A stretch of 64,000 nt of DNA from positions 131,520 through 195,519 of the forward strand of contig CDMY01000086.1 in the NCBI GenBank assembly GCA_001179505.1, given 5' to 3'. A program made the translations under genes and the position numbers. The notes below the pieces were generated by a model that was given only the letters and a program-made list of their open reading frames with translations, was not told where the DNA came from and did no database searches. This DNA is from Vitrella brassicaformis CCMP3155 (Eukaryota; Protista; Chromerida). Below are positions 1 through 64,000 of this stretch, piece by piece (positions within the stretch are counted from its first letter, which is position 1; every line of letters begins with the position of its first letter).

Positions 1-3000
1 CCTGTGAGCCGAGGAGGATGTGGGCGTGGAGGCACGAGCGTGGGCGTCAACCTCACTCAGGATGCCATTCAACGCCTGACGCAGGCACACACACCACACC
101 ACACCACACACATTCAGCACACACACGGACGCGCCCATCCCATCCCATCCTTGCTTCCTTGCTTCCGTGGGCGACTGGCTAGCGCGAGGGTAGGGAGTGT
201 GGCTGTGGTGGCTGTGGTGGCCTTACAATGACGTGATCGCAGATGTCTTGGTCTTGTGCTGCTTGTGCGGCCTGGGTGGCGGCTGCGTCCCAAGAAGTGG
301 CATTCCCCTTGTCACCACGCGAATCGCCAGCTGATGAATACCCCACACCCTTGGCGAAAAAAGATCCACCTGGGGAGGCACAGTGTCATAGTTAACACAA
401 GCAGACAGACAGAGATGGATGGATGGACGCACAAGTGACTTAAACGGTCGACCGTCTGTCTGTGTGTGAGTCTGTCTGTCTGTCTGTCTGTCATCCATGG
501 ATATCTATCTGAGAGCGGCCCGTTAGTGAGTGCCGTACCGTCGGTGTTCTTGGCCGATGACGAGGGTGGCTTGCGCACCACTGCAGGGACCTCGCCGCCT
601 TCGACAGACAACGGAAGCAAGCAAGGAACGAACCGTATGGGCCATCAAGCAACCGTATGGCACGGCATGGCCTGGCCTGGCTGCTTGTGTGTATGGTCCG
701 TCACTGTAGGGCGAATGAGTGAATGAGTTGCCTGCGTACCTTGGAGGGCCGAGAGTGCCTTTTTGACGCATGGCCCTGTGTCTTGAATCTTGGCCGACAG
801 CGTGAGGGTGTGGCTGGTGCTGGGTGCCAGGTCACACAGCAACGCTATCTGGGCCAGGTGACGCTCACTGATCGATCGATCAGTCAACCAAAGCACACAC
901 ATGCGATGCGTCCATCCATCCATCCAGCAATGAATACTCTTAAGACAAGGAAAGGCTTGCTGTGATGTGGTGGGCCAGCCCAGCCCACGTGCACGTGTGT
1001 ATGTGTATGAGTGCGTACATGGGGTGGTAGGCGGCATCCAAGTTGTCGTGCGCCGAGAAGTCTACCGCGGCATATGACTGGATGAACCGGAGGAAGAACT
1101 CTGACACACGCAGGCAGGCAGGCAGGCAATGCAGGCGATTCAAAGCAATGCGATGGATCGAGAGGTGTACGTGTGAATGTCTCTCACGCACGTACCGATG
1201 ATCTCAGAGGCTTGAACTGTCGGGTTCCAGCCCCTGACATGATGATAGACAGACAGACAGACAGGGGGCGGGGCGCAGGAAGGAAGGGAGGACTCCTGGT
1301 GCAGGTCGGTTGACCTGACCCATTCATGCATGTGTGCCATTGAGGGTAGGCAGGTACCTGAGGGTGATAAGGGGATGGCAGGTGAGCGAGTCGAACATGG
1401 ACACGTTGGGAGACACCCGAGGGTCGCTGACATACACACCCACACATCAATCATGCGTGCCATTGTCTGTGTGTGCGCTTCGGAGCGTCCGTGAGTGCGT
1501 ACATGAATCGCAGTCGTGGCCGGACGTATATCAGCTGAGGTGGATAGAAGGGGTGCAGGTCGTCCTGACACACGGCACGACACCACATCCCAGCACACAC
1601 GTCTGTGGCTGTCGTGCCGTGTTGTCTCAAGGGAGCGTGCGTGTGATGTGGGTGAGGTGACCTTGAAGTGGAGTTCGAATATGATAGCCCCGTCGAAGCC
1701 CTGGTCAGACAGGGTCTTCAGGTCTTGAGAGATAGTCGACTCCGCCGCGAAGGCCTCGCGAGGCAGGACCACACGCCAGTTGTACACACTGCACACACAC
1801 ACACACACACACAGACAGACAGACAGACAGATAAACGGAATCAATTGCAACCCAGGCTGACTCAGAGTCAAAGCCCACATTATTGATGCAGCCCCTCCGT
1901 ACCTGTCTTCGATTGCATCAGCGTTCCATCGGAGGCTCTGCTCCTGGATTCGGAGAAGCTCATTGGAAAGGATCTGAAAGGCCTCCTGGGAGGTAAAAAT
2001 CTGGCGCTTCGCAAACTGGTCGATATTGTGCTTCTGCAGGCAGCGGCCGCGCACACACATACACATACATAGGCGGGTCGGTGAAAGGCATGTGTAGCTG
2101 AGAGGTGCGTCAGTATCAGTCATGTCACGTGTGCGTCCGTCCCACCGACCGACCTGTTTCTTTGACATTCTGAATTCCTCGGCCTGTTTCCATTTGATCT
2201 TCTTGTGGTACTTCTGCTCCGTCTTGGCAACCTCCCCCTCTTCCTCCAAGTCGTAACCCTGCTGGTCGTCATACTCTACATGGCATGGATGGCACAGTCC
2301 GGTAGGTGAACACAAGCAGGTCAGACAGAACACTTGTGCGTGTACCCACCCCCTGCCTGTCCTGCGTTCTGTCCTGTCCTTCCCGCGCTTGCTTGGTTCC
2401 TTCCTTGGCTGCTTACCGTCGTCATAGGCAATATCTTCGTCGTCGTGCTGCTCGTCGGCGTCCCTCATCTCCTCGTCCACACAGGTACCGCCACGACCCG
2501 CTGGCTGAGGAGAAGAAGAAGGCAGGTTGCCATCGCCTTCAAGCAAGTCCTGTCGGACACAGAAAGAAACACACGTATGTACGGAGAATGCAACCGTACA
2601 TTACGTACGGCCAACCCATGACATGCAGCCAGGCAATGTGTGTCATGGATAGGTGGACAGTGCGTGTCTAGTTAGGTGAATCGATAAATCAGGAAGGAGA
2701 ATGCGTGGTGGCTACCTGGATGACAGTTCCGACGGCAGGAGGGAACCCCGCCGTCATCAGCTTGTCCGCCATGATTCGAAGGACGGCGCAAAGGCTGCAT
2801 GAGTCACTCTTACACGACACACACGCACACGCGCAAAGTGAAGAGGGACAAAGACGTGCATCGCGCGCAGGTCCAGAGTGAGAGCTTGCTGTTAGTCGTA
2901 CCTTTTGGAGTGTTTCATTGACTTGCTCGATGAATGCGTCGTTACCGTCGCTATCAGACATGACCCAGCACTCACCAGAAGGATAAATCTCTATGTCCCT

Positions 3001-3240
3001 GTTGGTCGGAAAGACAGAGGGCACACACATGAAAACGTCGACACTGCGTGTGTGTGAGCGTGAGTGTGTGCGTGCTTACCCCCAGTGCAGCGAGAAGCGC
3101 TGGTTGAATACGCGGACGCTGACTGAGTCGTCAACCACCTCGTCGCCCAATTTGAAGAGGCCCTTCTCAATGGCGTCATGATGCCGACTCGCGAGGGACG
3201 AATTCAGCGCCAGCAGCGCCTTCTTGAGCTTCGAGCTCAT
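1..3240 (-). CDS. UBE2Q-like ubiquitin-conjugating (E2) protein, multi-exon, 3' end beyond window; probable second BIRC6/UBE2O-type E2 module downstream
   Basis: ATG at 3240 reads MSSKLKKALLAL. Spliced exons give VYNWRVVLPREAFAAESTISQDLKTLSDQGFDGAIIFELHFK, DDLHPFYPPQLIYVRPRL and LTCHPLITL..GWNPTVQASEII (UBC fold with catalytic-position Cys). An exon at ~231-381 reads FFAKGVGYSS...WDAAATQAAQAAQD. Confidence 0.72.
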
Positions 3241-3557
3241 CTAGCTATGGACGGCGCGGAGAGCGCTGTCGACAACCAGTGGTGCACACCCACACAGGAA
3301 GATAATTACTCGATGTTCAGAGATCGCTTAAAAGCTGTCGTAGATCCAAGGCTCGCAGCTAAGCTCGCATAGATCTGCATTGCCCCTTTTGGAACCAACG
3401 AGGCGCTTCACATATGCATATGAACTCAGGTAGACACAATGTGCCGTCATTGCAATGATGCTGTCTGCGCTGTGCCTCTGCTTTGACCTTTGTCTGTCAG
3501 AGGTGTGATTGAACTCATACGTGCCGTGCAAGTTCAATCACCGTCGGAGAGGCAGAC

Positions 3558-6500
3558 GTGTCCTGGCTCTCGTCCTCAGCCCCTGCCGTGGAGAAGAGTG
3601 AGGAAATGCGCGCGTGGCTGCAGAGTGAGATCGATGAGTTCGTCAAGAGACGGCACCAGCATGGGACCTTCCAAACAGCGTTGCGGAAGAAGCAGCTGCA
3701 CCAGATTGAGAAGACCAGGCGGCTGCCGAAGGTGATTGTTGTGGTCCGGCGGCTGCCCTTTTACATCCAGTACGACGCAGAGACCCAGCAGTTCTCCCAC
3801 TTCACGGGTGACTTCCGCATCGACGTGTCCAAGTGCCTCCCCAAAGAGGCCATCATGCCGCTCTCGCAGTCGGACGAGGTCATCCCCACCAACGATGCAG
3901 TGGTGGACACGGCGGCCGGCGGGGCGGGGGGGAACCCATCGCAGCAAGACATGACACGCGATATTGCAGCCCCGCTTCCCCCCACCCCAGCGACGGCCGA
4001 GGCATGTCCACCGCCCCAGGCCCCTGCTGATGGAGGTGCCTCCAGCCGTGCGGGCACCCCCTTAGAGAAGGTCACGGTGGGAAGCCCGGGGATAGAGGTC
4101 GGTCACAGAAAGGGGCAAGCACGACACGCGGCAGACAATGAACATCTCTCCGTGTTCTCTCTTTGCTGATCATGCAGATAGCCGATCCAGAGCTGCGTGA
4201 TCGTCTGAAGCGCTACTTGAAGGGAGGGACGCACGGCAAGAAGGCAACCGACACGGGAGGGGGCGGAGGAGAGACCCAGGACAACTCACATTGGGACATC
4301 GAGGGTGAGACAGCGCACGTGTCTCACGGAGGAGAGGACTTACTTTCTTTGTGTCTGGATGGATGTTAGGGACTGCGGACCCCTCGCTCAACTGCGTTCC
4401 GTAAGCACGGGTTTCAGGCCCAGAGATGGGCAGCGCCACACACCCTGCTCTCCTGGCCCCCAGTTACCCCTTTGTTGATTCTGTGCAGTGTGTTTTTGGA
4501 CGACGAGACAATGGATGACGCCTACTGTCAGTCAATCCTGTCGCCGCTCTTCCACTACCGCACCCCCCCAATTGGGACAGGATACGAGGTGACTGTACTG
4601 GGCAATCAGGCTGTGGGGCGCTGAAGTGCAGCTCTGTGTGCTGTGTTTGACAGGTGGGGGTGGAGGAGTGGTCTGCCTACGCGCGGGTGAATTCTATATT
4701 CTGCGACATGGTTCGCAGCGTATACGAGGAGGGCGACATCATTCTCGTCTTTGACTACCACCTTATGCTGCTGCCCAAGCTGCTTAGAGAGGTAAGCAGA
4801 GACGTCTGGGCGCAGAAGTGACCTCGCCATGGACGCGTGTGCTTTCAGCACCTTCCCCACGCGCACATTGGTTTCTACCTCAGCACTGTATTCCCATCCT
4901 CAGAGATGTACAGGATACTGCCACAGCGTGAAGAGCTGTTGCGCGGTGTCTTAGCTGCGAACCTGGTCAGCCTCCTTTGTGGTTTAGCTCGCGGCTTCAC
5001 ATCGTGTTGATGTGACTCAGGTGGGTTTCCACAGCTTCCAGTACAAGCGGCACTTTCTCACTGCATGCACTCGGGTCTTGGGAGTGGAGTGCAAGGCAGA
5101 AGGCATCGAAGCTTGTCCGGAAGCGGGTGGATGCGGTGTGGACTGATGCAAACGACCCACGCTGACACTTCCTATCCGTGATGCAACACTTGTCTCCCTC
5201 TCTGTTAGGTTCCCGTGTTGTGACTGTCCCCCGAGGGATAAACCCTGACCCATGGCTGTCCGAGATGAACAAAGAAGCGACTCTCTTTCAGATACAGGAG
5301 CTCAGCAGCAAATTCCAAGGCAGGAAGGTCCTTTTGGGGATCGATACGCTCGACTACATCAAAGTAGGGATGGGGAGGACGGTTGGCATCCGTGTCTTCG
5401 TTTGTCTCTGCGCTTTGCGATTTGTGTCTCAGGGCATTCCTCACAAGATGATGGCCTTCTACAAGTTCCTTCACAACTATCCTGAGTGGGCCGCGAACTG
5501 CATCTATCTACAGGCACGAACGCCGGACGAATTGAGACAAGTGAGAATTTGATTTCTGCCGCAGATCACACTTCCGTTGGTAGGAGGTCGATGCGCCGTG
5601 GATCCGGCCAGAAGGCCTGCATCGATATTGGTCTCAGGAATCTGCTGGTGACGAGGAAATCACTATCGACAAAGCCGACAGGTAATAGTATACTGGGGTC
5701 GTGATAGCTCAGTGAATCCCTTGCTTGTCTATGGTCTCGCGGACAGACAAGAGATCCTCTACCAAGTGTACCAAGTTGCCGGCGCCATCAACGCGCAATT
5801 TGGGTCCTTTGATGCCGTCCCTGTCCACTTTCTCCATCAACGATTCACGTTCGCCTTGGCTGAATCCACTGACCACCTCTTCCTTTCTCTCGCACATTTT
5901 CTCCGTCAGATTCCAAGAACTTGTGCCTGTCTACGCCCTGGCTGACGTTGGCCTCATTACATCCCTCAGGGAATCTCTGAGCTTCACTGCCTACGAATTC
6001 ATCCTTTGCCAACAGTCAACAAATCGTGGAGTGCTGATACTCAGCGAATTCTCGGGTATAAACAATAGACAACAATCCAGAGAAACAGCCATCCTCTGTT
6101 CGTTCCAGGCTCTGCCCAGTCGCTGGGAGCGGCGGCAATATGCGTAAATCCATGGGACACAAACGGGTAGGGTGGGTGAGTTCTTTTTTTCTGCTTGGGT
6201 CAGTATCGTGAGGCGTTACTTCGCAGATTCGCTGCAGCCATTCATGACGCCGTCATCATGAACGACGAAGAGAAATCAAAACGGCACGAGTACGCCTATA
6301 ACTACGTCATGAAACACACAGCACACCGAGTAAGAAAAGACGTACGGACTGCTTTGGATTCGCTCTGCGTATTGTTGTTCAATATCCTCAGTGGGGCGAG
6401 CGCTTGCTTGATGAGTTTAAGGAGGCGATCAGCGAAATGGAGGTCGGTAATAGACCCACGTACGTAGACAGGCATCAATCAATTACGGCATAGATCAAAT

Positions 6501-8210
6501 ACCAATCGATCAGATGTCGAGTCTCCACATCCCTCCCCTTCTTTCCCGTAAGTTGGAAGTGGCAGGCGAATTTTCCGTCGAACTCCGAGTGCCAAATCTG
6601 TCCAGACGACGAGGTTTTGCGGGCTTTCTTTCATCCGGCCATCAAGCAGGTGACTCGGATTGAGTGATGCATGGCGTCAGGTCTGACTGGGTGTTATGCA
6701 GCGGATAATCGTGCTGGGTTTCAGAGGCACTTTATTCCCGAGTAAACTTGGCGGTGGCGACGTGTACGCTGCGGAGATTTTCGGCCATGTACGGTTGAGC
6801 GCGCTCAACCAACAGTCGCTTTCCGTAAGACAGCCTATCGTAGGCAGAACAGCCTGTGATGTTGCAGACAGCGTATGTCTGTATTCAGGTGCTGGCACAA
6901 GACCCACGGAACGTCATCATCATTGCCTCCTCTTCTTGCCGCTCGGTATGTGTAGACGAATGCAAGTGTCTCATCGAACGGACGTTTGTCTCTCTGTGTG
7001 TGCGTGTGTCTGCGTACAAAGATAATGGACAAAGCTCTCGGCACTCTGAAAGACAGGGTTTGGGTGAGTGCCTTTTCAACTGAAACACAAGGCATCTATT
7101 CCGTTGCATTTCATGATCTCCTCAACCCTTCAGATGATGGCAGAGAACGGTCATTGCGTCAAGTAAGCAGTGCCAGAAGTCAGTGCTTTTTGGTGACGTT
7201 TTTGCTGACTACTCAGGGCAATAGGCGATTCATGGAAGTGGGAAAAGGACGACTTAGATCTATCATGGAAGGAGGCGGTCAAAGACATACTCAAGTATTT
7301 TGTCCAGCGAACACCTGGTATATACACATCTACACATTTACAGATTTGGTTCGCTGACGAAACGAGGTGTTTGCCGCAAACTTGCAGGTTCTGTGACTTA
7401 TGAAACCGAGACTTCGGTTTCGTGGGTTTATCAGAATACACAGGTGAAAACAAACTACGAAGACTAGAACGTGACGGAACCATTGTGGGCTCGGCTTATG
7501 CAGAGGGACCACGGCGCGATCCAGGCCCGTGATTTGTTAATTCATCTTTGGGCTGGCCCTTTAGTGGCGTCGGGCGCTGATGTCGTGGTCGGCACGCAGA
7601 GCGTTGAAGTGAGACACGGCGAAGTGAGCAAAGCGTCGGCGCTAGGTGAATGAATACGTAATGTATCTTATACATATTGTGGAGTTCGTTATACTTTGAA
7701 TGGAATTGTTCAGACAAAATTCTGGCGACGATCATTCCAAGCGAATCGAGTGTCCTTCCGAGCGAAAGGGTATCATTAATTCACCAGCGAACGCACCTGT
7801 AAAGCCCCTGTGTGTTCACTTCCCTCAGCTTTTCCTGTGCATCGGAAATTTTCTTATGAGAGACGAAGACGTAGGTGCAAAGAATGCGAAAACAAAGTAC
7901 TAACGCAACACCTAAGTCTCCTGCGGCTCTTACAGGTCTTTACGACAATTCACAAGTATGCGTCTGGACTGGAAACACCTGCCAGTGAGGGACCAAAGTC
8001 GACCACCGCGAGTTCCCACTTTTGTGCCACGGTCGGCCGTAAGAACTCGCGTGCCCAATATCATGCGTTTGATGCACAAGTGAGAAGGAAACCTACATGA
8101 GTACATGTGACGTATGAAAACCGTACTTCTTTTTGCAGGATGTCGGCTTCCTACTCGCGAAGTTGTCTCATCGGCAGGCAGCAGCAGACAATAAGGGAGC
8201 TCGGCACTAG
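3558..8210 (+). CDS. TPS: Trehalose-6-phosphate synthase/phosphatase (GT20 + HAD) family protein, many short exons; true start uncertain (upstream of ~3558)
   Basis: Exons read KVIVVVRRLPF, GDIILVFDYHLMLLPKLLRE, GFYLSTVFPSSEMYRILPQREELLRGVLAANL, GFHSFQYKRHF, KVLLGIDTLDYIKGIPHK, GVLILSEFSG, VNPWD, RIIVLGFRGTL and FCATVGRKNSRAQY..DVGFLLAKL. TAG at 8208-8210. Confidence 0.9.
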
Positions 8211-8512
8211 ATAGTGGTGACGCATATGTGCCGATGACAGTGTGTCCGTTGCCGAGGCGCTGTGGCCCCCCGCAGCAGCTGATATGGGGTGCCAGCAGCT
8301 GATATGGGGTGCGGCAAGGCAGTCGACGATGACGCTAGTATGGTCTATGTTATCGCACATCATTGAACTCCCTTAGTCGTAAGTCTGCAGGTGATATGAT
8401 GTACATTGTTTGTTGACATTGTCAATCCACAGTCTCATGCTGTACAGACATTACTAGTAACCGCATGCTACTGCACAAATGCATTGCTTTATTCTCTACA
8501 ATCATGGCAGCT

Positions 8513-11500
8513 TCACAAAACACAAGCCTCACTGGTCAACCGTCGGACACCTCCGTAGTACAAATCGTGAAACCGACTGGATTTGTCTTCCAACAGAACG
8601 GATGGCCTCCCAACCTGCCCAAAAGCACGAAGCCATTGCTCACAATTGTAGGCTTCTGTTGCTTGCATACCTCAACCAGCTCGGAATGGTCGAACACGAG
8701 GACGCGATCACAGTGCTGCGCAGAGAATCGAGCTTTAGCAATTGAGCCCGCATGGATGCGTGAGCAAGTTTCATACCTGAACAACGCTTCGCAAGCGATG
8801 CGTGATCATCACCACAGTCTTGTCCCTGCATCATCAGAACGCAGGCAGCAGCGACACATCGATGCCCGTGAGTAATAAGCCACCTCAAGTGACGATGCAG
8901 GGAATTGAAGATCATACTGTCTTGCCCGACGTCCACACAACTACCAGAGCAGAAGGTGCAAACGTGCTCACTGCAGTTTTCGACATGAAACGGCCTCTAA
9001 AGTTACCTGGAAGCTTCGTCGAGAAGGATGACACGACTGTCCTTCAATACTGCTCGACAGAAACAGAGAAGCTGTTTCTGGCCCAGCGAAAGCCTCTCAT
9101 CAGTCGATCTGGATGCTTCTTGACTCTTCTTTTTGAGATAGAATAGTTGCCGGCCTTGAGACTGCTGACTATCCCTGTCCCGACTGTCTGTGCTGAGTCT
9201 CCTCCGATTACGCTTAGCACAAACACTTGCACTCTTCGGCCGAAAGCTGTCCGTGATGATCGCGCCTGTCGCGGCGTCTGCGGTCTCCAACAGCAGGGGT
9301 TTCGAGTCGCTTCGGTCCCGTCGTCGCCTTGAACAGACGAAGGATACTGTCCTTCTGCGAGTCGGGGCGTACTCTTTTTCGTCATGACTGTTGTCGGAAG
9401 CTGCCGTTGTTGTTGTCGTCTGTTGACGAAAGGAAGGCTGGAGCGAGGGCACAGGCCCTGGAAGCTCTTCCTTCTTTCTCCTGTTGTAGCTCTTTCGTAG
9501 TTGCCTTGGTCGTTGACGAAATTCCAGGTATGAGATGTTCTCGTCGGTGCAAATAGTCTCGTCCAATCCCTGCCTCACATTACCGTAGATCAAGAGAAAC
9601 CGGACAGGCGCGATGCTTTTCTAGTTTTTCAGTACCTTTGCGAAGCAGCGAACAAGGTCTGCGATTCCGAAAGCATTGAGAACTTCCCAAATTTGCTCGT
9701 CCGTGCAGCGATTAGATGGGTCCAGATTGTGACGGACCGATCCGGAAAACAAGACGGGATTCTGCGGCACGATGGCAATCTGGGAGCGCAGTTCTTCAAG
9801 CCCGATGTTCGCACTGTCAATTCCGTCAATGAAAACCTGCCCGTCAAAATCCACCATCCTGGAAGGTACAACAAACAGACACCTTGAAAAAAGCACGCTT
9901 CATAGACAGCCTCATCCATCACTGACCGCAGCAGTGCCATACAGATGGACGTCTTTCCAGCGCCAGAGCGTCCAACAATCCCCACGGTTTCGCCTTGCTG
10001 GACAGTGAAGTTAATGCAACTCAGCGCGGGAGGACACGCAGGCCGATATCTGAGAGTGACATTTCTGAACTCGATTGCACCGGAGACCGCTTGCCAGGTC
10101 CTGATGCTGTTTGAGAGCTGTTGCTGCTGCATCCTGCATCGCGCATCATGAATATGAGAGCATCCGACCATATTCTTCTTCCTACTTGCGTTGATCGCGG
10201 CCCTTTTGACTCTTCGTTAGCTTGGTGGCTGCAAGCAAAGAGCAAGCAAAGAGGCGAAGAAAGGGAAATGACAAAAATTGAACCGCAATGCCCTTCGAAA
10301 GACAGCCAGGACCTAGAACATTGCTGCTCAAAGAACTCAGATTCGTCAGGCCGTTCTCCCTCTCCATCTGAATGCAGTCAAAGGTTCTCAGCACTCGTCA
10401 CCGCTGTCTGTCGCTCCAGTCGAAGCCTACCGTTGCGTATTCCCACAACCGCTCGATCGATACCATATGCCTCTCAACCCTGACATGCAATTACATGCAA
10501 TTAGACCTGTTAGCCTTCCGTACAATCACCTCTTCGCCTCACGTGGTAGCCATCCGTATAGTGTGGCTCATGAGAAAGACGATTCTGTTGGTTGCATAGA
10601 GCGCCAACGCCGTTCCAGCAGCCTGGCTCACCAGCGTGCTGCTTTCCAGGCGCATTCCGAAGCCGAAAAAAAGGGGGGCCAGAGAAAGGGAGATTATCGA
10701 AAAGGTCCACACCACCCCTGAGCACGATTCTCGTTGTCAAAGCGCTGAAACAGGGGTTTTTGGCCATCGTGCTGACCGATCAGCTCGAGACGCAGTGAGA
10801 ACCACCCCTCTAGGCAGTAGTTCGCGAATCCTATGCGCTGGTTCTCTTCTACGTGCTTCTTGTACTCGGCAAAGTACCTTTCCTCCGCTCTACACGAGAA
10901 TACTGCTTCTTTCACTTTACGATAATCGCGTCTTTATGTGTTTGAATCCCACCTGAATGCCCTGATGATGGTGATACCCGTGAGTAGGTCCGACAAAGTG
11001 CCATAAATCGGCGAACGACTGACGTTCTCAAGTCTCTTGATTTCCCTGCGTTCATTTTGATACAGAAGACAAAATCACACGTGATTTGTTTCAGTCCGTG
11101 GTTTGTACCTCATTCTGCCGCCATAAAGGAAAGCTATTTTCAGGTAGATCAGGCTGATGAATGGGAGCACGAAGATCAGCAGTGGAACAGCAGCAGCGAG
11201 AAGACAAACTGTCGACCACAATGATGCTGTAAGATGTGGAAACAGACAGCATGCATGGGAAGGACTGCATTTCGTCTTGCTACCTGCCGCGCCGATAGTG
11301 ATCTTGTCGGAGCATATCAGAGGGAAACGACAGACACACACATCAATCATCAAGAAAGAGACTCATACAGGCTGCTACCTGTAAAGTACTTGGCAGGAAC
11401 TCATCGACGGTGAAAATGTCTGACAGCGTATTATGTGTGACAAAAAAGCAAGCCTTCCGTTTCGGTTGTCAGTTGCCTACCGTCTGATAGACGATTCATC

Positions 11501-14500
11501 ACACGTCCCACCGGTGTCCGGTCAAACCAATGGGATGGGGCGCAGATTACACTCCGCAGCAGTTGGTCATGTACCTCTCTTGATGCCCACAGAAAACACG
11601 CCGCAAACCTTGCAAAATACAGAGAAGAAGAGGGAGGGTTGTAATGCGTGGGGGAAAAAAGTTTTGCCTGCAAACGCACCCGAAGATCCCAACAAAACTT
11701 GCCCCCAGCATAGATAGGGCAACACCGCAGTATATGAGCAGATAGAAGTACTGCATCCAGCCCCGCTGCTCGAACCAATGAAAACCCATGTAACGACCGA
11801 ATGGAGGTGCCCGGCCACTTGTCCAGAGCCCGACAACAAACTCGAGAAGGTTTGGACAGGAGGCTGCCATCCAAGATGAGCATAATACGATGAAGAGCAC
11901 ACCTAATATGTGGGACGTCCGAAAATACCTACGCACATTGAAATCAATAAATCACAGCGAGAACGGAACGTGTGGCAGATCGTTAACCTTACCACCAGTA
12001 AACTTCAAAACCCACAGACCTGAGGGAGGGTACAATGGGATATTAGAGGACCTTGCACGTGCAAGGAATCTCGTCTTACCCACGATGGCGTTCCTCTGGC
12101 TCGACGAGCCGAGCGCCTGCGTTGGTTTTGGTGTCCTGCTGTCGTTTGCCTCTGTGCCCCGGGGGAAAGGTTACCCTCACTTCTCCAGCATAAGCTTGTA
12201 CAGAGCCGACAGAGAAGTCTCTCGCTATGCGCGGCACGGATGGCGCTGCAACGAGAGTCATGCCACTGCTTTCGTTCTTCTTCGCCGGACCAGCGTACGC
12301 GGAAAGGCTTGGAAAGCTGTCAGGATCGGGGGAAACGGCGGAATTGTACGTTTGCATTCACTTGCCATGTGATACGCTTGCTGACCTGCCTCGCTTGATC
12401 AATGAGACACGAGGCAAATCAGGCCCTGAGAAATCGTAGAGCACCTCCGGAGTACCCCTTCTTTGCAGCTCATGGAAGCGTCCAGCGGCAGCCACCCTTC
12501 CAGCGCGCAATACGATGATCCTCGATATTGACGGGTCCGCGAGGAATGCACCGAGAGCGTGGGCAACCAGAACGCAGGTGCGGTGGCGTCCGGTCCTTCC
12601 TCCAGCTGCCGATGTGTGGTGGCCCCAGAGGATTCCATTGGGGAACTGGAAGACCGCCTGCCACACCTTCCTCGTCGTTGTCGCGTCCAGCGAAGCAAAA
12701 GGATCGTCAATGAGGAACAGCTGCTGTGAAATCTCGGTTCCTTGGTCTTCATTGGCAAGCGATGCAGCATACACAGCCCTTGCCAGACTGATCCTCGCCC
12801 GTTGGCCGCCGGACAAACTGTGCCCACCTCCCTCGATTTCGGTGAGGTCTCCAGCGACAAACTCGGCAAGGTCTTCGCGGAGACATACGGCATCAATGAT
12901 CTTCTCATAAGCCTCAGGATGCTGCACACGTGTACAGACACAGGCATGCACACTGAGAGATCCTAAACATTGGTTGAGCTGTGAGATCCCGCTGTTGGGC
13001 GGGATTGTGGCTTACGAAGGGACGACGGAAGATGATGTTCTCACGGATTGTGCCAGCAACGATCCACGGTGACTGCGGAGCGTACCCGACGCCACCCCCA
13101 CTGTGCCCACGAATGGTGACTGACGCACGACCTGGAGCAGCAAAGCAGAGGCGCTGAGACACGCTTTGCCCAGCCTCATCAACCAATGGTTCGGTTACCT
13201 TCAGCCAGATTCATTTCCCCAAGAAAAGAAGCTAACAGGCTAGACTTTCCTGCACCCGACGGGCCGAGGACCACGATCAGATCGCCCTCCATCACCCTCA
13301 TCCTGATCTCCCGCAACGCGAGCGATCCCGCAGTGTTCGCCCCCGTGGAGGCGTCCCTGGATGGTGGGCGCCAGCTGAAACTGGCATCTCTGAAGTCGAT
13401 CACCGGGTGTCTCTTAGCGGGGCGCGCTCGCTGTGTCCGCAAAGGTCCCACCGTAAGGTCCAAATCGCCTGTCGTAGCCGTCCGGGCCCGCGACGTCTGC
13501 GGCACCTGGACAGCATCCGTCACATGGCCCTCGTCGACATCGTAGAAGACGTCCTCCACAGCCGAAGAGACATCAGGTCTCTCCCCCTGACTGTAGACAC
13601 TAGAAGAACGCAGACGTGACGGATTAGAAAGTGAAACACGATCGGCAGGCGGGAGAGACTCAGTTGCCACAAGAGACGCCGAGCTCGACGTCAATCCACG
13701 GGGTCTCATCCGGCGCAGTGCTTCGGGCTCCGGCTCCGTGTCGTGCTCACACGCGGACTGGAAGCCATCGACATCACTCCCTCCCTCGCCGGGCCCTCCA
13801 CGGCCCTGACGTCCATCGGGCAGGTAGTACCCATCGCTAGACACCGGAGGCAATGATGGACTGGGCGTTGGCCTTTGTGGCAGCGATGGTGCACCCTGCC
13901 TGCCACCCGTGCCCGAGCGAGTGGAAGCGGGGGCCTCTACCCTGTCGTCCTGGAGGAGGAAGTCCGACAACCGCCGGATAGATACTTGAGCGATGATGAA
14001 GAGCTTCAGCACGCGAGGGATGTCATTTATCGCATTCAGGAAGCTACGGGAGGTACACAAGAAAGGCAGTAGCCAGCAATGCTTCCTCCGAGAGGTGTGT
14101 GCACATTCCCGTGTCTCCCGTTGGTCCCCGCCCCTGGCCCTACCGCTCGATGAATGCAAAGGTCGTGTATGTCGATGATGTGGACTGGAGGGAGCCGGAC
14201 TGCAGCACGATGGTGATGACGGTCGCCAGCTTGACCACCGCAGGGGTGCAGACAAACAGGAACTTGCTGCACGCGCTGAGGTAGGTCTGCGCTCCAAATC
14301 GGCGCAGTTCGTTTGAGCGCATTCGGTCGATGCGCTGGTAGGCGTGTTGTTCCCATGAGAGCATCTTGACGGTGCGGATGTTCTGGAGTATCTCCTTGGA
14401 GGCGCGCAGCCTGGCGTCTCTGAAGAGCATCATGCGTCGAATGAGGTGCTGGATGCGGGACAGGATGAGCCCGTTGACGGCGACCAGCAGCAGCACGACT

Positions 14501-15711
14501 GTGAGGACGATCCAGAAGGACGTCTGGTTGTTGAGCTCCCGGTAAAGGAAAGTGAAGTTGATCAGCACCTTGATAGGCTTGGACCACAACTCGTGGAAGT
14601 CATTGATTGCCTCGCCCACACGATGGGTGTCCACTGATATGAAGTCATTCAACTCTCCTGCGTAAGCAATACACATCGGACAGAAACACCTGTCACGCAC
14701 CTTGTCGACATGCCAACCCGCCCCCCTGTGTCTGTCTGACGGTCCACCCCGTTCTACTACCCAGCGAGGCCGCCTACCCCGCCCCAACCACCGACCTGAG
14801 CTGAGTGTCACCCGTGAGGCGGCAGCAACAGCCATGACCTCCACCTCAGTGTCCTCGTCGCTTTCGTGATGCTTGGAGCTCCTGGTTGTGTCGGTGAGGT
14901 TCTTGGTGATCGCTGGCCGACCTCCACTGCCTCCATCTGGGGGCGCCTCACGTGGCGGCAGCAGCGGTGTCGACTCCGTCACGTCACTCGCGTCGGCATC
15001 GGACAAGTCAGCGTTGCTCATCCTCCGACTGGACGAAGGTGGACCGCCACCACGAGTGGTCGTGTGGCCCTTGGGCGGGTGCTTGTCCGATTGATGACTG
15101 GCCGTGAGAGCTCCCCTCTGCATACTCCGTCGGAAGACAGCGCTGACAAGGGCTGACTTGGTGCGCAGGCCCACCCTCCTTGCCCCGAAGCGGAAGTGCT
15201 GTGTGCATAGGGCTCCGATGAGCTGTACAAAGACGATAGAGGCCCCGATGAGGACGCCGTCATTGAGGTCGCGTCCTGAGGGGTTCTCCATGTACTCGAT
15301 AAAGCGCTTCATGAGCAGGGGCTGCAGCGGGGTGAGGATCAGCTCCACCATCTTGAGAATGCCCAGCCAATAAAGGGGACTGAGCAGCGACCGATGCAGC
15401 GCCCGCAACAGAGACCGGTCCGCCTTGGTGTGCCCCATCACCTCCTCATCGAGGGCACTTGAGAACCTCTCACACGTCACCTCGGTCGCGTCATTCTGCC
15501 ACAGGGGCGGCACATCATCCGACGTGTACTGCCGCAAACCACCAATGCTCAGCAACCTGGTACACACACACACACACACACGCACGTGCCACAATGAGCA
15601 TTGCTCTGCAGAGAGCGAGCGTCCTTCATCTATCATGTGTTGACACGTGACATACCCGCCGACATGGCCGAAGGTGAGGAATGACAACCAGCCTGGTGGT
15701 CGTGTGCCCAT
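8513..15711 (-). CDS. ABCC: ABCC/MRP-type ABC transporter (TMD1-NBD1-TMD2-NBD2), multi-exon
   Basis: NBD1 has Walker A GPSGAGKSS, signature LSGGQRARISLARAVY and LIDDPFASLD. TMD2 has WFDRTPVGRVMNRLS. NBD2 has GRSGAGKTS, IAIVPQNPVLFSGSVRHNLDP, LSLGQKQLLC..ILLDEAS and DKTVVMITHRL. TGA at 8513-8515; ATG at 15711 (MGTRPPGWLSFLTF). Confidence 0.93.
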
Positions 15712-16123
15712 CGGCGGCGTCGTTGGTTCACAGGGAAGGCGGCCTTAGCTGAGCCAGTCGAAGAGCGATGACCTGACAGAGGCACAACACAAACAAGTCA
15801 CAGGAGCACTGATGCAAAGGCGGCGATGGATCACTGCAAACTCGTGAAGCTTGTCACATGCCCCAGATACCTTGTACGAACCTTCGGATGTGATCTGCCC
15901 TTCTCCACTTGCAGTACGAATCCTGCTTGACATTTCGGCATTCTCAAACTCATAGATCACCGACGAAAATGACCAGATCTGACCAACACTCGCAATTCTA
16001 AGCTCGCATCTTGCAGGATCGAATTCATCTTTTGCTTTCCCCCTGAATCCGGAGAGGAGTCAAGCATAGCCACGTGACTCGGTGCAGCTATCAATCTCAA
16101 ATCTGTCCACCTATATATCCAGG

Positions 16124-19100
16124 TCACTCATCAGCATACACCTCTTCACGCTCCAGCAGAGCAAACAAGGCAGCACCGGCCCGGAAGCCGCACGGCACTT
16201 CCCCCACCCGTGGCCACCATGGACATGCAATGCAATGCATGCATTGTTTGACTGACGGCCGGACCGGATGTGGGCATTTTAAACCGACATTCCCAACCCA
16301 ACTACCCGCCCCACCGACTCGACTGAAGGATGGATGCATGGCAATCAATCGTACTTACTTTGCCGGACAAACGGCATACATCCCCATCCCAGCCACCCAT
16401 CAACCTTGATGTCCAGCAACTAAATGCACCCTAGCTTGCTGTGTCCACACAAACATCGGTTGCATCATCCCCCGTTGATGAGTGCCTGTGAGACAGCTGC
16501 TGCACTGGCGCTTTTGTCGGCACTCTGCTGGCGCAATTTTCGTGCCTTTGCCAGCAGTTCCTGCAAAGAACACGACAAACGGCACCGTTTGTACACAACT
16601 GACTGAACCATCGAGTGGGTGCTGCGTGCCCGTCTGGCTAACATGTTCACTAGCTCAGCTGGCTGCCCAGCGCACCGCCCCACTCACTCACTGGCTGATT
16701 GATGCATTCATTCATTGATTGCCCCAGTATGTATGTACATCCCCTAGGTGCACCCACCCCCTCTACTTACCCGTGCATGTGCTATGTGGTTGAGTGATGC
16801 AGTCTGCTCCGCCAGCTGCTGCACGATGACGAGCACGTCCACAGCGTCGTCCGGCCGCCCCACCTCGATGAGTGCGCGGGCGTACTCGGTGCGCAGCTCA
16901 TACTCCTGCAGCAGACGCGCCCGCTGACGAGAGTCCTCACGGGGGCTCGTGTGCTCGCTCGAGGGCTGGGACCGGGGAGGCAGCAGCTCAAGGATCCTCT
17001 CATAGTATTCTAGGCTGGCACTGAACTGCATCAAAGAAAAGTGGCCCTGGGCCGCCATACTAGCAAGGAAGGAAGGAGCACACACAAGCACACGTCGCGA
17101 ATAAGTCAAACAGGATGGATCGATGTATTGCGAACGCCTGGCATGTTTTGTCTGCCTGCTCTCGTACGCACCGCAGCATTCGTCTGTGTGTTTTGTGTCT
17201 TGAGGTGGCAGCTTCCTTGATGACCTGCAGGGCCCTGTCGTAATTCTTGACCTGCACAAACATGGTATCAGATATCCAGTTGGCCAGGCTGGTGACAAGA
17301 CGTTTCGGGATACTGGCTGACCTTCCACAAACAGGTGGTCAGCTGGTACTCCACATCAGGCAAGTCCTGCAGTGAAGTGAGCACAAAAGGGGAAAAGGTC
17401 CTGCAGCCATCAACACACACACACACACACACACACGCAGAGTTCATGTATGTTCCACTTTTCCTCCCTCCTTTCCTTCTGCTCCTTTCCTGCTCGGCTC
17501 GGCTGCCCTTTTACCGACCGACCTTGAAATGAGGTCGAACATGTGAATGGCCCATGCGGGGCTCCCATCCTCCACCGCTGCTGCCTGGGCCTGCATTGTT
17601 TGTGCCACCCTCCCACCGCCGCCGCCACCACTACCACTACTCTCACCCACACTGACTCCTGTCTGTGTGGGTGGCACAGGGGGCGGGCTGCTTGCCGTCG
17701 CCTGGGGGTGCTGTTGGTGCTTTGGGCCGTGGAAGATGACCACCTGTAGGGCCAGACACACTTGGCGCAGCTGCGGGGCTGGCAGCTCCTTAAGGCTGGC
17801 CTCCACTGACGCCGCCAGATCGACAGAGGTCTCGCTTCGCGACTTGCTCTCGATGTCGCGGAGGGCCATGGCCACCAGCATCTGCCCCAGGAGCAGCGAG
17901 AGGGCAGGGGCGTGCGGCAGCAGACGGTGGTCATGCAAAGCCGATATACGACTTCCCTACCGAAACAGACAGACAGATAGGGCGGCCAACACTGGGTCCA
18001 TCCATTGATTTATTTGCGTATGTGTGAGTGTGTCTGACGTACGTACGTACCTGTGCCATTCCGGTGATGAGTTTGGGTAGTTCGTGGTGCAGCCAGGCGT
18101 GGTCCAGCATATCCACGCCACCCAACGCGTCAATGCGGCATCGCAGCCACCGAGACACACACAGATCCCTTGGGCAACCAACCAAGTGACACAACACCCA
18201 CACAAACACCAGACAAGGAAAGACAACATCTCCTTGCTTGGCCGTCGGTCGTCTGTGTGCACGTCTGTCTGTGACTATGTTAATCATTCTTACTTCTGAT
18301 ATCCATTGAGGAGTATTGCTGTTTCGAATTCAGGGTCCCAGTATTCGTCGCTCATCCCGCCGCAGTACATGGCCCACGCCAGCTCCGAACACAACACACC
18401 TCTGTCCTCCTCTACACATACATTCGTACAACACACACATGTTGGCAGAGACACACACACCATACCACAGGAGGTGGGTGAGTGACACACGTGCCTGTCC
18501 GTTCGGTTGTCCGTCCGTCCGTCCGTCCCACGCGTGTATCTACCTACCTTTGATATGGTCTTTGGCTTGGTCCATCATGTTGATGGCGAGTGGCCAGTTC
18601 TCGAGTGCAGCATAGCATCGGCCGACTTCAAATTGCAGGTATCCGGGGCTTGGGCGCCCCTCCTTGATGCTCTGCCAGAGGGGCTGCAGGCTCTTACGGA
18701 CACTCTTGTCAAACTCAAACGCCTCAGAGGCCCACGGCAACGCCTTATCGGGCTGTCCCAACTCACGCAGCAAACGACACGCATTGTACCTGCACCATTG
18801 ACACACCGTAACATACCACACACACACAGGAGAGAAGAGAAAGCATGCGCAGATATCTCCCTCCCTCCCTCCCTTCCCCCCTCCGTGTCTCTGCATCCAT
18901 GGCCAGCTGCCCTCGGCCTGCAGGTGTGACTGGCTGACTGGCTGTCTGGCTAGCTGGCTGTCTGAGTGCTTGAGTAGCGTGGCGTGCTTGAGTGCGTCCC
19001 CCCCTCCCTGCCTACCTGGCTTCTCGCAGGTTGAGGAGTGACAGTTCTTCCCCGTCTTCCTTCCACACGTCGGGCCCTGGCCATGCCTCGCCTTTACGAA

Positions 19101-22100
19101 CCGAATTGCGCTCCCATATGGCACGGCTGTGACTGTCATCCTGACACACACACACACACACACACACGAGACCCAGACAGCCAGGCATGCAAGGAATCAA
19201 TGATCCCGACCGACCGACTGACCAACGACGGTAACTAAAGTCTGGGCGTACCTGTAGGAATTTCATGATCCAGAAGAGAGCCGATGTGTCGTCGGAAAGG
19301 GGGTCGATGATCAGGCAGGCCTCTTTGCCGGTGGCCACCGCTGTCCCCACCCCCCCATCCCTCTGGGCACCACCCCCCGGGGTTGGCTGTCTTGCCTGTT
19401 TCTTGTCCTTCTTCTTCTTATCTTTGTCCCACCCCTTGGTGATGTTGAGGCGCCAGTATGCCTTGGCGATGTCGTATGTGACACAGCAGAAGGTGATGTC
19501 GTGCTTGGCCACCTTGAGGAGGTAATCGAGCGCCTCCAACTCCTGACCACGGTCCAGTAGCATACGACCCAACCACAGGGTCATCTGAGGGAGATAGATA
19601 CCACAACCAGGGAGGGAGGGACCGGGGGAGGAAGACATGCAACAGACAAACGAGCCAGACAAACGAATGCATGCATGTATGTATGGCTGCCTGTGTGTCG
19701 TGTTTGCTCCCTCCCTCCCTCCCTGTCTGTCTGACCTCGAGTGATGGGTAGAGGAAGTATGTGTCGCCTCCAAGGGGAGGGGTGTCCTTGTGCTTGACCT
19801 CCCTCTCGTCCCCACTAGTTTCAGGGGGCCTCTGCTCCTCACCCACCGCCATCATGTGGGAGACATCATGCTGCAGGATAGCCTTGGCCGCCTCTCCGTT
19901 GCCATTGCCATTGGGGAGGGCCTGCATGTCGGACCCCACTGTGATGGATAGGCCGGCAGGGATGCATGACGGGCGGCCCAAAGACAGGGGGTCCAGCTCG
20001 CTCTCATCCTCATTCGTCAGGCCCACCCTCTCGGAATCCCCCTGGTCGCGGCGGCCGGCATCCGTCCCTCTCCCCCGGCCTCGGCCGCCCCTCAGCGTGC
20101 GGCGAAGCCCCGCCAGCACGCCGCTGTCATCGGCTGGTGGCTGCTCCCGCCCACTGCTGCCACTTGACACAGGCGGGGAGCGGTAATGGGAGGGCGAGTC
20201 GAGTGATGGGGGTGTCAAGTGGGGCCCTAGCTGTGGCAAAGACGGCGGCACACCGCTGCTGCCCATGCTGCTGGGTGGCTCGGATGCAGGCGGGGCACGA
20301 GACGACTCCTCGCTGACTGCAGATGGGGCGGCCAGTGTGGGTGGGGCCGTCAGCTGCTGTTGGCCAGATGCCGTGGTTGCGCTATCGGGGAGTGGGTGTC
20401 TATTGACGTATGCCTTGAGTGCCTCGATGGCTCTGTCCTCCATCTGGTGCACCTTCTTGGTCGCCACAAACTTGCGCTGAAACTTGGGGTCCCGCATGAG
20501 GGATGAGGCCAGCAGCAGCACCTTGCAGTGCTCACGCTCCGCCTGCTCCGTGTTGAGCACGTCCAGGGCCCCCCACCAACCGCCCAAAGCCAGGGGCGGC
20601 TCACTTGACACCAGCGACTGAATGAACCAACGTCAGTCGCAACAAACACATATACAGAATGCATCCCATATATCCACATACGTGACAGACAGACAGAGGG
20701 ACGCTTCGCTTTGTGTGAGGTGCGGTGCGTGCATCGAACGCTCTCCATTCATGCTGGCTGGCATAAGCGCATGCATAGATAGGTGCGTAGTGTATGTACG
20801 CACCTCGAGTAGCTTTTCGGCCCTTGAGTTTTCTCTGACGCAAAGGCATGCCCTGGCGTAGCAGACCCGTATGCGTGCGTTGGTCTTGTCGACCTTCAGA
20901 CCCGTGTAGCCTGCATTCATGGCCTCACGATAGTGCCTGACACACACATACACATACATCCACACATTGAGACTCACTCACTCCTCCTGCACTGTCGGTT
21001 TGTCAGTGTGCGTCCCGTCAGTCCGTCAGTCCGTGGGTACCTGACAGTCATGAGTGCTTCGATGAGGTTGGCGGTGAGCATGGTCTCGAGGCTCTTTGGC
21101 AGCCCCCACTTCTTGGCTTTCAGCCCTTTACGGAACCATTTGATGGCGGCGTGGGGGTCGGGGGGCGACTTGGCTTGGCATAACACACCATAGTTCAAAC
21201 AGATGCTCGGACGCCAACCAGCCAGACTTGCCGCACGCTGACAGACAGACCAGACACAGAGGCAGGCAGGCAGGCAGGCAGGGAGGAAAAGAGCCACAAG
21301 GAGGCGTTGGTTGGCGTGTGCGTGAGTATCGGTGAATGTCCCTCCCTCCCACTCTCCTGCCCCCTTTGCTGACTTGCATGTATGGCAGTGCCTCGTATGG
21401 CCCGTGTGTCATCCGCACGGTGATTGCGAGTTCCATGAGTGCGTCCGGGAAGTCAGGCCGCACGTCGACTGCCTTGTGCAGGTCGTTGTAGGCCTCATCG
21501 TACCGCCCCTCACGCAAGGACAGCAGACCCAGGTACAGAAGCGCACGGTGGTTCCGCGGGTTGGCCTCAAGCGTCTCCTGTGACAAACGATGATGATCAC
21601 ACACACAGGCAGGCAGACGCAGCCATGAATGGACAGATGGATAGATGGATCGACAGCCTTACTTAGGCCATGCAGCCATGCGTCCGTGCGCTTTGCTCAC
21701 CAGCAGGTTTTGCTTGACAGCAGGGTAGTTGGCGAGGTGGTAGAGATTGCGTAGCAGCCACAACTCCCACGCCACGATGTCACGCACCTCAACCATACCC
21801 AACCTGAGGCACACACGACACGCCGCAGGTATGTGTGTGTCGTATGGATGGATGTATGTATGGCTGGATGCTTCTGCAATCCCACCAAGATCTGTCCCTC
21901 ATTTCCCTGGCGACATCCCTGTTGAGAGGCGTCATGTGATGGGTCGCCCAGCACACCAGGTACAGAGGGAACTCCACGAACTGCAGCAGCAGCGCCAATC
22001 CTCCCAGCGTCAAAGTCACCCCCCCGCCCCCGCCCACAATCAGCTTGGGTTGCAGGGGCAGGTCGGGGCATGCCTGTCCGCCCAGCAGCAGGATAGCGTA

Positions 22101-24428
22101 GAACATGAGGGTGAAGAACACACCCATGGTGCCTGCAAACTGCTTGGCGGTGGGCGGGCTCAGGGCGGTCTCCACGGGCTGTGTGTGCAGGGCGGCGCGG
22201 CGATTGAACTCGACGAAGTCCAGCCGGGCCAGTGTGGCGTACAGGTGAGAGTTGAGCAGCAGCTCCATCGACTGGGAAGGGCTCAGCGCTGCACACACCA
22301 ACACACATAAATTCACCGAGTCCATCCAGTACATCCCTCTGTCCTGTCCCTCCCCTCCCTACTTACCGAATACGAGTATGGGTGCGACCCTTGCACAGAA
22401 TGCCGAAATGAAGACCAGGAGCCGCATGAGTGTCCCGCCCGGCAGGAAGAGGTACAAGAGTCGCGGGTCGCCCGGCCGATAATCCCACAGCTGCGGCACG
22501 GCCAGCGTGAGCACCCCACCAAATGCCAGCACCGGGGTGAGAAGGCAGCACCAGGCCCCCCCGAAGCCCACGAACCTCTCGACCACGGGCGTCCGCTTGC
22601 CGAGTAGGAAGTCCCATCCCAGCATTCGGTAAGACTCCCGTATGAAGCAGATGGACCAGAGGGATGCCGCCACCCACACGCACAACCCGGCAGCGGGCAG
22701 GAGAGCCGCAGACAGCACCAACGTCACGGCCAACGCTGGCGTCTCCTTGGAACTCCTAAATACACACACACACACACACACACACAGACCAGGCAGACAA
22801 TGAACTGAGCTCACTGTGGTGTAGGCGGTTGCTACAAATGTGCCTCCTGTCTGGATTGGATTGCTGCCCCTGTCCTGTCCCGTCATGCCTGGCTGCCTGC
22901 CCATGGTGACTGACTGACTGACTGACCATCTTGAGTGTGGGTATGGGAGGTTTCCGTCCCAGTCCACATGGACGCCGAGGATCAGCAGCGCCACGCCCCA
23001 GGTCAGCCCCACCAGCGCCACGAACCCATAGAGAACCGACCTGTCCCTCGACACGCCCATGGCCGCCTCGGTCAGGTACAGCGGCAGCGCCAGCACACGC
23101 AGCATGTGGCAGCTGTAGAGCGTGAAGACACCAACCACTCCCACACCAACCCAAGCCACAAACGCACTCACGAAGAACCCATCCACTGTCCCGAACACCG
23201 GAGGGGCCATCTTGTTGGGCACCGCAGAGCCTTCACCGTCATCCAGCGCCGAGGGGGCCGCGACAGCCATCAGCTTGGCCAGATCAGCCGCCGGGTACGG
23301 GGAAGGCTGCTGCTGGCCTGCTGCTCTGGGGCTGCTGACATGCACTGGGGCTGGCTGTGGGGAGCCTGTGCGTACGGTCATGAAGGACTGCACCACGATG
23401 CAGGCGATGCCGAGTGCCAGCCACCCCATGCAGCACGATAGGGCAAAGTCCACGGCCCTGTCGTGTCGTCGTGACCCATCCTGAAGCCGGGACACAAACG
23501 CTCCCAGGGGATGTCTGTGAACAATAACACCACACGGACCACACGACCCCGTGTGTGTTGGAAGGAAGGTAGGTACGTTTGTGAGGGAGTGAAAGAGTGA
23601 CTGAGTGAGTGCGGTATTGGATGATGCCTGCCTGACCTGGGCAGGTGTGCTGGCGGTGCGCTGAAGTACCGATCGGGCTCCTCCAAGAACATGTAACAGC
23701 GAGTCCTGACAGACACACACACAGACAGATACGTGCAGACCAACCAACCATGGTACCCAGCTGAGAGCACGTCATGTCCGAATTGCCTCCATCCATCCAT
23801 CCATCCATCCATCCATCCCCCCGTACTTGTAGAGCAGTTTCTTGCCATAGATGGCGCCCAGAAAGAAGGCCAGGACCAGCACAGCCGCCCGCACCACCCA
23901 TGCGCCGGTCTCTCCCAGCCAGTCCCTCATGGCTGCATCGTACGCACCACCCTCACTCCCTGCTGCGGCATCACCCTCGGTCGCCCCAGCCGGCGTGTGT
24001 GTGTGCGGCACCATGACTACCACACCGATGGCGAATGTGAGCATCAGCAGGAGGGCGCTGCACCCCAAGAGGTCGACTGTCGTGCGCCAGCGGTCAGCGA
24101 CGCGCCATGACTGGAGACACCCGCAGCATCCACTGCCTGAGTTGTTGCGTGGGACGGTGAGGTCATGTATGTGCTCTTCTGTCAGCCCATCCTCCTCCTC
24201 CCTGTGGGTCTCCGGTGTGGTGGTCAACGCGACGGGCACACTCACAGCCGGTGCGGGCAGCTGGTGCCGGGTAGCCGTCGGGACGGACACATAGCCGGCC
24301 GGTATGGATGACTCCGTGGTGCTGCGCCGACTGGCACCATCGCGCTGTGGCGGGCCGTCGCCTGCACCTCCCGGCAGCAAGGGCGTAGAGAGATCTTTGA
24401 CAGACGATGGATGCATTGAGCTCGTCAA
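16124..24428 (-). CDS. Large protein with N-terminal multi-pass membrane region and C-terminal TPR repeats
   Basis: About 10-12 hydrophobic segments in exons at 21900-24130. TPR-like exons include ETLEANPRNHRALLYLGLLSLREGRYDEAYNDLHKAVDVRPDFPDALMELA, LWLGRMLLDRGQELEALDYLLKV, LQFEVGRCYAALENWPLAINMMDQA and EYARALIEVGRPDDAVDVL. All exons are collinear on the minus strand, but a single-gene model is an inference. Confidence 0.68.
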
Positions 24429-24533
24429 GACGGCAACACAACAGAAGGTGCCTCAATCAATGCCTGATGCGGAGGGGCAAACACACATTCACTCATCCAC
24501 AGAGACTGGCGTCATGCCTTTCTTGGAGCTTAC

Positions 24534-26503
24534 ATGGAAGTTCCCCCAATCGGTCTGCCTTCATTCGGTAAGCAGCATGCAGTGAAAGCTATTCGTTACT
24601 GCACTCCCCAAGCAGATCTGCCTCTTTTTTTTCGAGAAAGCGATCTGGCGCACAGTGGTCAAGCTCGCAAAAGATCCGCAAATCAGCCGAGGGCCCGCCC
24701 AGGGGCCTGGAGGGTGCCAGGTATGCGCACGCACGCCGGTTTGGTGCAGCAGTACGCTGCGTGGCCCTCCACAACCGTGCCTCCTCCACACTGGCGCAAT
24801 CACCTCCTGCCGCAGCCACCCACATTCCTCCCCCTTCAGCACCACCTCTACGACAGCATCGCCATCAACAGAAAGGCAACCCAGGAGAAGATCGAGGTGC
24901 GAGGCGCGCCATCTGCGCCAGTCGTGACCGTCACGGGCACCGAGCGCATCGGACTGCTGCTCGACATATCGCGGGTCTTGAGAGGTCAGCAGAGGACAGC
25001 AGGGAGGTCGACGGGAGGATCTTTTACGTGTGTCCCTCCTGTCTTGTCTGTTTTGAACCATCGGTCAGAGTGGGGTTATTCGGTCAAGAAGGCCAGGGTG
25101 GTGAGCAGTGTCAGCGAGACGGGCGTCAAGACCATCAAGGACACTTTCGAGTTGATAAACCTCGACTCGACAGCAGGGTTGGGCGATGGACTGTCGGATG
25201 GCGAGAGGCTGGCCAAGTTGGAGAGGGCTCTGCACGAGCGGGCATTCACGAGCGGGTCGAGCATGCAGGCGTGGGAGAGGCAGCAGGTCAACATGTACCA
25301 ATCGTCGCTGCTCACACCAGGTCAGCGGGCCAGGCAGCCAGACAGCCAGCCAGCCAGACAGGCAGGGAGGGAGGGAGGGAGGGACCACCGACACGATGGC
25401 GCTGATGCCATCCATGGGTTGTGTTCAGGTTCACGAGTGTATGAGGTGCGAGTAGAGGGCACCGACGCTCCCGGGCTGCTGCACGAGATTGTACAAACAT
25501 TCTTCACCCACGGTCAGTCAGTTACCCAGCGACCCAGCGGCCCACACCGCACACACCACTGATCATCTTATGTGATCTCGCCTCACACACGCAGGTTTTG
25601 CCATCATAGCGGCGCGAGTGACCTCTCTACCAAATGGCAAGATCCGCAACTCATTCCGGTCAGTGTACCATCCGACTGACAGTCAGGACAGACAGACAAA
25701 GGAAGAAGACAAACAGCCATGTATTCATCCGTCCATTAAGCCCTGTGTGTTGTCCGTCGCCTCGCCCTGCCTGCAGGTGCCGGCTGACGTACCTGTTTGA
25801 GAGACTGCTGGCCCATAGTGACGAGACGAGTGAGGCAGACCATCTACGGGCACTGCAGACGGCCCTTCAGTCTCTTCACCCCGACCACGCGACATATGCC
25901 CTGCCGGACACACCCCCACCAGATCTCAAGGTGACCCCTCCTTCCCCACCTGAGGGCCCCTGCTGTGAGTCGTCACCCGAGCACCAGCACCAGCTGCCGC
26001 CTCCCCCGCCGCAATCGCCCCAGGAGTCCATCAATGAGGCCGCTTCCCTCCCGCCATCCCTCAGTCTCCCGGACGGTCCCGACCACCGGCCCCGCCCGCG
26101 GAGCCGCAGCCTCGATGCGCACTGCACCTCTACCAGAGGGGCTGGCCCACACCACTACCCATCCCACGTGACATCGGCAGACAAGAGGCATCCGCCGACC
26201 ATATACGAGGAAAGGCCCACAGAGGCCACCACAGCGGGGGGCAGCAGCGAGGAGGGCCGGCAGGGGGACGTCACGGGGGTCGCGATGCGGTCATCCTTCA
26301 CTCTCAGGTCCCTCAGCCGTGTGCAGTTCTTCTCTCGCATCCGTCTGGGGGCCATGTGCAGCGCCGGGTTCGACAGAGGACACAAGAGGGGCCGGGGAAG
26401 CAGCAACAGTGACCAGCAGCGGCAGAACCAGTCAGGTCCTGACAGCTGCTTGAAGGTTAAGGTTTGGCCGACGTCTTTTCTTAGTCGCCTCACAATGAGA
26501 TGA
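24534..26503 (+). CDS. ACT-domain repeat protein (ACR/GlnD-C-terminal-like), start uncertain
   Basis: Two ACT-like units: VVTVTGTERIGLLLDISRVLR..GYSVKKARV...IKDTFEL and YEVRVEGTDAPGLLHEIVQTFFTHG..IIAARVTSLPNGKIRNSF. These are followed by a Pro/Ser-rich tail. Confidence 0.72.
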
Positions 26504-27458
26504 GGGCCTCCCTAGCGGGCTTCCTTGCCGACGGGGTGGGTGGGTGTCGGTTGGGTTGAGCCAGCAGGGAGGGGGAGGTCGGTGGACGGGGGGATCGATG
26601 GTTGTTTCTATACGTGTGTGTGCAGCTAGCTGGCTGGGTGAAAGCGGTGCGCGCACGCACATGGGTATGATATGTCTCTCTTGGATGCTGAGAGGGCCGC
26701 TGCGTCCACATGCATTTGCTGTGGGTCGTATTTTTCTCTCACGAATGAGATATGTATGAGTGAGGTGTTGCATGCATGAATGGGTGTGGTGTTTTCGTAC
26801 CTATCCACTCGAGCGAGAGGCGCTTGTACATAGGCAAGCAATGGCGCCGGAGGGCAGACAGACAGACAGACATGAGGCACGTGCCTGCCTGGCTGAGCAC
26901 AGAACAGAGAAGACAGATCATGCTGGACAGCCAGGTAGCCATCCATCCATCCATCCATCCATTGATCCGTGCATCCATCTCTAACCTTTTTCGTCTCCAG
27001 CCTCATGCACACGCGGGGGTGCGGTGCGATCCGTCCTCCACTATGTATGTACATATGAAGCTCTTCTGCCTGACCGGCTGACTGAGTGAGTGAGTGTTGT
27101 GTTGTTGTGTGAATGTACCTACCTGGCAGGGTGCGCTGTGCTGTCTGCTGTCGTGTGCCGTTCCCGGCCTGGTTTTGGTCCGTCAGGGCGTTTTCGAATC
27201 GCACATGTGCCCCTTGTTTTCCAATGCTGGCTGGACGGGCCAAACCAGACCGAGCACAGACAGCAGACAGACACACGGGCCGGGAAGGAAATGGGTGTTC
27301 CAGTTGGTCGCGAGTGAGGTTGTTGGATGTGTGATCGACTGACTGACTCGCTAGGGCGTTAAACGCTGTCATTTTTCTTCCCATGTCTCTTTCGGAGACA
27401 TGGACGGCAAATTTTCCGAGGGGCTGACCCGGTCTTGCCTGGGGGGGTGGGGGGGGGG

Positions 27459-27758
27459 NNNNNNNNNNNNNNNNNNNNNNNNNNNNNNNNNNNNNNNNNN
27501 NNNNNNNNNNNNNNNNNNNNNNNNNNNNNNNNNNNNNNNNNNNNNNNNNNNNNNNNNNNNNNNNNNNNNNNNNNNNNNNNNNNNNNNNNNNNNNNNNNNN
27601 NNNNNNNNNNNNNNNNNNNNNNNNNNNNNNNNNNNNNNNNNNNNNNNNNNNNNNNNNNNNNNNNNNNNNNNNNNNNNNNNNNNNNNNNNNNNNNNNNNNN
27701 NNNNNNNNNNNNNNNNNNNNNNNNNNNNNNNNNNNNNNNNNNNNNNNNNNNNNNNNNN
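27459..27758. other. Assembly gap (about 300 N) flanked by poly-G runs
   Basis: Run of n's with G homopolymers on both sides. Confidence 0.98.
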
Positions 27759-28262
27759 GGGGGGGGGGGTGCGAGAGAGGTGTGGGTGCTGATGAATGGC
27801 TGGATGGATGGAAAGCATGGCTTCATTCACGCTGGATGTATGTGTGTACGTATGCGTGGTGGCCGTGCGTGTGCAATGTGACTCGCTATCGTCATGCATG
27901 TGGAGGGGAGTCTTGAGCGTGTCTGTGTGCTTCAGCCACTCGTGTAGAGACAGACACCGAAGCCGGCTGACTTGTGGCAGAGTGAATGAATGCGCCAAAC
28001 ATGACGTTTGAGGTACCACCTCTCGCGATAGGATTGTGTACACCGCTGCATTCGCGCCATGAGATGGCTGGTTGGTTGGTTGGTAGCGCCGGAAACGCAA
28101 CCCGACATCTTCTCTATCTATAGCACACACCAAACAGGCAACGTGCACACGTAGAGTGCCTCCACAAGGCATACGCCAAAAGAATGGGAGAAATCTTGCG
28201 AGCTAAATCTCACCTGCGAGGGTCCTTCCGGACGGAAGAGGACCAAAACTACGTCCCTCGCC

Positions 28263-29283
28263 ATGTCTGAAGAGCGTGAGGCTGCTGCAGTGAAGCTACA
28301 GTGCTTCTTCAGGGCCCTTCTTGCAAAGAAGGTCTACTTGGACCTCTTGTTGCGCAAAATGGAGGCTGAGGCTGCCCAGCAGCGAGAAATAGACCGGCTG
28401 AGGGACGAGCAGAGTACGAGAACACACAGCAAACTGGAACAAGCGGACGTGTGTTTGTGTGTGTGTGTGTGTGGTATTCTAGGCAAGGCATTGATACAGG
28501 CCCAAGAGGCAAAGCAGGCCATCGACGAGAAACTCGCCATCCGAAGGAACCTCAACATTTTGGTCAGTGAGCCTCAGTTACGAATTGGGGACCAGGAGAG
28601 TGACGGCAGTCAGTCTGTCTTGTGTCTTCTTGCTCAGCGCACCCATTCTGCGACATTCATCCAGCGTGCCTATCGTGACTACCGTCGTCGCCGCCACCGC
28701 CGCCATCAGCAGAGGCGCCGGCTGCCAACGCACACTCTCGCGGGCCCGCCTCCCACCACAGCCGAGGAGCAGCCCGCATCGCCCCTTCCCACAGCCACGC
28801 CCCACACACGTCACAGCGGTAGTGACCTGTGGCAGGATGTCGAGCTCACAGACGAGCAGAGTGGCGGCACTGGGGCTGGCCGCCACGAGCCAACCACCAC
28901 CAGCACCACAGGCGGCAGCAGCATTAGGCAGCGCCAGCCTGTCCGGCCATCATCCTCACCGGCAAGGGCTGTGGGTTTGTCCCGTGACGATGTGGGGCTG
29001 ACGCGAGAAGCACTGCAGGAGCTGCCACAAGAGACTCTGAGAGAAAAGGCTGCCGACATCCAGGTACGTGCTTCGGGCAGGCAGGCAGACTGACTGACTG
29101 ACACGCACTGCACACACCAACTGTCCGTGTGTGTGTCTGCAGCTTGAGACCATAATGAGGGCGCGGGAGCTGGCGTGTGAGTTTGAAGAGAGGTCTGAGC
29201 TCATGTGCGAGAACAGCACACTCCGCCAACACATACAAAACACTATCAACCACTTGCGGGACAGACGGGCGTCCGCCATCTGA
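28263..29283 (+). CDS. IQ-motif (calmodulin-binding) coiled-coil protein
   Basis: IQ motifs AAVKLQCFFRALLAKK and SATFIQRAYRDYRRRR. The last exon LETIMRARELACEF...RRASAI* has TGA at 29281-29283 and is in phase with the preceding donor. Confidence 0.72.
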
Positions 29284-29721
29284 TCCACTGATTGATTTAT
29301 TGACTGCGCTTTGGTTGCTTCATCGGTCATCCGGCTGGGGTGGGGTGGGGTGGGGATGGGATGCATGTGCATGCTCGTGTGCATCCGTGTTGATAGACAG
29401 ACAGACTCACTTCCTTTGTGAGCCCCACTGCAGACTTCGTAAACTGGTCGATGCGAGCTTTGGCAAAGGAAATAGCAAGAGATGCCGTCGATGGACAGAG
29501 CCGAGACTGCAATAGATGACTTGGATGACCGAGGCCAGTCGTATCTCAAAGCCTCAAGCGACGAACGTACAAGTCAAGAGGGCGGCAACTGCCGTAAGCA
29601 GAGAATGAGATCTCGGACCGCAGCAGCTTCCCAAGGGCCAAGAAACGACCACACCGCTGCCAATCGAGATGCCTATGACGATGGCAGCAGCAACAAGTGG
29701 CGTGTGCCTCGGCCGCGTTAT

Positions 29722-32700
29722 ATGATGATGTGTGTGGTGATGTTGGTGAGCTGGGTGTGGCCGCGGGTGGCGTGTGGGAGCGACGGGAGCGATGAGGGCG
29801 GCGGCGGGAGCAGGAGTCAGCACCTGCATGTGTACGACCCCAACGAGGTGGTGACTGTGTGGACCGACAAGATGGGCCCCTACCACAACCCTCACGAGAC
29901 CTACCCCTACGAAAACCTCCCCATCTGCGAACTGCAGGACGCTGGTGGCATCAGAAAAGAGCCTACAATCGGTACACATACACATACACACACACACAGG
30001 CAGACAGATCGACCGACTGACTGACCGAGATGTGTGTCCATGTGTTTATTCATTGGCCAGGTGAGGCGCTCGAGGGCCACAACTTCATCAGCTCGCCGAG
30101 AATCAACATCAAATTCTCAGGTAGGCTGCCCAGCTTCATTCACTCACCGACTCACTGTCTGCCTCGGTTGTGTGTTGGTCCATCCATCGATGCGTCCGTC
30201 GGTCAGTTGGTCAGCCCAGCACTGACGTGTGCTCCATGAAGCTCAACGAAGAACAGGCAGAGGAGCTGGCAAGTGAACACATTCGACACATCCAGACAAA
30301 CAGGCTGGCAGGGCAGGGTGCCTTACTGTTTGTTGTGTGTGTCGTATAGGTCCGCATGGTGGAGGAGAACTACTGGTACCAGATATACATCGACGACCTG
30401 CCGAACTGGGGCTTCCTCGGAGGTAGGTCAACAACAACGCGGGAGCACAGCTTCCCGCCTGTTGGTTGAGTGCGTGTGTCCTTCCTGCCTGCCTGCCTCC
30501 GTTGGTTGGTTCAGAGATGGTTGAGCCCGATGAGGGCAAGGAGGGTGCGGATGAGAAGGATGACGATGAGGGGGCTGCCCCCAGTGTGCCTTCCATATTC
30601 ACTCACAGGGAATTCGTCATCTACAGAAACGGACCACAGGTGGGTGGGTGCCGCAGACCAGACCCCCACCAGCATCTCATCGCATCCATGGAGGAAGGAA
30701 GGGGTCATTCATATGTGTATCGATCGTATCGTTTGTCCATATATCGGACAGATCATATCAGTGGACATGGAGCCGTCCGATCTGGTGCCCATCAAGGCCG
30801 GTGCGGAGCTCAAGTTCACCTACTCGGTCGAGTGGCACGAGACAGACGTACCCTTCAAAAACAGATTCGAGAAGTACCTGGAATTCTCCTTCTTCGAACA
30901 CAAAGTTTGCCACGGCCTAGCACACACGTGTACCCAGGCAGTCAGGCAGCACATGGATGGCATATCGCTTGTTGTGGGTTCATTCAGGTTCACTGGTTCA
31001 GCATAGTCAACAGTTTCATGCTGTGTCTGTTCCTCTGCGCCATCGTGTCGGTCATTCTGGCACGAGTACTTCGCAGAGACTTCGCAAAGTGATCTAGCCC
31101 AAATACGCAGCCAGACAGCTCCCTCACAAAGACGCTGATGTGCTCTCTGTCTGTGTGTGTGTTGTAGGTATGCAGCGTCAGAGGCTGACGAGCTTGAGAG
31201 CATGGACAGGGCAGACGAGAGCGGGTGGAAGCAGGTCCACGGGGATGTCTTCAGGAAACCCTCACACCTACTCACCTTCTCAGTACACATCCACACACAC
31301 ACACACATAATGGGGCCTGGACGATTGGTGGGTGTATGTGCTTTAATTGCTGTGCCCTGCCGTGTGTGTGCGTGTGTGTAGGTGTTGTACAGCAGCGGCT
31401 GCCACTTGATGACCATGATAGTGGGTGTGATCCTGCTGGCCATCGCCAACTCATACTACACGAGGGCGGGGTCCTCATCCTCGGCAGCCGTGCTTGTCTA
31501 TATCGTCACACAGTCGGTCGGCGGATACGCTGGGGGATACACATTCAAGTCAGTGCGACAGACGCAGCAGCTCGAATATATGTCATTCATGTCATGAGGC
31601 GTGTGTGACATTGATTGCTTCAGGTTGTATGGCGGGAAGGGCTGGAAGAAGGCCATGTTCGCGCAGGTGCTCTTCATACCTTCAGGTGAATGCCCGTCTG
31701 GCTACTGACACAGATAAGAGACACGAGGCGACCTGCGTGGCGTGTGTGTTGTGTGTGTCCCGCCAGTCGTGTTGGTGATATTCGCCTTCCTCAACACCAC
31801 CGCCCTCGTATACACATCCAGCATGGCCGTACCTGCAAAAAACATCGCAACGGGTACACACACAGACAGACAGACATCCTGCCATGGGTTTTGTGCTCAC
31901 CGCGGATACATCCATTCTGTGCTGTACGGATGGATTGGATGCCTCGGTGCAGTGGTACTGTTGTTTCTGGTGCTGTGCATCCCTCTGCACACGGTGGGCA
32001 CTCTGTTGGGCCGCCGGCACGCCAGCAAGGCGGCTTTCCCGTGCCGCATACACCACCTGAAGCGACCCATACCACCCAAACACTGGGCATTCCTGTGCGT
32101 GACGTGACAATGACACTAACATACCCACATGCACACACAGAGTCCTCGATACATCCGTTATTGTGTGTGGATTCATTGCGTTTCGTTCCAGGCCGTGCAT
32201 GATCAGTGGTGCTGGTCTGATCCCATTCGGATGTGTATTTATCGAGGTACCTCCACACACACACACATATACACATACATATACATATACACACATGGCT
32301 GCACCATCCTGTCTGCAGATGTATTTCCTGTTCTCGTCTTTCTGGGGCTACAAGTTCTACTATGTACGCTCACACGCACGCAGCACACAGACACACATCG
32401 CACCTGTGTGTACATGTTCGGTTGTGTGTGTAGGTGTACGGCTTTATGCTGGCGATACTGCTGCTCTTCAGCTGTGTGCTGGTAGGTGGGCCGTTTGCTG
32501 CACCGCCAGGCTGGCAAGACAGACAGACACATGAGGATGGCCTTTGTGTGGTGTGTGTGCAGGTGTGTGTGAGCATAACGTCTGTGTACATCCTCCTGAA
32601 TGCGGAGGACTACAGATGGGCTTGGTAGGTCGACACAGTGACTGATATGGGGCGGGAGGGACAACACCAGCACACAGGCGAGACACGCCGGCGTGCTGGC

Positions 32701-33162
32701 CGGTTTGTTGTTTGTTTCAGGGTGTCGTTTCTGTCGTGTGCGTCTACCGGCGTGTATGTGTTCCTCTACTCTATCTACTACTACCACAACTCAACCAAAA
32801 TGAGAGGTACACACACAGACACACACACGCCGAGCTCCAGCATCGGAACTCCACAAACACACGTGTCTGGTTTCTCTCTGTGGTGTCTTCCTCCGTCCCT
32901 CGCTCCCTCTGTCCATCTGTCTGTCAGGTTTTCTACAGTTCATGTATTACTTTGGGTCGACGGCGTTTTTCTGCTTCTGCCTGTCCCTGTTCTGCGGATC
33001 ACTCGGATACCTCGGGTGAGTACAGTACGGGGGCAATCCAATGCATTCGATACCTGAAGGCAGGGCCGCGCGTGTGTGAATGGTTTGTGTGTGTGTTGTC
33101 TGGTGACTGACAGGGCCTTCCGATTCGTTTCGCTCATCTACAAGAACATCAAGGCCGAGTGA
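29722..33162 (+). CDS. TM9SF: Transmembrane 9 superfamily (nonaspanin/EMP70) member, TM9SF1/3-like
   Basis: Signal-like start, then VWTDKMGPYHNPHETYPYENLPIC, ENYWYQIYIDDLP, VHWFSIVNSF, ESGWKQVHGDVFRKP, LYGGKGWKK, YFLFSSFWGYKFYY, AEDYRWAW and C-terminal FVSLIYKNIKAE*. Start could be upstream (29605). Confidence 0.93.
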
Positions 33163-33725
33163 GGGAGTGAGGAATGTGGCCGGGCAGCCGGCCATCGATG
33201 GGGGGAGAAAGGACACAGCCGTTGAGGTGGATAGAGGCGGTACGGGACCGTCTGCCGACCCGCGATGGACGATGGCCGCGGCGCAATTCAGGGTATGTAG
33301 ACGGGTGTGTGGTGCAAGGACGCAATTAAATGCGTATGTATGTGAGGGACACTCTTATGCACACATACGTGTTCTCACACTGCATGTTCAATTCATGATA
33401 TGGTCGTCCCCTTGACCAGCCAACCAAACCGTGTCACACCAGACAGACAGACAAACAGACCCCAAATATCCATCCATCCATCTGTACGTGTGGCTTGTCT
33501 GACGTGTCGGCACACAGACAGGCGTGATGCATGGCAGCAAACAGTCGGCAGAATATAAAATGTAGGCAACGATTAGTTAGCCAGCGAAATCGCAGGCAGG
33601 CAGTCGGCCTTCGACAACCAGCTCTCTTCAACTCCACCACGCTAGGCAGTCACATCCATCCACCAACTCATATGTGCGTGTGTGTATGTGTTGTGTGGGT
33701 GTGTGTTGGCGGGCACCGCACCCAC

Positions 33726-36700
33726 TCAGCGGCGCCGCCGGTGGTTGGCAGAACGGGTATCCGTTGTACTTCCGGATGGATGGATCTTGACCATGAACGT
33801 CGATCGCTCACTTTGGATTTGTTTGGATTCAACTTCGATGTCATGGTATTCCAACGTCTCTTGGCCATCACTTGAGCTCTCAGCGCTGTCTTCGGGCTCC
33901 TGGAGCAGGGATACGCGCATATACAGTCATGGAGTCGATTGTTTGTTTCACCGGCGAATATACCTGTGTCGTGGCTGTGGGGTGGGGTGGGCTGGCGGCT
34001 TAGGCTTGGTCGCCGTCGACCTGGCCGCCTTCCTCTCCAGCTCAGCGGTGCTTGGGGGCGGGGGCGGGCGGTGGACAGGGATTCGCGACCGGTGTGGTGG
34101 TCTTGGGGTTGGAGCGACTGCTGGCGGCTGGCGGCAGGGTGCCTGGTGTCCGCTCTCCCACCGAGAACAGGGCGCGCCGCTGGAATCGTCATCGGACTGG
34201 TCGTTGGCAGCGGACAGGTCCTCGCCGAGGTTACGCAAGAGCACCCGCAATTCGCCCTCCACCTGCAAACACACACACACACACACACACATGCTCTGGA
34301 TGGAGGATGGGTGGATGGATTGTCTGGCTGATAGATGCATGCATACAGACATACATCAGTGTGTGTGCTGTCGTGTCAGTCTTGCTTTAAACGGCCCTGC
34401 TCCAGTCGTAGGCAGCGTTCATGATGCACATGAGCTCCACGGGCGCGGCGCGTCAAGGGACGTGAAGCGCTTGACGAGAGCACTCATCGCACACCACATG
34501 TCCCTGCCAGTGTCCATGAGACACGGACCCTACACAATGAGAGACACACATACACACATGGGCAGTGTGTGTGTATGTATGCGTGTCTGTCTGTCCGACT
34601 TACGTCTGTTCCCTTGTCATCCACCTGCAGCGCCCGAGTCCTTCCCTCTTGTGTATGCGGGTCCCTCTTGTCTATGCGATGACATGGGAACGGGAGCAGG
34701 CAAAGGCTGAACAGGGAGGGAGGGAGGGAGGGAGGCAGCCACACATTATCACTGGTCGATCGTATCGAGTCATCTGAGATGGCTTACATCCTCTCCGAGG
34801 CTGCTATCGAATCCGCCCCTTGAACGCACAGCAGCACCAACCATCGACGCACGCAAGTACAGCGTGTAAGTTCTCTCTTCCACACGGTGCCAGGCGGCGC
34901 TTAGCAGATCTCTCGGTCTCTCGGTGGCCGCCGAAGCGGCCAATTATGCGTAGACAGATAGACGAAAGATGAGAGACATGAGCACATTCATGATTACCTC
35001 CTTCGTGTCTGTCTCACTTACGTACCTGTGGGGCCGCCGGGGCGTCAATGCGGTCTATGTGCAGCGCCCGGGAGTTGAGTATAATGGGCCAAGAGATATA
35101 GAATGTAGACAGCCATCGGTCTGCACCACGCGCCACCTCTGCATTCAGTCTACCCGTACGGCAGAGAGAACGTTGAGGACACAGGAAGAACAACGAACAT
35201 TCATCCTGACACCCTGCTGCTCTCTTACCATTTCTGGCTCCGAATCTGTCTTTCTTGCTCAGGAGCTGGGCGTCCTTCTTGCTCAGGTCGGTCACATACT
35301 GCAAGCAACAAACAGACACATGTATGTATGTGTAATGTGAGTGTTCCGCCCGCATGTCTACCTGCCCGCGTACTCCCAGATCGGCCATGATGCCGGACTC
35401 CTGGGAGTTCGAGTGGTCGGGTACTTTCAGTTGCTCTATGGCCGGCCAATGGATGGCGAGTATGGCACCGATGACGTCGTCCTCGCTCCTGGTCGTCCTT
35501 GAGATGCCCTTCGAGAGCCTCCAGCTGCTCCAAGAGGACCAACTCAACCTGCGGACCACACACATATATAGACAGACAGACAGACAGACAGAAACAGGTG
35601 CATGTACACCCTCGCGCACATGGCGCGTGCCGTGCCGTGCCGCTCCTGCGCACCGTTGCGATCACCCCGAGTTGCTTGAACGACTCCGTGCCCTCCTGCT
35701 TGGATGAGGTAGCGGCGCACGCACTTGGAGAGGATGCCGAGCTCGTTTGCCAGCCCCTTGAATCGAGTCGGCGGCCGCGCCCCCAATGTTCACCTCCTTC
35801 TTTGTGCGATTGGGTGCATAGCATTTCCCGAAAGCCCTCTCGTCCTCGTTGTCTGTGCTTTCCTCGTTGTCGGTGATGGCTGTCTCGTTGCCCGCTGTCA
35901 TCGCACTGTCTGGCGGCGCACAGCCTACACACATTGACAGCGGTCATGTGTATTCGTGTGCATGTGTGTGTGTGCCTGTGCGGTTGGATGCCTACCTGGC
36001 ATACGTATTGAGCGTTTCTCGACGATCGTGCTGGGGACGTCATTGGCTTTGTAGAACAGTATGTATGCGTTTGGTCCTGGTAGAAGTGAGCACACCCCAG
36101 GCAGAACAATTAGCTTATTATATGTGCACGGGTGTATAGATCAGCACTTGTTTAGTTCTCTCTGACCTTGCAGGGCGTCTGGGTTGATGGCATGTTCGAT
36201 CTCCTCGTCGTTGAAATCCACCCACGTCGGATGGCCGCCCAAGGCTCTCTTGGCTTGTCTGTGGTGGTCATACAGACAGAGGAGGGATACAGAGACATGG
36301 ATGATGAACACTGCCGTTTTATGTTGCCGCTTATTGTCGCTTACGCTGTGTAGTGTCCTTCGTCCAGGGTGCCCTCCTGACTGGTCACTGCGTAGAGCTC
36401 GTAGACGCGGGCAGTGGTGGGGTCCTCTGTATGCATGACACACAACACCAGAGAGATCCATGAGTGTGTGATGCGATGCCCCTCATGTCATGCAGGCACA
36501 TACCGGATGCATCACACACGCCTGGGATGTCGCGCACACACAGGCCCTCCGAGGCGTCAAACGTGACGAAAGTGTCCAGCCGGTCGGACAGGCCTTCTCG
36601 CCGCTGGAAGCAATTAAGCGTCAGGATGAGGACCTCTGGCAGGCGCATGATGACTTTGCTGCCCCTGGCGTTGACGTGCCGCTGGCACGTGGGGCAGAAC

Positions 36701-38368
36701 CACTGACCGATGGGCTGATAAGAACGTCAGACAACACACATGGTAAGAACTTGATGCGTTGTTGTCTTGTTGGTCGCTCGCTTACCCTCTCGGCGCAGTA
36801 CTGTTCGAGCAGCTTCTTCACGCCGATTTCCTCTGTGTCGTCGGGCAGCGTCAGTGCGATACTCAGAAACTTCTCGAAATTGCGGGATACTGACCGACCG
36901 ACCGACAGATGAGTACAAGCACATGTCCATGTACGGTTGGCTTGGTCCACTCACCGTGTGGGCAGTGGGTGCACTGCATGATGCTCATGATCTGGCCCGC
37001 GACCGTGTCGAATATGAGTGAGTCCCCTCTCGCTGGACGCCAGAAAACGCACAGACAGGACACAGACAGACAGATGGCATGAATCGACGGCGCCGATGAA
37101 ACGGTTCGTCTCCTGAAGGCATATGGAAGAAAGAAAGAAACCGTCTAAGGTGTGCCGTATTGACACTCCACGCGCCCGAGGAAGTCCCCTGCATCCTCCT
37201 GCTAACGAGACAGACGACGCAGATCAATCGATCAATCAGAAGGCTAACTGCCTACCCACCTACCTGCAAGTTCTGGTATTGCCACTCACCCCCTTGCCTT
37301 CGAAGTCCCCGCTGCCTTCGAAGTCCCTCAACCTGTCTGCAAATTGACAATTGCAAGTTGAGCTCAGTGTGTACCTTTCCTTCGAAGATATATCTCGACG
37401 AATAAAAAAAGAAGGCAGCGATTTTGTGATCTCCGCTCAGAGAGAGAGAGAGAGAGAGATTCCAGGCAGGCAGGCAGATCGACCAATCAATCAACAAGAC
37501 GCGCTGCTTGCGTGCCTTATTTACTTACGTGCAGGTCTCCGTGCACCAGTCGTTCACGCTGCAACTTCTGCAGTGCGTCCAGAACATCACGAGCGATGCG
37601 AGCCATCTGTCCTGGGCTAGCGGCACCACAGTCGAGGTCCTTGAGCATCACTGCACGCCACACAGACCAGCCACACGCAAAGACAGATCAACCAAACCAA
37701 CATAGCGGGTGTGTGGGTGCCGTGGCTTGCTTAGTTACTGGGGATCCATTCCGTTTTGAATGCCCTTATTCTCTCCCCTGCCGCCCCTTTGAGGAGGTGG
37801 TACACGTCCTCGATGGCGATGACGTGCGGGAAGCCCTTCCTGGCCCGCTCGCACCGCGCCCGCCACTCGTCATTGCCCGTCCACATGAACCCGTCCACCT
37901 AAGCACACACAACACAGCACAACACAACACAATACAATACAATGCAATACTCACGCTCACATGAAATAGAGCAGAGCACGCATCGATGCGTGTGTTCGTT
38001 CGTTCATGCGCTCACTCACGCACGCCATACCACCACTTACCTCTTTGGCGCAGTCGTGGTTGTCGTTGAGTATCTTGATGCCCCGCCGGTCGCGCATGGC
38101 GACGACTACGCCAAAGCGGCCGCATCGCTGCCGCTCGCGGTGCTCGACCGTCAAGCCGTGGTTCTTCTCAAGGCAATGCTGCATTAATTGCATCATCACA
38201 CACACAAATTGGCAACATAGGAACACGTGTCAATTGGCACACGTCACAATCAAGCCAGCATGTCTGCCATGCCGTGCTCCTCACCAGTGCGATAGCGACT
38301 CTGCGGTTGCGCTTGGCCGTCTGCTCAGAGCCACCTCCCTCGCCCTGCAGGAATTGCAGTCGGTCCAT
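33726..38368 (-). CDS. Chimeric gene: N-terminal partial protein kinase (subdomains I-VIb) joined to a USP (peptidase C19) domain lacking the Cys box, plus a long C-terminal extension; 3' part below ~35000 uncertain
   Basis: Kinase: QRCGRFGVVVAMRDRRGIKIL, AKE, FPHVIAIEDVYHL, FKTEWIP and IARDVLDALQKLQRERLVHGDLH. USP: QQEDAGDFL, IFDTVAGQIMSIMQCTHC, FLSIAL, CPTC..RLPEVLILTLNCF, YELYAVTSQEGTLDEGHYTAYA, WVDFND and AYILFYK. Confidence 0.7.
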
Positions 38369-38526
38369 CAACCGACAAGCGCCGAAAGCGGCCGTGAGGA
38401 GCTATCGGTCATCATGACCCGGGTCCGAAGTTGTCACCGCGGTACTGATAGCCTGCGCACGTAAGTTGCCGACAGCACAGCAGGCTGTCTGGTGTTCGAA
38501 TACTGAACTGACTGCTCTTGCATCAT

Positions 38527-39213
38527 CTATATTCGCCCACCCTGTTGCTGCACTGGAGCCGGGTGTTGATGGCCTGGCACTGATGCCGGGTGTGGATATA
38601 TGCCTGCATTCACGCACGACACGGGCACAACCAGCCTTCTCGCACCAATGCGGCCATCCTGCCCGCTGTCTTGTCGCCTGCTCACCCATGCCTGGTGGCA
38701 TACCCATGCCTGTTGACATTCCGATGTGTGGGCACACATCAGCCGCAGGACAGAAGCGCGTCGCTTTGTGCGCATCCATCAGTGAGTGCTTGGCCTCACC
38801 TGGGTACACAGGTTGAGGGGCATAATGTGTCCTGAGCCCGAGCCTAAGCCGACAACGACACACACACAGGAATTCGTTGCAGGAGGCTGGAAGGGAGGAA
38901 ATACATACGTGCCACCAGGAACCCGACCCGATTCCATGTACCGTGTTGATAGTGATGGCGCGGAGGCTGTCCACCTTCCATGAGTGTCACCGACCTTCCT
39001 CTTCACTCTCAGCCACACCAAAATGGGACAGGGACCTTCTGCGTATTTGACGCCTTCAGCTCGGCCAGCATTTCCTGACACGCAGACCAACCGTATGTGG
39101 GAGGAGTATTATCTGTCGTTCACCTACCTTAAGCTTGGCAATCTGCTCCGTCAGCTGTTTGGTCTGTTCTTCGATCATTTCCACCTTCTTGGGCTCTCGG
39201 CACGGGACAGGAC

Positions 39214-39257
<44 letters not shown>

Positions 39258-39750
39258 GAGTCGATGGCCGCCAGCTGAAGGAAGGACAAGTACACACCAG
39301 ATGCATGCGATAAAGGAAGCAGGCAGGCGGGAGCTCGAGGTTCTGTACTCGAGAGCGGAGCCTGTCCGCGATGGCCGTCAGTTTAGCGATCTCTGTGCGG
39401 TTGTTGTTGTTGTTGTTGTTGTTGTGTAGTGTCTGCAGAAGGGCTGTCTTGTCCTCCGAGTTGTCCTCGTCCGCCTACAGGCACCCAAACGCATGCATTC
39501 GCGAGTACGCATAGAAATGAATCCGCATCCCATTCAGGAGCATCACAAATGGCAGGAGCATCACAAATGGCAGTGCCTTGTCGCATGGCATGTGCACGCC
39601 TCACCATTGCGGTGCTGCATAGGGCGTGCGGTCCGTCACATAGAAAGAAAGAAGGTCTGCCGATTCTTCTCCGTTTTTATTTTTGAAAATATGGAGAATT
39701 TTCGTCTCCGTCTCTTTCTCGACATCATTTCCCTTTGCGGGTGGGAAAGG
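38527..39750 (-). CDS. Hypothetical coiled-coil protein with poly-Asn and poly-Ser tracts (may be upstream exons of the kinase-USP gene)
   Basis: Exon-like segments with GT-AG borders: [44 protein letters not shown]...[18 protein letters not shown]|[10 protein letters not shown] and GMGMPPGMG. Confidence 0.45.
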
Positions 39751-39808
39751 ATGGCAAAGGATTGTGGGGAGCGATTCGTGCGATCCGCTCACCTCTAAGC
39801 TCGCACAA

Positions 39809-40651
39809 ATGGCGGCCGTCAAAAGGAAACTTGAGGAGCAGATCTCGTCATTATCCCGACGTCTACCGCTTCGTGCGATGAGCAGCACCAGTGGCGTGTC
39901 GCCCTTTCACCACGCCGTGCCTGTTCATGATCTCGGAGCTGCGAGGGTGTTCTACGGCGACTTGCTGGGCTGCAGCGAAGGCAGAACCTCCCCAGGCAAA
40001 TGGATTGACTACAACCTGTGAGCAATGCCGCAACAACACAGACGGGCCCTGTTGATTTCTACGAATCTCCGTCAGGTATGGCAGTCAGCTTGTTTGCCAT
40101 TTTGTTGGTGAGAGCTACAGAGCGCCTGAATATGTCAACCCCGTCGGTATGCCCACCTGCACTGAAGTTGTTAGTGTCGCACACACACACTTGTGGTCGA
40201 TTGATGCGCAAAGATGGCGATGAGGTGCCCGTCCCGCATTTCGGGTGTGCGCTGAGTGTCGATGAGTTCCATACTCTCGCGGCCAGGCTCAAAGAGAAGG
40301 GTGTCCGGTTCGTCATTGAACCACACCGGAGGTTCCAAGGGCAGCCAGGTGTGTGGCGCAGCCGATGGAGAGGAGAGGGCAGATGCCATACTGCCTCTAT
40401 GTATGTCATTGTGTGTGGGTTGGCGCAAGGTGACCAGTGGACCATGTTCTTCAAAGACCCATCAAACAACGCGCTGGAATTCAAAGCCATGGTACCTGGA
40501 TGGGTGCGTGGGTGGGAGGGATTGGTGGGGAGGCGAGTGTCATCTATCGTTGAGTGCTATGACTGCTCTGTCTGTCTCTGTGGGCGACGTTCAGGTGCAT
40601 CCTGAGAATCTGTTTGCTAAGTACAATGTGGACGATTTCGCTGACAAGTGA
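39809..40651 (+). CDS. VOC/glyoxalase/bleomycin-resistance family protein (COG3565-like), multi-exon
   Basis: [95 protein letters not shown]. The ~25-aa basic N-terminal extension may be a targeting peptide. Confidence 0.88.
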
Positions 40652-40970
40652 AAATGCATAATCGTAGCGTGGTGTACAAGGGACGAGGGGCACGGACATG
40701 GTAGAGCCGCTGCGAGCTCGCCCGCGTTTTCTGAGGGTGAAGTTAACTGTCTGGAGTTAACGGTGAAGTTAACGAACTGTACGCTGTACGCTGTAGACCA
40801 ACATACCGAAGCACTCCTTGCTTGGTTCCATTCCCTTCTGGCTGCACCCGCTCTTCCTTTCCTTCCCTTCCTTCTCCTCTCATCTGCGGGCTACGCTTTG
40901 CCAGCTTACACCCCCTACACGACTCTCGCACGAGCGCCTCCTCCCTCTGCCGTCCGCCAGGCCATCAGCC

Positions 40971-41333
40971 ATGAAGACCTTGTGGCTCCTCGCTCTGGGC
41001 GTGCTTGCCTTGGCTGCCGCGCACCAAGCCGGCGGCGTGACGTCTGCGGATGACGCTCAAGTGGCTGACGCTGTGAGCGCTGAGGGTGGCCTGCGTGGGC
41101 TGACATACTAAACCACTGAGCATCATGGGAGTGACGCCGTGAGCGAGCAGAGGCGGTGTTTTAACCAACACGGCTGCAGCAGTGGCGAATATTGCCACTA
41201 CGAAAACATGTGGGACGTGTCGGGCACATGTAAGCACTGACCACAGACACACACAGTCGATCGACGCCAGGCCGTGTGCCTCATTCAATGTGTCCGTCCA
41301 TGTGTGTCGCTTTCAGGCAAGAGCAAGTGCTAG
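40971..41333 (+). CDS. Small secreted Cys-rich peptide precursor (predicted 3 exons: 40971-41072, 41151-41229, 41317-41333; 65 aa)
   Basis: Signal peptide MKTLWLLALGVLALAAA, acidic spacer, then RR and CFNQHGCSSGEYCHYENMWDVSGT-CKSKC*. Introns gtgagc..gagcag and gtaagc..tttcag are both phase-compatible. Confidence 0.6.
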
Positions 41334-43152
41334 CCACTAGGCGTCCAATTCAGACAGACACTGCAAGTTGTGTGCCGCTGTTTGTTGATGTATGTGCATT
41401 CACACAGCTGCCTTGTGTGGCTTGTCGTTGCGTTGTGTGGCTTTACTGACAATCAGTGTGATCATCTGACGGTCCTCTGCTGTGTATTGGTTCATTGTAT
41501 TTTCACCAAGAGAGAGAGAGGGGAGGGAGAAGCTGTGGTGTCCACACTCTTACACACATGGTGTAATCAGCTTTTTTTCTCACGATGCCGAAACGACTTT
41601 CTTCTGGCGCATTCGTTTCTGTCTGCCAAGTGCACACACACGGCACACATGTACTCTTCTATGTTCGTTCTGTGGCACTCCCTTGCGGCAATCGGTCCAG
41701 TCGGTCAGGCGGCTGTGTGCGTGTTGCGTTGTGTTTCGGTGTTTGCATGTGCCGCCGAAAAGGGGCGCGCTGCAATCCAAACCGATCTCGTACGACGTAC
41801 GTGCAGCTAGGCTGGCCAGGGAATGGGGGGGGTGGGGGGGCAATCAATCCGTGCACTGTGTCAGCGAGCGATCCATCCATCATCAGTCGATTGCTGCATG
41901 CGATGGATCTATGGGTGGGGCGGGTGGGGGGGTGGCTCGGTCTATATGTCTTATATATTCTGGGGTACGTGTGCACCGGGACGGATAGATGGGATCACAT
42001 TGGGGGGGTCGGGTGGGCTGAGACACCGAGGGACAATGCGGACATGAGAGACAGCACATAATATGAATGCCTTCACATCATGCCTTTGTGCGATGTGGCC
42101 ATTGGTCGTTTGGATCTCCTCACTCATGCTACACACACATGAACCACGATGAAATTCTCTCACACACGCCATGTGTGCACTGACACGTCCAACAGCCATT
42201 GTCTCCAATCGACCTAGGACACTGACTTTGTTGCTGACAGTCGCATAGCATACGGGAAAGGAGTGAATTCCCATCGATCCCCACACTCAGAAGCGCATCT
42301 CTCTACCCTGTCTCCGGCTTTGTATGCCTCTCTCCATCTGCATGCAAGATCCACACAGATGGACACCTCCCTCTCGCGAAGACACGAACTAACAGAGACA
42401 GCGAGGGCGTGCACCTCGAGGCTTCTCGCCCACCCCACATGTGTGTCCTACATACAGATGTCGTCTCCCGATGGATAAGAAGTGACAGACATCCGGAAAA
42501 ACTGCCGGCAGGATGATGAAATCATCAATCAAGAGACACGGACACAACACGTACACACGTCATGAGTAGGTAAGCAGCACAAGGAAGGGATGAGTGAGAA
42601 TACGGCAGGCAGGCAGGCATGTAGCCAGGCAACCAGGTTCCCACGTGATCGATTTATCGAAGACGGTCGACGCGCAGCTTCCGTCGGTCCGGCTCTCCAA
42701 AATCTCTGTCTCCATCCCATCCGCCCCCACAGAGAGACACATCTCACAGGGCGCCGGGATGCATTTGTCAATGTCCGGGAAGACAGATAGGAGCTGCATG
42801 CATCCCACACGCACGGCACGGAGGCGTTTGTTTCATTAGTTTTTTGTGATGCTTGCCGTGTCTTTCGCACTGTCTGCGGCGCAGGCCTCAGAGCAAAATG
42901 GAATGCAATGTCGTCAAGTGATATCGATGGCCCATAGTGATGTATGTCATCGCTTCTTGAGTCGCGCATGTATTCACGCATGGAATGAAGGCAGTGGAGC
43001 AGCAGGTCTGCGTCATCATCCATCCATCCATCCGTCTAACTCACACGCACCGCACCTATCGATTCCCTCGTCGGCATACATGCCGTTCAACTCAGTCAAC
43101 CGGTCCTTCCCTCTAAGTGTCCATCCATCCGTCCATCCATCCATCCATCCGT

Positions 43153-44691
43153 CTACTTCTGTGCCAGCGCTGATCTCGTGAATCGTCGGCTCTTGGCTGC
43201 CCGCCTGGCGGCAGCACTCGTCAGCTGCAGCGGGTCACCCTCCGCCCCCTGTGGCTCGTGGCGTGACACAATAGGCCCCCACTCCATCTCAGCCTTCTTC
43301 CACTGGTCGATCCATCTGAATGCCACAGTACCACCCTTGGCCACGGTGGGCGGCACACTGGCGCTGGCTGCACGGAGCCGCAGGGGCAGGGGGGGAGGGG
43401 GCGGGGGGGCGTACAGCTGCTGCAGCGGAGGGGTCGGCGCACTACTACCCGCCCGCTGCTGGAAGGTCGTCTGCGCCGGGCCTGGGAAGGGCGGCTGCTC
43501 GCCTTGGGTGTCGTCGCGTTGGTTGTCACTATCCGTGACGATGGTGGTGATGGTGGGCTTGGCAGGAGGGGGTGGCTCGCCCCTGCCACGGCGGCGTGAA
43601 GGGTCCCCGAGAGCGCCGAAGAACTCGGGTGGGACGATGGTGCGGAGCCGCTTGGGAGGGGGCGGGGCGTTGCCATTGTTGGCTGTGAGGGCCGCACGGG
43701 GGTCGTGGTGAAGGCTGACGTGCTCCTGAATGGAGGCAGGCAGCAGTGAGTCGACACCAACATATAAGTGTGTTGCTCATTCCTTCGATCGATCATGTCG
43801 TTCGCCATTTGCTGGCTTACCACTCGTTTGTCGTGTATCTGTTTCTTGATGGCAGCGAAGAGGGGCGTGGTCATCTCGTCGGGCAGATCCATATCCGTTA
43901 CCAGGGACGCCACATGCAGCTGGGGACACGCAGTCACCACAGAAGAGAAAACACACACAGGGGAGGAGGAGTGAACCGCGCCCAACCATCGCTGTGTGTG
44001 CGGTGTGGGTGTAGGATGGGCATCGTGTGCTCTCACCCGCACGGCGTTGTCATCGTTGCACAGGTTCCATCGGAATCGGTCCTCAACGCTCAAATTCTGA
44101 ACAAACACACGGACGCACCGTTGCGACCGCCACATGCGTGCAATCATTCCAGCTCAGCTGAATGCCCATCCCCTCCCCCGCACCGACCTTTTCGGGTAGC
44201 GGGACTTCGACCTCAATCTTGACGACCGGCCCATCGAGGGGGTAGCTTCCCGGCGGCAGCTCCTTGCGCCACACGGCGTCGATGAGGGCCCAGAAGCGGT
44301 CATTCATTGCCCGTGCGTCGGTCACCCGCTGTGTGAAGGTCTGCTTGAGCCTCTGCCGCATGCCCTCGTGCAGCCCATGCTCGCGGCAGAAGCTCTCGAT
44401 GAAGGGCGCCACCAGGTGGTCGGTGTCGCCACCAGCACCCCCCACATCCCACAGTATCGACTCCTCGATGATCTCCCCAGACGGGCTCCGGGCAATGATC
44501 GGCAGCGGCACCAGACACGATGACGACCGCCGCTTCTTGTTGTTGCTGGTCTCACCGCCGCTGGCTGGCGTGGGTGGTTGGTGTTTGTCGGCGATGTCAA
44601 GCAGCTGATGCAGGGGAGGGCCGTGCGGCGGCGGTGACCGCAGCAACCCTGGGAGCAGAAGTGGTTGCATTCCACCGACTGGTTGCATCAC
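43153..44691 (-). CDS. SNF5: SNF5/SMARCB1/INI1-like SWI/SNF subunit; may have further 3' exons to ~42250
   Basis: Repeat 1: LVPLPIIARSPSGEIIEESILWDV..FIESFCREHGLHEGMRQRLKQTF. Repeat 2: VVKIEVEV..SVEDRFRWNLCND..VASLVTDMDLPDEMTTPLFAAIKKQI. Confidence 0.72.
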
Positions 44692-45323
44692 TGACTGACT
44701 GATGATCTCAAGAGAAGCGGAAGCAGCGGCAAGGGATGATGAGCTGACGTCGAGTAGTTCAGGTGAGGAGCCTCCACTTCCCTTTCGCTCGATAAATCAG
44801 CACACCAGGACACACGAGATCTTGACGCCTGGAGATCTCGCCCGTCGGGAGAAACAGGCGTTCCGTTCGGCGCCTTCCACACCATAAGACACTTTCCCGC
44901 CCTAAGCTTCCGAGTTGGTCGCCGATGGGAAGCACACACACAGACAGCGCGGCGCTGCTGCTTCCTGTGCTCTGACTAAGGGTGAAGGCTCTCAAGCGAG
45001 TTTCGGCCGAGTACAACGCAACAAGTCGACTCCCACCAACGCTTCACGGTGGGCAGGAATGCATCGCACGAAGGACCACATCACGTCCACGTGCAGGTGG
45101 TTGTATCATGCCAGGGTGCAACGTTTCAATGGATCCTTCCCTGCATTTCAGTGCCCGAGTGTCATATATCGGAATGGGTGAGTGATTAATTCGTCGCCAG
45201 CTGCTCGGCTCATTCTGCAGCGGTAAGTAAGTGCTCAGCGAAGGAAGGTACATCCGGGCATTCTATATGCACGCATCTCTTTCGCTGGTCTGCAGGCGTT
45301 GGCGACGCGAGTTTAGCTCTGCA

Positions 45324-45613
45324 ATGCAATCCAACCCACCGTCTGCCAGCTCGTCGGTGCCACCCCCTCGCCCTCCCCCTCCCCCTCCCCCTCCCCTAGC
45401 GCTCCCCAACAACCCCCGCCCTGCGACGCGGCCCTTAGCGCTCCACCGGTCGGTGTATGTGTGGGAGGATGAGTGCGACGAGATGGTGCAGCCGGCATCG
45501 CACACACAGCCAGTGCCGCCACAGCTACAGTACAGACCGCCCCGACCTCACCGCTCTGCAGAGGCCCACGGGGAACGACGCGATCTAGATGAACTCATGA
45601 GAAGGTGCGCCTA

Positions 45614-45654
<41 letters not shown>

Positions 45655-48600
45655 CACACACACACACACACACACGTACATCCAAGGCAACACAACACAT
45701 GGATGGATGGATGATGGATGCCTTCCGTGTTTTGTTGTTCCTTTGGCAGTTTGGACGAGCTGGACGGCGGCCAGCCTTTCGGTGCGCCTGCAGCCCCCCT
45801 GCCGTTCATGAGTGAGCAGATGATGACGGTGAAGTTGGAGGCCTCAGCTGGCGTGACCAGCCCCCCCTACTCCCAATGGCTGCTCCCGCGAATCGACGAG
45901 GAGCCGCCACACCTGCCGCCACACCTGCCATTCCACCCACATCAGCACGCGGCTGCAAACGGCGGAGCGCAGCTTGAACCCCCACATGAGCAGCCTGCCG
46001 CTGCAGCCGCTGCTGGGAGTGACATGGTGGTGGATGGGCCACTGGAGGGCCAGAAGCAGCACCCGGCCGCATCTCGCGACACTCTCATCCTCAAGTCGGC
46101 TGGCTGTTTCGAAGTCAAGAGGTCGGTGACTGCACAGCCACAGCCGTCCAGCGCAGACGACGGGTCGCGCAGTGCAGCGGATAAGGCGGGTCCGGGTGAT
46201 GGGGGAGATAGCGGGGCAGTGGGGGAGGTGGCGAGGTTTGTGGATGCGGCCGGCCGTTCGGTGGACCCAGGCATCGAGGACGTGTACGTGCCTCTGGTGC
46301 CCATGACCTCCCCAGCAGACGACAGCCATGCCAACACCGACCGTGGGGAGCGGCGTGAGGCGAGCGGGCACTACCTGTTCTGCAAGGAGTATCAGCAGGG
46401 GTGTGAGGGCTGCCCGGGATGCTACCTAGCACCCGGAGTGGGCGTAGGCGTGGGTGTGGATGTGGGAGCCGCCCACCCCCCCTACTGTCCATACCCATCA
46501 GTCAATAGCGAGAAGTCCCTCCCGTTGCTCAACCCACTGGTGGCACATCGGCTGTGGGCAGGGCCGGGGGGCGAGGGCGACGTCAGCTCATCCGACGAAG
46601 GCCGCAAGGACTCAGACATGCCGCCCCCCAGCCTCCTGCACGTGTGCCGCAACTTCCAGCAGCCCCCTCCACTCGCACACCCACATGGGCATGCCCCCCG
46701 GAAGCACAAGGCCCGTTCCAAGAGCGGCAAGCCGAAGGTCAAGCGCGAGATGGAGCTGGAGGACCCCGTAGAGATCAGTGGCGATCTGATCGAGGCCAAG
46801 GCGCGTCATGCAGCAGAAATGGCCCGGCGGCTGCAGGCGAGAGAGCACGACGAGAGTGCCCTTCTGATGGGTGCTGTCAAGGAGGAGGCAGTAGAGGGGG
46901 CGATGGGTGATAAGGGCAGGGCTGGGCAGCGCACACGGCGCAAGAGTAAGAGGGCAGTGGCCGAGGGGGACGAGTGGGCGGTGGAGGGAGGAGGACCAAA
47001 CGCCATACAGCAGGTCAGCGATCACCCACAGGCAAACGAAAGGAAACACAGCCAGATGGATGCACATGTGTGTATGTGTGTTTGTGTGTGTTTGTCGCCT
47101 GTTCAGATGTATCATTCCCTGGGTCTGCACCGCAGCGAGACCACCGACACCTCTGCAGACCCTCTAGCCGACCACCATCAGCAGCAGGTGATAGCCTACG
47201 GCCGTCCCCCCCAGCCCCATGACCCCGCCGGCTGGCTGGCCGAGGGGGGCTGGGACGGCGGACCAGGGCTGGCCTACGGCCGAAACCGTTGGGGACTGGG
47301 AAAGGCCAGCAACAGTCTGTGTGGCGTGGGTGGGGGGGGCAAGGATCCCTTCCGCACGGACAGTGAGGGTGCATTGGTGCAGAAGAAGCCGAAGAAGCCG
47401 CGGGCCAAGATGAGCAGGGACGCATCGGGCATGAGATTCCAACTCGGTGGGTGATTGTTGCAAGGGGAAAGAAAGGCTCCTGCTGGAGGGTCGTGGGTAG
47501 GGGGGGTGCGATGGGTGTCTGGTGTCTGGTGTGTTGTGTTGGCACCAGGTGAGGCTGGTAGGAACGAGCTCAAGAGGAGGATTAGCCAGAAACTCAAGGA
47601 GGAACCCCACTGGAAGGCTATCATGTGAGCTGAGCGTATTACATGGCCGCACTGCAGCCATGACACACAGACAAAAGGACAATACTCATCCCGCTCTGTC
47701 TATGCCCGTGCGTGTGTGCGTGTTCAGTCCGACGGGTCAGATCAAGTTGGCGACCATCACCAAACTGCTAGAAATGGCTGAGGTGGGGAGGGATGGACCA
47801 CACACAAAGAAAACCACACTCAGACAGACAGACAGACAGATGCTTTGCGTTGCGGTGCATGGCTGCATTCATTCTTCATGCATATATCTACTCATCCACT
47901 CATCCCCCCCTGCATACTGATCAGACGTTGGGTTTGACTGGTGAGGTGCATCGCATCTACTCGCGGCGCTGCAGGGAGACACAAGGACCCCCGCAGCCAC
48001 CCAAGCCGCGCAGGCAAGGACTCCAACCACACGCACCGCCCAGACAGACGCACGGCCCTCACCGGCCACTTCTGTCTGATGGATGACACACGCACATTTG
48101 CTCTGCAGGTCCAGTAGGGACCGTGTGAAGTCCCCGTTGCTGCCGAGCAGCCAGGCGGCCCTGCATCCCCTGCACCCCCTGGTGTCGCTCCTCCAGTGTG
48201 ACGACAACATATCCGATGACACCTCACAGCCGTCCATCGCCACCACCCTCCCCAAGCGACGCAAATTCGACATTACCGAGTGCATGGCCGCTGACATGGG
48301 CGATGAGATGGACGAACTGCAGCAGCCCATGGGTGGGGGGAAGGAGACGGCCGGGGCGGCACACAGCCAATTCCACTCCGCCAGCAAGGTGAGACTCATC
48401 AACGGGGGGGGAGGCGCTGATTGATTGATGGACTGACTGATGCACTGTTTGGTGTAGGATGAGGAGGATCCATATGGTGCGTACTACGCTGCCGGTGCCG
48501 CTGCAGCGGCTGCCGCATGTGGGGTGGCGCCGCCCCCCATGCCCCAGCCCATCCACCCCGACCCACGGCCGCTGATCTTCATCCCTCGGCGCAAGGACGT

Positions 48601-48838
48601 GGGCGGCACCAACATAGACCATGATGCCAAGGAGGGGACGGACAGCCACCAGCCACAGACAGCAGCGGCACCAGCAGCAGCAGCAGCGGCAGCTGATGGT
48701 GGTGGTGGTGGCGATGGGGGCGGCATGTGTGATGGGGATGGTGAGGGGATGGAGACGGCAGACGACCATGACAGCCACGGTGTGCCTGCAGAGCCGGCGG
48801 GGCCGCCCCCTGGGCTCTCGCAGGAGGGGAAGCAGTAG
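45324..48838 (+). CDS. Large hypothetical low-complexity protein with Cys motifs, NLS-like basic clusters and a small helical domain
   Basis: Long ORF 45718-47454 plus phase-compatible exons GEAGRNELKRRISQKLKEEPHWKAI|IPTGQIKLATITKLLEMAE|TLGLTGEVHRIYSRR, ending ..QEGKQ* at 48838. Confidence 0.6.
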
Positions 48839-49433
48839 GCGGGCCGACAAGCGTCTCTCATGTACAGACAGACAGACAGGTGCGGAGGGCGGATGGCACT
48901 GGGTGGGACGGTGTGGGTCACTGAGAGACCTCTTGTGTGTGTCCCTTTCTTTGTGCAGGTGTGTGTGGGAGGGGCAGACCAATCGTCTCTCTTGTCTCTG
49001 GGTGGAATGAATGAATGGCTGCTGCATGGTGGATGAATGGATGGATGAATGAATGAATGAATGAATGGATGGGTGGGTGGATGGATGGATGGATCAAGAA
49101 GGAGAGGAGTGCCGGTCTGTCTGGCTGTCTGGCTGGCTGTCTGTCCATACATGTGTGTGTGTGGATGTGTGTCTGTGTGGTGGCTGTTTGACATAGCGAG
49201 AGGTAGACAAGACTCACTCAGGCCACGCACCACAATGAATCCATTAGCAGCAAAAACGGAAAACACCAAACTGAGGGAATGTTTCTTGGCATGCTGTCGT
49301 GGCGATGCAAAACTTGCAGAGATGCCTTCGGGGCATGCAGCGTGTGTCGCTGGTTTGCTCCTTAGTTAAGCCTCGCTACTCAAGCAACGCAATAAGTTTG
49401 CTTGTCGAAAAGCCTTCGGCGACTCACGCCAGC

Positions 49434-49576
49434 AGGGTTCAGGGTTTGAAGGGTTTGAAACCCTGAGCCCCAGAGCCTGAAACCTGAAACCCTAACCCCG
49501 CCACAAACCCTGAACCCTGAAACCCTAACCCCGCCACAAACCCTGAACCGTGAAACCCTAACCCCGCCACAAACCC
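49434..49576. repeat. Interstitial telomere-like repeat array with an orientation switch; 33-bp higher-order unit x ~3
   Basis: cagggttcagggtttgaagggtttg followed by aaaccctga...aaaccctaa. The unit cctgaaaccctaaccccgccacaaaccctgaac recurs with cctaacc at 49491, 49524 and 49557. Confidence 0.85.
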
Positions 49577-49594
49577 ATTCGCTTTCACAGAAGC

Positions 49595-49615
49595 ATGAGC
49601 GACCAGCACGTCTGA
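49595..49615 (+). promoter_or_regulatory. Candidate uORF (MSDQHV*) 38 nt upstream of the transporter start
   Basis: ATG AGC GAC CAG CAC GTC TGA, immediately after an acceptor-like ttcgctttcacag (49578-49590). Main ATG at 49654. Confidence 0.45.
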
Positions 49616-49653
49616 TCTGAGTCGAGGTGGCTGATCCCTGATCGCTTTTTCAT

Positions 49654-51909
49654 ATGGCATCTTCGGCTGCTGCGGCGCTGAGCGTGCTGTCATGCATCAG
49701 TGCATTCCTGCTGAGTGGTTTGGTCTTCGGCTGGCAGCCCATCCAGCTGCTGCTCATGCGAGAGGTCCATCAATCGCACGCGGGCCTGCAGGCAGATCGA
49801 TGGCTCTGATCGATGACAGTGTGTTTCTGTGTGTGTGCTGTGTGTCGGTGGGGTGCGTGCAGGGCGTGTACGAAGACCTGTGCGACGAAGGCGTCATGGG
49901 CTGTCCAGCGCAGCTCAGAAAGTAAGAGCAGCGACGCAATCATCACTCAGACACCAAGGCCCTGCCGAGTGTTTTCGTTTCCTTTCAGGCTGTCGGAGAT
50001 CTTCACTCTGGCTTCCTTTCTTGTCAGCCTGATTGCCTTGCCGGCGGGTCTGTTTCTGGATCGGTTTGGTCCCAGGCCCACGGTGGCCCTCAGCGGTGTC
50101 CTCATCATCGGGGGGCTGGTCCTCTTCGGTATCAGCGACTCGCAGCTGGACATGTTTTCCCTTGGCTATGCGCTGATGGGCGTCGGTGGCGTGCTGACCC
50201 AGTTCGCGGCCTTTCCTGTCAGTTTCCTTATCCCCGCCTATCAGTCACTCATTCTCGCAGGTGAGATATAGGCTGACGGAGGCGCAGTGCAGTGCACTCA
50301 GCACAGACACATGCAATGCAGCGGAGGAATGGTGTGCTCCTTTCCTGGCTGATCCCAGGAATCAACTGTTGCTTCGATGCGTCGTGCCTGGTGAGAGATC
50401 TACTGACTATAGGATCCGTGGGCACACACACATTGCAAGCAGCCGCATCCGCTCTCTCCCTGTCGTATGCATGGATGCAGGTGTTCCAGGTCTTCTTGAG
50501 CCTGCACGAGTGGACGGGCCTTCCCCGGAGAGTCATGTTCTTGAGCTACAGCGTCATCGCCTTCGCCATCCTCGCCCCGATTATCGTGCTCTGGACGCTG
50601 GTCGACCGCGCCAAATCCAGCAGCACCAGCGGCGGCAAGCTCAAAGTGGAAGACGAGCTCAACGGCTATGTGGCGTTGGGCGACACTGAAGCGGTACTGC
50701 TGGCCTACGATGTGCAGCATGAGATGCAGCAGCTGCACTCGGCCAAGGATGAGGAAGACCTCTCCGGCATGACGCTATACCAACAGTGAGCAAAGCAGGG
50801 ATGGTAGTGAGATAGCGATGCGGTAGATGTCTTGTGTTGTCGATTCAGGTTTTGCAGCAGCGCGTTTTGGACGATTCTCGTTTACACGTGTCTGGGCATG
50901 CTGCGGACATCCCTCTACATCGCCTGTGTGGGCATAGTGCTCAACACATACGGCGATGCGGCGGGGGGCTACGTGTACATCAATCTCTTCGGCGTGCTGC
51001 TGCCCCTGGGCGTCTTCCTCGCTCCCGTCATCGGCTGGACTGTCGACTCCATCGGCTGTCTCAACACTCTTCAGCTGACTAATGCGCTGAGCGTTCTCAA
51101 CTATGGCCTCAGTCTCGTCCCCTCGCTGCAAGTGCAAGCCGCCAACTTCATCGTCTTCACCACTTACAGGGCTTTCTTGTACGCCATGACGGCCACATTC
51201 AACGCGAAGGTGAGCGCCTGGGTGGCTGAGTGGCTGAGTGGCTGACGGACTGACCCTGGCTGCCTTTTTTGTTGTGATGTGCAGACGTTTGGTTTGGCGA
51301 CGATGGGGCGTGTGATGGGTGTGTGCAACTGTGTGTCGGCCTTCACGATCCTTATCCAGCCCTACTTCATCTCAATGATCTTCAGCACCTTCAATGGACA
51401 GATCTTCGTCCCCTTCATGACCATCGTCATGGCAGGGGTCGCACTCGCCCTCGTCAACGAGGCATACAGATGGCATGTGCGCAGGTCAGCCACTCAGCCA
51501 GCAAGCCACTCACAAACAATTCATGGACATCCGACGTTGACACGTCTGTCTCTCCATTCCTTCGTTCAGTAAGCGACGCGGTCTGCGGGCGGCATCGCCG
51601 GGCGACAATCCTGTGTCGCTGGTGGCGCCGAGCCACATGGGAGTCGACGAGAGTGCCCTGCACCCACCACACGATGAGATGCTCGGATACCTTGGCAGAT
51701 TCACGTGCAAGCGCACATCGAGCGGCTTCGACGAAGTGCCGTGGCACGACGGCGCCATGTCGATTGAGAGGCGGCTGAGCGTCACCTCCCCGATGGCACA
51801 CTCGGTGAGGGCGAGGGGGCGGGGCAGCGAAGACTACACGTCTGACGTGGCTGTGAGGAGCGATGGGGAGACGGCAATGAGCACTGCTGCCAACACTGTG
51901 GTGATGTAG
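49654..51909 (+). CDS. MFS transporter, SLC43/LAT3 (FMP42/ApiAT-related) amino-acid transporter family
   Basis: SGLVFGWQPIQLLLMRE|GVYEDLC, IFTLASFLVSLIALPAGLFLDRFGPR, FWTILVY, FTTYRAFLYA..FNAK|TFGLATMGRVMG. About 12 TM segments; TAG at 51907-51909. Confidence 0.85.
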
Positions 51910-52796
51910 ACGGCCAGGCAGGCAGGCAGGCGTGTGTATTGGCGTATGTCTTGATCGTGTGGGCGTTGAGTGTGGGTGGGCGGTTGGGTGTGAGGTGATT
52001 TTTGCACACACATGTGGATGTGTGGATGGATGGATGGATACGACGCACAGGAGGTACTTTTTACTTCGCTGTGTCCGGCGTTATGTATCATTCATGCAGT
52101 TTATTCAGTCAGTGTGTGTGGTAGTGTCGGTGTTTCTTTCTTCGTGGCTGTGGCTGTGGCTGGAGGATGGCCATCCATCTGTCGTGTAGGTGTGCTAAGG
52201 ACAGCACTCGTTTGTTGATTGACTCTTTATGGGCAATCAATGTACGTACATGGTGTGCAGGGGTGGGTGGCCATTGTGTGGGGCAGCGCGGCGATGAGTG
52301 AGCCACTCATTCGGTCAGTGGCTGATGGATAAACATGGATTCATTGTCATGGGTGTCCTCAGTGAGTCTCTGGCCTTGCGAAGAGTGAACGATACGTTCC
52401 GGCCATCGCACGCAAACACTAGACAAAGAGTTGCACCTACCTACCCTTCCATCCATTGACACACCATTCCATTCCATTCGATCACGAATGCATCGGCGCA
52501 TCCATCCATCTGCAGATGGATGGGTGCACAGAGGGTCTGTATACAACAGAGAGAGAAAGAGTTCCCTTCCTTCTCTTGTCCCATCACAGAAGCTACAGCG
52601 GCAGCGTCTACTCAAGAGCTCATGCAGCCCCCTTCACGCACCCTCATCATTTCTACATTCAGCCGCATCCACCCGTTTGTCTTGCCTCTCTCCCTTGGTG
52701 TTGTTTTCTCTCCAGCTACTGCTTTGCTCTACGCTACTCCCGCGGTGGCGGGTTACTTCTGTACAGAACGAGCCGATGTACGACGAACATAGCGGT

Positions 52797-53410
52797 CTAA
52801 CGCTGGCGGGATGCGAGGCTGATCTTTCTCTTCTCTCCATCCTGCTCGAACTGGAGCTCGAAGAGGTCTGGGCTGTTGTACTGCTTCCAGAGGTCTTCAA
52901 CCACTGTCTGTCGGACAGGCACTTGGGGGGGCCTTAGCGTCCTCCTTGATGTGTTGATGGCGGACACGAGCTCATTCCTGCAGGCCAGGGCCTCCCAAAA
53001 GACCCGCAGAATCGCGCCGATGCTGGCGCCATCTCGCGTACCGATCGTGAACGTTTAAGGTGCACACACCAGAGTCAAGACACATTGCGTCATGGCACGC
53101 TGTTGCTGTGGATATCGTGCCGTCCTCGTCATCTCACCATCTGTACTGGCTTCGCACCCCGCTTCTTCTCCCGGCCCCTCTGTGTTGCAGCACTCACCAC
53201 AAATGCCGGCCCTATCCTCTTGCGTTTGGTGACCGAAACACCGAGTCGGCTGGTCCCTACTCTTGACGCAATGTCCTTCAGGATACCCTGCGCGATTCTG
53301 TGTACCTCATCTGGCGGATGGCGCTCGGTTGTCGTGTCGTCCGCTCGCAGCTCGACAGTCACATGAAGCGGTATTACCGGAAAGTGCGAGTGAGGCGGCT
53401 CATAGGCCAT
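52797..53410 (-). CDS. Hypothetical protein (2 or more exons)
   Basis: MAYEPPHSHFPVIPLHVTVELRADD..DEVHRIAQGILKDIASRVG and ..AILRVFWEALACRNELVSAINT..VVEDLWKQYNSPDLFELQFEQDGEKRKISLASRQR*. The splice junction is not resolved. Confidence 0.45.
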
Positions 53411-53424
53411 TTTGTTGGTTAATA

Positions 53425-53472
53425 AGACTCGTGTCTGTAGCCCATTTCGAGACTCGTGTCTGTAGCCCATTT
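53425..53472. repeat. 25-bp-period direct repeat in a short intergenic region
   Basis: agactcgtgtctgtagcccattt at 53425 and 53450. Confidence 0.8.
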
Positions 53473-53605
53473 TGTATCCAAGCTGGCTCCATCTTCTGCC
53501 AATCTTCTTCCTCCAGTGCCAGGTGCCGTCCATACCTCAGTCATATGTCAATGAATGAAACGCATAAAGGCAGGCAGGCAGGCAGGCTAGGCGTCCCTCA
53601 CGCAC

Positions 53606-54763
53606 TCACTGCTGCTTACAGCTGTCGGGATCCCCCGTGTGGTCCCTCGGCTGCCTTGCTGCCGCACCCTCACCCCCACTGTGCACGTACCCGCCGCCCT
53701 CCGCCCCTTCATGTGCCTCACTGGCGGCATCCTCGTTGACACCCAGCGCCTCTATGAGGCTCTGCACCTCGCTGTCGTGCACGTCGCCCTGCGCCAGCTT
53801 GCTCAGCACCGACGGCGTCAGCCGGCTGCTCTCCAAAGCTGAGCCGTCAAACCCAAAGAACCGTAGGAACTCCGCAAACCCCCGGGCATCTTCCTCTGTG
53901 AAGTTTGAAGGCTGGCTGCTGTGTGTGGATGGCCTGTGCGCCGCTGTAGGGTGCGGCTGGTGTGGGTGCGGGTGAGAGAGGTGGTCGAGAGCACCTGGCC
54001 CGCCGAGGTCTCGCATCACCTCCTCAGGTGGCTTGCCGAACTCCTGCAGCTGCACCAGCAGCTCCTGGATCCTCAGAGTCGTGGGCGAGGGGTCGGTCGA
54101 TGAAGCTCCCGTGGTGCTGGTGGCCTTGCTCTCCTGTTCCTCCTGGTCGAAGAGGGCCACCACCTGCCGATAGATGGACACCTGCCGCTCGTAACGCCCC
54201 AGGTCCTCCTCAGATATCACTTGGTCGTCCGACCCGCCCTCGTCCCTCTTTTGCCTCTGGGCATCCAGCCATGGCTCGAATCGCGACAAGACCTGCCGCA
54301 TGGGCTCATGCAGCACATCACGCGAGAATACGCCCTCCAGCAGCTCGTCCAATGCCTTCTCGAAATCGCCATCATTCAGCAGCCCGCCCCCCGACAGTGG
54401 CACGTCTGCTGCCGACTCTGGCCTCCTCTCCTCCTTGTCGAGCTGCTCCAGCTCCGCCTTCATGTGACCGAGCGCCGACTCGATGTTGGCAGCGATGCCG
54501 CTGCTGGCGGTATTACCGCTGCTGGGTGGGGGATCAGCACGCGGTGGCCGGTAGGGTGAGGAGGGGGCTGGCGACGTGCGGGCTGCTGACTCGTTGACGC
54601 GTGGCGGTGGTGTGGCAGCTGCGGGAGGGGGGGAAGAGGGGGAAGGTGGCTGCTTGGGAGGTGCGCTTGACGCCGATGCGGCTGAAGGTGGTGCATCTTG
54701 CTGCGGCCTTGGCTGTGCTGCGTCCGAGAGTTCCTCGAGGGTCTCCTTCAGAAGGTCATCCAT
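53606..54763 (-). CDS. PEX19: Peroxin 19 (peroxisomal membrane protein chaperone/import receptor), apparently intronless
   Basis: N-terminal MDDLLKETLEEL. Core LDELLEGVFSRDVLHEPMRQVLSRFEPWL..EEDLGRYERQ..IQELLVQLQEFGKPPEEVM. C-terminal CaaX CKQQ*. Confidence 0.9.
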   Translation of the reverse strand: MDDLLKETLEELSDAAQPRPQQDAPPSAASASSAPPKQPPSPSSPPPAAATPPPRVNESAARTSPAPSSPYRPPRADPPPSSGNTASSGIAANIESALGHMKAELEQLDKEERRPESAADVPLSGGGLLNDGDFEKALDELLEGVFSRDVLHEPMRQVLSRFEPWLDAQRQKRDEGGSDDQVISEEDLGRYERQVSIYRQVVALFDQEEQESKATSTTGASSTDPSPTTLRIQELLVQLQEFGKPPEEVMRDLGGPGALDHLSHPHPHQPHPTAAHRPSTHSSQPSNFTEEDARGFAEFLRFFGFDGSALESSRLTPSVLSKLAQGDVHDSEVQSLIEALGVNEDAASEAHEGAEGGGYVHSGGEGAAARQPRDHTGDPDSCKQQ

Positions 54764-54907
54764 GACGATGCAGACGACACCGTAGCGCAGCAATGATCAA
54801 AACCTTCCGCTCGTGCCTTCGTGGAAGGCGAGCCAAGGAGAGGCTGCGAGCTCAAATTGCAGATCTGCCGGATCTACGCAGGCCATGCGAGGGCCTGGCG
54901 AGGGGAG

Positions 54908-57900
54908 ATGACGCAGGTCTTTCCTTGGCTGATTCTATTTTTCTCACTCAACATCTCAGCAGCTTTCAGGACAACAAGACACGGTGCCTTTCGCCACATG
55001 GAGGCGGCATTCACCCCGCCGCACAGCAGCGTCGTGTGCGGGAACATGCGGCCAACAAGATCCTCTGCTGCACTGCGTGCAAAGCGCCAGGGTGGACCCG
55101 CACCTGTGGAGCACAAGAGGCGGAGCGGGCAGAAGGGGGGCAACAAGCCGCAGACCAGTGCATCTCGGGCCAAGGAGGAGACTGGGGTGTTCACTTCTGA
55201 CGAAATGCGCGATTTGAAAGACCTCCAGGCATGCAACGAGAGCACAGTGCGCAGGAGGCCGGACGGGATGATTGGTTCCGTTCTGTGTGTGTCCTGACTG
55301 CTTCAGGGTTCTCCCTCTCTGTGGGAAGCGACCCTTGAGGCGCGCAAGCAGTACCCACAGGTCGGCATGCACGGCACAAGACACTGTTAATGATCAAAGT
55401 CAGACCGTATGTGCGGTTGGTTTGTTGATCCATCAGCTGCCGCGTGAGGCAGCATTGCGCGAGTACCTCAAGGCAAGCAGGCCCACACAGCCGCCACAGG
55501 CACACGACGAAGTACCCGCCGTAACGCCCGTCAAGCGGCGAAGGAGAACCCCCAAGACACAGCAGCCCAGGCCGCTTCCTGCAGCAGCTGCAGCCACCAA
55601 CCAGACGGCGGACCATTTGCATCTGCCGCTTGCTGCAAGGGAGAGGCCATCTGTAGCGGCTGGTGCTGTGGCAGCTGGCGAGCCCCCCGTGTCATCCTCA
55701 CGTAATGGCAGCGATGTCTATCAGCAGCTCAATGTAGCTGACGGGTCGGTGTACATCCCGGGGCTCTCAGCACCCGACGGACAGGTACTGTCGAACACTC
55801 ACAGACAATGCCATCCGTCTATCGTCCTGTCGACCATCCTCTCCCCCTTTGCGTGTGTGCGTGCAGGTGCCGTCGAGCACATCGTTATCCTGGGCGAGAG
55901 CCCCAGCGTCTGCCGGCAGCGGGGCCGCTGCTCTCCCCGTCCTTCGTCAACAGATTCCATCCTCCCCCCTGGCCCCTCCCATCAACACCACATGGGAGGC
56001 GGGCGCCACGCTGGCCACCATAATGGCACAGGGGTTCAAGACCATCACTGGGGGCGGCGACTTCGCCCGCCTCTACGCTTCCCTCGCCAACCTGCGGGCA
56101 CTCACGAAAGAACAGACGCCGGTAGGAAGCCGCTCTGCCCACACACATGCAAAGATCCATGTGTGTGCATCCGTGTGTGTCCTCGGTGTTCTCATGCAGA
56201 TGTATGGCCGCTACGCGGATCTGAGGGGCCTGGTGGTCCGTCTCAATCAGACGGTCCGTGACCGCAAGGTCCGCTACTCGCGGGAGGCCCTCGAGCGCCG
56301 ACTGGCTTCCATCACATTGCCTGGCCTGAACGACGACTATGGCAGCAGCCTTGTAGGCCAGGAAGACCACAGCCAGAACCCGCTGGCCGCCGTGTCTGAG
56401 TGGCTGGAGGCCCTGCTGCGGCAGGAGGGGCCTACTGGGGCTGTCGAAGCCAACGTGACGCGGGCACTGCGTCTGCTGAATCGGCTGACGCCCCCTGAGC
56501 CGTCGGTGGGCGAGGCGGAACTGGTGCTGGAGGCCCTCGACGACATCACACACGCCGACAACGTCACGGTCCTCCGGGCCATGGCGGCACACTGGGGCAT
56601 TGACAGTGGCGAGAGGGACGTGTGGGAGCTGATTGGTGACCCGCAGTTGAGATCCCGTCTGTGCGCCCCCCTCACGCCAGGCACACGGGACATTATCTCG
56701 GTCGTGGCGGACACACTGCAGCAGCTGGAGCCGGCGAGGGGGCTTGTCATCCCCCCTGAGATGGGCGACAACATGACGGAGAGCGAGGCGCTGCGGCTGG
56801 TGACTGAGGGCGGTACCTACACCGACACGTCTGGCCGCACCATCACCCTCAAGCCACTGCGGGACCTCAGCAGCAAGAGGCGGCGGCAGCGGCTGCTGCG
56901 CTATGGCCTCACGCACACACACGTAGAGGCGCGTGACGCCGATGACAGCACTGCGGAAGAGCTGGACAGTGACAGTGACGAGGAGATTGACAACAGCAGC
57001 AGCTCGGATGAGACGACAGCGAGGCGACGGGCGTCACCGCAAGAGGCCCGCGCCATGGACAGATACATTCGGTGAGAGGGCGAGCGCTCACACGCCCCAC
57101 AGGTCTGTCAGATGACGGATATTTGCTTGTGTGTGTGTGTGTCAGGCTGGCCACGGTTGTTGACTTCCTGCACCCCCTGCTGATGCAGTGGATCGCCGAG
57201 ACCGCCGCCTCCATCAGTGCCGATGGCGCCACACACGGCAACTTGCGCAACAGGAGTTTCCGAAGGTCACTCGAGAAGGCCCTGCAGCAGCGACAGGGCG
57301 GCCGGCTGGCCGACTACCTCAAGGTCATCGAACGAGGGGGCCAGGAGGCCATCGACCGATTCCTCCAGTGAGCATGCAGAGAGACAGCACAGACAGACAC
57401 GCAGCAGCACACGACGCAGGCCAGATTAGATACGCAGTTTTTCGTGTTGGCTGCAGGGATGGGTTGAAGACCCTATTCTACCAAGTGAACCGGATCGTCC
57501 GTGTGAGCGGCCCCCTTGACACAGATGCTATCACACGGAGGGGCGAACTGCTCATGGTGGGTGGGTGAGGTGACTGACCTGACTGACACCCACATTGCTC
57601 TCTGCATGCTTCTGTCTGATCTGATTGTCTGTCTGTCTGTCTGTGTGCAGGAGGGATACGTGTTGCTGCAGCACATGGTTCGGGAGTACTCGTACCGTCA
57701 GGTGTGGACCTTCCAGTCCTACCTCGGCCTCCGCATGTTCGAGCGCCGCATCGTCGAGATGGGCTTCAACCTCTCACGCAAAATGATCCACGTCAGGGTA
57801 CGGATTTCTATGGGTGTGAGGGAGTGGGGGGAGAGACGCCTCTGCCTGCCTGCCTGCCACTGCAAACAAAGTGACCTGGTACGGTGTGCCCGTGTCTGTC

Positions 57901-59005
57901 TGTTGTGCTGTGTGCAGTCTGGTGAGAGCCGGCGCATCAACGCCCTCTACGGCAAGATGGTCGAATACGAAGCACAGGTCAGTCAAGCCGGGCACAGGCA
58001 CTCACAGCAGAGGCAGCCAGTAAGCCGTGTATGTGTGTTGGTCGGTTGGTCGATTCGTTCAGTTTGGCCGCCCGCCGATGGCCGACGAGTTGGCATCGTT
58101 GCTGGGGTGGTCGGTGGCCGAGGTCAACCGGGTCACGCAACTCAGACACAGACTCAAAAATGTAACCACAGACCACAGGCACAGACATACACCACACCCA
58201 GCCCGCCCTTAGATGGCACCTCGCGTCTCTGTCTGTCTGTCTGTCTGTCTGTCTGTCATGTGTGTGTGTGCAGATGCAGTCCCTTGAGGAGAAGAGCAGC
58301 ATGTTTGGTGGCGGGGATGACGGCATCGGCGCCCCCGGCCCCACAGGCAGCTCAATCGACGTCGTGCCTGACGCACGGCTGGGCGAGTCTCAAGACGACC
58401 TGCACCACAGCGACAAACACAAGGACGCCGCAAGCGCCATGAGAGAGAGCTTCCGGCGTGCTGCCGAGCAGCAGGAGTACAGGCGGCTGCTGTCAGAGTG
58501 GCGGGTGGCATTTGCTGATGTCATGGACACGGCACAGATGGCCGACCCACTCAGCCGCGAGGCCATCGCGGCATACCTCTCCCACTCTGCAGCCACCGAC
58601 AAACAGAAAGAGGTCAGTGAGCCGCCTGAAACCTCTCTTGTCTATCTGAGTGTGTGTGTGTGTGTGTCTGTGTGTGTATAGGTGCTGGAGCGCCATTACG
58701 GTCTGGGTGGCTCTCAGCGGCCGATGACGATATCAGAGATCGCCCGTCTGTTTGGACGGCACCACGCCGCCATCCAGAAGCACATCAAGAAGGGCACCGA
58801 CGCCATACTCGACTTCGTCCTGCACCGACAGCCGTCCTTCTTCGCCTTTGTGGACGAGAGCGCCCTGCATGGTCCGGACGGCCATGTGGATGACATCGGG
58901 GCGTCGGTCATCTACAACGCGCATGTCAGGAGGGCGTCGCTGCTGGTCCAAGAGACCAATGAGACAAAGCTGAGAGACCAGCAGAGGGCTGTGGTGCTGA
59001 CCTGA
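54908..59005 (+). CDS. Nucleus-encoded, plastid-targeted sigma-70-family transcription initiation factor (divergent), multi-exon
   Basis: Signal peptide MTQVFPWLILFFSLNISA|AF plus R/S/T-rich transit-like segment. Region 2-like ELLM|EGYVLLQHMVREYSYRQVWTFQSYL..SRKMIHVR; region 3 AQ|FGRPPMADELASLLGWSVAEVNRV..QSLEE; region 4 DKQKE|VLERHYGLGGSQRPMTISEIARLFGRHHAAIQKHIKKG. Confidence 0.8.
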
Positions 59006-59460
59006 GTGACGGGCCAGGTTGTGTCAGTGCATTGGTTGTGGGTGCATTGTGCCACGCAATGCAATGCGTTTGTCGTATGCATGCGCGTCAGTCAGGCCTT
59101 TTGTTTGTACAGAGTCAGCGGACGGAAGGGACGTACGGACGAGGAGCTAGCCATGTGGGTGTATCATGAACAGACGGATGGATGGACGCAGTTTGGCCGA
59201 TTGCGGCATGTGCATTGAGATAGTGCACCGTGTCAATAACATGATAGTCACACAAGGGGCGCACACAAAGAAGAAAGCGAGACGCGAAGGTAAGCTGGCG
59301 GGACGGAAAAATCTTGACCTAACCGTTCGGCCCTCACGAGTCTAGAATCGGGGGTAGATTCGATGCACAGCTTTATTCGATCCCCACTTTAGGAGCAATC
59401 ATCCCGTGTCTCTTCCTTTACGCAGCAAACACAGATTCATTCATTCATTCAGTCAGTAAG

Positions 59461-61311
59461 TTAGAGGCACCCCCTTCTATGCAGACGCCCTGCCCGCACG
59501 GCAATTGGCGGCACAGCTTCGAAGACGGGCATATCCATCGCCGGCTCGTCGGTGTACCACCTCTCGAGCCCATCTCTCTCGAATATGCGCAGCTCCTGCG
59601 AGACACGAGCCACAAGTGACACAGAGAACACCCACGAGTATGTCTCCCTCTCTGTCACCCACCCACCTGTTCGACGGTCGGAATCATCACGAAGGGCTCC
59701 TGTTGCCAGGGGCCCCAAGGGAAAGGAGGACGGAACCACTCCATACCAGGGAGCCCCTGCCATGACGCCCCGGGGAAGGGGGGCGGCCCCTGCAGGCTGC
59801 GCGGCTGAAGATAACCCGGAAATCGAGGGCGTCCACGTGGCTCGTACGGTGACCTGGTGACGGCCACGTATGGGTCTCCTAGCTGCTCTGCCGTCGGTTC
59901 CTTGGTCTTTTCCTTGCCCTTTTTGGGTCCGCAGATTGGGCTGCAGGGGCTGCAACGACAGCTTGTAGCAGGTTTCTCACGGGGCTCCGGCTCTGGGGAG
60001 ACGCGGGGCGGTGCGAATGGCAAGCGCATGACGGGCTCGGCTCGCCATTGGGCGTATCGTTCCGGTTCCAGGAAGGCCAGCTCGTCTTCGTTGTAGAGCT
60101 CGGCATAGATGGTGTCTGCTGTGTGTGCATACACTCGGCCGGTCGCTGGGTCGGTGTATTCGGCGAAGGGCAAAAAGGTGGGCGGGCCGGGCAGCGGCTT
60201 CTCGAGCACTGGGTCCCTGCTCCTTGTGGGGTAGTGCGCCTGCCGGCTGTACCCGAATGTGTACTCGGTCGCCGACGGATTCGTGGCAAAATTCATCGCA
60301 AAAAGCTGAGTCGCGCAACTGAAGTGAGACACAAGCGACCACCAGCCTCAGAGGCCTTACTGTCTGGTGGAGATCCCGTCCTCGTTACCTCTGCTGCTGT
60401 GTCTTCGTTGGAGGAAGGAATATCACACGATCAAAGCCATATATGCCGCCATCTTGACCGTCAGGGAATCCCAGATCTCCTTCACCACCATCGACATCAG
60501 CTGGCATCATTGCGCTGCTTCTGTCTGTCGTCTCCGATGCAAAAGCAGCAGCCCCTTCGCAGCTCTGGGCATCGATATGCTCACTCCTCGATGACAGGGG
60601 CTCAGCTACGGGGCCTGACACATTCCAGGGCGGTAAGGAAATGACGAGACAGGCGACACAAGGATGACTATGCCTTTTGCCGACCAGCTGCGCCGGGCTG
60701 CTCGTGTGCTGGTGTCCACACTGGGGGCACTCGGAGATCTGTGGACACCTAACAAGAAAGGATGGCATGCACGAGAACTTGGCGGCGTCCCAGAGTGACG
60801 TCAGATGTCTGCTCACGATATAGTCAGGTTCTGTGATCAGAAGGAGCGGGAAGAGCAAACGAATTGAGGTGATGCCTGTTCCACAATCGAATGTGGCCTA
60901 CCCGAGCGCTCAGCTTGCGGCCCAACATAGGTGTGCTTGGACGTGTACTGCACACACATCGATGTGGTGGGGTGGTATGTGGGAAGCTCCGTTCCTCGCC
61001 CATCACCCTACCTTGCTCTTCTTGGAGTCCCCCCCCGTGGCGGCAGAGGAAGACGAGCTGCAGAACTCGGGCAGGGGAACCTTGGGTGCATCAGGAGGCT
61101 CCTCCCCCACTTCATGTGGCAGACCTGCATGGGGGACAAAAGTCGCAGTGGAAAGGCTGTTGGGGCGGAGCTCTTGCAGCCTACCTCTGTCCATGCCGGG
61201 GAGGGCAATATTTGGGAGGGCCTCGGAGGGGATTGAAGGGAGAGAATTGCCCCTCGGGGCCGGAAACCGTTTCACGGAGCTCTTGGCTTGCAGACCTGCT
61301 TTTCTTGGCAT
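59461..61311 (-). CDS. Hypothetical Pro-rich protein (multi-exon)
   Basis: ATG at 61311 (MPRKAGLQAKSSVKR). Exons join in phase through EPDYIVSRHLTSLWDAAKF and QQ|SCATQLFAMNFATNP to ..ELRIFERDGLERWYTDEPAMD..RRGCL* (stop at 59461). Confidence 0.55.
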
Positions 61312-61395
61312 TTTCACGCGGCCCTGCGTTTCACGGAGCTCTTGGCTTGCAGACCTGCTTTTCTTGGCATTTTCACGACGGCAGGGCCGCGTGAA
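61268..61395. repeat. 59-bp-period tandem duplication plus 15-bp inverted repeat at a gene start
   Basis: cgtttcacggagctcttggcttgcagacctgcttttcttggcattttcacg at 61268 and 61327. ttcacgcggccctgc (61313-61327) is the reverse complement of gcagggccgcgtgaa (61381-61395). Confidence 0.9.
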
Positions 61396-61645
61396 GTGTC
61401 TGTGAGCTGCACAAAGGCCTGCGGTGATGACATCGATCAAACACCCATGCCGCCGTCATCTGTCTGTAGTGACACCCTTCGGACGGATTGAGGTGCGAGA
61501 GGGGACGCAGGAGGGTCTGATGGCATCAGCACTGATAGCCTGTGTGCTTTCTGCATGTTTGTGGCAGATTCGGTGCTTTCCGGTGTCGTTGCGCTGTTGA
61601 GCGAAAGAGGAGGACAGCACTCCATCGTAGGCATCGGAGACCATC

Positions 61646-63027
61646 ATGGGCTGCAGTGCAGCCAAGGTACGGGAAGCGAAAACAAGCCGCTCGGATGTTG
61701 ACAGATCGATGAGGCGCCACACCTATGGACTCACTCATTTGATGTCCGTGATGTGTCTGTCGCGGGTGTGCAGATGTCGGGTGCTGCTGCTGGTGAAGGA
61801 GGTGGTGGTGGTGGATCTACGGCTAGCGAGCCATCTTCGTCGGCTGCGTCTGCCGCTAACTGTAACCAACACTTTCGCTGCAGAAAGGCACCACAATGCC
61901 GGCACACCTCTGTATCTGTGTGGCGTTTTGCAGGCGCGGTCAGCGCATCGTCGGCGAACCAGCACCAGCAGCAGCAGCAGCACATTAATGCCGCTGACGT
62001 GCCGCAAGATGTCGCACCGACGGTTGCCGAGTACGTCGGGAGCTACTCACAGCTGGAGGCGCTCATCGACGCCCACCCCACACAATTCACCGCCGCCCTC
62101 CTGCTGCCCATCCTCACCGAACTGCTGCCCCTCGTGGTGGCCTCGATCTTTGGCGCTTTGGTGGAGGTGCCCATCCCTCAGCTGACCCAGAGTGTGTCCA
62201 TCATTGTGGCCATCACACGTTGGCTCTTCATCCTCGAGGGGGGCGGCAACTGGGCCAGATGGAAGCCTCACCTGGAGATGCTGTACTTGCTGAGGGGCAA
62301 TAGGCCTGTGGTGCTGGGTGACGACAACTTCGGCGTGTTTGGCAGCCGGGCGGCCTTCATCGGCGAGGCAGAGGCGGTGCGGCAGTGGAAGATACTCAGC
62401 TGGGGGGTCATTGTCAGTTTTCGAAACCAGCTACAGCTGATGAACGGCAACACCATCCTTCGCTTTCACATTTGCCCTTACACCCCCACCCTCTTTGCCA
62501 GCCCCGTCTTCCCTCACGTACCATTCGACCCCACCGACCCGCCCACTAAGCTGAGCGGCTTGACGTACCCCAACTACACATCAATGGTGGCATTCGTCTT
62601 GTTCGGCTGGCTCTATTACGACAGCGACTTCCCTTGCATCAGGTCCTGGGTGTCTTGGCGTCGTGCCTCTGCTGCACGCCGGCGTGTCGTTGCAGTGCTG
62701 GCGGCCTCTCCCAGCGATGAGGCACAGTGGGGGGCGGGGGCGGCCGTGTTCGACAAGCGGCTCCCGGACGTGGACGGGGTGGTACGACATCATCGGCTAG
62801 TGGTGCTGGGCAGTGAGGCGGTGGGAAAGGGACGCCTGGCACTTATTTGGCTGAGCGATCACAAATTTCCCTCTGATGTGTCCGTGTACACGACCGAGTG
62901 GTTCCCCCACGACAAGACGCGCAATGCCGTGATGAGAATGCTTGGGGATCAGCTGGGGGGAAAGATGTGGCGGAAGGAGGATGAGGTGAACGAGGACAGG
63001 CAAGCCACGGCCTGCACTGTGATGTGA
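61646..63027 (+). CDS. Hypothetical protein with predicted N-terminal myristoylation/palmitoylation (MGC) and C-terminal CaaX (CTVM)
   Basis: A 21-nt first exon MGCSAAK (61646-61666, gtacgg donor) is spliced in phase 0 to cag|ATG at 61774. The long ORF ends ..ATACTVM* at 63027. Confidence 0.68.
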
Positions 63028-64000
63028 TCGGGGCTTTGCCGATATGTCGATTTTCCCATGACAGAGGGATGGTTGGCGGTCAATAGGAGCGGAGACAGAC
63101 AGACAGACAGACAGGCAGCGGGTTTTTCGTCGCTGCCCGTCTGCTTGCATGGTGCCTCTGTATGCGTTCCCCTGGCTGCATGCTGCGCATGTCTCTCTGG
63201 TGAGGCATGGCGTGACGTATGTCTGTGTTGATGGAACACGTGAATGAATGCGCCCCTTCGCCAGCTGCTGCCCCTGCCCAGTCGCTGAGGCGCACGCATG
63301 GCGAGATCTCGCCGCAGGAAGAAGTGTGAGACTTGATCTGTTCCATGCACATATGTGATTAGATCAGCCTTCTGTGTTGTTGCCCCACGTGGGCAGTCAG
63401 TGAGTGAGGTTGGCTGGCCAGTTGGTTGTCTGCGAGGGGGCGGGTGCCTTGTCATGTGGCCGGATGGATGGATGGATGTGTGGACACGACAATCGCATGG
63501 ATGGATGGATGGACACCTGTGGACAGAGGGTGGTGTGGTGGTGTCATCCATCGGTCGACTGAAGCTCTGCGTGTCTTGCGATGAGAGAGCTGTGATTCAA
63601 TCCAAGAAGCTGGCAGTCTGGTCAAAGAAGCTGGCTCCTGTGTTCAGCTGGCAAACGGCAGGTTTCTGGGTGGGAATGGCACTGAGATGGTCAAGCAACA
63701 TGTGCTGAGGAAGAATCGGTCATTTGCAATGGAAAAGCTAAGAGTGGATTCGCTGCCTTTGTGCGGATCAGGGATATGCAATGTGTACAGCCGCTGGACT
63801 CGGATAACTTGAAGGCGTGTGCAAGTGTGGGCGTGTTCAGTGTGACTCATGAGCTGGTTGCAGAGATGCACGCATTTCATTCTCGCCCATGGACGAGCAG
63901 ATACGAGCAGTCTTCTTTCCCATCCTACTTCTGTCTCTATGCGATCGCCACGCCACACACAACCAGCCCTCATTCTCGATAAAAGAAGGTACGCAAAAAC

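What the first reader, a model, noticed from the sequence alone, without database searches (positions are those of the whole stretch)
36030..38368. In-frame half-kinase / half-USP chimera missing the catalytic halves of both
A clear kinase runs from the Gly loop (CGRFGVV), the Lys (GIK) and helix-C Glu to the catalytic loop HGDLH. I find no catalytic-loop Asn, DFG or APE after it. About 250 nt later a USP begins at the Gln box (QQEDAGDFL) and continues through the fingers, His box (GHYTAY), WVDFND and AYILFY. I found no Cys box (GxxNxGNTCY) anywhere. Phase-compatible splicing (HGDLH|ITKSLPSFFIRRDISSKE|RQVEG..QNLQ|QEDA) keeps the frame open. It could be a deletion-born chimeric gene, a double-pseudoenzyme ubiquitin-binding scaffold, or a mis-assembly.
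Basis: partly seen in the sequence, partly recalled or inferred. Interest (0 to 1): 0.75.

Follow-up and report, generated by a model that had tools for sequence, protein, structure and literature searches.

The report
Broken kinase-like/deubiquitinase fusion gene
In the alga Vitrella brassicaformis, one spliceable minus-strand gene joins the front two-thirds of a small kinase-like domain to a ubiquitin-removing enzyme that lacks its catalytic-cysteine segment; it is most likely a young gene wreck made by a deletion, or an assembly fault, not a new kind of enzyme.

Summary

- **Genome:** the window is Vitrella brassicaformis CCMP3155 scaffold CDMY01000086.1:131520-195519.
- **USP half (solid):** exons 37201-35996 carry the Q box, both CxxC zinc pairs, the His box, FND and AYILFY. 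The longest exon matches USP11, USP15 and USP4 structures at E 1e-5.
- **Kinase half (weak):** only the exon ending in HGDLH hits kinase models, all below threshold: APH and RIO1 at E 0.02, STK10 at 0.15, MAD6 at 0.078. It looks APH/RIO-like, not a classical protein kinase.
- **Join:** the two halves meet in 327 repeat-rich bases (37528-37202). The frame stays open whether or not a doubtful 141-base exon is included.
- **Flanks:** flanking exons keep strong codon bias (GC3 0.73-0.86) and their surviving catalytic residues, so the loss looks recent or artefactual.

Best reading: a deletion fused two genes, or one two-domain gene lost its middle. A falsely closed assembly gap is the main rival. 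Interest is low to moderate.

The parts
38285..38368 (-). Exon 1: ATG plus 28 codons, donor GTGAGG. An upstream acceptor at 38401 is also possible, so the true 5' end is not settled.
   Evidence: Sequence reading; GC3 0.71; no Pfam hit.
38041..38178 (-). Exon 2, 46 codons: Gly-loop-like CGRFGVV and candidate beta-3 Lys (GIK).
   Evidence: AG acceptor and GTAAGT donor, phase 0 at both ends; GC3 0.85; no family or PDB hit.
37739..37898 (-). Exon 3, 53 codons plus 1 base: candidate helix C and beta 4-5 (..EWRARCERARKGFPHVIAIED..).
   Evidence: Splice sites and phase; GC3 0.85; no kinase hit.
37529..37650 (-). Exon 4: hinge, helix E and catalytic loop up to LVHGDLH, followed by a GTAAGT donor.
   Evidence: APH PF01636 and RIO1 PF01163 at E 0.02; STK10 alignment across helix D/E and HRDL, E 0.15; MAD6 kinase at 0.078.
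37202..37528 (-). Junction zone of 327 repeat-rich bases. It contains: (a) VSN..LLIDWS at 37524-37480, readable one base out of frame; (b) (CAGG)3.8 at 37463-37477 and (AG)10.5 at 37439-37459; (c) a doubtful exon 5 at 37430-37290, built from three copies of a TTCGAAGG 18-mer; (d) a GATTGAT-type 20-mer present twice.
   Evidence: GC3 of exon 5 is 0.51, like the introns; no Pfam, NCBIfam or PDB hit.
37165..37201 (-). Exon 6: USP Q box (QEDAGDFLGRVE). The only in-phase donor is a weak GTCAAT. An in-frame TAG lies at 37147-37145.
   Evidence: Regex hit; sequence; GC3 0.83.
36955..37032 (-). Exon 7: DSLIFDTVAGQ..CTHC, the first zinc-ribbon CxxC of the USP fingers.
   Evidence: Same pattern as the full USP domains of P0008; phase arithmetic; GC3 0.84.
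36786..36889 (-). Exon 8: USP fingers segment (..FLSIALTLP..LLEQYCAER).
   Evidence: Splice sites and phase; GC3 0.79.
36504..36714 (-). Exon 9: second CxxC (WFCPTC) and the LPEVLILTLNCF strand of the USP palm and fingers.
   Evidence: PDB USP11, USP15 and USP4 at E 1e-5 to 2e-5; tblastn with six USP proteins at 1e-4 to 3e-10; Pfam UCH and UCH_1 weak.
36345..36426 (-). Exon 10: VYELYAV..GHYTA, the His box with the catalytic His.
   Evidence: Pfam UCH at E 1.8e-4, 21.6 bits against a 23.9 cutoff; tblastn.
36167..36258 (-). Exon 11: TWVDFNDEEI, the box that carries the third catalytic residue (Asp/Asn).
   Evidence: Sequence reading; GC3 0.73.
35996..36076 (-). Exon 12: AYILFYK, the end of the USP core.
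   Evidence: tblastn to USP C-termini; splice sites.
35665..35909 (-). Possible last exon (acidic, then basic tail). Weak coding signal. A phase-compatible GTGATC donor at its end could lead to a further exon near 35559-35350.
   Evidence: GC3 0.63; strong three-base periodicity at 35345-35555, strand ambiguous.

Best explanation
The locus is what remains after the DNA between a small APH/RIO-type kinase-like coding region and a USP4/11/15-like deubiquitinase coding region was lost. Before the loss these were either two tandem genes or one two-domain gene. The breakpoints lie in intron-like, microsatellite-rich DNA (37528-37202). The GTAAGT donor after HGDLH can therefore splice in frame to the next USP exon, giving an open frame of about 477 to 524 codons.

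The product would hold a kinase-like N-lobe plus helix E and HGD, but no usable Asn or metal loop and no C-lobe core. It would hold a USP with fingers, palm, His and Asp boxes, but no Cys-box helix and little of the helix after the Q box. It cannot be an active kinase or an active deubiquitinase, and it probably does not fold well. I read it as a young chimeric pseudogene, or at best a young chimeric transcript without enzymatic function.

Shown here: the motifs, the phases, the absence of the missing parts from the window, and the identity of the USP half. Inferred: the kinase identity, the deletion itself, its recency, and the lack of function.
For: - All exons have GT-AG sites and compatible phases with no internal stop, and both the E4-E5-E6 and E4-E6 paths are in frame.
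- The USP identity is solid.
- Four independent kinase models align to exon 4 at the helix E and catalytic-loop position.
- No Cys box occurs in six frames of the 64 kb, and there is no UCH hit on upstream open frames.
- All irregularities cluster in about 500 bases, 37530-37030. They are three microsatellites, the 18-mer in three copies, a duplicated 20-mer, a doubtful exon with GC3 0.51, a weak GTCAAT donor and an in-frame TAG.
- About 1,400 bases of flanking exons carry no lesion and keep GC3 of 0.73-0.86, plus Gly loop, Lys, HGD, both CxxC pairs, GHY and FND. That pattern fits one recent local event.
- Velvet contigs built with k = 75 (PMC4501334) should read through repeats of 21 and 15 bases, which favours a real junction if this stretch lies inside a contig.
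Against: - The junction is therefore unverified, and expression and splicing are unknown.
- No intact relative of either half was found to show the ancestral state.
- No close paralogue of the USP exists in the protein library. A break would then mean loss of a single-copy gene, which is rarer than the decay of a duplicate.
- The kinase assignment rests on sub-threshold hits to one exon.
- The out-of-frame Asn..IDW 'relic' overlaps a motif that is repeated 255 bases away, so it may be chance.
Confidence: 0.45

Rival explanations
1. Assembly artefact. A gap in the draft assembly was closed falsely inside the (CT)n/(CCTG)n block, hiding several hundred bases to about 1 kb. In the living alga the gene would then be an intact two-domain protein, with a complete APH/RIO-like kinase followed by a complete USP.
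For: - The assembly used velvet, SSPACE, GapFiller and IMAGE for gap closing, and 80% of the reads were bacterial (PMC4501334).
- The window carries an N gap elsewhere.
- The junction coincides with microsatellites.
- Both flanks look like healthy, codon-biased, lesion-free coding sequence with their catalytic residues kept.
- No intact paralogue exists that could make this a redundant copy.
- Earlier notes of this scan report other assembly faults in this genome (not tested here).
Against: - The repeats are only 15 and 21 bases, far shorter than k = 75.
- From my own knowledge of the tools, gap closers check the closed length against the estimated gap, so hiding 0.6 kb or more is uncommon.
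- This reading needs a kinase-USP fusion, an architecture I did not find elsewhere.
- It does not by itself explain the weak donor and the truncated helix between exons 6 and 7.
Confidence: 0.25
2. Functional chimeric protein. The fused frame is expressed and kept by selection as a non-catalytic ubiquitin-binding or scaffold protein.
For: The reading frame is open over about 1.5 kb with consistent phases, and the flanking exons have high GC3. USP-fold proteins without a catalytic Cys exist: the PAN2 UCH domain pairs with the PAN3 pseudokinase (PMC4158885).
Against: - Both folds are cut through core elements. The kinase lacks everything after the catalytic loop. The USP lacks the Cys-box helix and most of the next helix.
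- Catalytic His, Asp, Lys and HGD are all retained, which a recent break explains directly.
- No orthologue with this architecture was found.
- Known pseudo-USPs keep a complete fold.
Confidence: 0.12
3. No kinase at all. Exons 1-4 are the divergent N-terminal part of a Cys-less USP, and HGDLH followed by QEDAGDFL is simply the USP 'F.G..QQDA.EFL' motif split by an intron.
For: HGDLH joins QEDAGDFL in phase. 'ALHCL' across the exon 1-2 junction resembles the LQCL that follows a Cys box. Exons 2 and 3 have no kinase hit.
Against: - Exon 4 hits four kinase models and no UCH model.
- Gly loop, Lys, a helix-C-like segment, the hinge and HGD come in kinase order and spacing.
- The catalytic Cys position would be Arg, and the distance from 'LHCL' to the Q box would be about 150 residues.
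- This could not be tested on a joined model (left out by rule).
Confidence: 0.1
4. Two separate genes. A short kinase-like gene ends at the TAA three codons after HGDLH, and an independent USP gene starts downstream.
For: If the GTAAGT donor is not used, the frame stops at 37519-37517.
Against: The USP part has no start codon of its own: there is a stop just before 37436 in its frame and no Met before exon 7. Only about 90 to 330 bases separate the two parts, which leaves no room for a terminator and a promoter. The donor is a perfect consensus.
Confidence: 0.05

Closest known systems
USP4/USP11/USP15-type ubiquitin-specific proteases (peptidase family C19, Pfam UCH PF00443)
   Same: Q box, two CxxC zinc-ribbon pairs, the WFCPxC..LPxVLxxxLxxF segment, His box GHYTA, FND box and AYILFY end. 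The best PDB matches are USP11 8oyp, USP15 6gh9 and USP4 2y6e.
   Different: There is no Cys box, so no catalytic Cys, no oxyanion Asn and no first thumb helix. The helix after the Q box is cut short. No DUSP or UBL domains are present. The best library hits are only 32-50% identical over about 50 residues.
APH (PF01636) and RIO1 (PF01163) families of the protein-kinase-like clan
   Same: An HGDL-type catalytic loop preceded by a helix-E-like segment, matched at profile positions 140-177 of 239 (APH) and 93-131 of 187 (RIO1). The upstream exons carry Gly-loop-like and Lys motifs and a 'GFPHV' segment after a helix-C-like stretch.
   Different: All scores are below the family cutoffs (15 bits against 22-23). 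The Asn and the metal-binding Asp are readable only out of frame. Everything after them is absent.
PAN2 (inactive UCH-like domain) with PAN3 (pseudokinase)
   Same: A Cys-less USP fold and a kinase-like fold work together without either catalytic activity (PMC4158885).
   Different: They are two separate, complete, well-folded proteins with WD40 and exonuclease partners. Here there are two incomplete domains on one chain and no detected sequence relationship. The resemblance is in composition only.
Chimeric genes and pseudogenes born by deletion between neighbouring genes (for example Drosophila Sdic; recalled from memory, not checked here)
   Same: Loss of intergenic and terminal coding DNA joins the 5' part of one gene to the 3' part of the next, and splicing across the scar keeps the frame.
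   Different: The ancestral two-gene state has not been seen for this locus, and expression is unknown.

Membership tests
USP / peptidase C19 (Pfam UCH) | Cys box (G-x-x-N-x-G-N-T-C-Y/F) with the catalytic Cys | tested here: not met
   No match to three regular expressions in six frames of the 64 kb. No UCH hit on exons 1-5 or on nine upstream minus-strand open frames. A box split by an intron could escape these tests.
USP / peptidase C19 (Pfam UCH) | Q box (QQDA-x-EF-L) | tested here: met
   QEDAGDFL at 37201-37178, the only Q-box match in the window.
USP / peptidase C19 (Pfam UCH) | His box with the catalytic His, and the Asp/Asn box | tested here: met
   GHYTA at 36358-36344. WVDFNDEEI in exon 36258-36167.
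USP / peptidase C19 (Pfam UCH) | Score above the Pfam gathering threshold | tested here: inconclusive
   The per-exon scores were 21.6 and 13 bits against a cutoff of 23.9. The joined product was not scanned (left out by rule). The PDB hits at E 1e-5 leave no doubt about homology.
Protein-kinase-like superfamily (APH/RIO type) | Catalytic loop H-x-D-x-x-x-x-N | tested here: not met
   HGDLH is in frame, but no H-x-D-x(4)-N match exists in any frame. The Asn is reached only by skipping one base at 37522-37520.
Protein-kinase-like superfamily (APH/RIO type) | Metal-binding Asp (DFG or IDW-type) and the C-lobe after it | tested here: not met
   LLIDWS occurs only in the shifted frame and overlaps a repeated 20-mer. 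No open frame after it hits any kinase model.
Protein-kinase-like superfamily (APH/RIO type) | Gly-rich loop and beta-3 Lys in the N-lobe | tested here: inconclusive
   CGRFGVV and GIK are present at plausible spacing, but exon 2 has no hit in Pfam, NCBIfam, PDB or the Atlas.
Protein-kinase-like superfamily (APH/RIO type) | Score above a family threshold | tested here: not met
   APH scored 15.1 bits against 23.2, and RIO1 15.0 against 22. MAD6 scored 11.5 against 460.

The most novel reading that the evidence does not exclude
The assembly hides the middle of the gene, and the living alga makes one intact protein that couples a complete APH/RIO-like kinase to a complete USP deubiquitinase. I did not find that pairing in any search here. 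A lesser variant is that the truncated chimera itself is expressed and kept as a ubiquitin-binding pseudoenzyme.
Probability: 0.2. Interest if true: 0.6.

Novelty: new member of a known kind. Interest (0 to 1): 0.25.

Why it matters
If the junction is real, this is a clean, datable example of how a deletion between neighbouring coding regions makes an in-frame chimeric gene in a chromerid alga. It also warns that automatic gene models can hide such wrecks behind plausible introns.

If the junction is an artefact, the true gene would be a kinase-like/deubiquitinase fusion worth a closer look, and the public scaffold needs correction at this site. In both cases the locus should not be counted as an active kinase or an active USP in inventories of chromerid and apicomplexan signalling genes.

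Tried and rejected
- **Reads:** There is no read or RNA evidence.
- **Word search:** the USP exon found nothing in the allowed length range.
- **Whole-library HMMER, USP exon:** the two top hits (P0001, P0002) are translations of tandem repeats, hence spurious. The rest are generic USP C-terminal fragments. No orthologue or close paralogue appeared.
- **Blank hits are not evidence about annotation:** the window's own proteins did not appear in the searches of two neighbouring genes either. The lack of a self-hit therefore says nothing about annotation or expression.
- **Metagenome scan, exon 3:** one locus, a bacterial contig, shares an identical 12-residue stretch inside a 564-residue open frame. 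No other exon matched, and 5 of the 36 bases differ. I took it as chance.
- **Atlas feature searches** of exons 2 and 3 were uninformative.
- **PDB searches** of exons 2, 3, 5 and 7 and of the shifted frame found nothing useful.
- **Public gene calls:** a paralogue (P0022) led to a different scaffold. The exact Pex19 look-up identified the scaffold but reaches only to window 43606. An ORF guess at the locus was not on record.
- **Kinase 'relic':** I first took VSN..LLIDWS as strong proof that the kinase exon once continued. I downgraded it after finding the same GATTGAT-type 20-mer in the next intron.
- **Bacterial promoter and terminator scan** was irrelevant for a eukaryote.
- **Left out by rule:** the joined (spliced) protein was not searched, scanned or folded.
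Full report
**Where the window comes from.** Earlier notes of this scan named the alga Vitrella brassicaformis. I tested this. A single-exon open frame at 53609-54763 (minus strand) translates exactly to a 385-residue Pex19 product on NCBI record GCA_001179505.1 CDMY01000086.1. The fetched 20,395 bases are 100% identical to window 43606-64000. The window is therefore CDMY01000086.1:131520-195519 of strain CCMP3155. That assembly was built from Illumina reads with velvet (k = 75), SSPACE, GapFiller, IMAGE, ICORN and REAPR (PMC4501334).

**The observation.** The gene lies on the minus strand. From the sequence, marker positions and boundary checks, I derive these exons:

| Exon | Window coordinates | Main content |
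|---|---|---|
| E1 | 38368-38285 | Start codon, 28 codons |
| E2 | 38178-38041 | CGRFGVV, GIK |
| E3 | 37898-37739 | Helix-C-like segment |
| E4 | 37650-37529 | Ends LVHGDLH, then GTAAGT |
| E5 (candidate) | 37430-37290 | Repeat-built, doubtful |
| E6 | 37201-37165 | QEDAGDFLGRVE |
| E7 | 37032-36955 | First CxxC |
| E8 | 36889-36786 | Fingers segment |
| E9 | 36714-36504 | Second CxxC |
| E10 | 36426-36345 | GHYTA |
| E11 | 36258-36167 | WVDFNDEEI |
| E12 | 36076-35996 | AYILFYK |
| E13 (possible) | 35909-35665 | Tail, doubtful |

All introns are GT-AG and 65-142 bases long. The phases add up, and none of the seven split codons is a stop. Both E4-E5-E6 and E4-E6 are in frame. 'GHYTAY' is really GHYTA followed by A-Q-A-K.

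**The USP half is real.**
- E9 matches USP11, USP15 and USP4 catalytic domains in the PDB at E 1e-5 to 2e-5.
- E9 matches six USP proteins by tblastn at 1e-4 to 3e-10.
- E10 hits Pfam UCH at E 1.8e-4.
- Both zinc-ribbon CxxC pairs, the catalytic His, the FND box and the C-terminal AYILFY are present.
- The whole-library HMMER search with E9 found only generic USP fragments, 32-50% identical over about 50 residues. Its two top hits are spurious tandem-repeat translations. This USP lineage therefore has no close relative in that library.

**The Cys box is absent.** Three regular expressions found none in six frames of the 64 kb. Pfam found no UCH signal in E1-E5 or in nine minus-strand open frames up to 39906. 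The joined E6-E7 product also lacks most of the helix that follows the Q box in the complete USP domains of P0008. The only in-phase donor of E6 is a weak GTCAAT, and an in-frame TAG follows at 37147-37145.

Only E4 hits kinase models: APH and RIO1 (E 0.02, about 15 bits against cutoffs of 22-23), human STK10 across helix D/E and the HRDL loop (E 0.15), and the MAD6 kinase (E 0.078). E2 and E3 hit nothing in Pfam, NCBIfam, the PDB or the Atlas. The order and spacing run Gly-loop-like motif, Lys, helix-C-like segment followed by GFPHV, hinge, helix E, HGD. This fits a small APH/RIO/Bud32-type kinase fold, a judgement from my general knowledge of these families. I put about 70% on that fold.

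**A possible relic after HGDLH.** Skipping one base of the A run at 37522-37520 gives VSN, then eleven residues on, LLIDWS. These would be the catalytic-loop Asn and the DFG-equivalent of such kinases. The pattern (two aliphatic residues, D, an aromatic, then G/S/E/T) occurs only twice in the whole six-frame translation. However, the DNA encoding LLIDWS belongs to a GATTGAT-type 20-mer that recurs 255 bases away in the next intron. The motif is locally enriched. I treat the 'relic' as probable, not proven.

**The junction.** Between HGDLH and QEDA lie 327 bases (37528-37202) made largely of short repeats:
- (CAGG)3.8 and (AG)10.5;
- three copies of a TTCGAAGG 18-mer, which make up most of candidate exon 5;
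- the duplicated 20-mer.

Exon 5 has GC3 of 0.51, like the introns (0.44-0.57 GC). E2, E3 and E6-E11 have GC3 of 0.73-0.86. Every irregularity of the locus sits within about 500 bases (37530-37030). About 1,400 bases of flanking exons carry no lesion and keep their catalytic or metal-binding residues.

**Interpretation.** A kinase fold cut just after the catalytic loop cannot be an active enzyme, and neither can a USP without its Cys-box helix. A stable fold is doubtful for both. Intact flanks around one damaged patch point to a single recent local event. That event is either a genomic deletion whose ends lie in intron-like DNA (best explanation, 0.45) or a falsely closed assembly gap (0.25).
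- For a real junction: the repeats (15 and 21 bases) are much shorter than the assembler's k of 75.
- For an artefact: gap closers were used, the junction sits in microsatellites, and no paralogue exists that would make the loss harmless.
- Other readings: a selected non-catalytic chimera (0.12), a USP with a novel N-terminus and no kinase at all (0.10), and two separate genes (0.05). The last is disfavoured because the USP part has no start codon and no room for a promoter.

**What could not be done.** The spliced model was searched exon by exon only. Searching, scanning or folding the joined product was left out. The public gene model at this locus could not be retrieved. The look-ups reached only to window 43606, or led to a paralogue on scaffold CDMY01000377.1. 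The window's own proteins did not show up in the searches of two neighbouring genes, so the missing self-hit carries no weight.

**Verdict.** The 'clear kinase' claim and parts of the splicing are not. The locus is a truncated kinase-like/USP fusion as assembled. It is a known kind of event, a chimeric gene wreck or an assembly fault, and not a new enzyme class. Interest is low to moderate (0.25). It would rise if reads reveal an intact kinase-USP fusion.

Noticed in passing
window 37848-37883 (minus strand); L001:10001-10036: Exon 3 shares an identical 12-residue stretch (WTGNDEWRARCE) with a 564-residue open frame on a 68% GC bacterial metagenome contig (Ga0307510_10003680). That frame looked to me like a flavin-dependent halogenase or monooxygenase, which I did not check. 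Nothing else matches, and 5 of the 36 bases differ. I took it as chance.
   Followed up: yes
window 46030-47170; L002:10207-11606 (CDMY01000377.1): The long low-complexity gene at about 45324-48838 (921-residue public product) has a paralogue on another scaffold. The paralogue is 91-94% identical at DNA level over about 1.1 kb and gives a 595-residue product (P0022). An MMETSP transcript protein (P0023) also matched.
   Followed up: partly
window 53606-54763 (minus strand): A single-exon Pex19 gene. The open frame from the ATG at 54763 equals the 385-residue NCBI product exactly (PF04614). This fixed the window as CDMY01000086.1:131520-195519, with the window's end at the scaffold's end.
   Followed up: yes
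window 39012-39480 (minus strand): Three phase-compatible exons upstream of the finding encode a coiled-coil-like protein with an (AAC)n Asn run and a run of Ser codons (TRF reports (GCT)14 on the plus strand). It is unclear whether they form a separate gene or 5' exons of the kinase-like/USP gene; an AG acceptor at 38401 would allow the latter.
   Followed up: partly
window 35345-35555: A stretch with very strong three-base periodicity: GC is 0.80 at one codon position. It is open on both strands in the matching frames. On the minus strand it could be a further 3' exon of the USP gene, reached from a GTGATC donor at the end of exon 13.
   Followed up: partly
window about 27400-27830: An assembly gap (run of N) lies inside the window, which shows that this scaffold is not gap-free.
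   Followed up: no
window 39809-40600 (plus strand): A glyoxalase/extradiol-dioxygenase-type (PF00903) gene runs divergently from the region upstream of the finding. Its first exon is 62-76% identical to short proteins that carry PF00903; two of them are named extradiol dioxygenase family proteins by JGI.
   Followed up: partly
P0001, P0002, P0003, P0005: The protein library holds long 'proteins' that are translations of tandem DNA repeats. They collect many weak matches and can top a phmmer list with misleading E-values (2.7e-35 here).
   Followed up: yes

Follow-up and report, generated by a model that had tools for sequence, protein, structure and literature searches.

We read positions 40971-41333 of the window, the whole 64,000-nucleotide stretch of Vitrella brassicaformis DNA analyzed here, as an unannotated copy of a family of small secreted cysteine-rich peptide precursors that has been seen only in Vitrella. 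This copy is probably a young pseudogene or null allele, with a nonsense codon in the pro-region that removes the payload. The assembled sequence allows no more than a 46-residue leader, without any payload. The locus by itself, being probably a dead and unannotated copy, carries little weight. In the family behind it, a free-living alga related to the malaria and Toxoplasma parasites combines a conserved leader with payload modules that can be swapped and diverge fast, and so builds small secreted cysteine-rich proteins. Toxins, defense peptides and recognition molecules elsewhere follow this design too.

The window belongs to contig C86 of the strain CCMP3155 assembly (72.7 Mb, 1064 contigs). 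The original prediction had read the locus as a prepro-type precursor of a toxin- or defensin-like peptide, interrupted by two introns. Direct reading shows its letters and coordinates to be correct for the ATG, the stop, the RR, the cysteine spacing and the borders of the second intron. As an observation it stands in part: the sequence features, the second intron and the micro-exon hold, and the first intron does not. The same is true of its interpretation, in which the prepro layout and the second intron are supported and the first intron and the toxin or defensin assignment are not. The family is not described in the chromerid genome paper (PMC4501334), and literature searches on Vitrella secreted cysteine-rich peptides, DUF7107 and chromerid PEXEL/ASP5 turned up no account of it.

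Organization of the locus

The ATG at 40971 opens a hydrophobic, signal-like start of 17 residues, followed by an acidic stretch. Beyond an in-frame TAA the same frame runs through a short acidic spacer to an RR and a cysteine-rich peptide, and translation confirmed the predicted RR and C-x5-C-x5-C-x11-C in frame past the stop (Table 1). The signal cleavage site was placed by eye using the -3/-1 rule. The mature peptide has four cysteines in the module and one in the tail, an odd number that might, as the prediction proposed, permit covalent dimers; it is slightly acidic and contains two histidines. The ancestral gene would have had two exons, the first (40971-41229) encoding the signal, acidic pro-region, GGLRGL, spacer, RR and four-cysteine module. 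An 87-nt phase-1 intron inside the last cysteine codon would then have led to a 17-nt micro-exon giving CKSKC and a stop.

Table 1. Features of the locus, in window positions; identities are at the DNA level
Feature	Position	Strand	Support or comparison
Conserved 5' flank and 5' UTR	40706..40970	+	78.5% identity to C277 paralogue
Signal peptide, codons 1-17; hydrophobic core, AAA before likely cut	40971..41021	+	98% identity to C277
Acidic pro-region, GGLRGL (41085-41102) at its end	41022..41108	+	91% identity to C277
In-frame TAA stop	41109..41111	+	TAC (Tyr) in C277, C520 and C650
Pro-region spacer and dibasic RR (41151-41156), in the ATG frame	41112..41156	+	Near-identical spacer in paralogues
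Divergent 4-Cys module, C-x5-C-x5-C-x11- and first base of fourth Cys codon	41157..41229	+	56% identity to C277 (46% with gaps counted)
Phase-1 intron, 87 nt, GTAAGC...TTTCAG, fourth Cys codon split T|GC	41230..41316	+	Paralogue introns; 96% identity to C277 at intron start
Terminal micro-exon, 17 nt: completes Cys codon, then K-S-K-C and TAG (41331-41333)	41317..41333	+	Homologous micro-exons elsewhere
Conserved 3' UTR	41334..41709	+	85% identity to C55; 67-87% to two C277 loci (87% in the comparison with the C277 paralogue)
Proposed intron 1, judged coding pro-region and no intron	41073..41150	+	Read through in paralogues

The expectation that such a gene would be missed by annotation was correct, and no protein on record has the N-terminus found in the window. 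A word-based protein search with the 46-residue leader returned no match of 25-80 residues, and exact look-up found no encoding contig on record for the 46-residue product or for P0002, the transcript ORF described below.

A leader shared by four loci

A search for paralogues had been proposed with the prediction, and it yielded three loci with the same leader. The leader is thus common to four loci, namely C86 (the window), C277:110k, C520 and C650. The paralogue leaders show 91-98% DNA identity, and protein identity to the C650 leader is 85-97% across the four loci, which we refer to as the MKTLW-leader subfamily. A word search with the C650 ORF matched only P0001, an annotated CCMP3155 protein encoded at C520, and P0002, an MMETSP transcript ORF of the C277 type. 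Beyond the common leader, C277, C520 and C650 each have a different cysteine-rich end, and the match of C520 and C650 to the window (94-95%) begins at the ATG and goes no further than codon 60.

Paralogues conserve not only the leader but also the 5' flank, the 3' UTR and the beginning of the second intron, which is more than chance would give. It is very improbable that the cysteine-rich frame is a chance ORF and no part of a gene. The window peptide does go unscored by a leave-one-out family profile and has no Pfam match above threshold, as a chance frame might. But the frame is preceded, in phase, by a leader and followed by a terminal intron, a micro-exon and a 3' UTR, all of them homologous to parts of expressed or annotated genes, and the cysteine codons at both ends of the module align with those of the paralogue.

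The terminal intron and micro-exon

The second predicted intron (41230-41316) and the micro-exon CKSKC are backed by an annotated paralogue and by a paralogue transcript ORF. An exact copy of the first 22 nt of the intron occurs at C277:110k; the version at C277:138k has a G in place of an A, and that at C130 carries two further changes. All of these starts come after the last cysteine codon of a module. A T|GT ending was found in ten modules of seven other loci. On its own locus (C929), the annotated Vitrella protein P0004 has the same terminal intron, a micro-exon reading C-R-R-H-stop and the same 3' UTR start. All proteins matched by a word search with P0004 were from Vitrella. In unspliced C277 DNA a stop stands two codons past the cysteine, whereas P0002 continues, and because of this stop P0002 cannot be made from unspliced C277 DNA. 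Homologous micro-exons are present at C55 (CKKKCP-stop), C277:138k and C929, the locus of P0004. The window module ends in a phase-1 intron within the last cysteine codon, followed by the micro-exon and the shared 3' UTR.

The proposed first intron

The original prediction also placed an intron at 41073-41150, which would remove the in-frame stop. Paralogues at C277, C520 and C650 read the same stretch in frame as coding sequence, and both the transcript ORF P0002 and the annotated P0001 keep it as protein. C277 lacks the GTGAGC donor through a 9-nt in-frame deletion, and an in-frame loss of this kind is how coding sequence behaves. Splicing would also take out GGLRGL, which in at least ten loci is the best-preserved block of the pro-region. 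In seven introns of the family the 25 nt before the acceptor are 36-44% T and 52-76% pyrimidine; before the proposed acceptor they are 12% T and 36% pyrimidine. The stop can be bridged by 18 in-frame GT..AG pairs drawn from eight GT and six AG sites; one canonical-looking pair is therefore expected by chance and has little weight.

All of this tells against a functional gene rescued by splicing, in which a 78-nt in-frame intron would excise the stop and join a shortened pro-region to the RR and the cysteine-rich peptide. We consider such a rescue quite unlikely, even though the donor hexamer GTGAGC at 41073 is also used by family introns, the 78 nt were counted as falling within the 80-90 nt size range of those introns, the reading frame is kept across the junction and the remainder of the window gene is undamaged. 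More generally, a "cryptic intron" placed around an in-frame stop can mask a pseudogene.

The in-frame stop

The stop lies at codon 47. Among the four loci with the common leader, only the window copy carries a stop within it, and the frame from signal to peptide is interrupted there. Because the three paralogues carry TAC, the ORF stop at 41111 is a TAC-to-TAA difference, and the reading of it as an exon end is not borne out. The leader differs between the window and C520 by ten nonsynonymous and no synonymous changes, a ratio consistent with relaxed constraint, although by our own arithmetic zero synonymous changes out of ten would arise under neutrality with about P = 0.06 and is thus only marginal. 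The TAA is the one sign of damage in this copy, the module frame, the splice sites of the second intron, the micro-exon and the promoter-like block being intact.

Such a condition could also be that of an intact gene, in which the TAA is an assembly or consensus error, a polymorphism of the culture or a codon that is read through, and which encodes a precursor of about 91 residues with the full pro-region. The sole lesion is one base, four near-identical leaders could give a collapsed or mixed consensus, and an N run is present in the repeat region of the paralogous C277 locus. However, the window leader carries nine further copy-specific substitutions, and so has the look of a separate copy that was resolved well, and not of a consensus mixed from several. 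Proteins of 25-215 residues on record with such an N-terminus are P0001 and P0002 only. Among the family genes there is no sign of TAA reassignment, and TAG or TGA ends them. We thus regard an intact gene as unlikely, and retain the young pseudogene or null allele as the probable state of the window copy.

Divergence of the mature region and evolution of the family

Identity between the window and C277 drops in the mature part and is higher on either side of it (Table 1). Measured over 22 codons, pS in the mature part reaches 0.75 and pN 0.42. Positive selection was considered and rejected, as pS is as saturated as pN on these 22 codons. With both values saturated, the payload is therefore either old or swapped in, and we make no claim of positive selection.

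The module of the window has in common with the family modules only its cysteine spacing and a G-x-C end. Searched against all six reading frames of the window, a leave-one-out profile built from the other ten modules misses the peptide, with a score of 3.5 bits and E 7.8. The peptide is assigned to the family by its gene position and cysteine spacing. A transposable element was rejected as an explanation of the copies, as their flanks differ and they have no repeat ends.

Other copies are mosaic or decayed. At C277:138k an exon end and intron in the 5' part are in common with C520, but the modules are different. At C55 only the micro-exon and 3' UTR are left, and at C130 one module has an apparent frameshift. 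A family with such further mosaic and decayed copies most likely reflects birth-and-death evolution, as far as the sequences can tell.

The C55 piece (L005 1323-1617, minus strand) reads C-K-K-K-C-P-stop followed by the 3' UTR, with 85% identity to window positions 41317-41720. An unrelated ORF ends about 400 nt before it, and neither a leader nor a module is present upstream. C277:136.8-139.7k (L006 1050-2500, minus strand) holds a multi-exon gene with two tandem units flanked by RR. Each unit consists of a six-cysteine part, C-x7-C-x5-CC-x3-C-x4-C, and a four-cysteine module, and no leader was found for this gene before the contig end. At C277:110k the N run stands right behind the first module (L002 about 1112-1411), and the second spacer-plus-module repeat of P0002 must fall in this run or in an unread stretch.

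The pro-region and its candidate processing signals

Support for the prepro layout comes from its homology to a family of Vitrella genes in which one close member is annotated and another is transcribed, although the first intron that had been part of the predicted layout is unsupported. Its most constant element is GGLRGL, which occurs in at least ten loci with two leader types. The prepro regions of the two types align over their whole length, with GGLRGL as the strongest shared block. Its place at the boundary of leader and payload makes it a testable candidate processing signal. The dibasic RR is present in the window, as had been predicted, but it is no family feature: a dibasic site is common to the window and C277 (RK) among the leader-sharing loci and is absent in C520 and C650. 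P0002, the transcript of the closest paralogue, contains the spacer and peptide twice, with G-R-K before each peptide. These two repeats have the layout of a precursor that is predicted to be cut into pieces.

From the conservation of GGLRGL and the repeated spacer-peptide layout of P0002, we infer processing at GGLRGL and at dibasic sites. In an intact member, the signal peptide would direct entry into the ER. Cleavage at the dibasic site, and at GGLRGL or beyond it, would remove the pro-region, and a disulfide-bonded peptide of about 29 residues would be secreted.

GGLRGL could conceivably serve as an R-x-L maturation site, cut after the Leu by a clade-D aspartyl protease of the plasmepsin V or ASP5 type in the secretory pathway of this free-living relation of the Apicomplexa, an idea that we rate as a long shot. 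R42-G-L44 lies 25 residues past the predicted cut at residue 17 and so falls within the 20-30 residues given for R-x-L, as a pattern match only. The fifth-position E, Q or D of PEXEL and the RRL of TEXEL are absent, with R-G-L-T-Y in the window and R-G-L-Q-S or R-G-L-K-P in relatives. If the idea were true, processing of the PEXEL/TEXEL type would predate parasitism, and would first have served the maturation of secreted cysteine-rich proteins. The codon pattern of GGLRGL showed no excess genome-wide (31 as compared to 51 in the reversed control), and of these matches only those with a signal peptide upstream were taken as meaningful.

(S/E)-GGLRGL ends the acidic pro-region in the window and in L041, L042, L043, L044, L066 and L045; C400 has SGSLRAL. 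In the second leader type, MALISRL or MALFSRL, the cysteine-rich domain begins 2-5 residues past GGLRGL. Transit peptides are unlike an acidic post-signal region, and a plastid-targeting leader was rejected by eye as the region past the signal is acidic.

Resemblance of the module to known domains

The reading of the peptide as a toxin or defensin found no sequence or fold support above threshold, and the peptide is not cationic. Searches and folding were made with separate exons and pieces, the stop being left in place. In Pfam scans the window piece matched DUF7107 (PF23416) at 17.9 bits (E 0.004, profile positions 21-47), below the cut-off of 24.6. DUF7107 scores for the C130 and C277 modules were similar and likewise sub-threshold, as was EB. 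Dickkopf_N (PF04706) gave no match for window pieces at E up to 10, whereas P0004 scored 23.2 bits against a gathering cut-off of 25 (profile positions 29-50).

A module profile (HMMER) searched against 1.84 billion representatives gave 11 matches at E <= 0.001. P0004 was the sole Vitrella protein among the six whose source was looked up, and the non-Vitrella matches came from a Polyangia bacterium, from Diplonema papillatum or were of unstated origin. As homologues of the window peptide these other looked-up matches were rejected, being tandem C-x2-D-x-D-C repeats that sum weak scores. One of them, P0005 (D. papillatum, KAJ9463712.1), has repeat units with a window-like C-x5-C-x5-C-x11-C that includes C-S-S-x-E-aromatic-C, a match in spacing that could be convergence or a distant relative.

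AlphaFold2 (AF2) modeling of the window peptide reached a best pLDDT of 84, with three of five models at 50-57. Among the best Foldseek rows for the model was the knottin MCh-2 (2m2r; TMq 0.61, rmsd 1.8 A over 28 columns, E 6.2), and in VIA the best row was Evasin-3 (Z 2.1). The best rows of a PDB sequence search were squash inhibitors such as 2eti (E 0.8). The nearest ESM Atlas clusters were spider knottin toxins at 0.81-0.82, below 0.9.

Our best guess as to the role of the family, reached by inference only, is that its products are diversified extracellular ligands for defense or recognition. They may instead be extracellular metal-binding or surface and matrix proteins rather than toxin- or defensin-like peptides, a lesser but real possibility. 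Same-leader relatives such as P0004 carry long His/Asp/Glu-rich tracts beside their modules, P0015 also has a transmembrane-like hydrophobic stretch, the modules of C277, C130 and C929 are His-rich, and the window peptide is slightly acidic rather than cationic. Against this, the mature part in the window has just two histidines, and strong divergence between conserved flanks, as seen there, better fits molecules in contact with other organisms. Pfam scans of the window pieces and the paralogue modules matched no metal-binding family.

P0015 (C496, L066) is an annotated relative of 267 residues that UniRef names 'WAP domain-containing'. It has the same leader type, a ten-cysteine domain, a long His/Asp/Glu-rich tract and a hydrophobic stretch resembling a membrane span, and it may be a surface-anchored metal binder.

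Comparison with known precursors

Conotoxin gene superfamilies combine a conserved leader with a diverged mature peptide. Conotoxin precursors are like the Vitrella precursors in their layout of signal, pro-region and short cysteine-rich mature peptide, and the pattern of change is similar. The leader is near-invariant (98% and 91%) with its synonymous sites almost unchanged, and the mature part is more diverged than the surrounding non-coding DNA. Unlike conotoxins, the Vitrella genes have no sequence homology to them and no venom context. The signal, pro-region and module share one exon, and the only intron splits the last cysteine codon. In addition, with the mature pS saturated at 0.75, cassette replacement or homogenization of the flanks fits at least as well as positive selection.

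Dickkopf_N and DUF7107 offer a second comparison. UniRef calls P0004 a Dickkopf N-terminal cysteine-rich domain protein, and a search with the module profile A2 retrieves P0003, whose repeats are clearly of the Dickkopf_N/DUF7107 kind. In contrast to the ten cysteines of Dickkopf_N, the window peptide has four to five, and all Vitrella module scores lie below the curated cut-offs. What they have in common is a generic hairpin motif, C-x2-D-x-D-C...G-x-C, which bacterial repeat proteins contain as well.

Knottins, represented by squash trypsin inhibitors, spider ICK toxins and Evasin-3, supply the best structural and sequence rows, none of them significant (E 0.8, E 5-6, Z 2.1). The paralogues C650 and C277:138k have a knottin-like C-C-CC-C-C pattern. 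The window peptide differs from the six-cysteine knottins, with four cysteines in the module and five in the peptide. A module with four could form a knot of three disulfides only if the extra tail cysteine and a partner took part.

Multi-copy precursors of the kind cut by kexin or furin resemble the family in the G-R-K repeats of P0002, in the RR on both sides of the C277:138k modules and in the RR before the first cysteine in the window. They differ in that the site is absent in C520 and C650, there is no homology and the cleavage sites here are predicted. Euplotes pheromone precursors, which join a conserved pre-pro part to a variable secreted cysteine-rich part, are like the Vitrella family in layout, with no homology.

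Sequences upstream of the ATG

Three GTTAAC palindromes, at 40742-40747, 40756-40761 and 40768-40773, are spaced 12-14 nt apart, 203-229 nt ahead of the ATG. Only five GTTAAC sites occur in the 64 kb of the window, three of them in this 5' flank. At the C277 paralogue the triplet recurs at much the same distance from the ATG, and a single site lies at -70 in C650. The triplet is a candidate shared promoter element and provides a lead beyond annotation. Further upstream, at 39683-40605 on the plus strand, ORF pieces split by introns resemble, by eye, a glyoxalase/VOC-type protein.

What the first reader, a model, noticed from the sequence alone, without database searches (positions are those of the whole stretch)
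54908..59005. Divergent nucleus-encoded sigma-70 factor with bipartite plastid-targeting leader
No single ORF shows this; it appears only after splicing. The N-terminus is a signal peptide followed by AF and an Arg/Ser/Thr-rich stretch, the pattern used for import into complex red-derived plastids. The C-terminal third shows sigma-70 regions 2, 3 and 4 in order with plausible spacing: E-G-x-x-x-L, SRKMIHVR (cf. SRTIRLP), FGRPP..DELA..LG.S...V..SLEE, and KQKEVLERHYGL..MTISEIARLFG. Plastid-encoded RNA polymerases need a nuclear sigma factor, so this is a candidate promoter-specificity factor for this organism's plastid. The several hundred residues between leader and core match nothing I recognise.
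Basis: partly seen in the sequence, partly recalled or inferred. Interest (0 to 1): 0.88.

Follow-up and report, generated by a model that had tools for sequence, protein, structure and literature searches.

The report
Hidden divergent plastid sigma factor gene
A twelve-exon, expressed nuclear gene of this alga encodes a 1046-residue protein that starts with a likely chloroplast address tag and ends in a very diverged copy of the bacterial sigma factor that tells RNA polymerase where to start, so it is probably an extra regulator of chloroplast transcription, a known kind of protein in an unusually diverged form.

Summary
RNA contigs from two public runs confirm a 12-exon gene from ATG 54908 to TGA 59003-59005, encoding 1046 aa. 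The one surprise is that intron 1 is GC-AG.

No unspliced ORF looks like a sigma factor, but the spliced protein does. A broad sigma-70 profile I built from 25 bacterial sigma factors scores 30.2 bits (E 1.5e-11). The best of 3000 whole-protein shuffles scores 7.8 bits. hhalign gives 95% probability, with regions 2.1 to 4.2 colinear over aa 682-998. One 33-aa exon alone hits Pfam Sigma70_r3 (E 9e-4, below Pfam's cut-off).

The domain is very diverged. E. coli RpoD alone gives 3.5 bits. The Trp pair of region 2.3 and the residues that read the -10 and -35 elements are replaced.

The N-terminus has a hydrophobic signal-peptide-like start, then Ala-Ala-Phe, then a basic, Ser/Thr-rich, acid-poor stretch. 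This is the complex-plastid pattern, but no predictor was run and localisation is untested.

Residues 242-616 have no relatives among 1.84 billion representative proteins.

Verdict: a new, diverged member of the nuclear-encoded plastid sigma factors. Sigma function is inferred, not shown. Earlier scan notes report two other diverged sigma-like genes elsewhere in this genome. Interest is moderate.

The parts
54885..54911 (+). 8-codon upstream ORF in the 5' UTR. Its TGA overlaps the main ATG.
   Evidence: it lies inside the RNA contig that starts at 54867
54908..55228 (+). Exon 1 (aa 1-107). Signal-peptide-like aa 1-18 (54908-54961), Ala-Ala-Phe at aa 18-20, and a transit-peptide-like basic Ser/Thr-rich stretch to about aa 90-100.
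55229..55306 (+). Intron 1, 78 nt, GC..AG.
   Evidence: joint 55225>55304, shift +3
55307..55360 (+). Exon 2 (aa 108-125).
55437..55784 (+). Exon 3 (aa 126-241). Pro/Ala-rich, with a basic run KRRRR at aa 158.
55867..56121 (+). Exon 4 (aa 242-326), part of the orphan region.
56200..57071 (+). Exon 5 (aa 327-617). Orphan region predicted helical at low confidence. It ends in an acidic Ser-rich stretch at about aa 570-600.
57146..57367 (+). Exon 6 (aa 617-691). Its last residues, from aa 682 (57339), begin the match to sigma region 2.1.
57457..57556 (+). Exon 7 (aa 691-724): region 2.1 and the start of 2.2.
57651..57797 (+). Exon 8 (aa 725-773): regions 2.2-2.4. Aromatic residues Y737, Y739, W743, F745 and Y748 are kept; the Trp pair is lost.
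57918..57977 (+). Exon 9 (aa 774-793): region 3.0.
58063..58161 (+). Exon 10 (aa 794-826): region 3.1 helix-turn-helix.
   Evidence: Pfam Sigma70_r3, E 8.9e-4, 19.8 bits
58274..58612 (+). Exon 11 (aa 827-939): a region 3.2-like IDVVPD motif, an extra acidic/His-rich linker (about aa 851-915), and the first helix of region 4.1.
58682..59005 (+). Exon 12 (aa 940-1046 plus the stop): region 4.1-4.2 helix-turn-helix (to about aa 998, 58858), then a 48-aa tail.
   Evidence: HTH_38 E 7.6e-4; Sigma70_r4_2 E 0.089

Best explanation
This is an expressed nuclear gene for a very diverged sigma-70-family protein with a two-part leader for a complex, red-derived plastid. The host is a chromerid-type alga; earlier scan notes name it Vitrella brassicaformis, which I did not verify.

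Proposed course:
1. The hydrophobic N-terminus takes the nascent protein into the ER.
2. After cleavage near Ala-Ala-Phe, the basic Ser/Thr-rich stretch carries it across the inner plastid membranes.
3. In the stroma, the C-terminal third (aa 682-998, regions 2.1 to 4.2) binds the bacterial-type plastid RNA polymerase core and directs it to a subset of start sites.

The Trp pair of region 2.3 and the residues that read the -10 and -35 elements in canonical sigma factors are replaced. Any promoter it reads should therefore differ from the bacterial consensus.

The roughly 570 residues between leader and core are lineage-specific. They are most likely regulatory, and they end in an acidic Ser-rich stretch just before the core.

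Shown here: the gene model, its expression, the homology to sigma-70 regions 2-4, and the composition of the leader. Inferred: import, core binding and promoter selection.
For: - Gene model and expression: spliced RNA contigs in runs X6 and X7 at word depths of 38.6 and 141, giving a 1046-aa ORF.
- Homology by hmmsearch: my 25-sequence sigma-70 profile of regions 2-4 gives 30.2 bits, E 1.5e-11. It finds two colinear domains, aa 722-836 against profile positions 32-141 and aa 879-964 against positions 132-208.
- Controls for that score: 3000 whole-protein shuffles reach at most 7.8 bits, C-terminal shuffles at most 10.7, and the reversed sequence 1.1.
- Homology by hhalign: probability 95%, E 3.5e-8, with the whole profile (1-241) aligned to aa 682-998. 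A second profile gives 95.6%.
- Curated model: exon 10 alone hits Pfam Sigma70_r3 at E 8.9e-4.
- Single sequence: phmmer with E. coli RpoD aligns RpoD 403-499 to aa 721-819.
- Leader: the h-region has Kyte-Doolittle hydropathy 2.3. Residues 19-90 have net charge +12, 12 Ser/Thr and 3 acidic residues. No other hydrophobic segment exists in the protein.
- Literature on targeting: chromerid plastid proteins carry Phe just after the signal cleavage site, less strictly in Vitrella (PMC6668581).
[quoted passage not shown] A sigma-family protein has no other known partner in the cell.
Against: - No curated model reaches its cut-off on any single exon. Sigma70_r3 gives 19.8 bits against 25.3, and Sigma70_r4_2 gives 12.9 against 25.7. 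Exon 8 alone gives no Sigma70_r2 hit. NCBIfam finds nothing.
- The whole spliced protein could not be given to Pfam, PDB or AlphaFold, because no contiguous reference exists.
- E. coli residues W433, W434, Q437, T440, H455 and E458 align with replaced residues. So do R584, E585, R588 and Q589 (read from the alignment).
- Region 1.2 is not supported.
- SignalP and ASAFind were not run, and the n-region has no basic residue.
- Two basic runs (KRRRR at aa 158, KRRRQR at aa 552) look like nuclear localisation signals.
- No orthologue was found, so conservation cannot be judged.
Confidence: 0.6

Rival explanations
1. It is a sigma-derived protein that has lost promoter opening. It still reaches the plastid and may still bind the polymerase core or DNA. 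There it would act as a regulator or decoy that competes with the canonical sigma factor, or as a nucleoid protein, and not as an initiation factor.
For: The Trp pair of region 2.3 and the polar residues that read -10 and extended -10 are replaced, and the -35-reading residues differ (alignment). Similarity to any single sigma factor is very low. There is a large orphan N-terminal part. A more canonical sigma factor, findable by BLAST with E. coli sigma-70, is already reported for Vitrella (CEL93836, PMC10334805).
Against: Order, spacing and the hydrophobic cores of regions 2.1-4.2 are kept over 317 residues. Five aromatic positions of region 2 are kept. The gene is well expressed. From general knowledge, ECF-type sigma factors also lack the Trp pair and still initiate.
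Confidence: 0.22
2. The protein does not go to the plastid stroma. The hydrophobic start would be a plain secretory or ER signal or an anchor. Alternatively, translation starts at a later Met and the basic runs send the protein to the nucleus, where the sigma-like helix-turn-helix domains have a different DNA-binding role.
For: No targeting predictor was run. Phe sits at +1 or +2 depending on the cleavage site, and Phe is only loosely conserved in Vitrella (PMC6668581). There are NLS-like runs at aa 158 and 552, and internal Met residues at aa 31 and 47.
Against: The first in-frame ATG of the transcript is 54908, and the hydrophobic segment follows it directly. The next 70 residues have transit-peptide composition. 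No non-plastid partner for a sigma-70 domain is known in eukaryotes.
Confidence: 0.12
3. The sigma resemblance is chance similarity of helical, HTH-containing sequence, and the protein is an unrelated orphan.
For: Single-exon and single-sequence searches are weak.
Against: The profile score of 30.2 bits compares with at most 10.7 bits in 6000 shuffles. The hhalign E-value is 3.5e-8, with all regions colinear. An independent curated Pfam model hits exon 10. Four of the nine best-scoring of 844 window segments belong to this gene.
Confidence: 0.03

Closest known systems
ApSigma (PF3D7_0621000) of Plasmodium falciparum and its reported Vitrella brassicaformis homologue CEL93836 (PMC10334805)
   Same: A nuclear-encoded sigma-70-type protein of the apicomplexan/chromerid plastid lineage. 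[quoted passage not shown]
   Different: Those proteins were found by BLAST with the E. coli sigma-70 conserved domain, and their regions 2 and 4 are described as highly conserved. This protein scores only 3.5 bits against E. coli RpoD, so it is most likely a separate and much more diverged gene. I could not fetch CEL93836 to compare the two.
Nuclear-encoded plastid sigma factors of plants and algae (SIG1-SIG6 type)
   Same: The architecture matches: a targeting leader, a variable N-terminal part, then regions 2, 3 and 4. The presumed role matches too: giving promoter choice to the plastid-encoded polymerase.
   Different: This one has a two-part (ER plus transit) leader instead of a simple transit peptide, and a much longer orphan part (about 570 aa). 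It has lost the Trp pair and the canonical -10/-35-reading residues, and has an extra linker of roughly 60 aa between regions 3 and 4.
Bacterial group 1/2 sigma-70 factors (RpoD/SigA/SigB)
   Same: Colinear homology from region 2.1 to 4.2 (hhalign 95%). The best subgroup profile is a mixed set of group 1/2 sigma factors (20.4 bits).
   Different: About 18% identity. There is no supported region 1.2 and no clear cyanobacterial affinity at this resolution. The gene is eukaryotic, with 11 introns.

Membership tests
Sigma-70 family (Pfam Sigma70_r2/r3/r4) | Region 2 (core binding and -10 recognition), recognisable by profile | tested here: met
   My broad profile gives domain 1 over aa 722-836 at 18.5 bits, E 5.7e-8. 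hhalign aligns regions 2.1-2.4 to aa 682-770. Pfam's own Sigma70_r2 model gave no hit on exon 8 alone. It could not be run on the spliced domain.
Sigma-70 family (Pfam Sigma70_r2/r3/r4) | Region 3 helix-turn-helix | tested here: inconclusive
   Pfam Sigma70_r3 on the 33-aa exon 10 gives E 8.9e-4 and 19.8 bits, below the 25.3 cut-off. This is the strongest part of the local profile match.
Sigma-70 family (Pfam Sigma70_r2/r3/r4) | Region 4 helix-turn-helix | tested here: inconclusive
   Local profile domain 2 covers aa 879-964 at 9.5 bits, E 3.3e-5. Pfam Sigma70_r4_2 gives 12.9 bits, E 0.089, and HTH_38 gives E 7.6e-4 on exon 12. The AF2 model of exon 12 has pLDDT 54, too low to use.
Sigma-70 family (Pfam Sigma70_r2/r3/r4) | Regions in the order 2-3-4 with family-like spacing | tested here: met
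   One colinear hhalign alignment places profile 1-241 on aa 682-998. The only large insertion lies between regions 3.2 and 4.1.
Sigma-70 family (Pfam Sigma70_r2/r3/r4) | Group 1-type promoter-melting and promoter-reading residues (E. coli Y430, W433, W434, Q437, T440; R584, E585, R588) | tested here: not met
   Y430, F427, Y425 (as Trp), F419 (as Tyr) and Y421 are kept. W433, W434, Q437, T440, H455 and E458 are replaced. R584, E585, R588 and Q589 align with H, A, Q and K (alignment). This excludes a canonical group 1 reading of promoters, not family membership.
Sigma-70 family (Pfam Sigma70_r2/r3/r4) | Binds the RNA polymerase core and confers promoter-specific initiation | not testable with these tools
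   Needs biochemistry or ChIP.
Bipartite targeting signal of red-derived complex plastids | N-terminal ER signal peptide | tested here: inconclusive
   Residues 4-14 have hydropathy 2.3, followed by N-I-S-A, which fits the -3/-1 rule. No trained predictor was available.
Bipartite targeting signal of red-derived complex plastids | Phe (or Trp/Tyr/Leu) at the first position after the signal cleavage site | tested here: inconclusive
   The sequence ISA-AF puts Phe at +2, or at +1 if cleavage follows the second Ala. The motif is known in chromerids but is looser in Vitrella (PMC6668581).
Bipartite targeting signal of red-derived complex plastids | Transit-peptide-like stretch: basic, hydroxylated, poor in acidic residues | tested here: met
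   Residues 19-90 have 15 Lys/Arg, 3 Asp/Glu and 12 Ser/Thr, for a net charge of +12.
Bipartite targeting signal of red-derived complex plastids | Directs a reporter into the plastid | not testable with these tools
   Needs a GFP fusion or immunolocalisation.

The most novel reading that the evidence does not exclude
This alga carries several cryptic, fast-evolving sigma-like proteins, each with its own orphan N-terminal domain: this gene plus the two noted elsewhere in the genome by this scan. They would divide plastid transcription between gene classes, for example the photosynthesis transcripts that receive poly-U tails versus the rest. This member, lacking the Trp pair, would open or select promoters in a way not seen in bacterial sigma factors, or would act as a polymerase-binding decoy.
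Probability: 0.2. Interest if true: 0.7.

Novelty: new member of a known kind. Interest (0 to 1): 0.42.

Why it matters
How plastid and apicoplast transcription starts in the apicomplexan/chromerid lineage is poorly understood. No clear promoters are known, transcripts are polycistronic, and a sigma factor was identified only in 2023, with one homologue reported in Vitrella (PMC5404108, PMC10334805).

A second, expressed sigma-like gene that ordinary similarity searches do not find suggests the sigma repertoire of chromerids is larger than reported. It gives a concrete candidate for differential control of plastid genes.

It also shows that such genes are invisible to ORF-based or single-sequence searches. 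They need spliced models and broad profiles. The kind of protein itself is well known, so the advance is incremental.

Tried and rejected
**Searches and models that gave nothing**
- Exons 4-5 (402 aa by reference) against 1.84 billion representative proteins: 0 hits.
- ESM Atlas with exon 5: best score 0.52, nothing usable.
- AlphaFold2 single-sequence models of exon 5 (pLDDT 44) and exon 12 (pLDDT 54): too poor for fold searches, so none were run.
- phmmer of exon 8 against PDB: only a chance hit at E 0.28.
- NCBIfam on five exon pieces: nothing relevant.
- A narrow profile of 77 proteobacterial RpoD sequences: -1 bit. This shows that breadth of the profile is what matters.
- Region 1.2: not supported.
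- Group-specific profiles: no assignment to a cyanobacterial origin.

**Attempts to obtain a contiguous, spliced reference of the protein, so the remote tools could take it**
- The look-up of encoding contigs on the neighbouring Pex19 protein gave only genomic contigs and a Pex19 transcript.
- The search for related loci and an exact 24-mer search in metagenome contigs found nothing.
- Exact look-up of seven candidate fragment products found none.
- A search with the downstream ORF found nothing.

Because of this I did not run Pfam, PDB or structure prediction on the whole protein. I also did not type the sequence in.

**By-eye errors and artefacts**
- My first guess for the end of exon 1 (55274 or 55279) was wrong. 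RNA shows 55228 with a GC donor.
- I treated the odd joint 57861>59168 (20-nt side, 191 letters between) as a repeat artefact.

**Not verified**
- The organism name. It rests on earlier scan notes and on a GC content of about 58%, which is close to the 59.6% reported for Vitrella plastid-reference transcripts (PMC6668581).
Full report
**Gene model.** The region 54908-59005 on the + strand holds no long ORF, only open stretches in shifting frames bounded by GT..AG sites. I laid the contigs of four public runs on 54600-59400. Two of them carry one spliced contig across the whole gene: X6 record 15 (4960 nt) and X7 record 17 (4725 nt). X1 carries fragments.

Eight introns appear as explicit joints. 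The other three (57557-57650, 58162-58273, 58613-58681) follow from the record coordinates of neighbouring pieces, because their joints were dropped at microsatellites. Ten introns are GT..AG. Intron 1 (55229-55306) is GC..AG, which I had not guessed by eye.

The exons are 54908-55228, 55307-55360, 55437-55784, 55867-56121, 56200-57071, 57146-57367, 57457-57556, 57651-57797, 57918-57977, 58063-58161, 58274-58612 and 58682-59005. Joined, they give 3141 nt and a 1046-aa protein without internal stops.

The X6 contig starts at 54867. The first in-frame ATG is 54908, and an 8-codon upstream ORF (54885-54911) overlaps it.

**Is the C-terminal third a sigma factor?** The remote tools take no sequence read through a stop, and I found no contiguous reference for the spliced protein. 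I therefore searched the exons separately.
- Exon 10 (33 aa) hits Pfam Sigma70_r3 at E 8.9e-4 (19.8 bits, cut-off 25.3).
- Exon 12 hits several HTH models (HTH_38 at E 7.6e-4) and Sigma70_r4_2 weakly (E 0.089).
- Exon 8 alone hits nothing. NCBIfam and PDB sequence searches with exons were blank.

I then tested the spliced protein locally. E. coli RpoD (L001) aligns its residues 403-499 to aa 721-819, but at only 3.5 bits. A profile of 77 proteobacterial RpoD sequences gives -1 bit.

I built a broad profile of regions 2-4 from 20 sigma factors of groups 1-3. They come from cyanobacteria, Firmicutes, Actinobacteria, Deinococcus and Proteobacteria (plasmid records), plus five RpoD sequences.
- The profile scores 30.2 bits, E 1.5e-11, with two colinear domains: aa 722-836 for regions 2.2-3.1 and aa 879-964 for regions 3.2-4.2.
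- Three thousand shuffles of the whole protein reach at most 7.8 bits. Three thousand shuffles of the C-terminal part reach 10.7, and the reversed sequence 1.1.
- hhalign aligns the whole profile (columns 1-241) to aa 682-998 with probability 95% and E 3.5e-8. A second profile gives 95.6%.
- Against 844 stop-free segments of the window, the same profile gives at most 10.8 bits. Four of the nine best segments are pieces of this gene.

**How diverged is it?** Identity to the profile is about 18%. In region 2 the aromatic positions F419, Y421, Y425, F427 and Y430 of E. coli sigma-70 are kept as Y, Y, W, F and Y. W433 and W434 and the polar residues Q437, T440, H455 and E458 are replaced.

In region 4.2 the positions of R584, E585, R588 and Q589 align with H, A, Q and K (read from the alignment). 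Region 1.2 is not supported. An extra acidic, His-rich linker of about 60 residues lies between regions 3.2 and 4.1.

Profiles of single sigma groups do not place it. A mixed group 1/2 profile scores best (20.4 bits) and cyanobacterial sequences score 7.7.

**The leader.** Residues 4-14 are strongly hydrophobic (hydropathy 2.3). They are followed by N-I-S-A, then A-F. Residues 19-90 carry 15 Lys/Arg, 3 Asp/Glu and 12 Ser/Thr. The protein has no other hydrophobic segment.

This matches the two-part signal of red-derived complex plastids. For chromerids a Phe just after the signal cleavage site is documented, less strictly in Vitrella (PMC6668581; PMC8233740). I could run no trained predictor, so the leader is consistent with plastid import, not proven. 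Two basic runs (aa 158 and 552) resemble nuclear localisation signals and keep a small rival alive.

**The middle.** Exons 4-5 (aa 242-616) find nothing among 1.84 billion representative proteins and nothing in the ESM Atlas. A single-sequence AlphaFold model is helical but has low confidence (pLDDT 44). This part ends in an acidic Ser-rich stretch (about aa 570-600) just before the sigma core. I treat the region as lineage-specific and probably regulatory, which is inference only.

**Context.** Earlier notes of this scan name the genome Vitrella brassicaformis and report two other diverged sigma-like genes on other pieces (s1-212000, s1-218422). I did not verify the name or see those sequences. 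Window GC of about 58% is close to the published 59.6% for Vitrella plastid-reference transcripts (PMC6668581).

In chromerids and apicomplexans the bacterial-type polymerase is the only plastid RNA polymerase (PMC5404108). A nuclear sigma factor, ApSigma, was characterised in Plasmodium in 2023. One Vitrella homologue (CEL93836) was found by BLAST with E. coli sigma-70 (PMC10334805). The protein here scores far too low against E. coli sigma-70 to be found that way. It is therefore most likely a different, additional gene, though I could not fetch CEL93836 to check.

**Verdict.** This is a spliced, expressed nuclear gene for a very diverged sigma-70-family protein with a leader of the complex-plastid type.

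The most likely mechanism is import into the plastid, binding of the plastid polymerase core through regions 2 and 4, and selection of non-consensus start sites (confidence about 0.6). The main rival is a sigma-derived regulator that no longer opens promoters (about 0.2).

It is a new member of a well-known kind. It is moderately interesting because it enlarges a poorly known sigma repertoire in the lineage leading to apicoplasts.

Noticed in passing
window 53606-54837 (- strand) and 54867 onward (+ strand): A Pex19 gene (Pfam PF04614, E 4e-22) lies head to head with the sigma-like gene. A JGI transcript contig of Pex19 (L104) reaches 54837, and the sigma transcript contig starts at 54867. The known 5' ends are therefore at most about 30 nt apart, which suggests a shared bidirectional promoter.
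   Followed up: partly
window 54885-54911: An 8-codon upstream ORF lies in the 5' UTR. Its TGA overlaps the main ATG (the sequence reads AGATGA), an arrangement typical of termination-reinitiation coupling.
   Followed up: no
window 55229-55306: Intron 1 uses a GC donor (GC..AG). The other ten introns are GT..AG.
   Followed up: yes
window 57618-57650, 58220-58273, 58640-58681, 57125-57145: Several introns end in (TG)n or (CTGT)n microsatellites just before the AG, instead of a plain pyrimidine tract. RNA contig joints were dropped at these repeats, and many unrelated contigs share them.
   Followed up: no
window about 49576-51567 (- strand); locus L104 2929-4578: A spliced gene for an MFS_1 transporter (549 aa, seven or more introns by alignment of L104 to the window) is convergent with Pex19. 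One JGI transcript contig joins the two genes.
   Followed up: partly
window 59006-60800: The RNA contigs of the sigma gene run more than 1.3 kb beyond 59400. This is either a long 3' UTR or overlap with a convergent transcript. The 225-aa ORF at 59655-60332 (-) has no relatives in the protein collection.
   Followed up: partly
window 13179-15711 (- strand): ORFs with ABC_membrane (E 1.4e-16) and ABC_tran (E 2.6e-6) domains, which look like exons of one ABC transporter gene.
   Followed up: no
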